Both the position numbers and the translations under genes were made by a program. A stretch of 64,000 bases of DNA from Neocallimastix sp. 'constans' (taxonomy: Eukaryota), in the NCBI GenBank assembly GCA_050613775.1, contig JBODTK010000126.1:62001-126000 (forward strand), read 5' to 3'. The notes under the pieces were generated by a model that ran no database searches, was not told the DNA's origin, and worked only from the letters and a program-made list of their open reading frames with translations. The stretch's first letter is position 1. Each line of letters starts with the position of its first letter. Shown piece by piece: positions 1 through 64,000 of the stretch.

Positions 1-780
1 TAATTTTAAAGCTTTCGAAAAGGCTGTCATAAACTTCGGAAATAAATCAAGTAAGTGTACTAATTTAGTATTAATTTCAGTAGAAGCTATTTCTTTAACT
101 AAATCTTCTATCAGATATTCGTCAAATTCTTCTACTAATTTTATGTGCCTTTCTTTATTTTCTTCTTTATTATTCATTTTATTATCACCTTGTGTGGGAC
201 TATCTAAAATTTCTTGTGCTCTTTTTAATTTATTAGATTTCTTCACGCTCCTGATATTCTTTTCGGTAATAAAGGAAGGATCTAGGTAGTTTAATTTTTC
301 TGTCTCATTAATAGGTAAGTCATCATTATTCTCAATTTGGTTATTACCTTCTTGAATTTCATTGTTATCATTCTCATTATATATTGAAGTATTATTACTC
401 TCATTAGTATTTTTATTAAAATCTTGATTGCTTTTTTCAGACATTAAGACATCTTCTTCGCCCTTGTCTGATATAGTATTACTTTTTAATTTATTTAATT
501 TATTATTATGTTTATTAGTATTAGTTAATTGTTTATTTTTATTATTTGAACTCACTAAATGATTATTATGATTCATTGCTGTTGTTTGTATAGGAATTGG
601 ATTGTTCTTTAATATTTCTCTTCTAGATGGTGCAAGATTCTTACTTTTTGTTTTGGTATTCTTGATGGCGGTAGCAATGACTTCAGGTGAGTTGTTAATT
701 ATTGGAAGTGTCTTTGGGTTATTTTCTACTTGGTTGGTTTGTTTACTGGGAGTCATCCTTCTCCCAATTATTGGTTTAAA
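1..780 (-). CDS. 5' part of a pol-side ORF in the -1 frame relative to gag, open to the window edge
   Basis: Hand translation from the TTTAAAC site (FKPIIGRRMTPSKQ...LFPKFMTAFSKALKL) shows no stop for about 260 codons. No protease or RT motif is reached inside the window, so identity as pol is inferred from position. Confidence 0.7.
745..780 (-). promoter_or_regulatory. -1 programmed ribosomal frameshift signal (U UUA AAC plus downstream stem-loop)
   Basis: Heptamer TTTAAAC (780-774) is in the correct gag phase (CAT TTA AAC CAA TAA). A 5-nt spacer follows, then the stem AUUGGGAG/CUCCCAGU (768-745). Confidence 0.85.
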
Positions 781-1913
781 TGGCTAGTACTACTTGATGC
801 TTTTTCTTCCATTTCTGCAAGTTGTTTAAAGGAATAGGGGCAATCCGTAAATTTGTGTCCCGGTTGTGAGCAACGGAAACAGATAAGTCGTTTATTTAAA
901 TTATTACCAAAATTGGAAGTATTAACCTCCTTAATTTGATTATTATTTTTGTTATCACCATTTAAGTTAGTGATCGACATGAGATTATTTCCAGGGGTAA
1001 AGGCCGCAATATTTCGTTTGTTATTACCGTAAGATTGATTATTATTTTCCATATAGTTTCTATAGTTATTAAAATTTTGACTATTATATTTTGAATTAGT
1101 ATTATTATTAATTCCATTTACATTATTATAAGTATTTCCATTGAGGTTTTTATTATTATAATAATTATTATAGTTATTATAATATTGACTATTATTATTA
1201 TTATCTTTATATCCATAAGTGTTATAATTATTATAATTAGGATTAAAATATCTCTGGATGCCACGACGACGGGATTGTCCTACTAAAAATCCTTGATAGA
1301 ATGGGTGATTCATAATCGATAAACCTCTGTTATTCTGAGCTATCATCAAATTATTACTATGATAATTATTTTCATTGAATGAAACTGTATTCATCTCTCT
1401 CTCTGTTTCTTCTGCAACCTCAGCTACCTTGTAAGCTTCGCTTAATGTTTCACATTCAGCCTCCAATACTCTTGAGCAAGGATACATTCGAGTTTTTATT
1501 GCATTTATGTAGTCTTTTACGGAGACAAATTGTTGACGGTCTCTGCTTAGCCTGTGATATAATCTTTTATGTCTATAATTAAATTTTTTTATTGTTTCAT
1601 TGTTACTAATTTTTAAATCCTTTAGAATAGAACATTTATCATTTTCAGTGATGTTTAAGTATTCTTCGATGCAAGATTGAATTTGCTTGAGGGAAGGATA
1701 TTTCACTTCATTTCCCTTTTTCACTTTAAGAGAATTCAAATCTCCATGTACATCTTCATCTGTGGCTTCTAATACCCAAATGAAGATCTTTCTTGGTTCG
1801 ACGATGTCATATAATTCTAGGGTTTTAGCTAAGTCGCTAATCCAAGTATCAACGTCTTTGTCATAATCGTTCAAGCGAGGTAGAACCCTTTGTAACTTTT
1901 CGGCATCAATCAT
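768..1913 (-). CDS. gag: Gag-like protein of an LTR retrotransposon (probably Ty3/gypsy)
   Basis: Intronless 381-aa ORF with a CX2CX4HX4C zinc knuckle (CFRCSQPGHKFTDC) near the C-terminus. It lies downstream of an LTR-like segment and is followed by an overlapping -1 frame ORF. Confidence 0.85.
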   Translation of the reverse strand: MIDAEKLQRVLPRLNDYDKDVDTWISDLAKTLELYDIVEPRKIFIWVLEATDEDVHGDLNSLKVKKGNEVKYPSLKQIQSCIEEYLNITENDKCSILKDLKISNNETIKKFNYRHKRLYHRLSRDRQQFVSVKDYINAIKTRMYPCSRVLEAECETLSEAYKVAEVAEETEREMNTVSFNENNYHSNNLMIAQNNRGLSIMNHPFYQGFLVGQSRRRGIQRYFNPNYNNYNTYGYKDNNNNSQYYNNYNNYYNNKNLNGNTYNNVNGINNNTNSKYNSQNFNNYRNYMENNNQSYGNNKRNIAAFTPGNNLMSITNLNGDNKNNNQIKEVNTSNFGNNLNKRLICFRCSQPGHKFTDCPYSFKQLAEMEEKASSSTSHLNQ

Positions 1914-3853
1914 TTTTTTTTTTTTTTTTTTTTTATAATTAATGTTAATGTAAATTGTTAAATGTAGAATTAAGAATAGGTAGAATATTTGTAATTAAAT
2001 TTTTATATTATTGATATATTATATAATATGATTAATAAAGTATTTTATTTGTAAAAAAAAAAATTTTAAAAAAAGAAAATAAAGAAAAATAAAATAAGAT
2101 AAAATAAAATAAAAAAAAAAAATCTAAATTTTTTTTTTTGGAAAGGATAAGAGTTGAATTTAATTTAAACTAAACTATAAGTTCTCTAAAACTATTATTT
2201 TACTCAATTAGAATTTTTAAAACAACAAGAAAAACTCTCTCTTTAACTTTTATTTCATTCTCTTCTTTTAAATTTATTAATTAATTTTATCTTGAATATT
2301 ATTGGCTGTCTAATTAATTTTTAATCTATTTATATAATGATTTAGTATATTATATATTGTAATTATTTTTCACTATATTATTATAGGATTTTCTCTTTTG
2401 TTAATTTTCTTGCATATTTCTAGCTGTATTGTATCACAGTTGGTTTGGTTCGGGGTTTTTATAAAAATTATTCAAAAATTATAAATAAAATTAAAACAAT
2501 AATAAAAATAAAAATAAAAGATTAATATAAACAAAAAAAAAATAAATAAACAATATAACTTTTTAAAATTTGATTTTTATAATTCTTTTATTAAATTTTT
2601 TTTTTATTTAAAAATTATAATGTTAGAATTACAATATAAAAAAAAATACAATTTTTTTTACTGTTATTTATATTTTTTTCTTAAAATAATAGAAATGGTA
2701 AAGCCATTTCTTTGTATAATAAAAATTAATTATTATTAATAATTTTTATATTATTTTTTTTTTTTTTTTATTGTTAATATAATTATTATTTACTTATAAT
2801 AAATAATGCTTATATATTAATCTATTACTAATTATTTATTACTAATCTACTTAATTATATATTTTAAAAGACAATTTTTTTTTATTTTACAGAAATTAAT
2901 TCTGTGGTTTAGTAATATTTATTTAATCCTAAAGTTTAATTTTACTAAGTTTAGAAAAATAATATTATTTAAATTGTTAATATAAAATTTATAATCATTT
3001 CATCAAATTTATAATATAATATTTATAATAAAACATATAATAATAATATAACTATTTTCTTTTATGTTTAATTTTTTTTTTTTTTTTTTTATTAGTAATC
3101 ATTAATACAATTTTTAATCTGGAATTTTCCAAGAAATAATTAATATTGATAAGTTTAATATTAATAAAAGAATTATTGATAAGATTTTGATAAACTATTA
3201 AGAAAATTGATAAAATAAACTATATAATATTGATAAGGATTTTAATAATAATAAAATATAGATAAGAATAATAAAAGTAGTATAGATAAGGAATTAATAT
3301 TAAATACACTTTTTTAAATAGTATAATTTAATTTGTACTAATTAGGAATATAGACGAATTTATTAGAATATAGAAAGTTCCAAAAGAATAAAGAATCAAA
3401 TAATTTATTTAAGGGTTAAATAAATCATTTAAGATGAATAACCAAAAGAACATTATTTGGGCATTCTTTATCACAGTGTAATAATTTAATTAAAAAATTA
3501 TAATTAAATTATTAATCATTAATATTAGCTCTAACTGCTAATATTAAAGGTTTAGAAAAGAATCATACTTACCTATGGTTCTTTCTAATTATCGAGTTTA
3601 TTATAACGAATTATAATAGACGAAACACTAAAATTGATAAGGAAAAGTTTTAATTATAAAATTTGTTTTATTAAAATAATTTGTTTTATTATTTATTAAA
3701 AATTTTAAATGTTAAAACTTATTGTTATTATTATTATATTATAATTGTTATAATAATAACTCTTGATTTCTCAAAGAGAACTCAAGAGCCTTATTTATAC
3801 TTTTTTGTCAAAATAAGGTTAAAATCAAAAGGGGTTCTAATCTTAACAAATCT

Positions 3854-3987
3854 CTTATCTAGGAAAAGACTAGAAGAAAAACCTAGATAAGTTTTTTGAT
3901 CGATATTCTATCCATATCGATCATCGTGTTAATTAAGTAAAACCGATTACTTTTAAGAAGTAATTGGAAAAACCTTAATTAACCGAT
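3854..3987 (-). other. Structured RNA module in LTR, copy 1 (ENE-like U-rich internal loop, hairpin, A-tract, pyrimidine-loop hairpin)
   Basis: Three adjacent inverted repeats. Minus strand reads GUUAAUUAAG-GUUUUU-CC...GG-UUUUA-CUUAAUUAAC. Covaries with the copy at 4859-4982. Confidence 0.7.
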
Positions 3988-4139
3988 TACTTAATCTAAT
4001 ATAATGATCGAAAATAAAAGAATAAAATAATGAAAATTATTTCGATCATAAAATTTAAAATTTAATCTATTTAGTTCTATTTTATAGAACTTTACATAAA
4101 AAATATAAAACAATACATTAATAATAAAATATATGATTA

Positions 4140-4193
4140 ATACAATACAGAATACATGATAGAATACAGAATACATGATAAAATACAGAATAG
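4140..4193. repeat. Short tandem repeat (~19-20 bp, AATACAGAATACATGATAR, about 2.5 copies) inside the LTR
   Basis: Directly visible repeated units. Confidence 0.7.
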
Positions 4194-4553
4194 TGTTATA
4201 GTTTATGATTTAATAAGTGAGAGAAAACTAAAACTAATAAATTTAATAATTAAGTGAATAATTAAATAAATTTAATATTATTTTAAATGTATAAAAATTA
4301 TTTGATTAAATAAATTTTTAATATTAAACTAAATAAAATTTTAATATATAATTAAATAAATTATTAATTATAATTAATTGTATAAATGAAATATGAGTTA
4401 AATAAAAGTTATATTAATTATAACCTAACTAAGAAAATATAATTATTTTGTTAAAAATAATTATAGATTCTTACAGAGTTTCGTTACAAATAATATTAAA
4501 CTATACTATTTAAATAAATAAAAATTTAACAATAACAGATTTGGCGAATTTTT

Positions 4554-5248
4554 TGTGACTAAATTATTTAACTTCATATTTAATAAATATAAATTTAAAT
4601 AATTTAAGTTCTAATTTATAATTTTAAATTTCAATTATTAATTTAAGGAGAAATAATTATTTAAAGTATTTAATTCATGCACGTAAATTTGATGTATGAT
4701 TTTTCGTTTACATAAATTTATTGAAATATGCTTTAATTCATAAATTAATGTAAATTACATAATTTTATTCAAGATATCGTGGAAAAAATTTCATACATAT
4801 ATTAATGTAATAATGAATTACATAAATTTATTAAAGATATAAAGATATCTTTACAGATTCTTTCCAGAAAAAGATTAGAAGAAAAAACTGGAAAGATTTT
4901 TGATCAATAATCTATACTTATTGATCATCGTGTTATTAAATAAAACCAATTATAATTAATCGGAAAAACTTTAATAACCGATTTTAATAACTAAAAGAAT
5001 TAAAAAGAAAAAAGGATAAAAAAGAGAAGGATAAAATAATGCAGAAATTTTATTAAATACATTTTTTCTTTGAAATAATACAGAAGTTATATTAAATACA
5101 TTTTTCATATAACAATTAATACATTAATTGGTATAATTGTTTTTAAATGAAATAAATTTTTAAAGAATGATAATTATGAAATAATTATTAATTAATAAAA
5201 AATAGAAATAAATTATAAAAATTTATATCAATTTCTTACATTCTTACA
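4554..5248 (-). mobile_element. 3' LTR of the decayed Ty3/gypsy element
   Basis: On the minus strand the integrase stop is followed by a purine tract (AAGGAGGTGCAA) and TGTAAG at 5248. The distal end (..TCACA at 4554) is a best guess. Confidence 0.6.
4859..4982 (-). other. Structured RNA module in LTR, copy 2
   Basis: Same three-hairpin layout and loop sequences as 3854-3987, with different but still paired stems. Confidence 0.7.
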
Positions 5249-5258
5249 TTGCACCTCC

Positions 5259-7030
5259 TTATGATGCATCCACTAGTTCCGGATTTCTTTTTGTATAAGG
5301 CTCCAACTGGGAAACATGAAATACCGGATGTAAATGTAGATTTTCTGGCAAGTCCAAACGGTAATTCATTCTCTCCCTCACTTCCAAAATTCTAAACGGC
5401 CCAAGATATTGTGAAGAAAGTTTTTTGGATGGCTCATTTGTAAAATTATATCTTTTTAGCCATAAAAAATCATTTATTTTGAATGAAGGTCCTGTAGCTT
5501 TCTTCGAATCTCCAAAATTATTAAAATTTTCTTTAGCTTATTGTAAGTGTCTCTTTAATGCTTCGAAATGTGAGGACCAATCCCTGGTTAAAGCGGAAGC
5601 ATTATCCTTTAGAAGAACAGGAGGCGACTCTATAGTGCAGGAAGGATTAAAGCCATAATTAGCAAAGAATGTGTAAAGATTTAATAAAATCTTTAATAAT
5701 TAAATAATTTTGGATAATAAATTTAATCTAAATAATTTATTTAAGTTAGTTAATTTAGTTTAGTTAGTTTAAAATACTTTAAAATTAATTTCAGAATAGT
5801 TTTAAATAGTTAAAATTAGTATAAATAGTTTACAAAAATAGTTTTGAATTGTAAATATATAAACATTAGTATTAATAATATTTATATAATAAATATCTAA
5901 TAAATGAGTTTTTATTGAATTTAATTATTATTGTAAATAAGTTGAAAGTTTATTGAATTAATTATTGTTTAGTTTTAGTTAATTATTATTTAATAAAATT
6001 ATTAATAAATATTTTGTTTATAAATAAATAGTAATATATGTAAATTAGATAGAAATAATATATTATAATATAATCATAAAAAATTATAAATACATGTAAA
6101 TTTCTATAATTAAATCGATGTATTAGTTATTGACTATCAAATAGTTAATAACGAGAAGAGATTTATTTTTAAATTTAATAAAAGATTATTTATTAAAAAG
6201 GAATTTTTTTTATTACGTGTTTTTATATATATTTTGTGTATTTTGTTATTTGTAATCTGTTTCATATAAACTCTTTACAGAATGATGATTTACCTATGGA
6301 CTTATGCAGGGAGTTGTTATAGGCCATTTCACATAAAGGAACATAATAACACCATTCAATCTGGGACATTGAACAATGACATCGGAGATACTGCTCAATT
6401 ACTGCATTTGCACGCTCAATTTGTCCATTGGATTGTTGATGGTGAGCTGTGGCAAGTCTTGGATTAGCGTTAATAGCAGAGCACAACGAGGTCCAAAATT
6501 CTGATGAAAATTGAGAACCATGGTCCGAAACAATTATTTTAGGGAATCCATGGTAGTGAAAAACATTGAATAGAAGCATTTTGGCTGTCAGATCAGCGGA
6601 GGGAACATCAGAACAAGGGACAAGGTGAATCATTTTGGTCAGATGGTCAGCAACAACCATTAAACATGTACAATCATGCGAGCTGGGAAGTGAAGTGATA
6701 AAGTCAACGCCAATTATTTCCTAAGGTCTACTGGGAACCGGTAAAGATTGTATTTTACCATATGGCTTGTGTCTTCAGAGCTTATTTCTTCCACAAACAT
6801 CGCATGAGGATATGCAATTCTTGATATCTTTTTTCATATTTGGCCACCAATAATTTCTTCTTAATTTTTCAAAAGTTTTATCTACTCCTTGGTGACCATT
6901 AGTTGGACCATAATGATACATTTTCAATACCTTGGCCTTGAGTGAAGAAAGGACAATTATTCGGTTCTGAAATGCAGAACCCCTTCGACGATGGTAAAAA
7001 GCGAACTTTTTACTTCATTTGACCTTGTTT
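5259..7030 (-). pseudogene. Ty3/gypsy integrase remnant, interrupted by a solo LTR and in-frame stops
   Basis: HHCC region (GHQGVDKT..YWWPNM..CDVC), core motifs VDFIT, IVSDHGSQF and QSNGQIERAN, and C-terminal YLGPF and HPVFHVSQLEPY motifs. At least three stops. Confidence 0.92.
5672..6279. mobile_element. Solo LTR (608 bp) with 5-bp TSD GAATG
   Basis: Perfect 8-bp inverted termini TGTAAAGA...TCTTTACA. GAATG at 5667-5671 and 6280-6284. Removing it restores the integrase frame (GKSSF|FANYGF). Confidence 0.93.
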
Positions 7031-7051
7031 TAATTTTATTGAGTGTATTCT

Positions 7052-8286
7052 TACACTTAAACAGGATACACTCGGAATAATTATAGCTATTCCAGTTCAC
7101 CATAAATTTAATATTCATCAAATGGATATTAAAGCCGCTTATTTAAATGCCAAACTAAAGGAAGATATATACATGGAGATCCCTGAAGGTCTAAAGAGAA
7201 AAGGTTTTTGTAAATTAAATAAAGCTTTATACGGCTTGAAACAATCAGGTAGGATGTGGAATGAAACATTTAATAAAGTATTAATAAGTTTAATCTTTAA
7301 AAGGTTCATTAGTGACCTATGTGTATATATTAAAAAGGATAATGATAGTAACATAAAATGTATTGTAGCCGTATATGTAGACGATATTATTATATCTGGA
7401 ACTGATGCCGAAATTAAGAAAACCAAAAAATTAATTAAAAATAATTTTGAAGTTACCGATGTAAGTGAGATTGATTTTATAATTGGTATAAAATTCGTTA
7501 AATGTAATGACAGTTATTTTATACATCAAATAAAATATTTAGAAGAAATTCTAAATAAATTTAACATAAACAAATATAGTTTAATATCGAACACCATACC
7601 TATTGAATATAAAGAATTAAGAAATAAATACTTTAATCCTACAAGATATAAACAAGCAATTGGAAGTTTGCTTTATCTGGCTTTAAGTACTAGACCTGAT
7701 ATTTTATATTCAGTCAGTAAGGCTTCAAGGAAATCTGAAAAACCCACATACGAGGATTGGTATAACTTACTAAAAGTATTTAGATACTTAAAAAAGAACC
7801 CAAATTATGGTATAAAGTTTTTATATAATGATAAAATTAACCTCGAAGTATATGTTGATGACGATTTAGGTGATGACAAAGAAACTAGAAGATCAACTAC
7901 TGGATTTCTAATGCTAATTAATTCAGCCCCAACAAGCTGGTTCTCTAAACTTCAACATTGTGTCTCTGTATGAATGCGCAAGACACTGCTTATGGTATAA
8001 AAATATATTTAAAGAATTTGGAATCAGACATGAATGTATAACAATCAATACTGATAATAAAGCAGCAATTTATAATTCCGAAAATGAAACAATTAACCCG
8101 AAATCAAAACATATAGATTTAAAATATCATAGTATTAGAGAATTGGTAAGAAATAATTATATAGATTTAAAATATATTAAATCTGAGTATAATTTATCAG
8201 ACAGTTTAACTAAATACTTAAATACTACTTTAATGAATAAATTTAGAAACAACATTCTTTCTAGCTTTAATGATCTTAAACTTTAG
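7052..8286 (+). pseudogene. Ty1/copia reverse transcriptase + RNase H remnant (5'-truncated, frameshifted)
   Basis: HQMDIKAAYLNA, LYGLKQSGRMWN, YVDD, TRPDI, DNKAAI, KSKHID. Frameshifting deletion near 7970 where the STAEAEY-type motif is expected. Confidence 0.93.
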
Positions 8287-8519
8287 GGGGAATGTTAGAA
8301 ATAAAGCTTAATATTATAATACTATATTATAGTTAGTTATATAATGACTTAGAATATAATATTATTAATATATTAAATAATTAAACATGTATTGTTATGT
8401 AAATATATTGTGGCGCATATATGACGTACATCATATACTTACATAAGCAACCAAATATAGTTATATTAAATGTAATAAATAATGTTTATATAATTGTATT
8501 ATACAATTAATTATAAACA
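8285..8519 (+). mobile_element. Copia polypurine tract and 3' LTR
   Basis: AGGGGGAA at the RNase H stop, then TGTTAG at 8293. The right end (..AACA 8519) is tentative. Confidence 0.6.
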
Positions 8520-11500
8520 ATAACCTTATTAATAAAGATATATTATTAAAGAGTAGAGATCGAAATCTCAATTTCAAAGAAATATTTTTAAAGAATATTA
8601 ATAAGCAATATATTTATATATTTTTATTCCTACTTTAGAGGGAAAATTATAATAAAAAAATATATATTAAAGAATAGTAAATCATAAAAATTAAAACTAT
8701 ATAATAAATATTTTTAGTAATGAAATATTGTCAATATATGTATGTATGATCATTAATGTTGAAATAAAATATTATGGAAATAGAATAAAAATAAAATATA
8801 TAGTAAAAATAAAATAAATAGTAAAAATAATCTATGATAATACTTTAATTCATAATTATTAAGATTAAAACATAATTTAGAAATATATTAAAGTACTATA
8901 TTATTTTAATTGTAAAACTATCATGTCTACTATACTATTAATAATTAAATTTATATTTTTTTATAATTAAATATTAAAAAAAAATGTTAAGAGGTTTGAT
9001 ATTCAAAATTAATAGTATGTAATATTATTTTTTTATGTATTAATATTGTTTGTAAATTTTTTTCAATTTTCAAAAAAAAAATAATAATAATAATAATAAT
9101 AAATAAATAAATATATATATATATATAACAATCTAATTTATTACATTTTTTATTTTATTTAATAAATCAATATATATTCATCTTCCAGTTGAATGATTTT
9201 TGATATGAATTTTTTATTTTATATTTATTTATTAAATATATATGAAGAAAAAAAACTTTTTTAGTATTAGTATTATGTATTTTAGTTTTAATTTTGTATA
9301 TTGTATATCATTTAGGAAAAAAAATTATATATATATTTTTACGTAATAATAATAATAATAATAAAAAATGATAAAAATATAAAAGATAAAAATAATATTA
9401 ATATAAAAAATTTGAATATAGTTTTAAAAAATAAAATAAGAACATGATGGTTTACTATATAAATGGAATTTTTTTATTAAATATAAAAAAAAATTATTAA
9501 ATATAATTAAAGTATTTAGGATAATAATATTATTTAATAACCATAAATATAATAATATTTTTTTGATTCTACAAATCCAAATTTTAAAAAGAAAATCTAT
9601 AAATATCTTTTTAAATTTTTTATTGTAATATTCTATATAACAAATATTTTCTTAATTTATATATATATATACTAAAAATATACTTTATATTCAGTTATAA
9701 TTAAATTGATATAATATAAATATATAGTTTATTTACATGTATTTGATATACCTAAAAATTAATATAATATATTAATATCAAAATTGTTCGAATTTTAATG
9801 ATATTTTTTTTAGTTTTTTAATATATTTTTTATTAAAAAAAACTAAATTTTTTTGCAAAATTAATATTTTATTTAAAAATGATATAAAATTCATATTATT
9901 TTATTAAAAGATTTTAATTAACTATTTATTCATTTAAATTCTCAAAAATAATATAAATAATTATATTTTAGATTTATTATTATTTTTTTTTATTTTTTTT
10001 CTTTCCATTTTTAAATTTAAAGAAAAAATCTTAATTTTATGGCTGATTTTTAAAACTTTATTCTTCAAAATATAAAAATCTTATTCCAAAATTATATGAT
10101 TATAATTATTATTAAGGACTTAAATTTCGAAATTATATAGAACACTTTTTATTTTTTTGTTTTTCATTTAAATTTTTTTCTTTTTCTTTCATAAAAAAAA
10201 TATTAAAAAATAAAGAAAAAACAGAAAGATAAATTAGACTTTTCATTCACTATATATTTATATTAATACATTTTTTTGTAATATATCTTTTTAAACATAA
10301 ATTATTAAAATTCTTTTATTAATTTTATAAATAAAATAATAAAATATAATCAATATAATAATACCAAATTTTTATTAATTATACTTGATTATTTAATTAT
10401 AAAATAAAAGGTTCAAATCATTGATATTAATTCATTATACATTATAAATATATAAATTTCCAAAATGGGAGGGGATAAAAAAGAATTGAGAACCCCATCA
10501 GGTGAAAATTATAATATAATAATATATTTTGTATTTTATAATGCACAACTGTGGTTTATAACAATTTAAAAAAATTAGTAATTAAAAATATTAAATAAAT
10601 GAAAATCTAGAATAATAAAAATAATATTATTATAAATAACAAACCAAACTATTATTCATAATAATGAAATGATTTTATATGAGATTAATAATGTTGGGCA
10701 ACAACGAATGATGTTATTATAAAAAATAATATTAAGGATTAGTTATTTAATGTATTATTAAAGGTTAAATTTATCAAAATAAAAAAAAAAAATATGAAAT
10801 TTAAACGTTTTATTTGTTTTTTTTTTTTTTTTTTTTTTATAAAAATTTAAGATAAATATATGTATAATTTATCATAAATAAATTAAATTTTTAACAATCA
10901 ATCCTGTTTAAAAAAATAAAATAATAATGATTAAATAAATAATGATGGATAATAATAATAGTTTGAAAAATAGATATAATTATAAATTTATATGTATGTT
11001 TTGTATATCAATTTAATAACAAAATTAAATTTTACTATATATAAACTATATCAACTAGCATTAGAGTAACTAATATAAGATTCATTATATTAATAAAATA
11101 TAAAAAAAATATTATAAAAAATAAAAATAATATAAAATAAAAATGCAAAAAATATAAAATAATGAAAAATAGTTGTTAATTGAAATGAACTATATTATTA
11201 TAATATTCATTTTAAAATAAAATAAATTTTAATATAAAATGATTATATAAAACATAAAATATAATAATTTAAAATTTAAATAGATATACATTATAAAAGT
11301 TATAATGGAGTAATACATAATAATAAATAATTATAATAATATTAAATAATAAAATCAATTAATAAATAAAAATAATAAAAATAGAAATATTAAATATATA
11401 AAATACATAATAATAATTAAAAAAAAAAAATTCCAAAGTTAATTTTTACATTACTGATAGATAAATAGGAGAATTTTCAATTTAAATATATTTCAGAAAA

Positions 11501-12231
11501 ATTAAAGTTTAAAGTATTTTGTTTTATAAAAAATTCAATGAATTTCATAAAATATAAAATTTTAAATTATATTATTTATAATATATAATGAACTTTATTA
11601 ATTATAAAATTTATTATATTTTATAATTTGTAATATTTTAATTTTAATTTATTTTTATTTTTTATTTTTTTATTTTTTATTTTTTTTTATTTTTTCAATC
11701 TATATAATACTGACAAATGTAATATTTTTTTTTAAATATATAAACATATGAAATTATATTATTTTTATTTATTTTATTCAATAATATTTATATAAAGCTT
11801 CACCAAGTAAGAAAAGTAATTATAATATAAATTAAAATATTAATATTACTCTTAAAATAATGAATTCATTAATTTTATATATAATATATAAATATTTTAT
11901 AAATTTATTGTCACTTTGGACTTTTTAAATCTACTTTTTTATTCACCGAAAAAAAAAAAATAATAAAATAATATTAAATAAATAAAATAAAAATTAACAA
12001 TAAATATTATATACATATATAATAAAATATAAATTACAAATATTTTTAAATGATAATAATAAAAAAGGTAAATCAAAAACTGGTGATTTAGTTTCGGAGA
12101 TTTCAACAATTGAAATTAAAAAAACAACAAAAGTTTCATCTACTCCTTTATCAAAAAATAAATCTTCTGTTCATTTAAAACCACATCCTATAATTAATAA
12201 AGATCAGGATCAAAACGAAGGTTCGAGAAAA

Positions 12232-12646
12232 ATGGATCCAAAGCAACCACAAATTCATCCTTCTCCACTCCAACCTCAAATGTCACAAATGTCACAACCC
12301 ATTCCAGGCTATCCACCACAATTTAGATCACAAGCTTTATTACAAGATCCTTCTCAAGCTGCATTATATAATTCACAAGGTCAATACTCCATAACTGTAA
12401 ATACAAATGTAAGTTATTTATTACCTAAATAATTGTAACAATATATTGAAATATATATAGATTTGTATAGAAATCTAGTATTATTCTCGAAATAACAAAT
12501 ATTAAATAATAATATACTAATTAATCATTTATATATAAACATTTATATACAAATTTATATATTTATATTGGTTATATAATTTAATATTGTAATAATTAAT
12601 TGAATCGATAATACTCTTCTATTATAAAAATGATAATTTTTATTTA

Positions 12647-12678
<32 letters not shown>

Positions 12679-13040
12679 GGATCCAAACGCATTGTATGTA
12701 TTTAATTATATTATTTTTAATTGTTAGTATTATATAAATTTAAATTCTAATATGTAAATTTATATATATATATATCAAATATATAAATTGAAATAGTACA
12801 ACTATGATGATGCCATCAGTTGTGTCAAGAAATCCAGTACAAATGCGTTGCCCATATTGTAATGAAAATATTTGTACTATAATTAAATATGAAAATAATG
12901 CTCTAGTATGGATTTTAACTATTCTTTTATTCATTTTCTGTTGTTGCTGCTTCTGTATTCCATTATTGATTGATGATATTAAGGATGTTATTCATTATTG
13001 TCCTAACTGTAACAGAGAAATAGCTAGAATTGATCGTTAG
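12232..13040 (+). CDS. LITAF-like zinc-ribbon membrane protein (spliced)
   Basis: Pro/Gln-rich N-terminus, then CPYC...hydrophobic CCCCFCIP...HYCPNC. Exons 12232-12408, 12680-12693 and 12797-13040 join in frame with GT-AG. May extend further 5'. Confidence 0.88.
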
Positions 13041-13057
13041 ATAATTAATTGTTGATA

Positions 13058-13106
<49 letters not shown>

Positions 13107-13619
13107 TAATATATTAGTACAATATTATATTTAAAATGTTATATCATTTTAAATTTTACATAACAATTTTTTAAACATTGTAAAATTTTAAATCAACATA
13201 ATCGTTTTTTTTTTTTTTTTTTTTTTATTTTATTAATTATCAATACTTTATATAATTTTTTTATTAATTTTCATTCCAACAACTATTTTAATTTTTAATT
13301 TTTTTGTTTTATTTTTATTTTTATTTTTGTTAATTATTCTTTTTATTTTTATAAAAATGTCAAACAAAACGTTTAATTATCATGACAAAAAAAAAATTTT
13401 TTGAATATAAATAAATAAAAAATAAAGATGGGAAATATTGATAAAATATAAATATATTTTTATTATTTATATATACATTTCATTTTAAAATATAATTAAT
13501 TTAAATAAAAAATGAAAATTTTTGTTTAATATATATATAAACTTTTATCGTAATTTTCTGAATAATGAGTGTATAAATATATATATATTTTAAGGATATT
13601 GAAATTCTTTATGAAAAAT

Positions 13620-14300
13620 ATTTTAAAATTTCTAAATATTGTCCAATATCAAATAGTAATGTAAACACTGTTATCACAGATATGAATAATATTGAATCAA
13701 GTACAAATTCTTATAATAGTAATGAAGTTTATAATATTAATAATAACAAAAGAAATAATATATTTAATAATAGAAGAATTAGTGATAGTGAAAATATTAA
13801 TATTAATATTAGTGATAATGAAAATGATAGTGTCGTTACTATTAATGTAGTGAATAGCTCAATTGGTAAAAATCGAGTTGATTTAAGTAATTTTTTGAAT
13901 AATGAGTATGTAAATATATATATGACGTGATATCGATTATATAACTTCCTTATTGGTAGAAGAGATGCAGACATTATTGATTTAAATTATAAAAAGGAAT
14001 GTGATGTTTTGTTTAAGAACCAAATTATTTCTTTCGATTATTCAAAAACGCCATTCTTGGTGCGATTTGTGGCTCTCTTTATAGAAATTATGCCTCAGGC
14101 TAGTACTCGACAAGGGTTACTGTTCCGAAAGTATAAGTGTAAACTAACCAGAAGCGTCAATTCTGAAAAAGAAGTAAGACAGGCTAGCAGAGCCAATGCC
14201 TCTGAAGGAGAAGACCATAATTTCTTTCAGATAGTCATTTCAAACCCTAATCCAGAATAAGAATTCCTTTTAAACAAAAATCTTATAATCAGGAGATAAA
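13620..14300 (+). mobile_element. Non-LTR retrotransposon (LINE) ORF2 C-terminal remnant
   Basis: YNFLIG...YSKTPFLV...RSVNSEKEVRQASRA...EDHNF matches the ORF at 62767-63192 (FNFLLGG...YSDTPFLV...KSVNAEETVRQASRA...EDHNF). Boundaries approximate. Confidence 0.7.
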
Positions 14301-14787
14301 GTTCGTTGCATATAAACTTTTTTTTGAATTTATTTATACACTTTATTTTGAAACTTTTATATTTCCATTATAATTATTTATTCATTTTTATTATTATTTT
14401 ATTATTTGTATTATTATTTTAATTTGATTATTATATTCAAATATTAATAAATATATATAAATATATATTAAATTCAAATTTTATATTATTAAATTATTAA
14501 CAAAAATTTATCATAGCCATTTTTTAAAATAAATATATATATATATAGATTATGTTTATTTATATTATACTTTATTTATTTATTAAATTCTAATAATAAT
14601 AAAAACATTATTTATTTATTTTATATTTATTTACTTATTTTTCTCTATAAAAATTAATTTATTAAAAAAAAATAATAACAATATTTATAATTTGATTTTA
14701 ATTTATTATAATTTAATGCTATTAAATATTGATATAAATTATTTTATTTTATTATATTTTATTATAAATATATATATATTTTTTATT

Positions 14788-15101
14788 TTAATAACTTGTT
14801 TTATTATTGGTTTGATTGGTTTCAGGTTGATGGAAATAATTCATATAGTCATCATTTGTATAGCCTGAAGTTTCACTATAACCACTACTACTACGACTAG
14901 TTGTAGATTTGGCTATAAATTTATCTGGTATATCTAATTTGATGTTGTCATTTGCTTGAGAAGAATAAAATTGTGAAAAACTAGAGAATTGAGAATTGGT
15001 ATAATTGATAAATCTTTGAGAAGAGGTAAAATCATTTGATGATTTTTCATTATTACTATTGTTGTTGTTGCTAAAATTATTTGTTGAATTAGCCATGCTC
15101 A

Positions 15102-15138
<37 letters not shown>

Positions 15139-17778
15139 GGTACTATCATTGCCATTGCCATCAGTATTATTATAAGGATTTGAACTATATTTTTCTTTAA
15201 TAAATTTATCAAAGGAATAATTTATATTCAATTCATTTTGTGTTGGTAAAGCTGATTTCTTCTGTATAAGATGATCTAAATTATTATTTGTTCTATTTAA
15301 TTCATTTTCCTCGCTGGAATGATGACTTTCTATATTACTATCGGTCGTTATACTTATGTTACTTTCTCTGTCCTCTTCATCCTCTTCATTTACACCAATC
15401 ATGGTGGTCAATGTGAGAGGTGAATTGGTATTGAAAGAAGATGAAGTGGGAAGTGCTGTCTCATTTGCTTGGAATGTTTTAAATTTAATGGATGAAGGGG
15501 TATATGATGAACTGTAATCATCTTCTTCATTGTCATCTTCATCAACACTAATTAAATTACTAGAGCTGTCATTGCCATCTTCATCTAAGGAGAAATGATT
15601 TGGAAAACTACTAGGTAAAGTACTTCTTCTAGGCTTTGGCCTACCTCGAAATGGTGAATAAGTTTTTGAGGATCCATTAACATTACGAACCATCATATTT
15701 ATATCACCACTATAACTATTACTATATATCATATTATTTGTCAGAATTCTAGAACTAATTGGTTGTTCACTTTTTATAAAATCTTTTTTAAAGTCATCAT
15801 TTATTAAAGGAGGTAATTGACTTTTCATAATATTTTTGGTTAATAATGAACGATTTGAAATTGATGTGTAAGAATTTTGACTTTTTTTATTAATTAAATT
15901 AAATCCACTACCATTTTTTCTACTTTCTTCTCCCTCTTCCATTTCTTCCTCTTCTTTTTCTTTTTCTCCTTCTCCTTCTTTCATAATTAGATTTGAATTG
16001 AGAGGTGAATTAGGAATTGATTTTTCGATAGGGGTCATTATTAATTTATTATTATATGTAGAAGTACCATAACTTGTAGGACTATTATTATATGATTTAC
16101 TACTACTAGTAAGAATTTGTTTTTGAGTTATAGTGGTTAGTCTTGGGCTATTTTTTTTCATTACTTCATTCAAAATATCTTTCCTTGAACCTGTTGCCCA
16201 AAGATTTCTATTATTAGCATTTGTTGTGAAAGATGATCTAATTGGTGCAGAAAATGGTTGAAAATCATATTTATTACTTTTAGAACCAGATGCCCATGGT
16301 TCTGCTGATGGACAAAATACAGATTCATCATTGAAAATAAAGTTACTATAATGATGACTTTTATGTTTCCGTAATAATAAATACCATGTTGCACTTAACT
16401 CATTACATGAATGATTTTTAACAGATTCTAATAATGCTTTAGTATTGAATCCTATCCATTCTAAATTATCCAATAGTTTTTTCTCTATTTCATCTAAAAT
16501 AAGTTCCTCTTCTTTATTTTTACTAAGATTAATAAATAAATTTTGTTTCATTCTTCTTTTATGATCTTTATTTGAAAGTCTGCTAGGTTTATTTAATGAA
16601 TTATTACTACCCTGTAAACTGGAAATACTATTATTTAAACTATTATTACTTTTTAAAGAACTATTACTAGCTATCATCAAGTTATTACTTCCACTATGAC
16701 TCTTAATTGAAGTACCATTTAAAGATAGTTCACTATTCTTCAATGAACTATTTAAATTTGAATGTAAATTCTCTATTGACTTTATATCATTTTCTGAATT
16801 ATTATTTAAATTGACATAGCTTGTATTTACTGCTGATGATAAAGATAAATTAGAAGAATTAACGCTACTTATATTATCTTCTTGTGATGTTTCCATCCAT
16901 TTATGATTTAAAATTTCTTCTATTGTTATTCTCTCTGAGGGTTCAATCTTTAAAATTCTAGTAATTAAATCTTTACATTCTGTTATTCATAGTCATTATT
17001 TCATGAAAGCAAAATATTAAAAGTATAATAATATTAATAATGATAATCGTAATAGTAATTATTATAATAATAACGATAACAATTATTATAGGGATTGTGA
17101 TAGTAATATAAATAATAACAATTATATTATTTATGATAATAGCAATAATAACAATAACAATAATAATAACAATAACAATAATAACAATAACAATAACAAG
17201 AATAATAACAAGAATAAAAACAATAATAATAATAATAATAATAATTTAAATTATGATTTAAAATTTGAAATAAAAAAAATTAAATATATATATTTATATA
17301 ATAAATTTTAATATTATAATATTATGTTATAAAACTTAATTTTCAAAATTTGAAATAAATAATTAAATATACCTTCAGATATAAAATCAGGAATTTCATA
17401 TTTTAAATTTAAAATTTTTTGATGTATTATTTCATCTGTCTCATCATCAAAAGGTAGTGTACCACAAACCATTGTATAAAGAATAACACCCAATGACCAT
17501 ATATCAGCACCTGGTCCATTATATTGTTTTCCAGTAATCATTTCTTATAATATAATATCAAAATTAAAGTTAATATAAAAATTTTTATGAAAAAATAAAA
17601 TATAATAAAAATAATATTGTAAAATAAAAAAAAAAAAAAAAAAAAAGAAAAGAAAAAGATAAATAAATAAAAACTAACAATTAATTAATTAATAATTATA
17701 TATTTAAAATAATCATATATCAAAATAATTTGGAATAAATTTATTTATATATAATTCTAATTCTAATAATAATAATTC

Positions 17779-17848
<70 letters not shown>

Positions 17849-18958
17849 TTTTAATATAACCATCAATATATCAATATATATATTTATTGAAAAAATTACC
17901 AGGAGCTGCATAGGCTACTGATCCACAATAGGTATCCAATAATTTTGAGGAAGAAAATTCTCTTGTAAATCCAAAATCACTTAACTTTATCTTAAAGTCA
18001 TTACTTAATAAAACATTTTCTAATTTTAGATCCCTTTTAATATTTTTATTAAATGATATTAAAAATTATTAAAATTAAAAAAAAAAAAAAAAATAGAATA
18101 ATAAAAAAATAAAATAAAATAAAATATATAAATAAATAAAAAGGAATAAAAAATGTTGATTAATCTTTAAATATTTAATATACAACATTTAATTTAAATA
18201 CAATATTTATTTATATAAATAATTTTTTTAAAATAAAAATATTAAATTTAATTTACCTATGTACAAAATTATGTTGGTGACAATAATAGACGGCTTCAAC
18301 TAGTTGTTTAAATAATCTTTTTGCTGTTACACTTTGTTCATCAATTCTTCCATATTTTGAAATGAAATCAAATAGTTCACCTTCCTCCGCATATTCAACA
18401 ATCATATATATTTTAGTTTCAGATGTAATAACTTCATAAAGTTGAATAATATTAGGATGAATTAAATGTCTCCATGTTTCAATTTCTCTTGCTACAATGG
18501 GTGCATGTATTTTATCAACTATTTTTATAGCAACCTATTAAAGTTAAATAGATATATATATATTAATATTTTTATTTATTTAATAATAAATAATTATCAA
18601 TTTTTACTTTTTGTCCTGTTAATTTGTGAATACCAAGTTTAACTTTACCAAAAGAACCTTATATATATCAATTAAGAATTATGTTTAATATTTTATAATG
18701 TATATAAATAAATATATATAATAATTTTTAGAACCTTTTCCTAAAGTTTTTCCAATATAATAACCACCAATTGAATTAATATTCGAAGTTCTTAAATATT
18801 TTAAAAGATCTGAATCTAGATTCTTAGTACATAATATAAAATTTAAAAAATTGAGAATTAAAATTAAATATTAATAAAACATAACATGATATCATAAATA
18901 ATTCCTTTTTATTAATATATTAATAACATACTGTTTTCTGTTTACTATAGCTTTTCAT
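14788..18958 (-). CDS. AMPK-related (CAMKL/MARK-like) Ser/Thr kinase with UBA-like segment and long low-complexity tail
   Basis: Spliced exons give [35 protein letters not shown] and [13 protein letters not shown]-like LEWIGF...SATWYLL. First exon MKSYSKQKT at 18958-18932. Confidence 0.92.
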
Positions 18959-20953
18959 TTTCTATGTATAAAATGATATTCAATAGGTATTATTTTATTA
19001 TTTCTTATCCAATTATCCAATTGTTATTAATAATTATTATATTATATAAACATATAATATATTATATATTTATTTGTTATATTAATCGTACTAAATTACT
19101 TTTTTATAAATTTAAATGAGTTATAATTTTGTATTAGAATATTATTTTAAATTTGTAATTTGTATAATAAGATATTATTATGAATAACTTTGAAGCCCTT
19201 TATGATAAGATGTTGTCTTTTTTTTTTTTTTTTTTTTTTTTCATTTATTATTCTTCACAACGTTTTGTTTTAAAATGTAATATTAAATACATTATATTTT
19301 TAATATTTTATAATTAAAATCCTGTCTTTTAAAATATTTTAATAAATTGTTTTGATAAAAAGTTTAAACAATTTGATAATATTGATAGCAAAAAAAAAAT
19401 AGTTCTTTCTTTTTTTTATATAAAAATATTTTATTTCTGTTTCATTATTTGATTCTTCAGTAAAAATGATTCTTTAGATAAAATGACCATAAATTTTTTT
19501 TTTTTTTTTTTTTTTTCTATTTTTAAATTAAGTATTAACTTTTAAATAAATTAAAAATTATAGAAATTTAGGATGTTCAAAGAGAATAATTTATAGAGCA
19601 GTTTTAAATTATAAATTTAAAAAAATTTAGACTTTGAATGAAAACTTTTTAATTGTAAAATTGTTTAATATTTAAATTAAATATATAATAATAATAAATG
19701 GAGAAAAAAAAAAAAAAGCTTTGAAATATTAATTTATAATTATTAAAATAAATTCAAATAATTTTTCTTATAATTTGTAATTCCATATTACTGAATAATT
19801 AAATTTTAAAAATGAATTTTTAAATTTTACAATTAATAATTTTACCATTATTCTTCATTTTATTATAGTTTATTTTCAAACAAATTTAAAAAAAAAAAAA
19901 AAAAAATGAAATTATATATAAATTTCCAAAAAATATATATATATTTAAATAACAATATAATAATTTATTATAGTATTAATAATATAAATATATTAAAATA
20001 TATGTAAATATATGTATTAATCAGTAATTATTTTTTATTTTTATGTTTATTTTTATATACATTTTAAAATTAAAAGATTACAATATATAATAAAGTTATT
20101 AATAAAAATCTTATAAATAAAATTTTAAATACATAATTACATAATTCATATAATTGAAATAATTAAATCATAACTATATTTTTTTTAATATCATTATTTT
20201 TATATATTTAATTGTTTTATAGTTTATGAGAAAAGACAAGTTTTCATTAAATCTTAAATAATAGATATTTATATTATTTATGAATAAAATGATAATTAAA
20301 TTAAAAATATACTTCAAATATTTAAATAATATATATATATTTTTTAAAAATAAAAAAATATTTAAATTTATTTTATATTACATCAAAAACATATTAATTT
20401 ATATTATTAATAATATTATTATTAGTTTTATTATTAGTAGTAGTAGTAGTATTATTTTAATGTAACCTATTTTAAATAGATATCCTTTTTAATAATATTT
20501 CATAATAAGCATAAACTAATTAATATATAAAAAGATAAATATTTTAATTAACAGTAATATTAACTATAAATTTATTAATTTCATTATTATTTATTAATAA
20601 TAATGAAATAATAATAATTGAAAAAAATTTTTTTATTATAATATAATGTCCTCTTTAAAAATTAATTATTTAAATTATTTTTTATTAGTGTTATTCATTT
20701 ATCAAAATTTAACACTAAAATATAAAAATAAACATAATTTTAGCAAATTATCCAAATATTTTAGGATTAAAAAAAATATGTAGTAAAATTAATCCATATA
20801 TATTATTAATGAATATTTGTTTTATTTATATTTAAAATCTAATATACATAAAATTTTCTAAATATTATATTCCTCCTTAGAAATATTTCAATTTTTTTTT
20901 AATTTAATTATCCATAAATTCAAAAATAAATTCAAAAATAAAATAAATTAAAT

Positions 20954-21001
<48 letters not shown>

Positions 21002-21556
21002 CATCATCTTATCATAAATACTCCAATTTATTTAGATTTATAACCAGATACTAATACCAGTTATCATAAATTTTACGTCAACAACACTTAGCTTTCCTTT
21101 TGACACGATATTGTAATCTTAAAAACTCATAGATATTATTTAACAAAATATTAAAATATCCTTGTTTTTTATTTTTTATTTTTTAATGATAAATATATTT
21201 ATCTCAATATAGACTAATTAATTTTTTGTTCTATTGCATTTTTTTATATCATAATCCATCTTATGATTATAGTTGATAATAATATTTATTATTTTATTAT
21301 TATTACTTATTTATTTATTAATTAATTAATTTATAAAAAGTATAGAGTTCCCACAGTGGAAAAAAAAATAAAATAATTTGATTTTAATAATTTTTTTATA
21401 GTTTAATAATAATTAATTAATTAAAAAGAGACTAGAAAAAAATTTTTTTAAATATTATTATACATTGATGATAAAAAATATTATATATATATTATAATCT
21501 AAATTGATTAAATTAAATTTGTCAATAATAATATTAGGTATTCAGAAAATAATAAT

Positions 21557-21599
<43 letters not shown>

Positions 21600-22215
21600 T
21601 CTTTATATTAATTGACCTTATATATAATAAAAAGTATAATAATCTATTGCCTTTATCATATTAAATTTTATCGGATATTATAATTTTGTTATTTCATTAC
21701 AAAAAAAATTTAATGTTACATATTATTTATATATAAGTATTAAAAAATATCTTCTTTTTTTTTTTTTTTAATATAACGCTATAATATATATAAATAACTA
21801 TAATATATATATATTAATTTATGTTTATTTATTATTAGTTTTTCAAAAAATTTCTCTAATATAATGGTAACTCAAATATCTATATAAATAAAATAACTTT
21901 ATTTTATTTGTAGTATTTTTTTTCTTTCTTTATATATATATATTTTATAAAAAAGAAAACAATATAATTAAATTTAAGATTTGATAAAAAAAAAATAATA
22001 ATAATTGTTTATATGATTTCTGTATTTAAAATGGAAAATACTAAAAATTAAAATGAGTAAAAGAAAAAAAATTATTATAAATAATATTTAAATAAATTAT
22101 ATCTAAATTTTAAAATATATAAAACAGAAACTTTTTTCACATTTCTTTCTATCCTCGGTAATGCGTTATATTTATAAATCTCACTATATAATTGCTATCA
22201 AATGCTTCTACTAAT

Positions 22216-24055
22216 CTATTCAAATTTGGTGTGTTTAGCTTGTTTCTTAACATTTGCAGCCTATAAAAATAAAATTATAACAAAAATTTTAAAATATTTA
22301 ATAATTTGATAACAATATTAAAAAATATTATAAATATATATGTATAAAATTACATATAAAAAATATAAAAATTAAAAATATATATATATCTTATATATAT
22401 CAATTATTTTTATAAAACTTATATATAGTATTATAAAAATATATAAATGAAACTTAAATGAAACTTACATAACCACTAAATTCATAATCAATACCAAGTT
22501 CTTGTAATCTCTTTCTCTTCTTTTCATCTTTCTTTAATAAACTTTTAACATTCTTTTGATATTTTTTACCAGATTTTAATTCTTGCTTCTTTTTTCTTTC
22601 AATTTCAGCCCATGGAATAACTTTGAATTTTTTATTTGCACCAACAAAAGTATTTGGATCAAGTTTATCTTCTGGAATAACACTACATTTCAAAACATGA
22701 CTATATATTAGATAATTATTCATAGTTTCAGCAACGATTTGGGCAACTTGAGCATTCTTAAATTCAATAAAAGCATAATGCTTAGATTTTCCTGTCTTTT
22801 ATTTTTTATTTGTTATTTATTCATTAATATTTTTATTATAATTTTTAATTTATTTATTAAAGTATGATAAAGAATTAAAATTAATATAATATTATTATAA
22901 AACATAAACATTACTATTTAATTATATACTATTTAATTATTTTTATTGATTTTCAAAATAAGAGATACATTATAAATATAACAAGTTTTAAATTATTATA
23001 AATCAACTATAAAATAATTATATTAATATTAATTATCTTACTTTTTTATTTCTTGAAAGACGTAATCTGGTTACATCACCAAACTGAGTAAAGTATTCTT
23101 TCATTTGCTTTTCATAAAAACCATGAGGAATATGACTAAGGAATATAACACCAGGTTTAACTTCATTATCCTTTTTTTTTAAAAAAAAAAAGTTGTTTAT
23201 ATAAATAATACGATATGAAATAATAATCAATTAATCAATATTATTTTTTTTATCAAAATAATTAAAATTTCATTCTATAAGAATAATCATTTACCTTAGA
23301 AACTGATTTTATTTCTTTTTTTACACGATTTTTAATTGTTTCTTCATCCTTTGGATCTAAAGCAATAATTTTTTCACCTTTTTGGAATTCATCTTTCTCT
23401 TCCTTGTTTTCTTCTTCTTCACTTTCATCAGAATCACTTTCTTCTTCAGATTCAGCTACATCTTTAAAATATTCTAAATCATCATCTTCTTCCTTTTTAG
23501 CAACATCTTCTACCTTTTTAGTATCTGGAACTTCAACTATTATTTTTATTATAATATTATTTTATAAAAAATTTGAAATTAATAAAAATTCAACAATTAA
23601 AAATAGAAATTTTTTAATTTCTATTTTAATAATTTTTAATTATCTGTTGTAAAAAATAAGATTTTTTTCTCAATTATAAATTCATATATCGTATCATTTA
23701 AAATAACTAAAAATTTTCTTTATTTCTAATATTATATTAATTTTTAAATAAAAATTGAATTAATATAATTAAAGATAATCAACACTTAAAATTAAAATGA
23801 AATTGTATATAAATATTTTTATATAGTCAATTCAATATTCTGTAACCTTCAATAATTTGATTATTTAATATCCAGTTTACTATTGATAATTATTAAAATA
23901 TTCAATGATTATAACAAAAATAAAAATAAAACAAAGGGAAATTAAATTTTAAAATTTTTAATATTATTTAATTCTAAAGAATTACCAGCTTCTTCTTTCT
24001 TTTCTTCTTCAACAAAGTTATTCTTTATTTTCTTTTGTCTTCTATTTCCAGCCAT
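22216..24055 (-). CDS. NOP15: Nucleolar RRM protein Nop15/NIFK (60S biogenesis)
   Basis: GVIFLSHIPHGFYEKQMKEYFTQFGDVTRLRLSRNKK/TGKSKHYAFIEF...AETMNNYLI...LGIDYEF across GT-AG exons. Acidic N-terminus. Confidence 0.92.
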
Positions 24056-24150
24056 TTTTATAGATATTAGATATTGTATAAAATTATCAAATTTAAATTT
24101 AAAATTTGCTTGATATTAAAAAATATATATATTTTTTTATTTAAAATTTT

Positions 24151-24187
<37 letters not shown>

Positions 24188-24981
24188 ATAATTTATCATA
24201 TCTTATTGGTTAAAAAAAATTTTTTTTTTATTATATTTATTTATATAAAAATTAATTTTAAATTAAAAATTCTTATTTATTAGCAATATTTTTTTTTTTT
24301 TTTTTTTTTTTTCACAAAATTACTTTTTTTTACAATTATCATTATTCATCATTAAATTGGGTTATTGATTAAACTAAATGAATATAATATAAAATTTTAA
24401 ATTTATAAAAATTTTCCAATTTTTTAAAATAGATAAATTTTATATCATAATTATTTTTATATGCTATATATTAATAGTAAATCAATAATAAATTAAAAAA
24501 GAAAAAAACTATATATGTTTCAAAAATCTTTTGTTATTGAAATTATATATAATTTTTTATGTGTATATAATAAATTATAAAACTTTTTTATAATTTGAAA
24601 TAATATAAATACTATTATTTTAAATTATACAATAATTATATTATTTTTTAACTTTTTATTATTATTATTATTATTATTATTTTATTTGTTATATGAGGTG
24701 AAAATTTTTTATTTTGGAAAAAATAAAAGTAAACATATATAATGAAAAGGTTAAAGAAAAAAAGAAAATTATATATAATAATAATAATAATAACAATAAT
24801 TCATACAAAAAAAAAAAAAAAAAAAAAAAAATAAGATTAAAAACTTGATATTTATAAATAGATACACTTTATATATATATATATATTTAATATATAAATA
24901 TATAATAATAAAAATATTAAAACCATTAATAAAATTTATTATTTATATCATTATTCCATTAATATAAATAAGTTACATAAA

Positions 24982-25046
<65 letters not shown>

Positions 25047-25328
25047 TTATTGTTATTGTTAATATCTTCATTTATAATAATTATTTTATATAAATATTTA
25101 TTCAATAAATAAATTAAATAATGTTTTTTTCTAAAAAATAAAATAAAAAAAAAAAAAAAAAAAAAAATTAGTTCTTTACAATAAAGTATATATATTTTAT
25201 AAAATTATTAAAATCTTAATGAAATCTTATATATTTATATTCAAATAAAATCAAAAAATTTTCTTTTTAATTATAATAATATATTCTTATCATTTGATGG
25301 TTTATTTATTAATATCTTTAAATGATTA

Positions 25329-28221
25329 TTATGCCTCATTATTAATTCGATTTATTAATTCATTATCAACTGAACCTTCTTCTACTTCTATTTTTATAGA
25401 TTTTTTTTTTACTTCGACATTATTATCAACTGTTATTGAGCTAGCACTAGCTGTTAAAGAATTTGAAAAATCATTTGAATTATTATCCAATGTAATATTT
25501 ATATCAGTTTTATTTAAATCCTCATTGTGATTTCCATTTCCAATTTCATTTTTTTCTACTTTTATACCAACTGTTGATATATTTGTTATTAAATTATCAT
25601 TATTATTACTATTATTAATTTCATCGACTTTATCAGTCATTGATACAGTTTCATTTGTAGTAGATGTAGAAGGCTTATCAATAGATTTTTCATTATTAAC
25701 TTTACTTTCATTCGTATTAACATCATTCGCAGATTCAGATGCTTGAGTGGTTGCTAAATTAGTTGAGGGAGTAATATCAGGTGAAGCACCTAATGCATTA
25801 ACTGACTTAAATATTTCATTATTTAAAACATTAGTATTAGTTTTTGCATATTGAGCTTCAAATTCATTAATTCTCTCCAACGATTTTGGGGTTAAGTAAT
25901 TTTCAAAATCCTTTTTGAATTGACGAATATTTTCCATTGTTTCAGGTAATAAAATAATATCATCTGAAATTTTTGTAGCAGAACTATTGAAATCAGGATC
26001 TAATTTTCCAGTTAAATTTAATTTTAAACCAAACGTATCTTCGAAAAATTGAACTCTTCCTCTTGATTTTGGCGATAATTGAATTGGATTTTTTAAGTTA
26101 TTAATACCAATGGTATCTAAACTTGAGGAAACTAATTTTGAAACAGAATTAGGAGTTATTGAACCATTAATTTTATTAAGAAAAGCATTTTTAGCTAAGG
26201 ACAAAGTTTTTGAAGTACTGCTATTAAATAATGTTTCACCTACTGCACCTTTATTTCATATAAATTAATTTATATTAATAATAAGATGAAGAAGATGAAG
26301 ATGAAAATATAATATTATTAAAATTAATATTTTTTCACTAAAATTTAAATTTTACATTTCATATAACTAAATTATAATTTTTAAATTTGATTTAGAATTT
26401 TTTTTTTTTATTTAGTTTTTTTATTTACTTTTTTTCTTCTTATCATCATTCTTGGGATAATTTTTGTTGTTTGATAATAAATAAATTTTACTCTCTAATA
26501 TTTCTAAATGATTTGTAATAACATCAATTTTATATAATTGATTTTCAATATTGTGAACCTTTCTATATATATTTTCAACTATACTTATTATATATCTCAT
26601 TTGTTCTCTGATACCAAGTTCATTTTCACCTTCAATAAATTGCATCTCTAATATATGTATATATTTATATATATATTTATATTAAATTTAATATTATAAT
26701 TCAAAATATGATTAATATATAAAACTCTATAAAAAATATTATATGTCAAATTATACCTGACGAAATAGATGCGTTTGAAATATTGTTATGATTTATCGCA
26801 GTTTGCATTAACGTAGATAATGATTCATCAGTATTACTATATTTAATTCTTTTAGTCATTTGATATGGTGAAAGAGTGTGTGCTTCACTTCCTCTTTTCT
26901 TATTATGAAGTTCATCCTGATATTGTGATAATGCAATATCTTCATTATTAGTCTCTATTCCGGTTTGTTCAAGAGTATTTGAAATTAAAGGTGAAGATTT
27001 TCCAGATCCTGAACTATAAGATCCTGCTTCCATAATCTATAGGAAAATATTTTCCATATAAAATATATTGTATTGATTAATATATATAAATTTATTTTAA
27101 ATATAATAATAATTCTAAACAATATTTAATTAAAACATAACTATAATAATAATTATAATAACATAATAACATTAATAATAGAAATATCAAATATTATTAT
27201 AATTTATATTAATAAGCTGAAATTTAATATTAATAGAAAAATATTTATTATTATTAATATTAAGATATTAATGTATTAATATTAATTAGTACATTATGAC
27301 AAATAAAATACTTTATTTATTGTTATTAATTTCAATATTAATATTACTTTTCCTGCTAAAATTTTAGTATCATTCAATTTTGGATGAAGTGGTCGTTGAA
27401 ATTGTTGTATAAATTGACGATGCTGTGATAATTGTAAAAGATTTAATTTTGATTCATCCTCTAAACTAAAATTACCAAGGCCGAAGCCATTACTTTGATT
27501 ATAATAATTATCATATTGTAGTGAAAGCATTATTTCTTGCTGCTTCTTTTTAATTTCTGCTTCTGAAATAGCTGAATTTGTTTTTTCCGGTGAACGTATT
27601 ACACAAAGTGTATGAATACTACTAGCAATATGACATAATCTTATATATTCCTTATCACCAACTTTATGAATAAAAATATTTTAATTATTTAAAAATTAAT
27701 AAATGAAATTTATAATGAAATAAAAAAATCAAATTCAAATTGAAATTTGTATTGAAAAATTCGTATTGAAATTTTAAATTGAAATTTTATATTGAAATTT
27801 TATATTAAAATTTTTATAATGAAAAATTTTAAATTGAAAATTTTACAGTAAAATTCATACATATATATTATTTTAAATTCATATCATAATATATAAATTA
27901 ATACAAGCACATTACATTATATGATTTCTTTATTGAATTTAAAATAAAAATAATTGTAATTAATAAAAACATACTTAAATTGCTATCCTTTTTTTTTGAT
28001 AATGATATCATATCAGAATACTTTCTACGTAATGTTTCTTGTTTTCTGAATGATAATGGTCTATCTGGATGTTGATAATTGAAATTAGTTACTTCAGTTT
28101 TACAATTTTCAAATACTTTTTTCCAGTCATCTGCAGAACGTGGTAATACTTTTAAAATTTCTTTTAATACAAGTCTAATTTCAGAATTAGTGAAACCTTT
28201 CGAACCTTGAACTCTTGGCAT
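25329..28221 (-). CDS. Hypothetical multi-exon protein with N-terminal Myb/SANT-like domain and a coiled coil (putative DNA-binding protein)
   Basis: Five collinear ORF pieces bounded by GT-AG. N-terminal GSKGFTNSEI..LPRSADDWKKV..ETLRRKY resembles fungal Myb/SANT-like domains. Family call is from pattern recognition only. Confidence 0.6.
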
Positions 28222-28615
28222 TTTCTTTATATACTATTATATATTTTCATATTATATATATAAAAAAGATAATTATATATAAAGTATTCTTTAATTTAAA
28301 AATTGTAAAATTTTTATAATAAATAATTTTTATTTAATAAAATTTTTATTATACAAATTTAATATCCATTTATTAAACCTAATAAATGAATATTATTTAT
28401 TTATTTATTTATTTAATACAAATGTAGTCTATAATACTTATATATATAAATTATAATTAATAAAATAAACAGAAAAAGAAAAAGAAACAATATCATTTAC
28501 TGAATTTATAATATCTTAATTTTCAATGTTCAATTTTAATTAATTATTATCATATCAAATTTCATTGAAATATATTTTCAAATAATTATTTATTTACAAT
28601 AAATTGGAATATTAT

Positions 28616-28669
<54 letters not shown>

Positions 28670-28968
28670 TCATAAAAATAACTTTAATGCATAAAATGTT
28701 TTGCTAGTGACATACCTATTATAATAAATGTATAATTATATTAATATTTGATGAAAGGTTTTATATATAATATTATAGCGAAGCTATAACATCTATGCTT
28801 TTTTTTTATATTTTCCTATAACTGCAATAATTATATAATTTTTTTATTATATTAATAATTATATATATATGTGTGTATGTTATTTTATTTAAATTTATCT
28901 AATTATATTTCTAAATTCTAAAACATAAAATTCGATATTTTTATTATTTTTGATATATCACTTATTTT

Positions 28969-28999
<31 letters not shown>

Positions 29000-29539
29000 G
29001 ATAATATATATATTTAAAAATGAAGTGAAAATGAAAAAATATGTATTTTTTTAATAAATTAATTTAATGAAATTGATGACTATTAAAATATTTATTTGGT
29101 AATTAATTTATTTTAACAAAATTATTAAAATTAAATTAATTTTAAAATATTAAATACTTATTAAGAAAAAATAAAATATGTATTGTTGAAAATTAAAAAT
29201 ACACATAAATCTATTAAAATTAAACATATATATTAATACTAAATATACTATAAAAATTTTAATAATGTAAATATATTTTATTTATTTTATGTATAAAATC
29301 AATAAAACAATGAAATAAAGTAATAAATTTTATAATATATAAATTTGACCAATCGTTTTTCAATATTATATTTTACTTTTTAATAAAAACATATGATTGC
29401 TTATTAATGATTGGTCATTATATATATTTTATGTCTATATTTTCATATTTATATTATAAATAAGTCTATAATGTATAATGCATTTTTATTATAAATATTT
29501 ATTTATCTATATTTATTATTTATTTATTTATTATTTACT

Positions 29540-29726
<187 letters not shown>

Positions 29727-30170
29727 AGAATATAAAACATTCATTATAAAAAAATATTATAATAAATATTTTAAACATTTGATTTTAACCTAATATAGGA
29801 ATAATTATATTTTGATATTTAGATTTATAAAAATAAACCAAAATATATTCTATAAATGATAAATTATCTAAATATAAAATGTTAGTTACATTATTAATTA
29901 CTAACACTTTATTTAGATTTTAAAAAATATTTTAATTTACAAAATAGATAATTCAAAAACATAAAACTAGTAAGATGATAAAGACTTTATTATAAATTTT
30001 ATTTTGATTCAAAAAAAAAAAAAAAAGGATTCTGTTTAATATAAAATTTATATTTAAAATATATATTATTATATATTTCTTTTTTAATTCTTTTAGTATT
30101 TTAAAAAGTAATTTTACTTAAAAAAATTGAAAATTAAATATTATAAAATATTTTTTTAAAATATTATAAC

Positions 30171-30421
30171 ATAAAGTTTATTATTTGATTTATAATATAT
30201 AACATGGTAAAACTCTATCATATTAAAATCAAAATTAAAATATTATGTATATTCTAGTATTAATAAAAATAAAATAAAATAAAATAAATAGTGAAAAAAT
30301 ATAAAGTTTATTATTTGATTTATAGCATATAACTCATGGTAAAAAACTATGTTATATTAATATCAAAATTAAAATATTATGTATATTCTAGTATTAATAA
30401 AAATAAAATAAAATAAATAGT
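30171..30421. repeat. Tandem duplication, period ~130 bp, two diverged copies
   Basis: ATAAAGTTTATTATTTGATTTATA...CATGGTAAAA...TATGTATATTCTAGTATTAATAAAAAT starts at both 30171 and 30301. Confidence 0.9.
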
Positions 30422-31310
30422 AAAGTAATACAAAAGAGTGAAGTATTAATAAAAATAAAATAAAATATAATATAATAAAATAAAATAAAATAAAAATAAA
30501 GAAATAAAATATGATTATTTATTTAAAATTTCCTTATTTCATAACCTCAATTAAAATTATTCTTTGTTATAATATGAAAATAATTTTTTGAATACATATA
30601 TATATATTGTATACTCTCTTTGAAGGATTTTAACAAGCTATATGTATAAACAAAAGCATTTTAAATTAACATAAATTTAATTTCATATTTTTTAAAATTT
30701 TTTTTATTTTGATATTTTATTTATATGTATATATTTCATGGAAAAAGTTCATCCTTTTATTATTTTTTTTTATTATTATTATTTTTAGAAAATAAATAGA
30801 ATATTTTTAATTATAATATTTTATGAAAATATTTAATTCAATAAAATATATTTTGCAAAAAGGAGCAAAAAGGAAAAGAAAAATAAAATAAAATAAAATA
30901 AAAAAAAAAATAAAATAAAATTAAAAATAACCAAATTTTCCCTTATAAGAAAAAAATATTTGTTAATTAAGAGAAATTATTATCTATAATTAATATAAAC
31001 TTTTAATTATAATATTTGAATTAATAAAATCTCTTAGTTTTATTTTAAATTTTCAATACTAAATATTTTATTTATAATTTTTATGATTTCTTTTTTCTTT
31101 TTTTTAAGATATTAATTTTTGTATTTTAATTATTATTTTCAATTATTTTATTTATGACATAATATATATATTTTATTTTACTTTATAAATAAGATAATAA
31201 TATTTTTAAATTTTGCGTTAAATTTTTTAAGATATTATTAGTTATACTTTAATAATTATTGTTTATTTTATATTTCTTTTTAAAGAGTGTTTGTATAATT
31301 ATACTTCCGC

Positions 31311-31841
31311 TTAGAAGCAATATTTATCATTTAATTCTCTGAATGATAAGTATAAATTCAATATTACAACTGGAATTAAGAAACCGGTTAATAAGTATGG
31401 ACCGTAACGGTCATCGTATGGTCCTGGATCCTTTTCTTTAATCATATTAACTCTCCATCTGTATCTAATCATGGCATAAGCAATGAAGATAATACCAACT
31501 AAAGAGAACAAAGTACCTCCAATTCTAGCAACAACATTACCAAAAGCTTTATTATTATAAAATAAATTAAATTTTTATTATTATTAAATATATTAATACA
31601 TTTATTAACATTTAAAACATCTAATACAACGATTTTTTAATTTATATTATAATATTTTACCTAAAATTGTTAAAGATAAACCAGCTAATAAAATACCAGT
31701 GTGAGTCCAAGAAAGGAAGGTTCTTTCATTAGCAAAGTAAACCTTTGGTTCAACACGAGATGGAGCTGGTTGACTACCACCTTGCTTTGATTTTGATCTG
31801 TTTAAGGAGCTTCCTCCCATTCCCATTTGTTGTCTTTGCAT
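31311..31841 (-). CDS. VTC1: Vacuolar transporter chaperone 1 (DUF202, polyphosphate synthesis complex)
   Basis: [17 protein letters not shown], three hydrophobic segments and GPYDDRYGP. Two coding exons. Confidence 0.93.
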
Positions 31842-33904
31842 TTTCTATCTATAAAGTTCATTATTTATATAATTAATATTAGTAAATATTCTTAAATAAT
31901 AAATAATATTACAAATTTTTCTTATAGTCTACTTTTATTTTATTTTTTTAAATAAATAAAAAAATATATGTATAGTTCTATAGTTTTATTTAATATTTTT
32001 AAGGTTTGTTCATAAATAGTAATTTTATTATACATTTTTTTAATTATCTTATTTAAATTGATTTTTTTTTCTTAATTTATTTTATTGAATTAAATATTAA
32101 ATTTTATTAATTAATATATTTATTTATTTTTAGGAATTTGTATTCATCTCCTCTTATTATAATTTTAAATTTTACTTTATTATTATTTAAATAGTATCAT
32201 TTAAGACTTTAGTCAATTTCAAAATTTATCATAAATATATATATTTTTTTTTATATTATATAAATTTCATATTAAATTTGATTTATTCTTATTTTTTATT
32301 TATTTACTGTTATCTTAAAATAAATTTATATTTTTTAATCCAATTATATTTTTTCCTTTTGATTTCTTACTTTTATTTAATTGATATAAAAAATGTTACA
32401 AGGGATTAGAAATCTATTTCTTTAATTTCAAGTTTAATATTTATAATTATAATTTTTTTTTTTTTTTTTTTAAAAAGAACAATAATTTTTTTTTTTTTTT
32501 AATATTTTTTAATCTTTATTATATAAAGCGAATTATCATTTATTATTTAAAACGATTTTCTTAATTTGTTACTACTATATAAAGTTTTTATATAATAAAC
32601 CAAATTATATGAATTATTATTGTTAATATTATATTATTATATTTAATATTAATTATATTTATTATAATATATATAAATAAAACCTTTATAAATAATTTTA
32701 TAAGAATAATACAATAAATAAAAAAATGCTATTTTTTTATAGCAAATTTTAAATAATATATTAATTATTATATTGCAATATATTTTAATATATTTTACAT
32801 ATTTATATTGTTTTATATTGATGTTAATAATATATTGTCAAAATGATGAAATTATATTATTTTAATAACTTATTAAATTTCATTAGTATTAAATCTCATA
32901 GTTATTGAATAATATATTAGATAATATATAAATATATAATTTGTTATAAGAAATTTAATTAATATTTTTTATTTAAATATTTAAATGAATAAATTATATA
33001 GAATATTAACATTTATAATATATTAACAATTATGTTCAATATACGTAATTTATTATTCATTATATTAGAAGTTTATATATTATATAATGTCATAAAAACT
33101 ATCTATTTTATTTTAAATTATATTCATAAATTTTATTATATAATAATATTTTTATATTTAATTTGAAAAGCATTTAATATTTAATATAAAATAATTTTAA
33201 TACATTGATATATATTAGGATTATTGGATATTTTTTTTTTTATTTTATTTTTTTTTGTTTTATATAAAAATATCCTATTTGTCACCCAAATATATAAATA
33301 ATATATTATAATATATTATAAGTCTAGATTTGAAATAATATAAATAAAAAAAAAAATTAAATATTAGATAATTGATTATTAGTATAATAGTATAAAAAAA
33401 TATAGAATATACTAAACTATAATTTATTAATTTATTACTTATTTATTTATTTATTTAGTTATTACTTATTTATTTATTTATTTATTTAGTTATTTAGTTA
33501 TTACTTATTTATTATTTATTTATTTATTATTTATTTATTTATTTATATTAACTTTTTTTTAAACTTTTACTATAGCGGATAATTCTGATTGTTTATTTTA
33601 TAAATATATAATAAAAAATCAGAATTTTTTTATAAATTGAAATTATGACAAATATATAAAATATTTAATAAATATTAACCAATTTTTTTGATTTGGATTC
33701 AATAATTGTAAGTAAAAAATAAAATAAGTTCAATAAATAATATAATAAAGAAGTTTTTGTACATAAAAGAGAGAGTTCTTTCATTTATATTGATAAATTA
33801 TAACCAATAAATACTACTAATGATAATAATTTAACATTTGTAATTTTAATTATTGAAAAAATTAATCATATTAGAATTATTTTATTCAGTTATATACATA
33901 ATTT

Positions 33905-33935
<31 letters not shown>

Positions 33936-34159
33936 AAATAGTTTTAATGTTGTGTACAAAATTTTTGTTTAACCAAAATTCCTTACAATTATTATACGGC
34001 TATAATACAATATAATAGTTTCGTTTTTTTATATTAATAGAAACATTTATCCTCTTATAAAATGAAAATTTATTATTAATATTACTTCATAAAAACAAAT
34101 ATATACATGATAAAGTAATGCATATATCTTTAAATATCTATTTATAATTCATAGAAAAC

Positions 34160-34193
<34 letters not shown>

Positions 34194-34788
34194 TACCAAT
34201 AATAATTTAATTTTAATTATAAAAGAATAATTATTACTGAATATAAAAAAAGCATATTGATTTATTCTATATCTTAATTTTCATTAGAACAGATTTATAA
34301 AATTTATGGTTTAATAATGTGGTTATTCTAAATTTCTAATAAAATTAAAATATTTAAATAGATAAAAAGAAATAAAATATTTTAAAAATACTAAATATTA
34401 TTTAAATTATAATAATTGAAATAATAAAATATTTAGATTTAAATAATTGATGTATATATATATAACTTAATTTATTAATTTATATTAAGTAATTTATATA
34501 TTTATTATTTCTTTTGTAATAATTATTATTTATGAGAAGTAGTATTGTTAAATAGTAATTAATTAAACTTATTTTTGTTGTTGTTGTTGTTGTTGTATTA
34601 ATATAAAAAAAATATATAATATATATATGATTAAATATATATATTTAAGTATATATGATTATATGATAATTATTATTATTGATCTTCAGAGAAAATATAT
34701 ATTATGTCTTATTTGTCATTCATATTATTATTATTATTCCGTTTAAAAATAATAATTAATTACTGCTCTTTTTTTTTTTTTTTTTTTT

Positions 34789-37611
34789 TTATATCAATTC
34801 ATGATCCTTTTTCATTGATGTAAAACTGTTTACACGTTTTAATTCATTATGTGTTCCTTTACCTTTTAAATATTGTTGAAGATCACTATTTACTCTAAAT
34901 GGAAGATAGTTATTAGTAATATTATGATTATGAGTAGTAGTAGTAGTAGTAGTATTACTATTATTATTGTTATTAATCTTTAAATATGATCTCATGATAT
35001 TGAAATTTTCTGATGGTTTAATATCTAGAATACTACTAGTAATATTATCAAGAGAAATGACTTCTCTATATCTATTCTTAAATTTATTACTATTATAATT
35101 ATCGTAAATTGGCAAAATTTCAGTATATTGTAAGCGTTGACCTCCATATTTACCATAAAGAATAAGCGTAATCATGATCATAAAAGATATTATACTTATC
35201 ATACAAAATAAGAAAACAATACAAGAAAAATTTCCACTATTATCAATTTCAACATTACTTATCGATTCACTAATAGTTGAACAAATGTAATTTAAAATTA
35301 CACCTAAAGTCCAAGAAACTTCATAACCTTTGTATCGATTAATAGATGTAAATGGAACTAACTCTTCCTTATCTTTATTATTATCTGTTTCATTTCTTTT
35401 TTTAATATTTAATCTGGAATTTTTATCAAGACTTTCAAAAATTTCTGTATCAAAAATAAATTCTGCAAATTTCATATTATCTCTTTTATTAAAATTTGGA
35501 TTTTTGGAAATTCCTATACCCTCATGTAATACTGTCATTACCCATGAACTACGAAAGCAACTCAAAAAGAGAAGATATTCATTATATATTGAAGGATAGT
35601 TACCATTCTTATAATTAATATCTAAAGTATTCCAATTTGTTTTACATAATTCTTTAGCTGCATTATAAAATTTATTATAATTATAAACACCTCCTTGATT
35701 ATGAACATCATGACTAGTGTACCAATACTCGCTAATACCATAGAAAGGCATTTTAGAAAAATCAGTAACAGGACTATGAACACCATTAAAAAGACAAGGT
35801 TCTTTTCTACAAGGTTCCGTTTTATTTAATAATGGATATATATTTGTTAAACATTGATCGAGATTTCCTGTACCTTTAATATCAATACTCCAATTACTAA
35901 TGTTATAATCTTTTCCTAATGCAACCATATCAATTGGTTTAAATTCATTTTGTTTCGCATTAACTGGAATACAAGGATCATCAATAATTAATTTATAATA
36001 TTTATTTTCTGTATCTGTATCTATTTTTATACTAAATTCACCACTTAAACCATCTTCTTTTATAATATTTTTATTTACATGTTCAATGTTATCATCATTT
36101 TTATTTATATCTTTATTATTTTCTTTACCATTAAAAATTGGTTTTGAATTATCTTCATTATTTACCTGATTTGAACTTGAATCTGATTTTTCTTTTATTA
36201 AAGAATCTGACAAAGGTGTATTTGAATTTTCTCTTTTAATTTCTATTTTTTTCATATTATCATTATTAATGCCTTTCTTATCATTATTTTTAAGATCAAA
36301 ATTTTTAAATACATAATTTATTCCTTTTTTAACTAAAGCTTCTATATATCTTCTACGAGTTTCATTCATTCCAAAACCTAAAAAGGTAGTTGAATATACA
36401 TTATATGTAGTTTTTTGACCATTTATTTTATGTAAATCAATAGATAAAATATTTTCTTCATCTTCTAATGATCCTTTAATAAATTGTGATACATCATAAG
36501 CAATTTGTGTTGATGCACCTCCCATATCTAGTACACCATAGGAAGGTAAAATATCTTGATTATTATTTTTATTATGTACTATTGTTGTTGATGATGAAAA
36601 TCCTTTTTTTAAATAATTTAATCCAAGCCATCCATATAAACCTTCTTCTTCACCAGAAATATTAAGAATTTGTTTATTGCAATCAACTAAAAAAACATAA
36701 TTTTTTTTTAAATAAGAACATACTTCTGATAAAATTGCTTCTCTTTTATCTTCAGGAAGTAAACGCATACCTGCCGTAGCATATATGTATATAGGAGTGG
36801 ATTTTATTTTTTCTTTTGGTATTATTTCTAAAATAGGATCTATTAATAATTTAATATGATTTGGTCCAACTTCTTTTGGTGTATCTTGAAATGTTGAAAT
36901 TCCTTTAATAATTAAAAAAATATTTATTTATATATACAATAATAGTGTAAAATATGAATATATTTATATTAGAAATTAAAATAAAAAAATAACACATTTA
37001 AAAACATTAAATTAACAAATTTTTCAGTTATTATTAAAAAAATAAAAAATATAAAGCAATAAAACTTAATATTATTGGTTTTACATATTAATAATTATTC
37101 GAATTTTACCTCTATTAATTTTAAACATCCAGTTATCACCTTCTTTCAAACCCTTTTCAATTAATGGTAAACCATCATCATTTACACCCTCTAACTGACT
37201 AAAAGTTAAATTATATTGAAATAATGCAGTTTGTAAATAATTTATATCTCTCCAGGAGTATATTTGTACTCTTGAACCAGAACTACCAGCATCAATTACT
37301 ACACCATAATTTCTAAATTTATCCCAATTTTTTTCTGAATCATCCAATAGTTCTATTTTTTTAAAATTATTCGAATGACCATACTTATAAAAAGCCAGTA
37401 TTCCATTTAATGCTGATGTTATTAGTAATACTGACAATATTGATATTTTCTTTTTATTATTTCCTTCAAATTTTAATATAAATTTTATATTTCATAATAA
37501 TTGATACATGCAAAAAATACAATTAATATATATATTGTAAATTTAATATTATAATTTAAATTTATACTAATACACAAAAATATTAATAATTTAATGATAT
37601 GAATTTACCAT
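34789..37611 (-). CDS. GDA1/CD39 family nucleoside phosphatase (Ynd1-like apyrase with C-terminal TM)
   Basis: All five apyrase conserved regions: DAGSSGSR, ATAGMRLL, GEEEGLYGW, DMGGASTQ, SWTLG. Start inferred from an ATG|GT at 37611-37609 spliced to 37449. Confidence 0.92.
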
Positions 37612-38330
37612 TTAAAAAAGAATTATCAATATGTAGTTTACAATGTTTAAGCAAAGACTTTATTTTTCGTATTATAGTTACATGTTTCATTTTATTATAT
37701 TTTTATATGAATTTAATTTTACTTATAATTATAATATATATTGATATTTAGTTACTTTAATAATTACTATTTAATATTTTCCTCTTATTTGTTTCTATTT
37801 TAAAATTAAATACTAACACTAATTTTATGATGAAAATACTTTATATCAAAAATAAAATTTTGGGTATTTATAAAAAATATATAAAATTATAAATTTTTAT
37901 CAAATAATAAATATTAATTTTTAAATTAAATAATTAAAAAAAGATTTAACAATTAATTTAATTTTTTTTTTTTTTTTTTCCTTTTTTCTTTTTATTGTCT
38001 TTTTATCATTATTATTATTATTATTATTATTAATTCAATATTATTTCATTTATTTATATAATTATTATAATCACTAACTTCTACAGTTTTAACTCTTTTT
38101 ATTTAAAATATTATTGCTATTATATTTTTTCCGTTTTACACATTTTTTTAAAAAAAAATAATAAAACAATATTGATAATAAAAATTATAATTAAAAAGAA
38201 ATAATGTATTTAATAAATTAAAAGCTTTAATAAATAAAAAATCACATGAATCAAACAAATTATTAATACATAAATTTATGTTTTAATACTAATTAAATTA
38301 TTAAAATGCTCAAATATAAAAATGTATCTA

Positions 38331-38706
38331 TGAGTAATGCTAAGTACTGTCATTTAATATATTTACAAGGGAATTAGCATTCGGGTACATATCATATATA
38401 CATGTAAATATATTCTACTAAATTGCACCTCTCTGACTTATATGCAATTACTAAGGGAACTTGTACGTATATCATTGGGTTAGGTTATACTTCACGGCTT
38501 CAAAGGAAAGCTTGGAACCGGAAAAGCACTACGAGAAAATGCATACTTGAAAATTCTCAGTTGCAATGTGCATGTCAGAGCACCAATACTGAACACTCAG
38601 TAAGGCCGTCCAGTTGGGACATTATCCGCCTATAGGTAAACATATGGAAGTGTTGTGACTTCTCAATATTCCCATGAGGCTGAAAATAAGGGCGATACAC
38701 ACAGGA
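38331..38706. ncRNA. Candidate structured non-coding RNA, family unassigned
   Basis: Sharp GC-elevated island in very AT-rich intergenic DNA with many short inverted repeats. No recognisable protein in the frames translated by hand. Confidence 0.4.
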
Positions 38707-39672
38707 AATAAAAAAAAATAATAATAATAATCTATTAGAATTATTTTTAAGTTGAATATTTCAAAGAATTATATTGAACTAGATATTAACAATTCACAGT
38801 TCAAACTTCATTTATTTAATGAAATGAAGGAACTTAAATTTTGTACCTTTATTGCAAATATAGTCGTTATAATTTCAAAAAGAAGAAAAATAAAATTTTT
38901 TTATATATCTGAAATTATTAAATTATTGATTCTTTTTCAATCTTAAAATAACATTAAATCATATAACCTCAAGTTTTGCAATTAAAATAATTTTTTTAAT
39001 TAAATTTTTCATTTAAAATGAATAATAACATATAAATACATCTAAAAATAAAAGTTATCTTTATTAACATAAATTGAAATAAAAACATAAATAATAATAA
39101 TAATGTAATAGACGTTTATGAAATATCTTATATAATACTCATAATTAAATGTATTAATATGATAATTTCATCTATATAATAATTAATATTAATTAGTTCT
39201 AATGATTGATATAATATTAGTTTTAAAATATATTGGTTGATAAATACTAATGTATTAGGTATGTAACATTTTTTTTTTTTTGATAAATTAAAAGTAAATA
39301 AATATAATAAACAATTATAAAGTTATTTAATAATAATAATAATATTTATAATTAATTAGATTTAATAATTTTTATTGATTATATATATTAACACAATTTA
39401 TTATTAAAAATATATATTTAATAATAATAAATACAACAAATGTAAAAAAATATAAATAAAATAGAAAAATAAAAAATAAATGTAAATTTTGTTTAAGTAA
39501 TTAAAATTTTAAAATATTTTATTATTATTATTATTATTAATAATATTATATTCATTTTAATTTTTTAATTTGTTTAAATATATTAAAATAATTAATTTTA
39601 TTGTAATCAATAATAAAGAATAAATATTAAATAAATTAAGAAATAAAGAAAAGAATTGTGGAATAAATAAAA

Positions 39673-40298
39673 ATGGTAGCATCAGCAATTTTTATATTAG
39701 ATTTGAAAGGAAAAGTCCTTATTTCAAGAAATTACAGAGGTGATATTCCAATTAGAAAGATTGAAAAATTTATGCCTTTAGTATTAGCAGCTGAGGAGGA
39801 GGAGCAGACGCTATCGCCTATATTGTCAACTGAGGATGGTGTAAACTTTTTATATGTTAAACATAATAATTTATACTGTATCCTTTTATTATATAATTTG
39901 TTTATAAATATTTTCCTTGTTTATTAATAATTCAAATATAAATTATATTAATATAATTCGAATGAAAGTGTAAAGTAAATATATATATTTAAAAATAAAT
40001 AATATTGTAATGATTTATTTAAATATAAATAGCTGCGAAAATAAATAAATAACATAAATTTTTTAAAATTTTTATTGTAGTTAATAAATAATAAAAATTT
40101 TAAAACATAATTCACCAAATAATTCAGTATTATACAAAAACTATTTATCATTTATATACATAACAAACAAATATATATATATATGAATTATGCCAATTTA
40201 ATAAATAAAAATCAATATTTAAACATAATTTAAAATTATTAGAAATAAGAAATGTATTTTTCATTTGTATAAATTATTATCTTTAATTCTACTTTTTC

Positions 40299-40329
<31 letters not shown>

Positions 40330-42652
40330 GTGCTCGCAATGACCAAGAAGAATTCCAATGCAGTTACAATATTATTATTTTTACATAAACTTATTGAAGT
40401 AATATTATAATAAATATAATAAATAGAATTTTACTAATAAAATAAAATAAAATAAAATAAAAATAAATAAATAAATAAAAAAAAAAAAAAAAAAAAAAAA
40501 GCATATAAAATAAATAAATAAATAAAATAAAATAAAATAAAATAAAATAAAATAAAATAAAATAAAATAAAATAAAATAAAATAAAATAAAATAAAATAA
40601 AATAAAATAAAATAAAATAAAATAAAATAAAATAAAATAAAATAAAATAAAATAAAATAAAATAAAATAAAATAAAATAAAATAAAATAAAATAAAAAAA
40701 AAAAGCATATAAGATAAATAAATAAATAAAAATAATTAATAATAAATGAAATCAATTTTAAACAATAATATTGGAAATAATAAAATAGGTATTCAAAGAA
40801 TATTTCAAAGTATTAGAAGAAGAATCTATTCGTGATAATTTTGTTATTATTTATGAATTATTGGATGAAATGATGGATTTCGGTTACCCTCAAACAACAG
40901 AATCAAAGATTCTTCAAGAGTATGTCTTTTTTAATTATAAAATGAATTCATTTGTATAAGCTTATTATTAACAAGCATTTTTATATTACAAAATAATTAA
41001 TTAAGATATATTACACAAGAAAGTCACCAATTGGAAGAACAAGTTCGTCCACCAGTCGCTGTTACGAATGCAGTTTCATGGAGATCTGAAGGTATTAAAT
41101 ATAGAAAAAACGAAGTTTTCTTAGATGTTATAGAATCTGTTAATTTATTAGTGAGTTCAAATAAATTTGAGAATATTCATTTTAATAATAATAATTTATT
41201 AAATAAAAATGTTTTTTTATAATTACAAATATTAATTGTAATATAAAATTTCATTTCATATAATACTAATTGTAATGAATTTTTAGGTTAATAGTAATGG
41301 TAATGTTTTAAGAAGTGAAATTCTCGGTTCCATTAAAATGAAATGTTTCCTTTCCGGTATGCCAGAATTACGTTTAGGTTTAAATGATAAAGTTATGTTT
41401 GAAACTGCTGGAAAAAGTAATAATCATGCAATTTAATGATATTTTCATGATGTTTATATTATAAAATTTTATATTTAATATTATTAATTAAATTACAAAT
41501 TAATATTGGAATATATAATTAGACGCTTCATCAAAAAGTAAAGCTATTGAAATGGAAGATGTTAAATTTCATCAATGTGTAAGATTATCCAGATTTGAAA
41601 ATAATCGTACAATTTCATTTATCCCACCAGATGGTGAATTCGAATTAATGTCTTACCGTTTAAGTACACAAGTTAAACCTTTAATATGGACAGAAGTTAT
41701 TGTTCAAACCCATAGTGGATCAAGAATTGAATACCAGATTAAGGTTAATAATTATATTTATATATTTATATATTATATATTATAATATTATTGATAATAT
41801 CAATAGACAATTCTTAATTGATTTTAAATTATATATATTTTTAATTACTATTAAAAATTTTATAGGCTAAAGCTCAATTTAAACGTCGTTCAACTGCTAA
41901 TAATGTTGCTATCTCTGTTCCAGTTCCTGAAGATGCTGATACTCCAAAATTTAAAGTGAATATTGTCGATATAAATTAAAATTGAATTAGTATAATTAGA
42001 TGAAATAATATAAAATATTAATAATCTAAAATAATTCTTTTCTTTTATTTATAAATTAAATAAAATAATTAAAAAATAATTAATAGTGTTCAATGGGTAC
42101 TGCTACATACGCTCCTGAAAAGAATGCCATTGTTTGGACAATAAAACAATTCCAAGGTGGTAAAGAATTTATACTTCGTGCTCACTTTGGTCTTCCAAGT
42201 GTTAAAAATGGTAAATAGTAATTTTATATCTTATCCTAAAATAAATCATCATTATTATTAAAAATTTTTATTGTTATTATTGACGTTATTATTATTATTA
42301 TTATCATTATAATTATTATTATTATTATAAATTTTTAAAATATTTATATAATAGAGGATGAAAATCAAAAGAAACCCCCAATTTCTGTAAAATTTGAGAT
42401 TCCATATTTTACTACTTCTGGCATTCAAGTCCGTTACTTGAAAGTCGTTGAAAAGAGTGGATACCAAGCATACCCATGGGTTAGATATATTACACAAAAT
42501 GGAGGTAAAAATAGTTTTTAATATATATTAAAAAAATGTATACAGTATGAAATATTAACAATTTTAATAATAAATAAATAAAATATTTTTGAATAGATTA
42601 CCATCTTCGTATGCCAGAATCTGTTAAAACTGCAAAATTAAGTTCAATTTAA
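39673..42652 (+). CDS. APM1: AP-1 adaptor complex medium (mu1) subunit
   Basis: [87 protein letters not shown] and [11 protein letters not shown] over about 10 GT-AG exons. Confidence 0.97.
40520..40696. repeat. (TAAAA)n microsatellite in an APM1 intron
   Basis: Directly visible, about 35 units. Confidence 0.95.
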
Positions 42653-42733
42653 TCATAGAAAATTCATTTTTTTTATTTTTCTTTAATTTTAAAACTTCAT
42701 TCTAATTAATAAAAATAAAAATAAAAAAACAAT

Positions 42734-42764
<31 letters not shown>

Positions 42765-42779
42765 TAAAATAAAATAAAA

Positions 42780-42810
<31 letters not shown>

Positions 42811-42812
42811 AA

Positions 42813-42845
<33 letters not shown>

Positions 42846-42977
42846 ATAAAATAAAATAAAATAAAAATTTCATAAATAATTATTAATTATACTGAAGTAT
42901 AGTTATTACATAATACATATATTATAAATTTTAATAGAAAAAATTTATTACACAAATACATCTATAAAGGAAGAACA

Positions 42978-43020
<43 letters not shown>

Positions 43021-43070
43021 TAAAGTAATTAAATAATTTACAGATAAAAATAAAAATGTATTAAAATGAA

Positions 43071-43146
<76 letters not shown>

Positions 43147-43387
43147 GTAATAAATTAATATAAAATGAAAAATAATTATTAAAAAGAAAAGTATTATTTT
43201 TAAATAATATATATTTTTTTTTTTATGATATTGGTTTATTTATGATATTTATTTATAAATTATAATTAGAATAACATATCTTTATTTATATATATATTTA
43301 TTTATTAAAAAAATAGTAATAATAAAAGAGAAAGAGAGAAATAAAAAAATCCTAAACATTTATAATTCATTATTTTATTTTAAAACG

Positions 43388-43421
<34 letters not shown>

Positions 43422-43705
43422 ATTTAATATCTAAATGAAATTATGCATATTATGTTAATTATAATATAAAATATAATAAATATAATAAATATATATTAAA
43501 ATATAATTATTAAAACAAATATATTATTATGTATATTAACAATTAATTTAATATATTTTTATATATTATTTTAGTGAATTATTGTATTAATATTTTTTTA
43601 ATAAAATATATTAAATTAGATATAATTAAGAAAATAGTTTTTCTTTTTGATTCATTTTATCTTTCGCTATACTGTCTGTCTGGAATTATAAATATTGAAA
43701 TCTTT

Positions 43706-43766
43706 TCAAAGATTCTATAGTTATTATATATTTAAACAAATAATTAATATTACATATATATAATAA

Positions 43767-43805
<39 letters not shown>

Positions 43806-45835
43806 AATTATATATATTTTTATAAGTATAATGAATGGAATTAAATTTATTAATATATATTAAATAATTCATTTTTATATATTACTTGAAATTGTTTAGA
43901 AAGTGCATTAACTTTATTAGGTATAGGTGCATTTTTTTTATGAGCATCACTTTCTCCCTCATGGGGGAAATTAGAAATAAGACCATTTAGTTTTGAACGA
44001 GCATCTATATTATTATATTCGGTTTCATTAGTAGAGATTGGTGTATGAAGAGGATTTTCTTTTTCCGAATGATGAGTAACACTATCAGATGAATTTTTAC
44101 GTGAATGTGTTGGAAGAAGATATTTAGTATAAAGCAATGAAGCACTTGGTAAAGAATCATTTGTACTAGCAGAACGCATATGCATATTAGTTCTAATTGC
44201 AGATAAATTAGGATTTCCTTCCTTAGTTTCATTATCATGTAAGAATTGTTGAAGATGGATATTTTCAAGTGAGGAGGATTGAGGAATTTGTGGAAGTTTT
44301 CTTTTTTGAAGTTTAGATATACTTGTATTTGGAATATCATCAAGACTACTACTGTTTTCATTATTTCTATTTTCATTAATGAAAAAAGATTCTATTACAT
44401 TCTTTTCTTTTTCATTTGTTCCTTCCATTATAAAGCTCTGATTAGTATTTTCATCATCAATGAAATTCAAACTACCATCCCTCTTTCGATTATCTAACAT
44501 ACCTAAACTTGAATTAAAGTCAACGTATGGTTTTTGTAGTTCATTATCATCATCAAATTTATTAATTTCTTCAAGACTTCTATTTTCTATAAGAGATGAT
44601 ATAATATTATTATATGGCATCCAACCTTGCTTCTTATTACTATCAACATACATCCAATTCCTAAATTTTGCATGAATTTTTACCTTATCACCTTTTTTTA
44701 AACTAATTTCAAATGCGTTAATTTTTTTATATTCTTTTCTAATTTCTCCATCCTGTGGAGTATCATATAATTCCATTTCTTCATCTTCAGCTTTTTCAAC
44801 TATACATTCCGCAGGTACAAATCCAATACTACCTCCTTTCTTTTGTACTCTATACTTTTCTATTGATTCTCTTTCCAATAATTCAACTACTTCTCCAATT
44901 TCAATGGATAATTCATTATCTTTTTTCTTTTTATATGGTAATAAAACAATTGCCTTTTCAGTATTTTCTTTAATAGTATTTATTTGGGGCATCGCCTTTA
45001 AGTCCATTGAATTTAATTTAGCTCTTTGTTCTTCTTTTAAATTAATTTTTCTTAAAAATAATTGAGCTTCAGTTCCTTTTGCTCTAAAGTTTATAAGTAC
45101 TTCAAGTGGATGTTCATCATTTTCTAAGTATCGTTCTTGTATATTTTGATGATTTTTTAAAATCATCATTATTAAAATCATCATTTTTAAAATTCGTTAT
45201 TAAAATTATATATATTAAAATTATCATTATTAATATCATTTTTAATTAATAATAAATTTATACCTGAATTAATAGATAACCTATATAATGCAATATCATT
45301 TTTAATTTGATATTTCTTTAAAACTTCTGTAAGGAATGTTTCAGTTGTATCATCTGGTGTTAATTTCAAACTTTTATATAATGTTTCACATTCTTGCTTT
45401 TCTAATGCACTGTATACTTTAATAGTTTCTGGTTTTCTCTATCAATTTATTTAAATAAAATTATTGTCTTAAATAATGATATTAAGTTTCTAAATATTTA
45501 AAGATATATATTTTAAACTATTTACAATATTATCGGGCTCATTGGTTAGAGCGTATAAGTTAACACTAGAACTGGACTTAACTTTTGAAATCTCAGAAAG
45601 ACTCTATATTTAATTATATAATAATATTTTTTATTTAATATTTTAATAACTTTTTATTTTTTGTAATAATCTAATGTATATTCTAAAAAAAAAAAGAAAA
45701 TATATTAATATTTACATTATTATTCACATTACTCATAACCATTTTAATTGCTCTAATATCATCTTTAAATTGTCTCATTTCTTCATTTATCTGTTTAACA
45801 TCATTAACTAATTTATAAACTTGTTGTTCTACATA

Positions 45836-45870
<35 letters not shown>

Positions 45871-45906
45871 CATACATATAATATAATAAATTTTTATTAT
45901 ATTTAG

Positions 45907-45966
<60 letters not shown>

Positions 45967-46196
45967 CATTATTATTATTATTATTTTATTTTATTTTTAT
46001 TTTTATTTTTATTTTATTTTTTATTTTAAATTAATATTTTTTCCTATTATAAAAAATAAATTCAGAAAATACCATTTTCTTTAAATTTATTATCCATAAT
46101 TTTATATTTTGTTTCATTTTTAATCATATCTTTTTCCATTTCCATTCTAATACCTAAATTAAAAATTATATTAATTATTATTACTATTATTAATTA

Positions 46197-46233
<37 letters not shown>

Positions 46234-46739
46234 CATGAGGCTTAATCATATTTAATATTTTCAATACTTTTTGGAATATAATCATATTCTTCAATGGGAA
46301 TATTGTTTTTTGATTTTAATGCGTAAATTGATTTTAATATTTTTATCCTCATTCCAACCGAATAAATATTAAGTTCTCTTAAAAGATCATGATCAGCATG
46401 CATCAAAATTTCACCTGTAATACTATTTTCTTTATATTTTTGTATATGTATGTTTTGTTATATTTTGTTTTGTTTTTGTTGTAAAATAAATATATTATGG
46501 TATATAATATTATTAAAACTGCTTTTTTTTTTTTTTTTTGCTTTCATTTTTTTTTTTTTTTTTGCAATATATACAATATATGTATAATTATATCATTTAA
46601 TATAATATAAAAAAAGCATTTCCACAAATAATTAATAATTACCAATAATCCCTTTTTCGAGATTTTGAAATCCTAATAAGGATAAAAACTCAGCAACTTG
46701 TTTTGATTCCCATTTTAATGGAGAGATATCTGTTTGCAT
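43706..46739 (-). CDS. Ste50/Ubc2-like MAPK adaptor: SAM, coiled coil, RA domain, two SH3 domains
   Basis: SAM (WESKQVAEFL..ENSITGEIL..LRELNIYSVGMRIKIL), RA-like (YKSLKLTPDDTT..ERYLENDEHPL), SH3s (ELSIEIGE..GFVPAECI; ISLKKGD..GWMPYN). The 3' exon and stop are uncertain. Confidence 0.8.
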
Positions 46740-46883
46740 TGAGTTAATTGCTTTTATTTATAAGTAATAATACAAATAATTATGAATGTGTAATGTATAA
46801 TTATGAAAAAAATTTTTTTTCTTTTTATTCCAATATTTCTTTTTTCCAATATTTCTTTATTCCAATCCACTTTTTTATTTTAC

Positions 46884-46926
<43 letters not shown>

Positions 46927-49075
46927 TTGAAATAACTAATTTGAAATATTAAATAATAAAATGAAAAAAATAAAGTAAAAACAATTTTACATAAATGTAT
47001 ATTTTTATATTTTAATTACTTATATATATATTTTAATTATTTTTTTTTAAAAAAAAAGTTATCTTAATGAATATTTTTGTAACAATTATATAATAAGTTA
47101 AAATATAATTAAACTTATGTCATAAAAAAGAACAATTAATTTTAATTTTTAATTATATTATTTAAATAATTTTATTTCAATTTTATATTATTTAAATAAT
47201 TAAACTAAAATTATATCAAAAAAAAGAATTAATTTTAATTATATTTTTTTAACTAATTTCGATTCTATATTATTTAATTTATATATAAAAGAAAACCTCA
47301 ATTAAAAAACTTTATTTATGATAATTATAAATTAAATATATATATATTTAGGTTTTTTAAATTCTATTTTTTTATTATTTATAAAAATTTTTTGGTATAA
47401 TTAATAACCTTAATGGATTCTCCAATAAAAAATAATTAATGGATAATTTATAATTTTATTTCTAATTGAAACTGAATTATTTATGTAATGTAGAGATAAA
47501 AAATTATTTATTTATTTATTATTTTTTAGTATCTTCTTTTTCTTTTATTTTTTTAATAATGTCTTTCCAATAAATTATATTTTGAAAATATATAATAAAT
47601 ATTAAAATTAAAAATATTTAATAATTATAATTTTAATTATTCTATCTATATTGTTATATATAGACACTTTCAATTTTCAATTTATAATACTTCCTAAAAC
47701 ATGATATATTTATTCTTATTCTATTTTAAAATTATTTTATTTAAATAAATGTTAATACGCTCATTTATATGTAACATATTTAGTATAAAAATATTATTTC
47801 TTAATAAAAATTTATATATATATAGATATTCTCCCATAAAAAAGTTAATTTATAATAATATAATTACATAAATATATATAAAAATATATATTATAAAAAA
47901 AAAATAAGGTTATTTTTTCTTTTTGTAGTTGCAATATTTTATTAAAAAAAATAATAATAAAAATTATAATTTATACATAAAATTTAATAGAAATGTATTA
48001 AATAATATCTGAATAAAAAAATATTAAAAATAATAATTAGATTATTATATAAATGCTAGAATTTGTAAAATACATGAAAAATAGGTTTCAAATGTATTGA
48101 AACATAATGTAATATAATTAATGTATAAACCACAATACATTGATATATAAAAGCATTTAACTTAGAATAATATTACTTTTCATCATAAAATATATTAATA
48201 AAGTTGACATAATTAAAAACCCTGAGTTCTTAACAATATAGCATTATTAAAATAATTTATTTATTCATTTATTTTTATATTTATTTATTTATTATATTTT
48301 ATTAATAAAATAAACTTGATACTATATTGTAAATATACTAAAATAGTATTTTTTTGGAAAAATAAAATTTTAATAATAGAATACAAAAAAAAAATCAAAA
48401 AAAAAAAATAATGGAAACATTTTTCTTTATAATATATTTCTAAATTTTTTTTTCTTTATAATGATAAAAAATAGAAATATTAATAATATATATATATATT
48501 TATGAATTATATTTTCAGTCATATTTTTCAATTTTCACAAAATACATAAAAAATATCTATTCTACTATTCTACTATTTATTTAATTCTATAATTTTTTTA
48601 TAGAATTAAAAAAATAATATTAAAATAAAATTAAATAAGTGACTTTTATTTTGAAATAAAACTTGTTAAGATATATTTGTGTAACTTAAAATTTTATTCT
48701 AACTTTAAATATAAATATTTTTATTATTATTTTTAATTGAATGTATTAGGCAATAATGTTGTTTGTATTTATATTTATATATATTTTATATTTAAAAATG
48801 TAATTGCTTTTTTTTTTCATATTTACGAGTTAAGAATGGAACAGTAAGACAACAACTATTTGAAAGTAGATACTGGTTTCAATAGGAGTGATAACAAACT
48901 GATATGTCTTTTTATTTAATAAAGATTACATCTTTTTATGGACTAAGTATCATCTATTTTCTTTTTTTTTTATTACTATTTATTCTTGTTTATACATTTG
49001 TTTATAAATTAATTATATATATTATTCATTATTTATTAATTATTCAGTTATTTTTTTTTATTATATACTAATCAT

Positions 49076-49139
<64 letters not shown>

Positions 49140-49412
49140 TATTCAGTAATTAAAATAATATATATATAGTTTCATTAAAACTTTATATATATAAATATAA
49201 TATTAATTATTAATTTTGCTATTATATAAATATTATTAATTAAAAATAATAAAAAAAAATTAATTTTATATTAATTTTTTAAAATTATATTATTATATTA
49301 TTAAAAATATATATAATATTATAATTAAATATTAAAAATGCATATATTATTAACGGACATAATACATTTTACTCTCTCAAATACTAAAATAAATAAAAAA
49401 ATAATAAAAATT

Positions 49413-49445
<33 letters not shown>

Positions 49446-49734
49446 ATAATAACAATAATAATAATTATAATAATAAAATAATAAAATTAAAATAAAAAAA
49501 AAAAAAAATTAAAAAAAAAAAATAAAATAAAATAAAGTAAGAATGAATATTTTTATTTAAATTTATTTTATTATTAATAAAAAAAATATATAATAATAAA
49601 TATTTTCATTTTTAATATTAAAAATTTAATAATACTATTAATAATTAATTTATAAATTATATTCTTTTGAATAGAAATAAATTTATAAATAAATATAATT
49701 TTAAAAATCATATTAAAAGTGTTAAAAAAAAAAA

Positions 49735-51857
49735 ATGAATGAAGAAGATAATCCTTTTAGAATGGACAGACCAAGCATTGATCCATTAATAGTAGATCTT
49801 AATTCTTCAATACGTCAAAACAGTAATATTGATAGTAATCCTTGGGAAATATCTGAAGGAGATGATATTTTAAAATCAATTATGGATATTAATAAAAATA
49901 AAAAATGTAATAATTGCATACATTCATTTAATTTATTATAAATAAATTGTAAATTTTTATATATTGAATATAAAATATTTTTATAAAATTAAAAAATCAT
50001 GAAATTAATAAATAATGAATTAATAATAAATATATATTTATATATTTATATACAATATTCCTTTTATTTAATAAAAATTTTGAAATATTAATTTGTAATG
50101 AATTTATATTTATAATATGAATTTTGATAATATATCAGCTTCTTCACCACCAATAAATGAATCAATATATCCTGTAACAAAAAGTAGTAGTAATTTAAGA
50201 TATAGCGATTATGGAATTTCTTCAACTCCAAGTTTTAGAATTAATGACCCATGGGCAATGCCAACAACTAATAATAGCTTATATGATATAAATAAAAATA
50301 AAAATAATATAGATAATAATGCAGATAATGATTATAGTAAATTTACTTCACTTAATATAAATACAGATGATTTAAATATGATAAGTTCTCTAAATGGCAT
50401 AACGAATGATATGAATAATTCCAATTTAAATATTTCATCAATGATTACTTCAGAAACCACAAACACTAGTCAATCCTCTATCAAATCACCAATTAATTAC
50501 CTGAATAATTCACAATCTTTCATAGCTACAACAAGTTATCTCAATTCTTCTGAAGATTCAGATATTATTACTGTAAGAATTTCACCTGAAAAAGGAGGTA
50601 TTGTTTTTAAACATGTAAATTATTTAATACATTCTAAGGTAGGTACAGAATAATACGAATAAAAATAAAAAATAAAAAATAAAATTAAATAAATATGATA
50701 TAAATTATTCAAATTAAATATATTTATAAAATGTTAAATAAATACATAATAATTATTAATACATTATTGAAAAAGTTACATAAATTATCATCAATAAGAA
50801 GATATTCAGACTTTTTATGGCTCTATGAGGTTTTATGCAAAAGATACCAATTTAGAATAAGTATGTTATTATAACTATTGTTTTTTTTTTTTTTTTTTTT
50901 TTTCTTAGAACTTATTTATTGATTCATTTATTAATTTATTTATTTATTAAATTTTATTATTTCTTTAAATAAATGAATTATTATGAATAATAACAAAACT
51001 CGAATAGTGATAAGTGTATGTCTCATATAATCAGTAAATATTATTTATCTTTTTATAATGATAATTAACTAATTACATTTTTATCTGAATTAATTTAAAT
51101 TATATAGATACCACCAAAACATATAGGTACAAGTAAATATTAGAATAATTATAGTTATATATATAAGAAATAATAATAAAATATATATATATATATTTAA
51201 ATTACTAATTTTTTTTTATTATATTATATTGTTTAATAATAAGATATGAATATAATAACATCTTCAAAAGATTTAGCATTTCTTGAAAAGAGACGTAGAG
51301 GTTTATCACGTTTTATAAATTATGTTGGAAATCACCCAATAATGAAAAATGATGAATATTATAAGAAATTTATTAACAAAGATGTTGTAAATATTTATAT
51401 TAGTTAATTAAAGTATATTATATATAAGTATATATTCTATTTTTTTATTAATTTATTATTTAATGACGATTAATAACAATAAAATTTAAAGGATATATAT
51501 CAATTAAGAAAAAGCAATAATATTGAAATTACAGATGAATTTAGCATAACTTTTTTAACACCAGAACAAAAAAATATAATTCCTATTGATTTTGAAAAAA
51601 ATTTACAAAATTTGAGATCTGGATTGAATTTCTTAACTGAACAATATCAAGCACTCTATGAATCAATGAATAAAATTAATAAAAATATTGAATGTAACTA
51701 TCATAAATCATTATTTTACTTAATATAATTTATAATTAATCATTTGCGAGATAAATAATATAAATGATATTAAAACCAATAAATTAAATTCATTTTTCAA
51801 ATTATAATAGCTTCCTCAAATGAATTTACAAATATTGGATATTCATTAGGGTATTTA

Positions 51858-51915
<58 letters not shown>

Positions 51916-52904
51916 GTAAAAATTATAATAATATGAAAAATAACGTTACATAATATTTTATATTTTATTTATAAATATAATTAAATATTCTAGTCAAATG
52001 TCAGAATTTAAAGATTTCTTGGGATTTGATTCATATAATTTTAAACTCTTATATAATGGATATGCTCGTCTAGCTGATGGATTCCAAAAAGTATCATCCG
52101 TTTTACATGAAAGTGTAAATATAAAAAATTTTTAATAATGATTATATTATATTTAGATATTATCATGAATTTAATATTAATAAATTGAATATATATAGTA
52201 TCAAAATACGTTAAATGGAATTGTTGAAAATCTTCAAACTCAAAAGGAAATATTGGATGGATTTGAAGTAAAAGCAATAAAAATAATATTATATAATATT
52301 AAATAATATTAAATAATTTATAAATATAAATAATATAAAATTTATTGAGATATATTTACTTATTAAAAATATCAACTTTACATTTAAAATACAGAATCTC
52401 TTAAAAACTAAAGATTATGCTATCAGTAAAATTGAATATAGTTTAGAACAAATGAAAAAAAGAATAGAAGTAAATACTAATAAATTATTAGATTCAAAAA
52501 TAAAAGATAAAGAAAGAGAAAAACTCGGAGAAATTGTAACAAAAGTAAATAATTTCATAATAATTTATAATTTATTATTAAAATTTTATAATAAGATATA
52601 CATAAATAATTATATATATATATATATATATATATAATTATTTATATATTGATTTGTTTTTATTTATTATTATTTAATTAATATAATAAAGGACCAAAAA
52701 GATAAATCAAATTTAGAAACAAAATTAGAATTTATAAGATTCTGTGTATTTAGCGAAGCCAGCTTCTTAGAAGCTCAAAAAATACAAATTGCAAATATGT
52801 ATTCTGAATATATCCAAATGCAAGTAAGGATAACAACTATGTTACATGAAGAATGGAAGATATTATCTGTAACTGCTTCCAAATTACCATTAGGAACGTT
52901 TTAA
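49735..52904 (+). CDS. MVP1: Sorting nexin Mvp1/SNX8 (PX + BAR)
   Basis: EKGGIVFKHVNY, RRYSDFLWL, IPPK, FLEKRRRGLSRFIN and HPIM, then a helical BAR region. The exons checked join in frame. Confidence 0.9.
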
Positions 52905-53558
52905 TTGGTTTTTTTTTAAATCAAAATAAAATAAAATAAAATAAAGAAATAAATAATAATAAATAAATAAATAAATAAAATTAATAAAGTATTAACATTT
53001 AATGAATAATAATGATGATGATGAATAAATAAATAATAAATTAATAATGATTATTAAAAATATAGTACGAAAGTAAAAATAAAATATTAAAAAAATTACA
53101 AATACATATAATTTTTATAACAAAAATATAATATATATATATATAATTTCAAATTTTCATACTTAATAATTTTAATAACAAATCATTTATTAATAACATA
53201 ATATTACCATAAATTACATAATATTTTAAAATAGTATTATAGCAATAATTACAATAACAATCTAAATAAATTAATAAAAACAATAATAATTAACTTACTT
53301 TCATTAAATCTTCCAAATTAATATAATTAAAATTAAAATAAAAATATATAAAAATAATCATTATTTAAAAAGAAATAATAATAATTATATCAAACGATGA
53401 TAAAATGACATTTTTTTTTAAAAAAAAAAAAAAATAATAATAATAATAATAATATAAACAATAATAATTAATAAAAATAATATTATTATTGTACAATCAT
53501 ATTGAATATATACTTGAAAACTATTATTTAAAGAAATACAATATAAAATTAATAATAT

Positions 53559-53605
<47 letters not shown>

Positions 53606-54340
53606 CTTTTTCTTCAAATGTAATTTATTATCTGTCCTTACTTATTACGTATAAAAAATATTTATTTATAATAAATAAATGTTATTATAAATGATAACTA
53701 TTAATAAACTTTTTTTTTTTTTTTTTGAAAAAAAGTAGTTTTTTAAAATAAATATATATTTATTAAATATTTTTATCATTACATAGAACTTCTATAAATG
53801 GCATTTTCCATTAAATTTTATTTTTATATTTTTTTTTTGTTTTATGTTTTTTTTTTTATTATTTGAAATGTATCAATTACAATAATAATAAACAAGAACA
53901 CGTTCTACGTAAATAAATATACGTACGTATTGCATCTTATAATAATCATATATAATAAGATTTTATTTTATATTAAGACCAATAATTGAAATGGATTATC
54001 CTATTCAATAAAATATTATTTATTATTTGATTTTAAACCAAATATAATCAATTTAATTGTTCTATATAAATAATTAATACATTATTTCTATATTACTTTA
54101 TTTTTATAATATATATTATTTATAATAAAAAAATAAAAAATTAAAACTTTTTCTTTTTCTTTTATTTAATTTATTTCAAAAAACTAAATCAAAGAATAAT
54201 AATATATAATATTATATAATATTATATATATTATATTCGAAATAATAAAATAAAATAAAATAAAAATAAAAATAAAAAAGAAAACCAAAATAGTTAATAT
54301 TATACTAACAAAAAATTTTAATACATATAACTATGGTAAA

Positions 54341-54390
<50 letters not shown>

Positions 54391-54984
54391 CATTCATTAT
54401 TCATCTTCAGCAATAAATATTTTATAATTTAATATTTATATCAATATATACAAAGATATAAAAAAAAAAAGCATTTATTATATATTGTTATATTATTTTT
54501 TTTTTATTATTTTTTTCTTAATAAAAATAAGAAAGAGAAAATATATATATTAATAAGTATTAATTTTTAATTAAAATTTGTTCAAAATTGGTACAATATA
54601 TTATTATAATAAAATGAATAATAATTAATTAAAGCGTAAGAATAATAATAATAATAATATAAATAATAATAATATATTTGTATATATTTTAATTATTCAT
54701 TCGACAGTAGAAATTTAAAATTAATTATAAATCTTTTAGAATTGAGATTTGAAATTATATTTTGAAAAAAAAAAAAAATAACATAATTAAATTAAAATAA
54801 AATAATGAAATAATGAAAAGAAGGATAAAATTAATCTAATAAGAAAATAGAAATATAATTAATATTTAATATTTTACAATTTACATATTTTTTTAATAAA
54901 GTTTTATCTATCAATAAATAAATTTCTAATTTCTATAATTTTATATAAAAATTTTTCATTATCCATAAAATAGTTCAATTAAAT

Positions 54985-55022
<38 letters not shown>

Positions 55023-55038
55023 GAAACTTATAAAAAAA

Positions 55039-56354
55039 ATGAATCCAATAGTAATTTTCATCATTGTATTTATACTAGAAGGTATTTCTTTTTTTGGATA
55101 CTCTAAAGTAGCCTCAATTGTACGTCTTTATATATATATATTATATATATTATATATTCATTATTATATTATTTAAAATTAAACTAAATAAAATAATAAT
55201 AATAAATATTAAAAATGGATTTAATAATTTTAAAAAAATGAATTTCATAATTAAATATAATTTTTTTTTTTTTTCAATTTAAGGAAATTAATCCCCCTTT
55301 TTTTTTCATAATATTTAATTATTAGTTATCTTTATTCTATTGTAAATTTTTTAAAAGTGAACTTTTCAATAGTATTGTTAAACATAAAAGAGAAATTATT
55401 CATTTAAAAAAGAAGTTAAATGATATTAGTTGTCAAGTAAGAATAATTTATATACATATATATACACCAAATGACAAATTAATAAAATTCATTTTTAAAT
55501 TATTTATTTTTACAATAAAAAAATTAGGATGAATTTGCTAAATGGGTTAAAGTTAATAGAAAACTTACTGCTGCAACAGCAGAATATGAAGAAGAATGTA
55601 ATTTCTATATAAACTTTATATAATTACAATATATTACAATATAAATTATATTTACTATATATTTACTATAATCATAGTAAAAATTCAAGTTCATTAATAT
55701 TATTTTATAATATATAATATATTATTATTATAATTATTATTATTATTATTATTATTATAAATAATTTTAAAAAAAAAAAAAAAAAAAAAAAAGCGTCAAA
55801 AGGAAACAGTGCGCAATCTTCTGCTACCTTAATTATTAATTTAATATTAAAAGTCCTTTTAGTTTGTGTTAGAATATCATTATATATTTTCTTAAGGAAA
55901 GAAACATTATTTTATGCTAAATATGAATGGTTAGGTCAATTCTCATATATATTAACTTCCAAAGGTAAATAATAACCAAAAATAATATTATATTTATTTT
56001 GTTTATATTTAAATAAATATTTATATATTATAAATATTCTAAAATATAAAAATTATTAAATAAATATTGATATTATATAAATATCGATTAATATTGAATA
56101 TAATATATATATTCATTATTTAAATTAATAATATAATTTGATAATATATTTTTTTTTTTTTTTTTACTTTTTTATTATTCATATAATATATAAAATTGTA
56201 TTTTAAAATATTATATTATGTCAATATTTCTGTTCTTTTTTTTTTTTTTTTTTTTTTAGGTGCTATTCATATTTTTGTATGGATGTTAATTTGTAGTAAT
56301 ATATCTAAAAGAATATTGAACGCTATTAAATCCTACAAAGTTGAAATAAAATAA
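55039..56354 (+). CDS. GET1: Tail-anchored protein insertase Get1/WRB (not in the ORF track)
   Basis: Five exons: N-terminal TM (MNPIVIFIIVFILEG), coiled coil with ISCQ|DEFAKWVKVNRK, second TM, and final GAIHIFVWMLIC. Confidence 0.85.
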
Positions 56355-56629
56355 ATAAATAAATATATATTTATATAAAACACATATATATATACAAAGT
56401 ACATATCTTATAATATATAGATATATATATAGATTATAATAATCATAATTTGTTATAATTGAAAATTAATTGTTTCTTCTGTTATTGTTTTATATATATA
56501 TTTTTACTTTTACCTTACTTTTGTTATTATTATATATATAATATTGTTAAAAATAGTATAGACTAGAAAGAAATTAAAAAAAAAAAAAAAAAAAAGATAT
56601 ATATATATGAATATTTATATATTATATTT

Positions 56630-56678
<49 letters not shown>

Positions 56679-56819
56679 AAATATATAATAAAACACATAT
56701 TTATTTAATACTATATTTATATTTATAATTATACAATTTCATATATTGTTTTTTTTATAAATTATATTTAAAAAAAAAAATAGGAAAATGAAATTTCCTT
56801 AATCTTCATACTTCCTAGC

Positions 56820-56861
<42 letters not shown>

Positions 56862-57079
56862 AGAATGAGAATAAGAATGAGAATGAGAATGAGAATGAAA
56901 ATGAGGATGAGGATGTGTGTGTGTGATTGATGAAATTGAAATTAAAATTTATTTCATGAAAATAAAAAAAAATAAAAAAAAAAAAAAAAAAAAAAAAAAG
57001 AAGATTCAAATTATGTATCATATTAAACATTAAAACATTAAAGACATGAATTTAGTTTATTTTTTTTTTTTTTTTTTAA

Positions 57080-57121
<42 letters not shown>

Positions 57122-57569
57122 TACATAGATTAATAATAAACCTAAGACACTTAACCACCACAAAAGCCAATGTTATTATATTTTATTTTTATCAATATAT
57201 ATTATAAGGTTGGAACTAAATTGTAAGTTTTTTGGGGGTTAAGAAAAGTAAGAAAAAACAAATTTATTTATTAAATTTTCTTTTTTGATAAATTTTCGCG
57301 AATTCGAAACAATTAAACTTATACATTCTTCTTTATATTTCTAAATTCAAACTGTTCTATTTTAATAATTTCATGAACAAAAAAAAAAATAAAAAGAATA
57401 GGTCTGAAATTCTTTTAATAACAATTTTTTGACAGAATCTTCAATCTTTTCCTTGGTAAGTGAAATGTCAAAATGTTAATTATTATAAATCGAAAAAATT
57501 CCTCTTTCTTAGGAATGGAAGCAATAGGTACAGAGTTCCGTTCATCAACGAAGTTCACCATCTCAAATT

Positions 57570-60500
57570 TTAACTCCTATAACACACACAAGTTTATCAT
57601 CTTTTTTCTTAATAGAAATACACGGTTCACTGACTAATTCATAGAATCACAAATGTTTTAAAGTAGTACTAATATTATTATTCCATTCTCTTGCAGCCTG
57701 TTTTAATCCATATAGAGCCTTTTGTAACTTAAAATATCCTTTTCCAAAATTTGGATCTCCTTCAGGTATCTTCATAAAAATATCTTCCTTCAAATCGGCA
57801 TATAGATAAGCTGCCTTTATATCCATTTGGTGAATGTTAAAACTATTTTCTGCAGCAAATGATTAATGAATCCTGTTTTAGTGTTGGCGAAAAAGTTTCT
57901 TTATAATCTTCTCCATATTCCTGGGTATAGCCTCTTGCTACTAAGCCTTGCTTTATATTTATCAATTTTTCCTTCACTATCTCTTTTAATTTTGAAAACC
58001 CACCTGGAATCGATTATATTAGCTCCTTCAGGAACCTTTTCAATCTTTTTGAATACTTTCCTTTCTTTCATATTATTTAATTCGTTTTCTATAGCACTTA
58101 TCCATTTATCTTTGTCTTTTCTTTTAAAAATTTCCATATATGAATTTGGTTCTCTGATTTGGTTAATTGTTGTTAAACATTCCCTTTTTCTTTTATTAAT
58201 GTTCTTTTGTATTTCTCCTCTATAGTCATTTACGTTAATTCCTTCCACATTTTCCTCTACATTTGTATTTACATTAGCATTTTTATTTAAACTTTTAACT
58301 TTTCTTTTCCCTTTATGCATTATTGTTCATATTCTCTACTTTTATTTTTGTTAAAATTTAGTGAATCATTAATTATTTTAAAATTTTTAAAATTTTTATT
58401 ATATTCCATTTTTGACTTATTAATTTTTTTTTTTTTTGAATTAAATTATTTTTTAATTTATATGATTTTAATAAATTTTTATCTTTTAAAAATTTTTTAT
58501 TGTCTTTATTTTTAATAGTTAAATGTAAATTAGATTTTTGATTATTTTCTGAATAATTATTTTTTATATTAATTATATATTTATTTATAACTTCTACATG
58601 ATTTTTTTTAGGATTTTTATCGAACTTTACAGGATTTTTGTCAGGATTTTTGTTTTAAATATTTTTGTTTTCCAGGATATATTTGATTTATTAAGTTTGT
58701 ATTATTTTTCGTATTATTTGTTTTTATTTTTATTTCCTTTGAATTCATATTTTTTAATTTTGAATTGCTTGAGTGATTTTCGACATTAATTTTATTTAAA
58801 TTAATTTCTAAATTAATTTTTTGACCAATTTCTTTATTATTATTATTGTTGTTGTTGTTGTTATTATTATTATTTGGAATAATATTTTTAGAATAATATT
58901 TTTAACATTTTGTTTTTTGTTATTTTCAAAATTTTCTTTGTTTAAATTTAAATAAGAACACTCGTCATTTAGATTTTTTTCACTAAAATTATTTTCACTT
59001 GAATTATTATTATTTGAAGTATTTTCAACAAAATTTTTATTTAAATTATTTTCAATTAAAATATTTTTATTTGAATTATCTTCAATTATAATATTTTCTT
59101 TAAAATTAAACGATTCATTTTCATTGTTTTTGTTTATAATGGTAATTTCTTCTTTATCATGGTCATCTAATTCTAATATCTCTTTACCTTTATTTTTGTT
59201 TTTATTTAAAATAAATATTTTTTCGTCCTTAATACCTTCTCTCTCACTTTTATTAAAATAAATATCTTCGTTAACATTTCTATTTAGAATAATTTTATTA
59301 TTATTATTGATTAATTTATTCCTTTCATTAATAATATTTATATTGTTTTTAATATTGTTTTCTTTGTTATAGTTCTGTTTACTTATTGAACTTTCTTCTA
59401 ATTTTTCTTTCTGTTTTGCTTCACCTAACAAAAGTGTGTTCGTTTTTGTATTACCGTGTTTTATCAACATGTTTATGTTCTCAAGTTTCTCTTCTATTAA
59501 TTTAAATTTATTCTTAAGATGTTCTTTTTCTTTTTGACTTAATGAAAGACTTTCTTCTTCTTTATCTTTATTTGGATCATTGTTTGAATTATTTGGAATA
59601 TCTTGCATGTCTAAATCGACAATATCTACTTCTACTGTTCGTTCACTGTTATTATCTCTTTGACTCCTGTTGTCTTCATTGTTCTCTTCTTTAGGATCTT
59701 CTTCTATTTCTTTATTTTCTTGGATAATATTAATTATGTCATTCCTGTTGTAATAATTTCTTTCTTCTAAGTTATTCATTAATGTGCTTTCATCTTGCGT
59801 TTCGGTTTCTTCATTTTCATATCTCCTTGCTTCAGATACATAATCAAAGTTAAAGTTACCTGGCTGATCTTCAAGAAATTCTACCACACTTTTCATATAT
59901 ATTTTCATTTTATCAATATCGAATATTCTGTACCCTGTTGAGTCTTCGTTATATCCCAGAAAGACTCCTTTTCTTGAATTACTCCTAAATTTTTCTGGAT
60001 TTACTTCATAACAGTAAACTATACAGCCAAAATACATGTTAAGTTACTATTGTCAACTTACTTTTCGTAGAATACTTCGAATGGGATTTTTTTATTATTT
60101 CCATGATGTGGCACCCTATTGTGCACATAATTAGCTGTCTTTATAGCATCTTCCCAAAATATTCTACATAATTGACTATCTATTAACATTACGGTAGCAA
60201 TTTGAATAAGTACTCCGTTTAGTCTTTCTGCTCTACCGTTTTGTTGAGGATTTCCTGGTACAGTGAATTGTTGCATGATTCCGTATTTGTTACATATTTC
60301 TTTAAAATTATTTTAAGTGAATTCTGTTCCATTATCACTTCTTAAATATATTATATTTGAATTTGTTTTATTTTTAATTTTGATATATCATGTTTCAAAT
60401 ACTTGGTATATTTCTGACTTCTTCTTTACTGTAAGGATCCAATCATATCTATTATAATCATCTAAAATAGTCACTAAATAGCAGTTGCCGTAAATTGATG

Positions 60501-60864
60501 GTGGTGCCGGTCCAACATGATCTATATGTACTAATTCAAAAATTTTTCTTGAATTATTCTGCGCTTTACCATATGGTTCATTCTTCGATTTTGCTTACAT
60601 ACAGATTTCACACTTATTTACTTTGTTTCCATAAGTCAAGTGCCCAATTCTTCGGTGCCATAGAATATCATTTTCTTTGGTGTTGACATTATTACATAGT
60701 ACATTATTACTATTAATGCAAACTTCGAAAACATCGTTGTCACTAGTTTTAATTTTTGAAATTGTATTAAAATACTTATTTAAGATATTCGTATATATAT
60801 CATCATATTCTTTCGTAAATACTATTACATATTCATCCCTTACTAGTTTACTAATCGAAACTAC
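57570..60864 (-). pseudogene. Decayed Ty1/copia pol (pre-integrase, integrase, RT N-terminal part)
   Basis: WHRRIGH, RSDNGTEF, PQQNGRAERLN, FWEDAIKTANY, GVFLGY, SRWVFKIK, KYKARL, HQMDIKAAYL, LYGLKQAAREWN. Several frameshifts and stops. No LTR recognised. Confidence 0.93.
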
Positions 60865-61490
60865 ATTTTTTTTTTTTTTTTTTTAGACTTAGAGAAATTT
60901 TTATTTAATTTATAATAGTAATAAAATTACATGATTTTAATGAAAAAATAACAAATAAATTACATGAAATAAAATATTATATAATTATATAATTATAAAA
61001 TTTCGTTAAAAGTAATAGTTTCTAACTTTTCCCATTCATCGATGATAACACCATGTCCATTATTGATAGTAATAATTTTAGTATTAGTGTAATCAAATGA
61101 ATCTGTATCAGATCTTTCACCGGGGAAGTGAAAAACCATGCCTTATCATTTCGACGTCGACGCTCTTAGCAACAGTAGATTCAATAGATTCAACGGAATA
61201 CCATTTCATCATCAATCTAAAAGATCGACAAATTAATGGTATTACGTTTGTTAGAAATTCCGCAATCCTCACAGAATACGGAACAGTTGACGAAGTTGAA
61301 CTATGTTTAAAAATATTGTCAACTAATTATCTTTGTTCCCTATCATTAACCTTAATTTTTTCATATATTGAACACCCGCCAAGATGTAGAAACTACATGA
61401 TATTATTAATTATACAACTCCAATGTTATTACATATCCAGTTTAAAACAATATAAAGCATCATTGTGGAATATATATATGTAATATTATA
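60865..61490 (-). mobile_element. LINE 3' fragment C with poly(A) tail abutting the copia remnant
   Basis: T-run at 60866-60884 preceded on the minus strand by ..AGTCT. Degenerate ORF2 C-terminus (LGG..VPYSVRIAEFLT..KSVDVEMIRH) is homologous to the neighbouring fragments. Confidence 0.75.
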
Positions 61491-62503
61491 TTTTTTTTTA
61501 GACAGGAAAGAGAATACATTTCATTTCCAAAACTTTATTAAATTTATTTTAGAAAATACATGTAGGTGAAAAGTACAATTAAAATTAAAAATAAAAAAAT
61601 TTAAAAAATAAAAAATAAAAAAAAAGCTCAGAAATGCTATGTATTTCGGCAAGTTGTACTATGCGTTTTTTCCCTTCTTAATAAATAAAAATGGAATAAA
61701 ACCTAGAAGTAACATCTTTATAATAGATAGTGTAGTGTCCACTAAACTCTCCCCGGATTCATCATTTATTGAACTAATAAGGCGAGATTCATCCTTCGTA
61801 GAAATAGATGATGATCCTGTATTATCATTATGTCTTATCAGTACGACGTCGACGTTCTTGGTTAAGTTTGGTATTTTGGATTACCTATCAAATAATAGCT
61901 CAAACGAACTTCTTATGATAGGTACTGCGATAGTTAAGAATTCCGCCAAGCTCACAATTTTTGGAACAGGTGACTCAGATGAACCTTTGAAAAGTAGTTC
62001 ATTTAATTGTCTCTGTTCCCCACTATCGAAATGTAGCTCATTTAAAGCTAGTTCCACCAAGAAAGAACAAGTATATATAATGATTGATATAATCATCAAA
62101 ATCAGAAATAAAGTCATAGGAAAAAAGATGATTTAACACTCTAATCTTCCTAGCGAACAAAACATAGAGATCATCGATGAAATTTAAAGAATTCCATCTA
62201 AAAGATGAAAGAGCATTGCATTTAAAAAACCAATGTTCAAAAGATTGATTACCTTCGTCACAACAGGGAGCAAGTCTTGAGATAATCTTCTGAAACTCTA
62301 CCCATTCTAATAGCAATAGTAGTATTGTATCTATAACCACAGCGTAAACGTATAATCCACGAAAACCCTAAGTTGAATTGGGGATATTTTAAGCTAAGCA
62401 TAATTATAGCTTTATTATTTGAGAACTTGATACTATCGTAGTTTTGACCTTTAATACCATGAAATTTGGAACCTGATTTCCAGTAACGTTCTAAAATATA
62501 GTC

Positions 62504-63178
62504 TTTTTTTTTTTTTAACGGCAGCAAAATTGTTTCATCTTTATTAATTAAATATATGATAAAATACATGTAATAAAAAGAAAAAAAAAAAAGAAAAAAA
62601 AAAAAAAAAAAAAATAAAAAAAAAACACAAAATAAAAATAAAATAAAATAAAATAATAGTACAATATATTCTAGTTTCATTTAATTAATATCTGTAAGAC
62701 TTCACAAGGGCATTATTATACCGTAGTATAATAATTAATTTTGACTTCACAATGTTAATCATAATTTTAAGATACAAAATTATGATCTTCATTGGTTGTG
62801 CTAGCCCTGCTGGCCTGTCTTACTGTTTCTTCAGCATTGACGCTCTTGGTAGTAGTAGTACGATTCGATATGAACCTATTGAACAAAGACCATTGCAGGC
62901 CAATAGCAATAGGTATAATCGATTGAAGAAGAGCCGCAGTAATCACCAAAAATGGAGTATCAGAATAAGCACCTGATTTCATCTGGCATTTAAATAGATC
63001 CTTCCATTCCCTTGTACTGTTATTAATACTTCTGCCTCCAAGAAGGAAATTAAACACTTTTTCACACACACTGGAATCAACATACACATTATTTTCAATA
63101 CTATTACAAACATTACTAGCAATACTATTACTAATATTACTATAACTATTACTATTATTACTATTACTATTATTACTA
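62504..63178 (-). mobile_element. LINE 3' fragment B nested in LINE A
   Basis: Poly(A) at 62504-62516. Imperfect 12-bp TSD TAAAATATAGTC/TAAAATATCATC. Excision restores KCVKYD(D/Y)ILERYWK in LINE A. Confidence 0.75.
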
Positions 63179-63205
63179 TAAAATATCATCATATTTTACA
63201 CATTT

Positions 63206-63236
<31 letters not shown>

Positions 63237-63399
63237 CTTTTTTTGTTCAAAGTTCTAGATTCTTTAGTCCAAGAATAATAAGGCATTTTGGGAATAGATT
63301 TTTAATAAGATCCTTTATAGTACAGTTAGATTTGCTCCATTTTGCAAATGATTTAATTTGTAAGGCTGCGCAGATATCAGCAATAGGAAGGATACTTAG

Positions 63400-63489
63400 T
63401 TTTTTTTTTTTTTTTTTTTTTAGACAGGGAAGAGAATACACTTCCAAAACTTTATTAATTTTATTTTAAAAAATACATGTAGGTGAAAA
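63400..63489 (-). mobile_element. 90-bp LINE 3'-end insertion (same family as A) with 15-bp TSD
   Basis: T22 plus AGACAGG.AAGAGAATACA...ATACATGTAGGTGAAAA, near-identical to 61500-61572. TSD AGGA(A/G)GGATACTTAG at 63385-63399 and 63490-63504. Excision restores YALSRD|LSILPIA. Confidence 0.9.
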
Positions 63490-64000
63490 AGGAGGGATAC
63501 TTAGATCTCGAGATAAAGCATAATTACTCATAGCAGAATTATGTCTAATATAGTGGTTGTTTTCTGAATTTGTTTTACCATTTTTAGAGAAGGAACCGAT
63601 ACACTAAAAAAGACTAGTATTAATTAATGTTTGAATTCTAGCCATTTTAGATTTGTTTGAACCAAGTACAGGAGAGGATTGAAGAACTTTTTTCTTGTAT
63701 ACAAAAGGAATAAGTTTATTTGAAAAGAAACGTGCAAATGAAAGAAGGGATTTTCTAACTTTAAAATACATGTGAGATATCATTATATCTCACATGTATG
63801 TAATATTATAAAGTTTTATGATTTTCACTATGAGATAAATTGATAACACAAAAAAAAAAAAATATTTAATTCTTACAACAATTATTTTCTTTTTTTTTTT
63901 TTTTTTTTTTATTATTATTATTATTATTTTATTATTACTTGCTGTGCTTTATTTTAATTAATATACAAATAATTTAAATTTAATAAATTATCAATTACTA

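What the first reader, a model, noticed from the sequence alone, without database searches (positions are those of the whole stretch)
3854..4982. Covarying ENE-like triple-helix module shared by two different LTRs
Seen: 3854-3987 and 4859-4982 share a ~135-nt layout although the surrounding LTR sequences look dissimilar. In element sense: (i) stem-GUUUUU-CC-stem-loop-GG-UUUUA-stem; (ii) a GAUC-closed hairpin; (iii) a conserved A5-A6 tract; (iv) a stem closing the loop UUUUUCUUCUARUCUUUU. Loops are nearly invariant while stems change on both arms (GUUAAUUAAG/CUUAAUUAAC vs GUUAUUAAA/UUUAAUAAC; GAUCGAUA vs GAUCAAUA; CUUAUCUAGG vs CUUUCCAG). Established: part (i) closely resembles the KSHV PAN ENE (GGUUUUUCC...GGUUUUUA), which clamps poly(A) in U-A-U triples, and ENEs are known from plant and fungal transposon RNAs. 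Inference: a two-pocket variant in which one U-rich pocket could bind the encoded A-tract (MALAT1-like) and the other the poly(A) tail. I do not recognise this composite architecture as described.
Basis: partly seen in the sequence, partly recalled or inferred. Interest (0 to 1): 0.88.

Follow-up and report, generated by a model that had tools for sequence, protein, structure and literature searches.

The report
Two-pocket poly(A) clamp in fungal LTRs
Two otherwise unalignable retrotransposon end-repeats in what is likely an anaerobic gut fungus share a 130-base stretch whose paired bases change together, and it is predicted (untested) to grip the RNA's poly(A) tail like known ENE stability elements, with an extra U-rich loop that I did not find described.

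Summary
Both copies (3854-3987, 4859-4982, minus strand) fold alike (z about -6.5). They align at z=16 while their flanks align at chance level. Of 38 homologous pairs, 6 changed on both sides and none on one side. Copy A lies in the 3' LTR of a Ty3/Gypsy remnant. Copy B lies in a second, highly repeated LTR. The host is likely a Neocallimastigomycete.

Domain i has the shape of a single-domain ENE, a kind already known from fungal LTRs; this scan noted ENE-like hairpins in other fungal LTRs before. Domain iv, a stem capped by a mirror-symmetric U-rich loop, is the unusual part, and a further hairpin (v) follows it.

The MALAT1-like role for the internal A-tract is not supported: it has no linker to reach either pocket, and its length varies from 5 to 7.

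Not shown: transcription (0 reads on the module in 23 million RNA records), the poly(A) site, or any triplex. No homologue was found in three contig collections. Verdict: new variant of a known kind.

The parts
3923..3987 (-). Copy B domain i: ENE-like hairpin; 14-bp lower stem with one bulge, GUUUUU/UUUUA internal loop, CC/GG clamp, upper stem-loop
3898..3922 (-). Copy B hairpin ii: 9 bp, 7-nt loop, directly abutting domain i
   Evidence: no variant at 3% or more in run X1
3892..3897 (-). Copy B A6 tract, most likely a single-stranded linker
   Evidence: A5-A7 length variants, first A to G in 19%; reach estimate
3854..3891 (-). Copy B domain iv: 10-bp stem closing U5-CUUCUAGUC-U4, a mirror-symmetric pyrimidine loop
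   Evidence: scores 16.2 bits (E 0.77, not significant) with the model built from domain i
3818..3847 (-). Copy B hairpin v (13 bp, 3 G.U, CCCC loop); its 5' arm can instead pair 10 bp with loop iv
4927..4982 (-). Copy A domain i (ENE-like hairpin)
4902..4926 (-). Copy A hairpin ii (9 bp, 7-nt loop)
4897..4901 (-). Copy A A5 tract
4859..4896 (-). Copy A domain iv: 9-bp stem closing U6-CUUCUAAUC-U5
4832..4853 (-). Copy A hairpin v (9 bp, CUUU loop); 5' arm can pair 6 bp with loop iv
4476..5248 (-). LTR A, the 3' LTR of the Ty3/Gypsy remnant. It starts TG at 5248 after a PPT-like purine stretch that follows the integrase stop; its 3' end was not determined (lower bound is the start of LTR B)
   Evidence: sequence
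3477..4475 (-). LTR B (inferred ends: the same 9-nt start as LTR A, and a TTACA end); highly repeated family
   Evidence: 11,020 contigs of run X1 lie on 3761-4240
5259..7014 (-). Broken Ty3/Gypsy integrase (H2C2 zinc finger, rve core, Tf2-type SH3), which fixes the sense of copy A
   Evidence: 29 relatives at 75-95% identity
768..1994 (-). Gag-like ORF with a CCHC knuckle downstream of LTR B; link to LTR B is inferred from position and strand
   Evidence: relatives include two Anaeromyces robustus proteins; one unnamed relative 99% identical; no detectable similarity to family A polyprotein

Best explanation
The module is a conserved fold in two LTR families that likely acts as an ENE-type poly(A) clamp, predicted to slow deadenylation of the retrotransposon RNA. 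Shown: the fold is predicted on the element's sense strand, it is kept by double-sided changes, and its U-tracts are unchanged between the families apart from length in domain iv. Inferred, step 1: the module is transcribed upstream of the poly(A) site. Step 2: the tail threads into the U5/U4 internal loop of domain i and forms 4-5 U.A-U triples under the CC/GG clamp. Step 3: a further stretch of the tail, possibly its 3' end, enters the facing U-tracts of domain iv, where the CUUCUARUC cap takes the place of an upper stem. Hairpin ii stacks on domain i, and the A-tract serves as a spacer. Step 2 is the best-founded inference; step 3 is about an even bet given step 2.
For: Covariation and confinement of similarity to the module. 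Copy A lies in the sense strand of a 3' LTR, 266 nt past its start. Of 12 substitutions at 3% or more within the module in run X1, 4 are at unpaired sites, 6 keep or restore a pair (including C-G 44% or U-A 38% where the window copy has C.A) and 2 break one; none is in the 18 U-tract positions or the CC/GG clamp. Depth at variant sites in the module core is about twice that in the flanks (82-130k vs 40-52k), and several contigs match only the module, which suggests further families carry it (depth is not a copy number). ENEs are defined by such U-rich internal loops, occur in LTRs of plants and fungi, and the Evade ENE raises RNA stability and transposition (PMC7583470 section 13, PMC13541005 section 9 and Fig. 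3 legend, PMC12501189).
Against: No read lay on the module in two raw RNA runs (10.4 and 12.7 million records read). Those runs share only a species label with a DNA holder, and no control gene was laid. The single RNA-library contig (X15, 151 nt, depth 2.5) shows neither strand nor transcription. The poly(A) site is unknown. If the weak self-priming match is real, transcription starts near 4150 and the module lies in R or U5; in U5 it would not be at the 3' end. The lower stem of domain i is A-U-rich next to the loop (G-C in B, A-U in A), whereas flanking G-C pairs were essential in Evade (PMC12501189). Absence of U-tract variants has p=0.18 by itself. The X1 variants are unphased, and X1 may be the window's own source. 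No homologue was recovered from three contig collections.
Confidence: 0.55

Rival explanations
1. Domain i clamps poly(A), but domain iv is not a tail pocket. It forms an H-type pseudoknot with the (A)AAGAU strand 6-9 nt downstream, with the loop's 5' pyrimidines as third strand (U.A-U and C+.G-C triples, telomerase-like), and hairpin v competes for that strand as a switch.
For: Loop iv is a mirror repeat (6 nt in B, 7 nt in A), the pattern that clamps AAAAGA. In B the downstream strand pairs 10 bp with the loop (-10.2 kcal/mol; 24 of 2866 control windows as strong). AAGAU sits at the matching place in both copies (74 of 2866 control windows hold it). The only variable loop base (G/A; 33% in X1) faces a U. 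In X1 the 5' arm of hairpin v has no variant at 3% or more, while its loop and 3' arm vary, and a loose-end group of 21 contigs reads as a 10-nt deletion in the 3' arm.
Against: In A the pairing is only 6 bp (-3.8 kcal/mol; 556 of 2866 controls as strong) against a perfect 9-bp hairpin v. No compensatory change links the loop and the strand. The idea was formed after seeing the sequence.
Confidence: 0.2
2. The module is a structured signal for another step of the retrotransposon cycle (Gag binding and packaging, dimerisation, export, strand transfer or poly(A)-site control in R/U5), and the U-tracts are protein-binding loops.
For: A run of five or six hairpins in an LTR resembles retroviral R/U5 leaders (own knowledge). 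An 11-nt complement between LTR B 4150-4140 and 2434-2424 would put the module just after the start site (24 of 2000 shuffles). The A-minor stem of domain i is A-U-rich.
Against: No invariant palindromic loop for dimerisation (loop iv is palindromic only in the G allele). The two neighbouring gag types are not detectably similar, yet the loops are the same, which fits a shared host ligand such as poly(A). Facing U-tracts under CC/GG are the ENE signature.
Confidence: 0.17
3. One reading: the encoded A5-6 tract fills one pocket (MALAT1-like) and the poly(A) tail fills the other.
For: The tract is present in both families and shows no internal substitution at 3% or more in X1.
Against: Zero-length linkers against a reach of about 4-6 nt before any triple can form (rough estimate); length varies 5-7 and the first A is G in 19%; MALAT1-type tracts are at processed 3' ends and match G/C-interrupted loops (PMC7583470 section 13).
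Confidence: 0.05
4. No RNA function: a segment moved between LTR families by recombination, and inverted-repeat correction copied changes from arm to arm.
For: All stem changes are double-sided, which arm-to-arm copying would also give; the similarity has fairly sharp edges.
Against: Such copying would not keep the loops: 2 of 42 unpaired sites changed, p=0.03 if the neutral rate equalled the stem rate. Helix lengths and junctions are kept.
Confidence: 0.03

Closest known systems
Single-domain ENE (KSHV PAN RNA; single-domain ENEs of plant and fungal transposons, Tycowski, Shu and Steitz 2016, known to me only through reviews)
   Same: Hairpin with facing U-tracts in an internal loop, G-C clamp above it, located in an LTR; ENEs embedded in 5' and 3' LTRs are already reported (PMC13541005 Fig. 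3 legend).
   Different: Lower stem is long and A-U-rich next to the loop; the ENE-like hairpin is one part of a conserved five-part module; function untested here.
Double-domain ENE (rice hAT TWIFB1; Arabidopsis Evade with four U-tracts)
   Same: Four U-tracts in two potential poly(A) pockets in a transposon RNA.
   Different: In dENEs two internal loops are stacked in one hairpin, separated by a short duplex (PMC13541005, PMC7583470). Here the second pocket is a terminal loop on a separate stem, set apart by a hairpin and an A-linker.
MALAT1/MEN-beta blunt-ended triple helix
   Same: Pyrimidine loop with U-tracts interrupted by C (domain iv); an encoded A-run nearby.
   Different: The A-run is internal, lies 5' of domain iv, has 5-6 nt with no G/C to match the loop, and cannot reach the pockets.
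Telomerase RNA H-type pseudoknot triple helix
   Same: Stem closing a U-rich loop whose 3' half could pair with a downstream purine strand and whose 5' half could form U.A-U and C+.G-C triples (as in K. lactis, PMC7583470 section 10).
   Different: Strong pairing only in copy B; a local hairpin competes; no covariation support.

Membership tests
Single-domain ENE | Stem-loop with a U-rich internal loop on both strands | tested here: met
   GUUUUU/UUUUA loop between two helices in both copies
Single-domain ENE | G-C pairs flanking the U-tracts on both sides, with a lower stem that takes A-minor contacts | tested here: inconclusive
   Upper CC/GG invariant; lower side is a G.A opposition then G-C (B) or A-U (A), followed by A-U pairs
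Single-domain ENE | U-rich strand is the transcribed strand | tested here: inconclusive
   Sense of the adjacent integrase agrees; no RNA read on the module in X22 or X23
Single-domain ENE | Lies upstream of, and near, the poly(A) site | tested here: inconclusive
   Inside a 3' LTR, but no RNA ends were seen; U3, R or U5 not fixed
Single-domain ENE | Forms U.A-U triples with poly(A) and stabilises a reporter RNA | not testable with these tools
   needs probing and reporter assays
Double-domain ENE | Two U-rich internal loops in one hairpin, separated by a short duplex | tested here: not met
   Second U-rich loop is terminal and on a separate stem
MALAT1-type ENE+A | Encoded A-rich tract at the RNA's 3' end, complementary to the G/C-interrupted loop and able to reach it | tested here: not met
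   Internal A5-6 with zero linker, variable length
Telomerase-type pseudoknot triplex | Loop pairs with a downstream purine strand in all members, with covariation | tested here: inconclusive
   10 bp in B (24 of 2866 controls), 6 bp in A (556 of 2866), no compensatory change
Any Rfam 15 family | Match at or near the family's gathering score | tested here: not met
   3 weak unrelated matches (E 0.46-9.5) in 3300-5400
Ty3/Gypsy LTR retrotransposon (element A) | Integrase at the end of pol, after protease, RT and RNase H, followed by PPT and LTR | tested here: met
   H2C2, rve and SH3_Tf2-1 in the window; relatives are about 1350-aa polyproteins bearing protease, RT, RNase H and integrase families and ending in the same C-terminus

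The most novel reading that the evidence does not exclude
A two-triplex 3'-end lock with a built-in switch, shared by distant Ty3/Gypsy lineages. Cleavage in or just after the loop of hairpin v removes its 3' arm. The freed AAGAU strand is then clamped by the mirror-repeat loop iv in a telomerase-like pseudoknot triplex, and the poly(A) tail that follows is gripped by the ENE of domain i. In the 5' LTR copy, intact hairpin v hides the same strand and keeps the lock off. This would join an ENE, a pseudoknot triplex and poly(A)-site choice in one 170-nt element.
Probability: 0.12. Interest if true: 0.82.

Novelty: new variant of a known kind. Interest (0 to 1): 0.52.

Why it matters
ENEs in fungal LTRs are a known kind, so domain i alone is an ordinary new member. 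The added value is threefold. First, a second U-rich pocket built as a capped terminal loop would be a third way of arranging two poly(A) pockets, beside single and stacked double ENEs. Second, the module is kept, or was swapped, between LTR families whose other LTR sequence and neighbouring gag genes are unalignable. Third, it may extend ENE-like elements to an early-diverging, very AT-rich fungal phylum whose LTR elements a 2026 review lists as largely uncharacterised (PMC13728883, one passage). A compact RNA stabiliser native to anaerobic gut fungi could be of use for expression constructs. All of this depends on a function that is not yet shown.

Tried and rejected
No whole genome was held. 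Rfam: nothing relevant. Pattern scans: viral contigs 0, 107 and 2 stretches with three patterns; loci L001-L109 were in the nhmmer search and gave no hit at E 1. Metagenome contigs gave 118 loci from 31 of 64 parts scanned. None is a homologue: best nhmmer E 0.21 among all 227 loci, longest closing stem 8 bp, no tblastn match to the polyprotein, and the domain-i model gave 1 hit at E 0.91 in 120 loci. Prokaryote genomes gave 2 chance matches. The metagenome pattern fixed loop iv and the scan was cut short, so this is weak evidence of absence. Protein-based locus searches in viral contigs found nothing. The domain-i model found no third copy in the window (next unrelated hit E 0.15). A kissing contact between loop ii and loop iv (4 bp, invariant) arises in 4870 of 20000 shuffles and is not counted as evidence. 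G.U versus A.C counts (4 vs 1) are too few, and biased, to fix the strand. Reads of X22 and X23 that lay on 4049-4144 are almost all under 90% alike on AT-rich sequence and were discounted. LTR A was not examined with reads. Twenty of the 21 runs without raw reads held part of 3400-5300; only X1 and X15 of these were laid, so no habitat claim rests on the rest. The primary papers (Tycowski 2016, Torabi 2021 PNAS) were not held.

Full report
Observation. The two stretches are as described, on the minus strand. Each folds into the same three helices with z about -6.5 and 0 of 200 shuffles as stable; the plus strands fold as well (z -8.0, -5.4), so strand must come from context. The copies find each other at E 6e-10 and 1e-13 and nothing else in the window. 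BLAST similarity spans only 3840-4027 vs 4847-5021 at 77%. The module aligns at z=16.1 and seven flanking 100-nt blocks at z -0.7 to 0.9.

Covariation. Pairing the helices by coordinate gives 38 homologous pairs. Six changed on both sides (G-C to A-U twice, U-A to A-U, U-A to C-G, A.C to G.U, and the top G-C of stem iv to U.U, which lengthens both U-tracts), and none on one side. One base pair is lost from both arms in P1 and, on my alignment, in stem iv. Random placement of 12 changes in 6 pairs has p=9e-8. This uses two sequences and a structure-guided alignment, and cannot by itself separate selection from arm-to-arm correction. Unpaired sites changed at 2 of 42 against 12 of 76 paired sites (Fisher p=0.13; p=0.03 if the neutral rate equals the stem rate).

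Setting. Copy A lies 266 nt inside an LTR that begins TG at 5248, right after a PPT-like stretch and the stop of a broken integrase with H2C2, rve and Tf2-type SH3 domains on the minus strand. All 29 relatives found (of 92 candidates) are 75-95% identical over the matched part, many as polyproteins of about 1350 aa. The U-rich strand is thus the element's sense strand. Copy B lies in a second LTR, inferred to run 4475-3477 from a shared 9-nt start and a TTACA end. A gag-like ORF lies 1.5 kb further on. Of its 21 relatives two are named Anaeromyces robustus and one unnamed protein is 99% identical, which points to a Neocallimastigomycete host and a young family. This gag shows no similarity to family A's polyprotein (best E 0.28). 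That LTR B belongs to this gag is inferred, not shown.

Variation among copies. On 3761-4240, 11,020 contigs of DNA run X1 were laid (X1 may be the window's source). Nineteen substitutions reach 3%, 12 of them in the module. Four are at unpaired sites (loop iv R 33%, first A of the tract 19%, bulge 81%, internal-loop G 14%). Six keep or restore a pair (three give G.U; A.C to A-U 7%; and a C.A opposition becomes C-G in 44% or U-A in 38%). Two break a pair (A-U to A.C 10%; top pair of stem iv 14%, as in family A). None falls in the 18 U-tract positions (p=0.18 alone), the CC/GG clamp or hairpin ii. The A-tract is one shorter in 12% and one longer in 3%. The variants are unphased, and a transition gives G.U on one strand half of the time, so this agrees with the fold without proving it. 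Depth at variant sites is about twice as high in the core as in the flanks, and some contigs match only the module, suggesting more carrier families; the tool warns that depth is not copy number.

RNA. Two raw RNA runs that share a species label with a DNA holder gave 0 reads on the module from 10.4 and 12.7 million records (19% and 26% of the runs). One 151-nt contig of metatranscriptome X15 covers 3918-3976 with 6 differences (3 contigs laid of 1,084,200). Transcription, strand and poly(A) site are therefore not shown.

Homologues elsewhere. None was found in viral contigs, in the 118 loci from a half-finished metagenome scan, or in prokaryote genomes. Rfam has no match. A family-wide covariation test could not be run.

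Mechanism. Domain i matches the ENE description in the reviews: a U-rich internal loop between helices that binds poly(A) in U.A-U triples with adjacent A-minor contacts (PMC7583470 section 13; PMC8704770 passages; PMC13541005 section 9). Its upper CC/GG clamp is invariant; its lower stem is A-U-rich, unlike the G-C flanks found essential in Evade (PMC12501189). Domain iv has G-C pairs under facing U-tracts but a 9-nt cap in place of an upper stem; the domain-i model scores it weakly (16.2 bits, E 0.77). The loop is a mirror repeat. The simplest reading is a second pocket for the tail. The A-tract cannot serve as third strand without unfolding a helix: it has no linker, and about 39 or 28 A must be crossed (rough). 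A hairpin v follows in both copies, alike in place but not in sequence. Its 5' arm can pair with loop iv by 10 bp in B (24 of 2866 control windows as strong) but only 6 bp in A (556 of 2866), which leaves a telomerase-like pseudoknot triplex (PMC7583470 section 10) as an open rival. An 11-nt complement between 4150-4140 and 2434-2424 recalls self-priming of Tf1-like elements (PMC4600332 passages; the 11-nt length in Tf1 is recalled). It reaches 24 of 2000 shuffles, but 76 of 292 control windows have a match of 11 or more, nearly all without G/C, and it needs a 1-kb insertion after the LTR. If true, the module lies in R or U5.

Comparison and novelty. About 200 ENEs are known, mostly from plant and fungal transposons, some inside LTRs (PMC12501189, PMC13541005). 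This scan noted ENE-like hairpins in LTRs of other fungal genomes (unchecked notes) and no look-alike of this sequence. The module fails the layout tests for dENE and MALAT1-type elements. I found no description of a capped second pocket or of ENEs in anaerobic fungi in searches (0 papers with ENE, triple helix and Neocallimastix). The primary survey (Tycowski 2016) and its supplement were not available, so novelty is provisional.

What I read: PMC12501189, first fifth of the text and passages; PMC13541005, passages and section 9; PMC7583470, passages and sections 10 and 13; PMC8704770, PMC4600332 and PMC13728883, passages only. Tycowski 2016 and Torabi 2021: not seen, cited through these.

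Verdict. A real, selected RNA module. It likely works as an ENE; membership is unproven; the composite layout appears new. New variant of a known kind, interest 0.52.

Noticed in passing
window 768-783 (-): The gag-like ORF overlaps the next ORF in the -1 frame at a U UUA AAC heptamer, with an 8-bp hairpin shortly after (fold z only -1.2): a candidate ribosomal frameshift site.
   Followed up: partly
window 3476-3469 and 2439-2432 (-): The same 8-mer follows the end of LTR B and recurs 1037 nt further on; it could be a target-site duplication around an AT-rich insertion between the LTR and its primer site.
   Followed up: partly
window 4150-4140 and 2434-2424 (-): 11-nt perfect complement, a possible self-priming pair; the LTR side lies in a 19-nt tandem repeat (4140-4192, 2.8 copies), and a similar 9-nt word occurs twice upstream of the module in LTR A (5085, 5046).
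   Followed up: partly
window 2440-2457 (+): A TGG-led G/T-rich stretch after a CA end that looks like a tRNA-type primer site on the plus strand, opposite to the gag sense; unexplained.
   Followed up: no
window 3745-3800 (-) and 3995-4060 (-): Two more hairpins in LTR B only: a strong one downstream of the module next to a TATA-like word (z -5.1) and a GAUC-containing stem with a large U-rich loop upstream (z -2.4); both coincide with depth peaks in X1.
   Followed up: partly
window 7023-8300 (+): Copia-type RT remnant (RVT_2) inserted against the Gypsy remnant, followed by a PPT-like stretch and a TG start near 8293; a second copia-like region lies near 57699-60043. Neither holds the module.
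   Followed up: partly
window 5660-6260: About 600 nt of AT-rich sequence splits the integrase between its core and SH3 parts.
   Followed up: no
window 30130-30417 and 61491-63489: A tandem 150-nt duplication (84%) and an 82-nt direct repeat 1.9 kb apart (89%).
   Followed up: no
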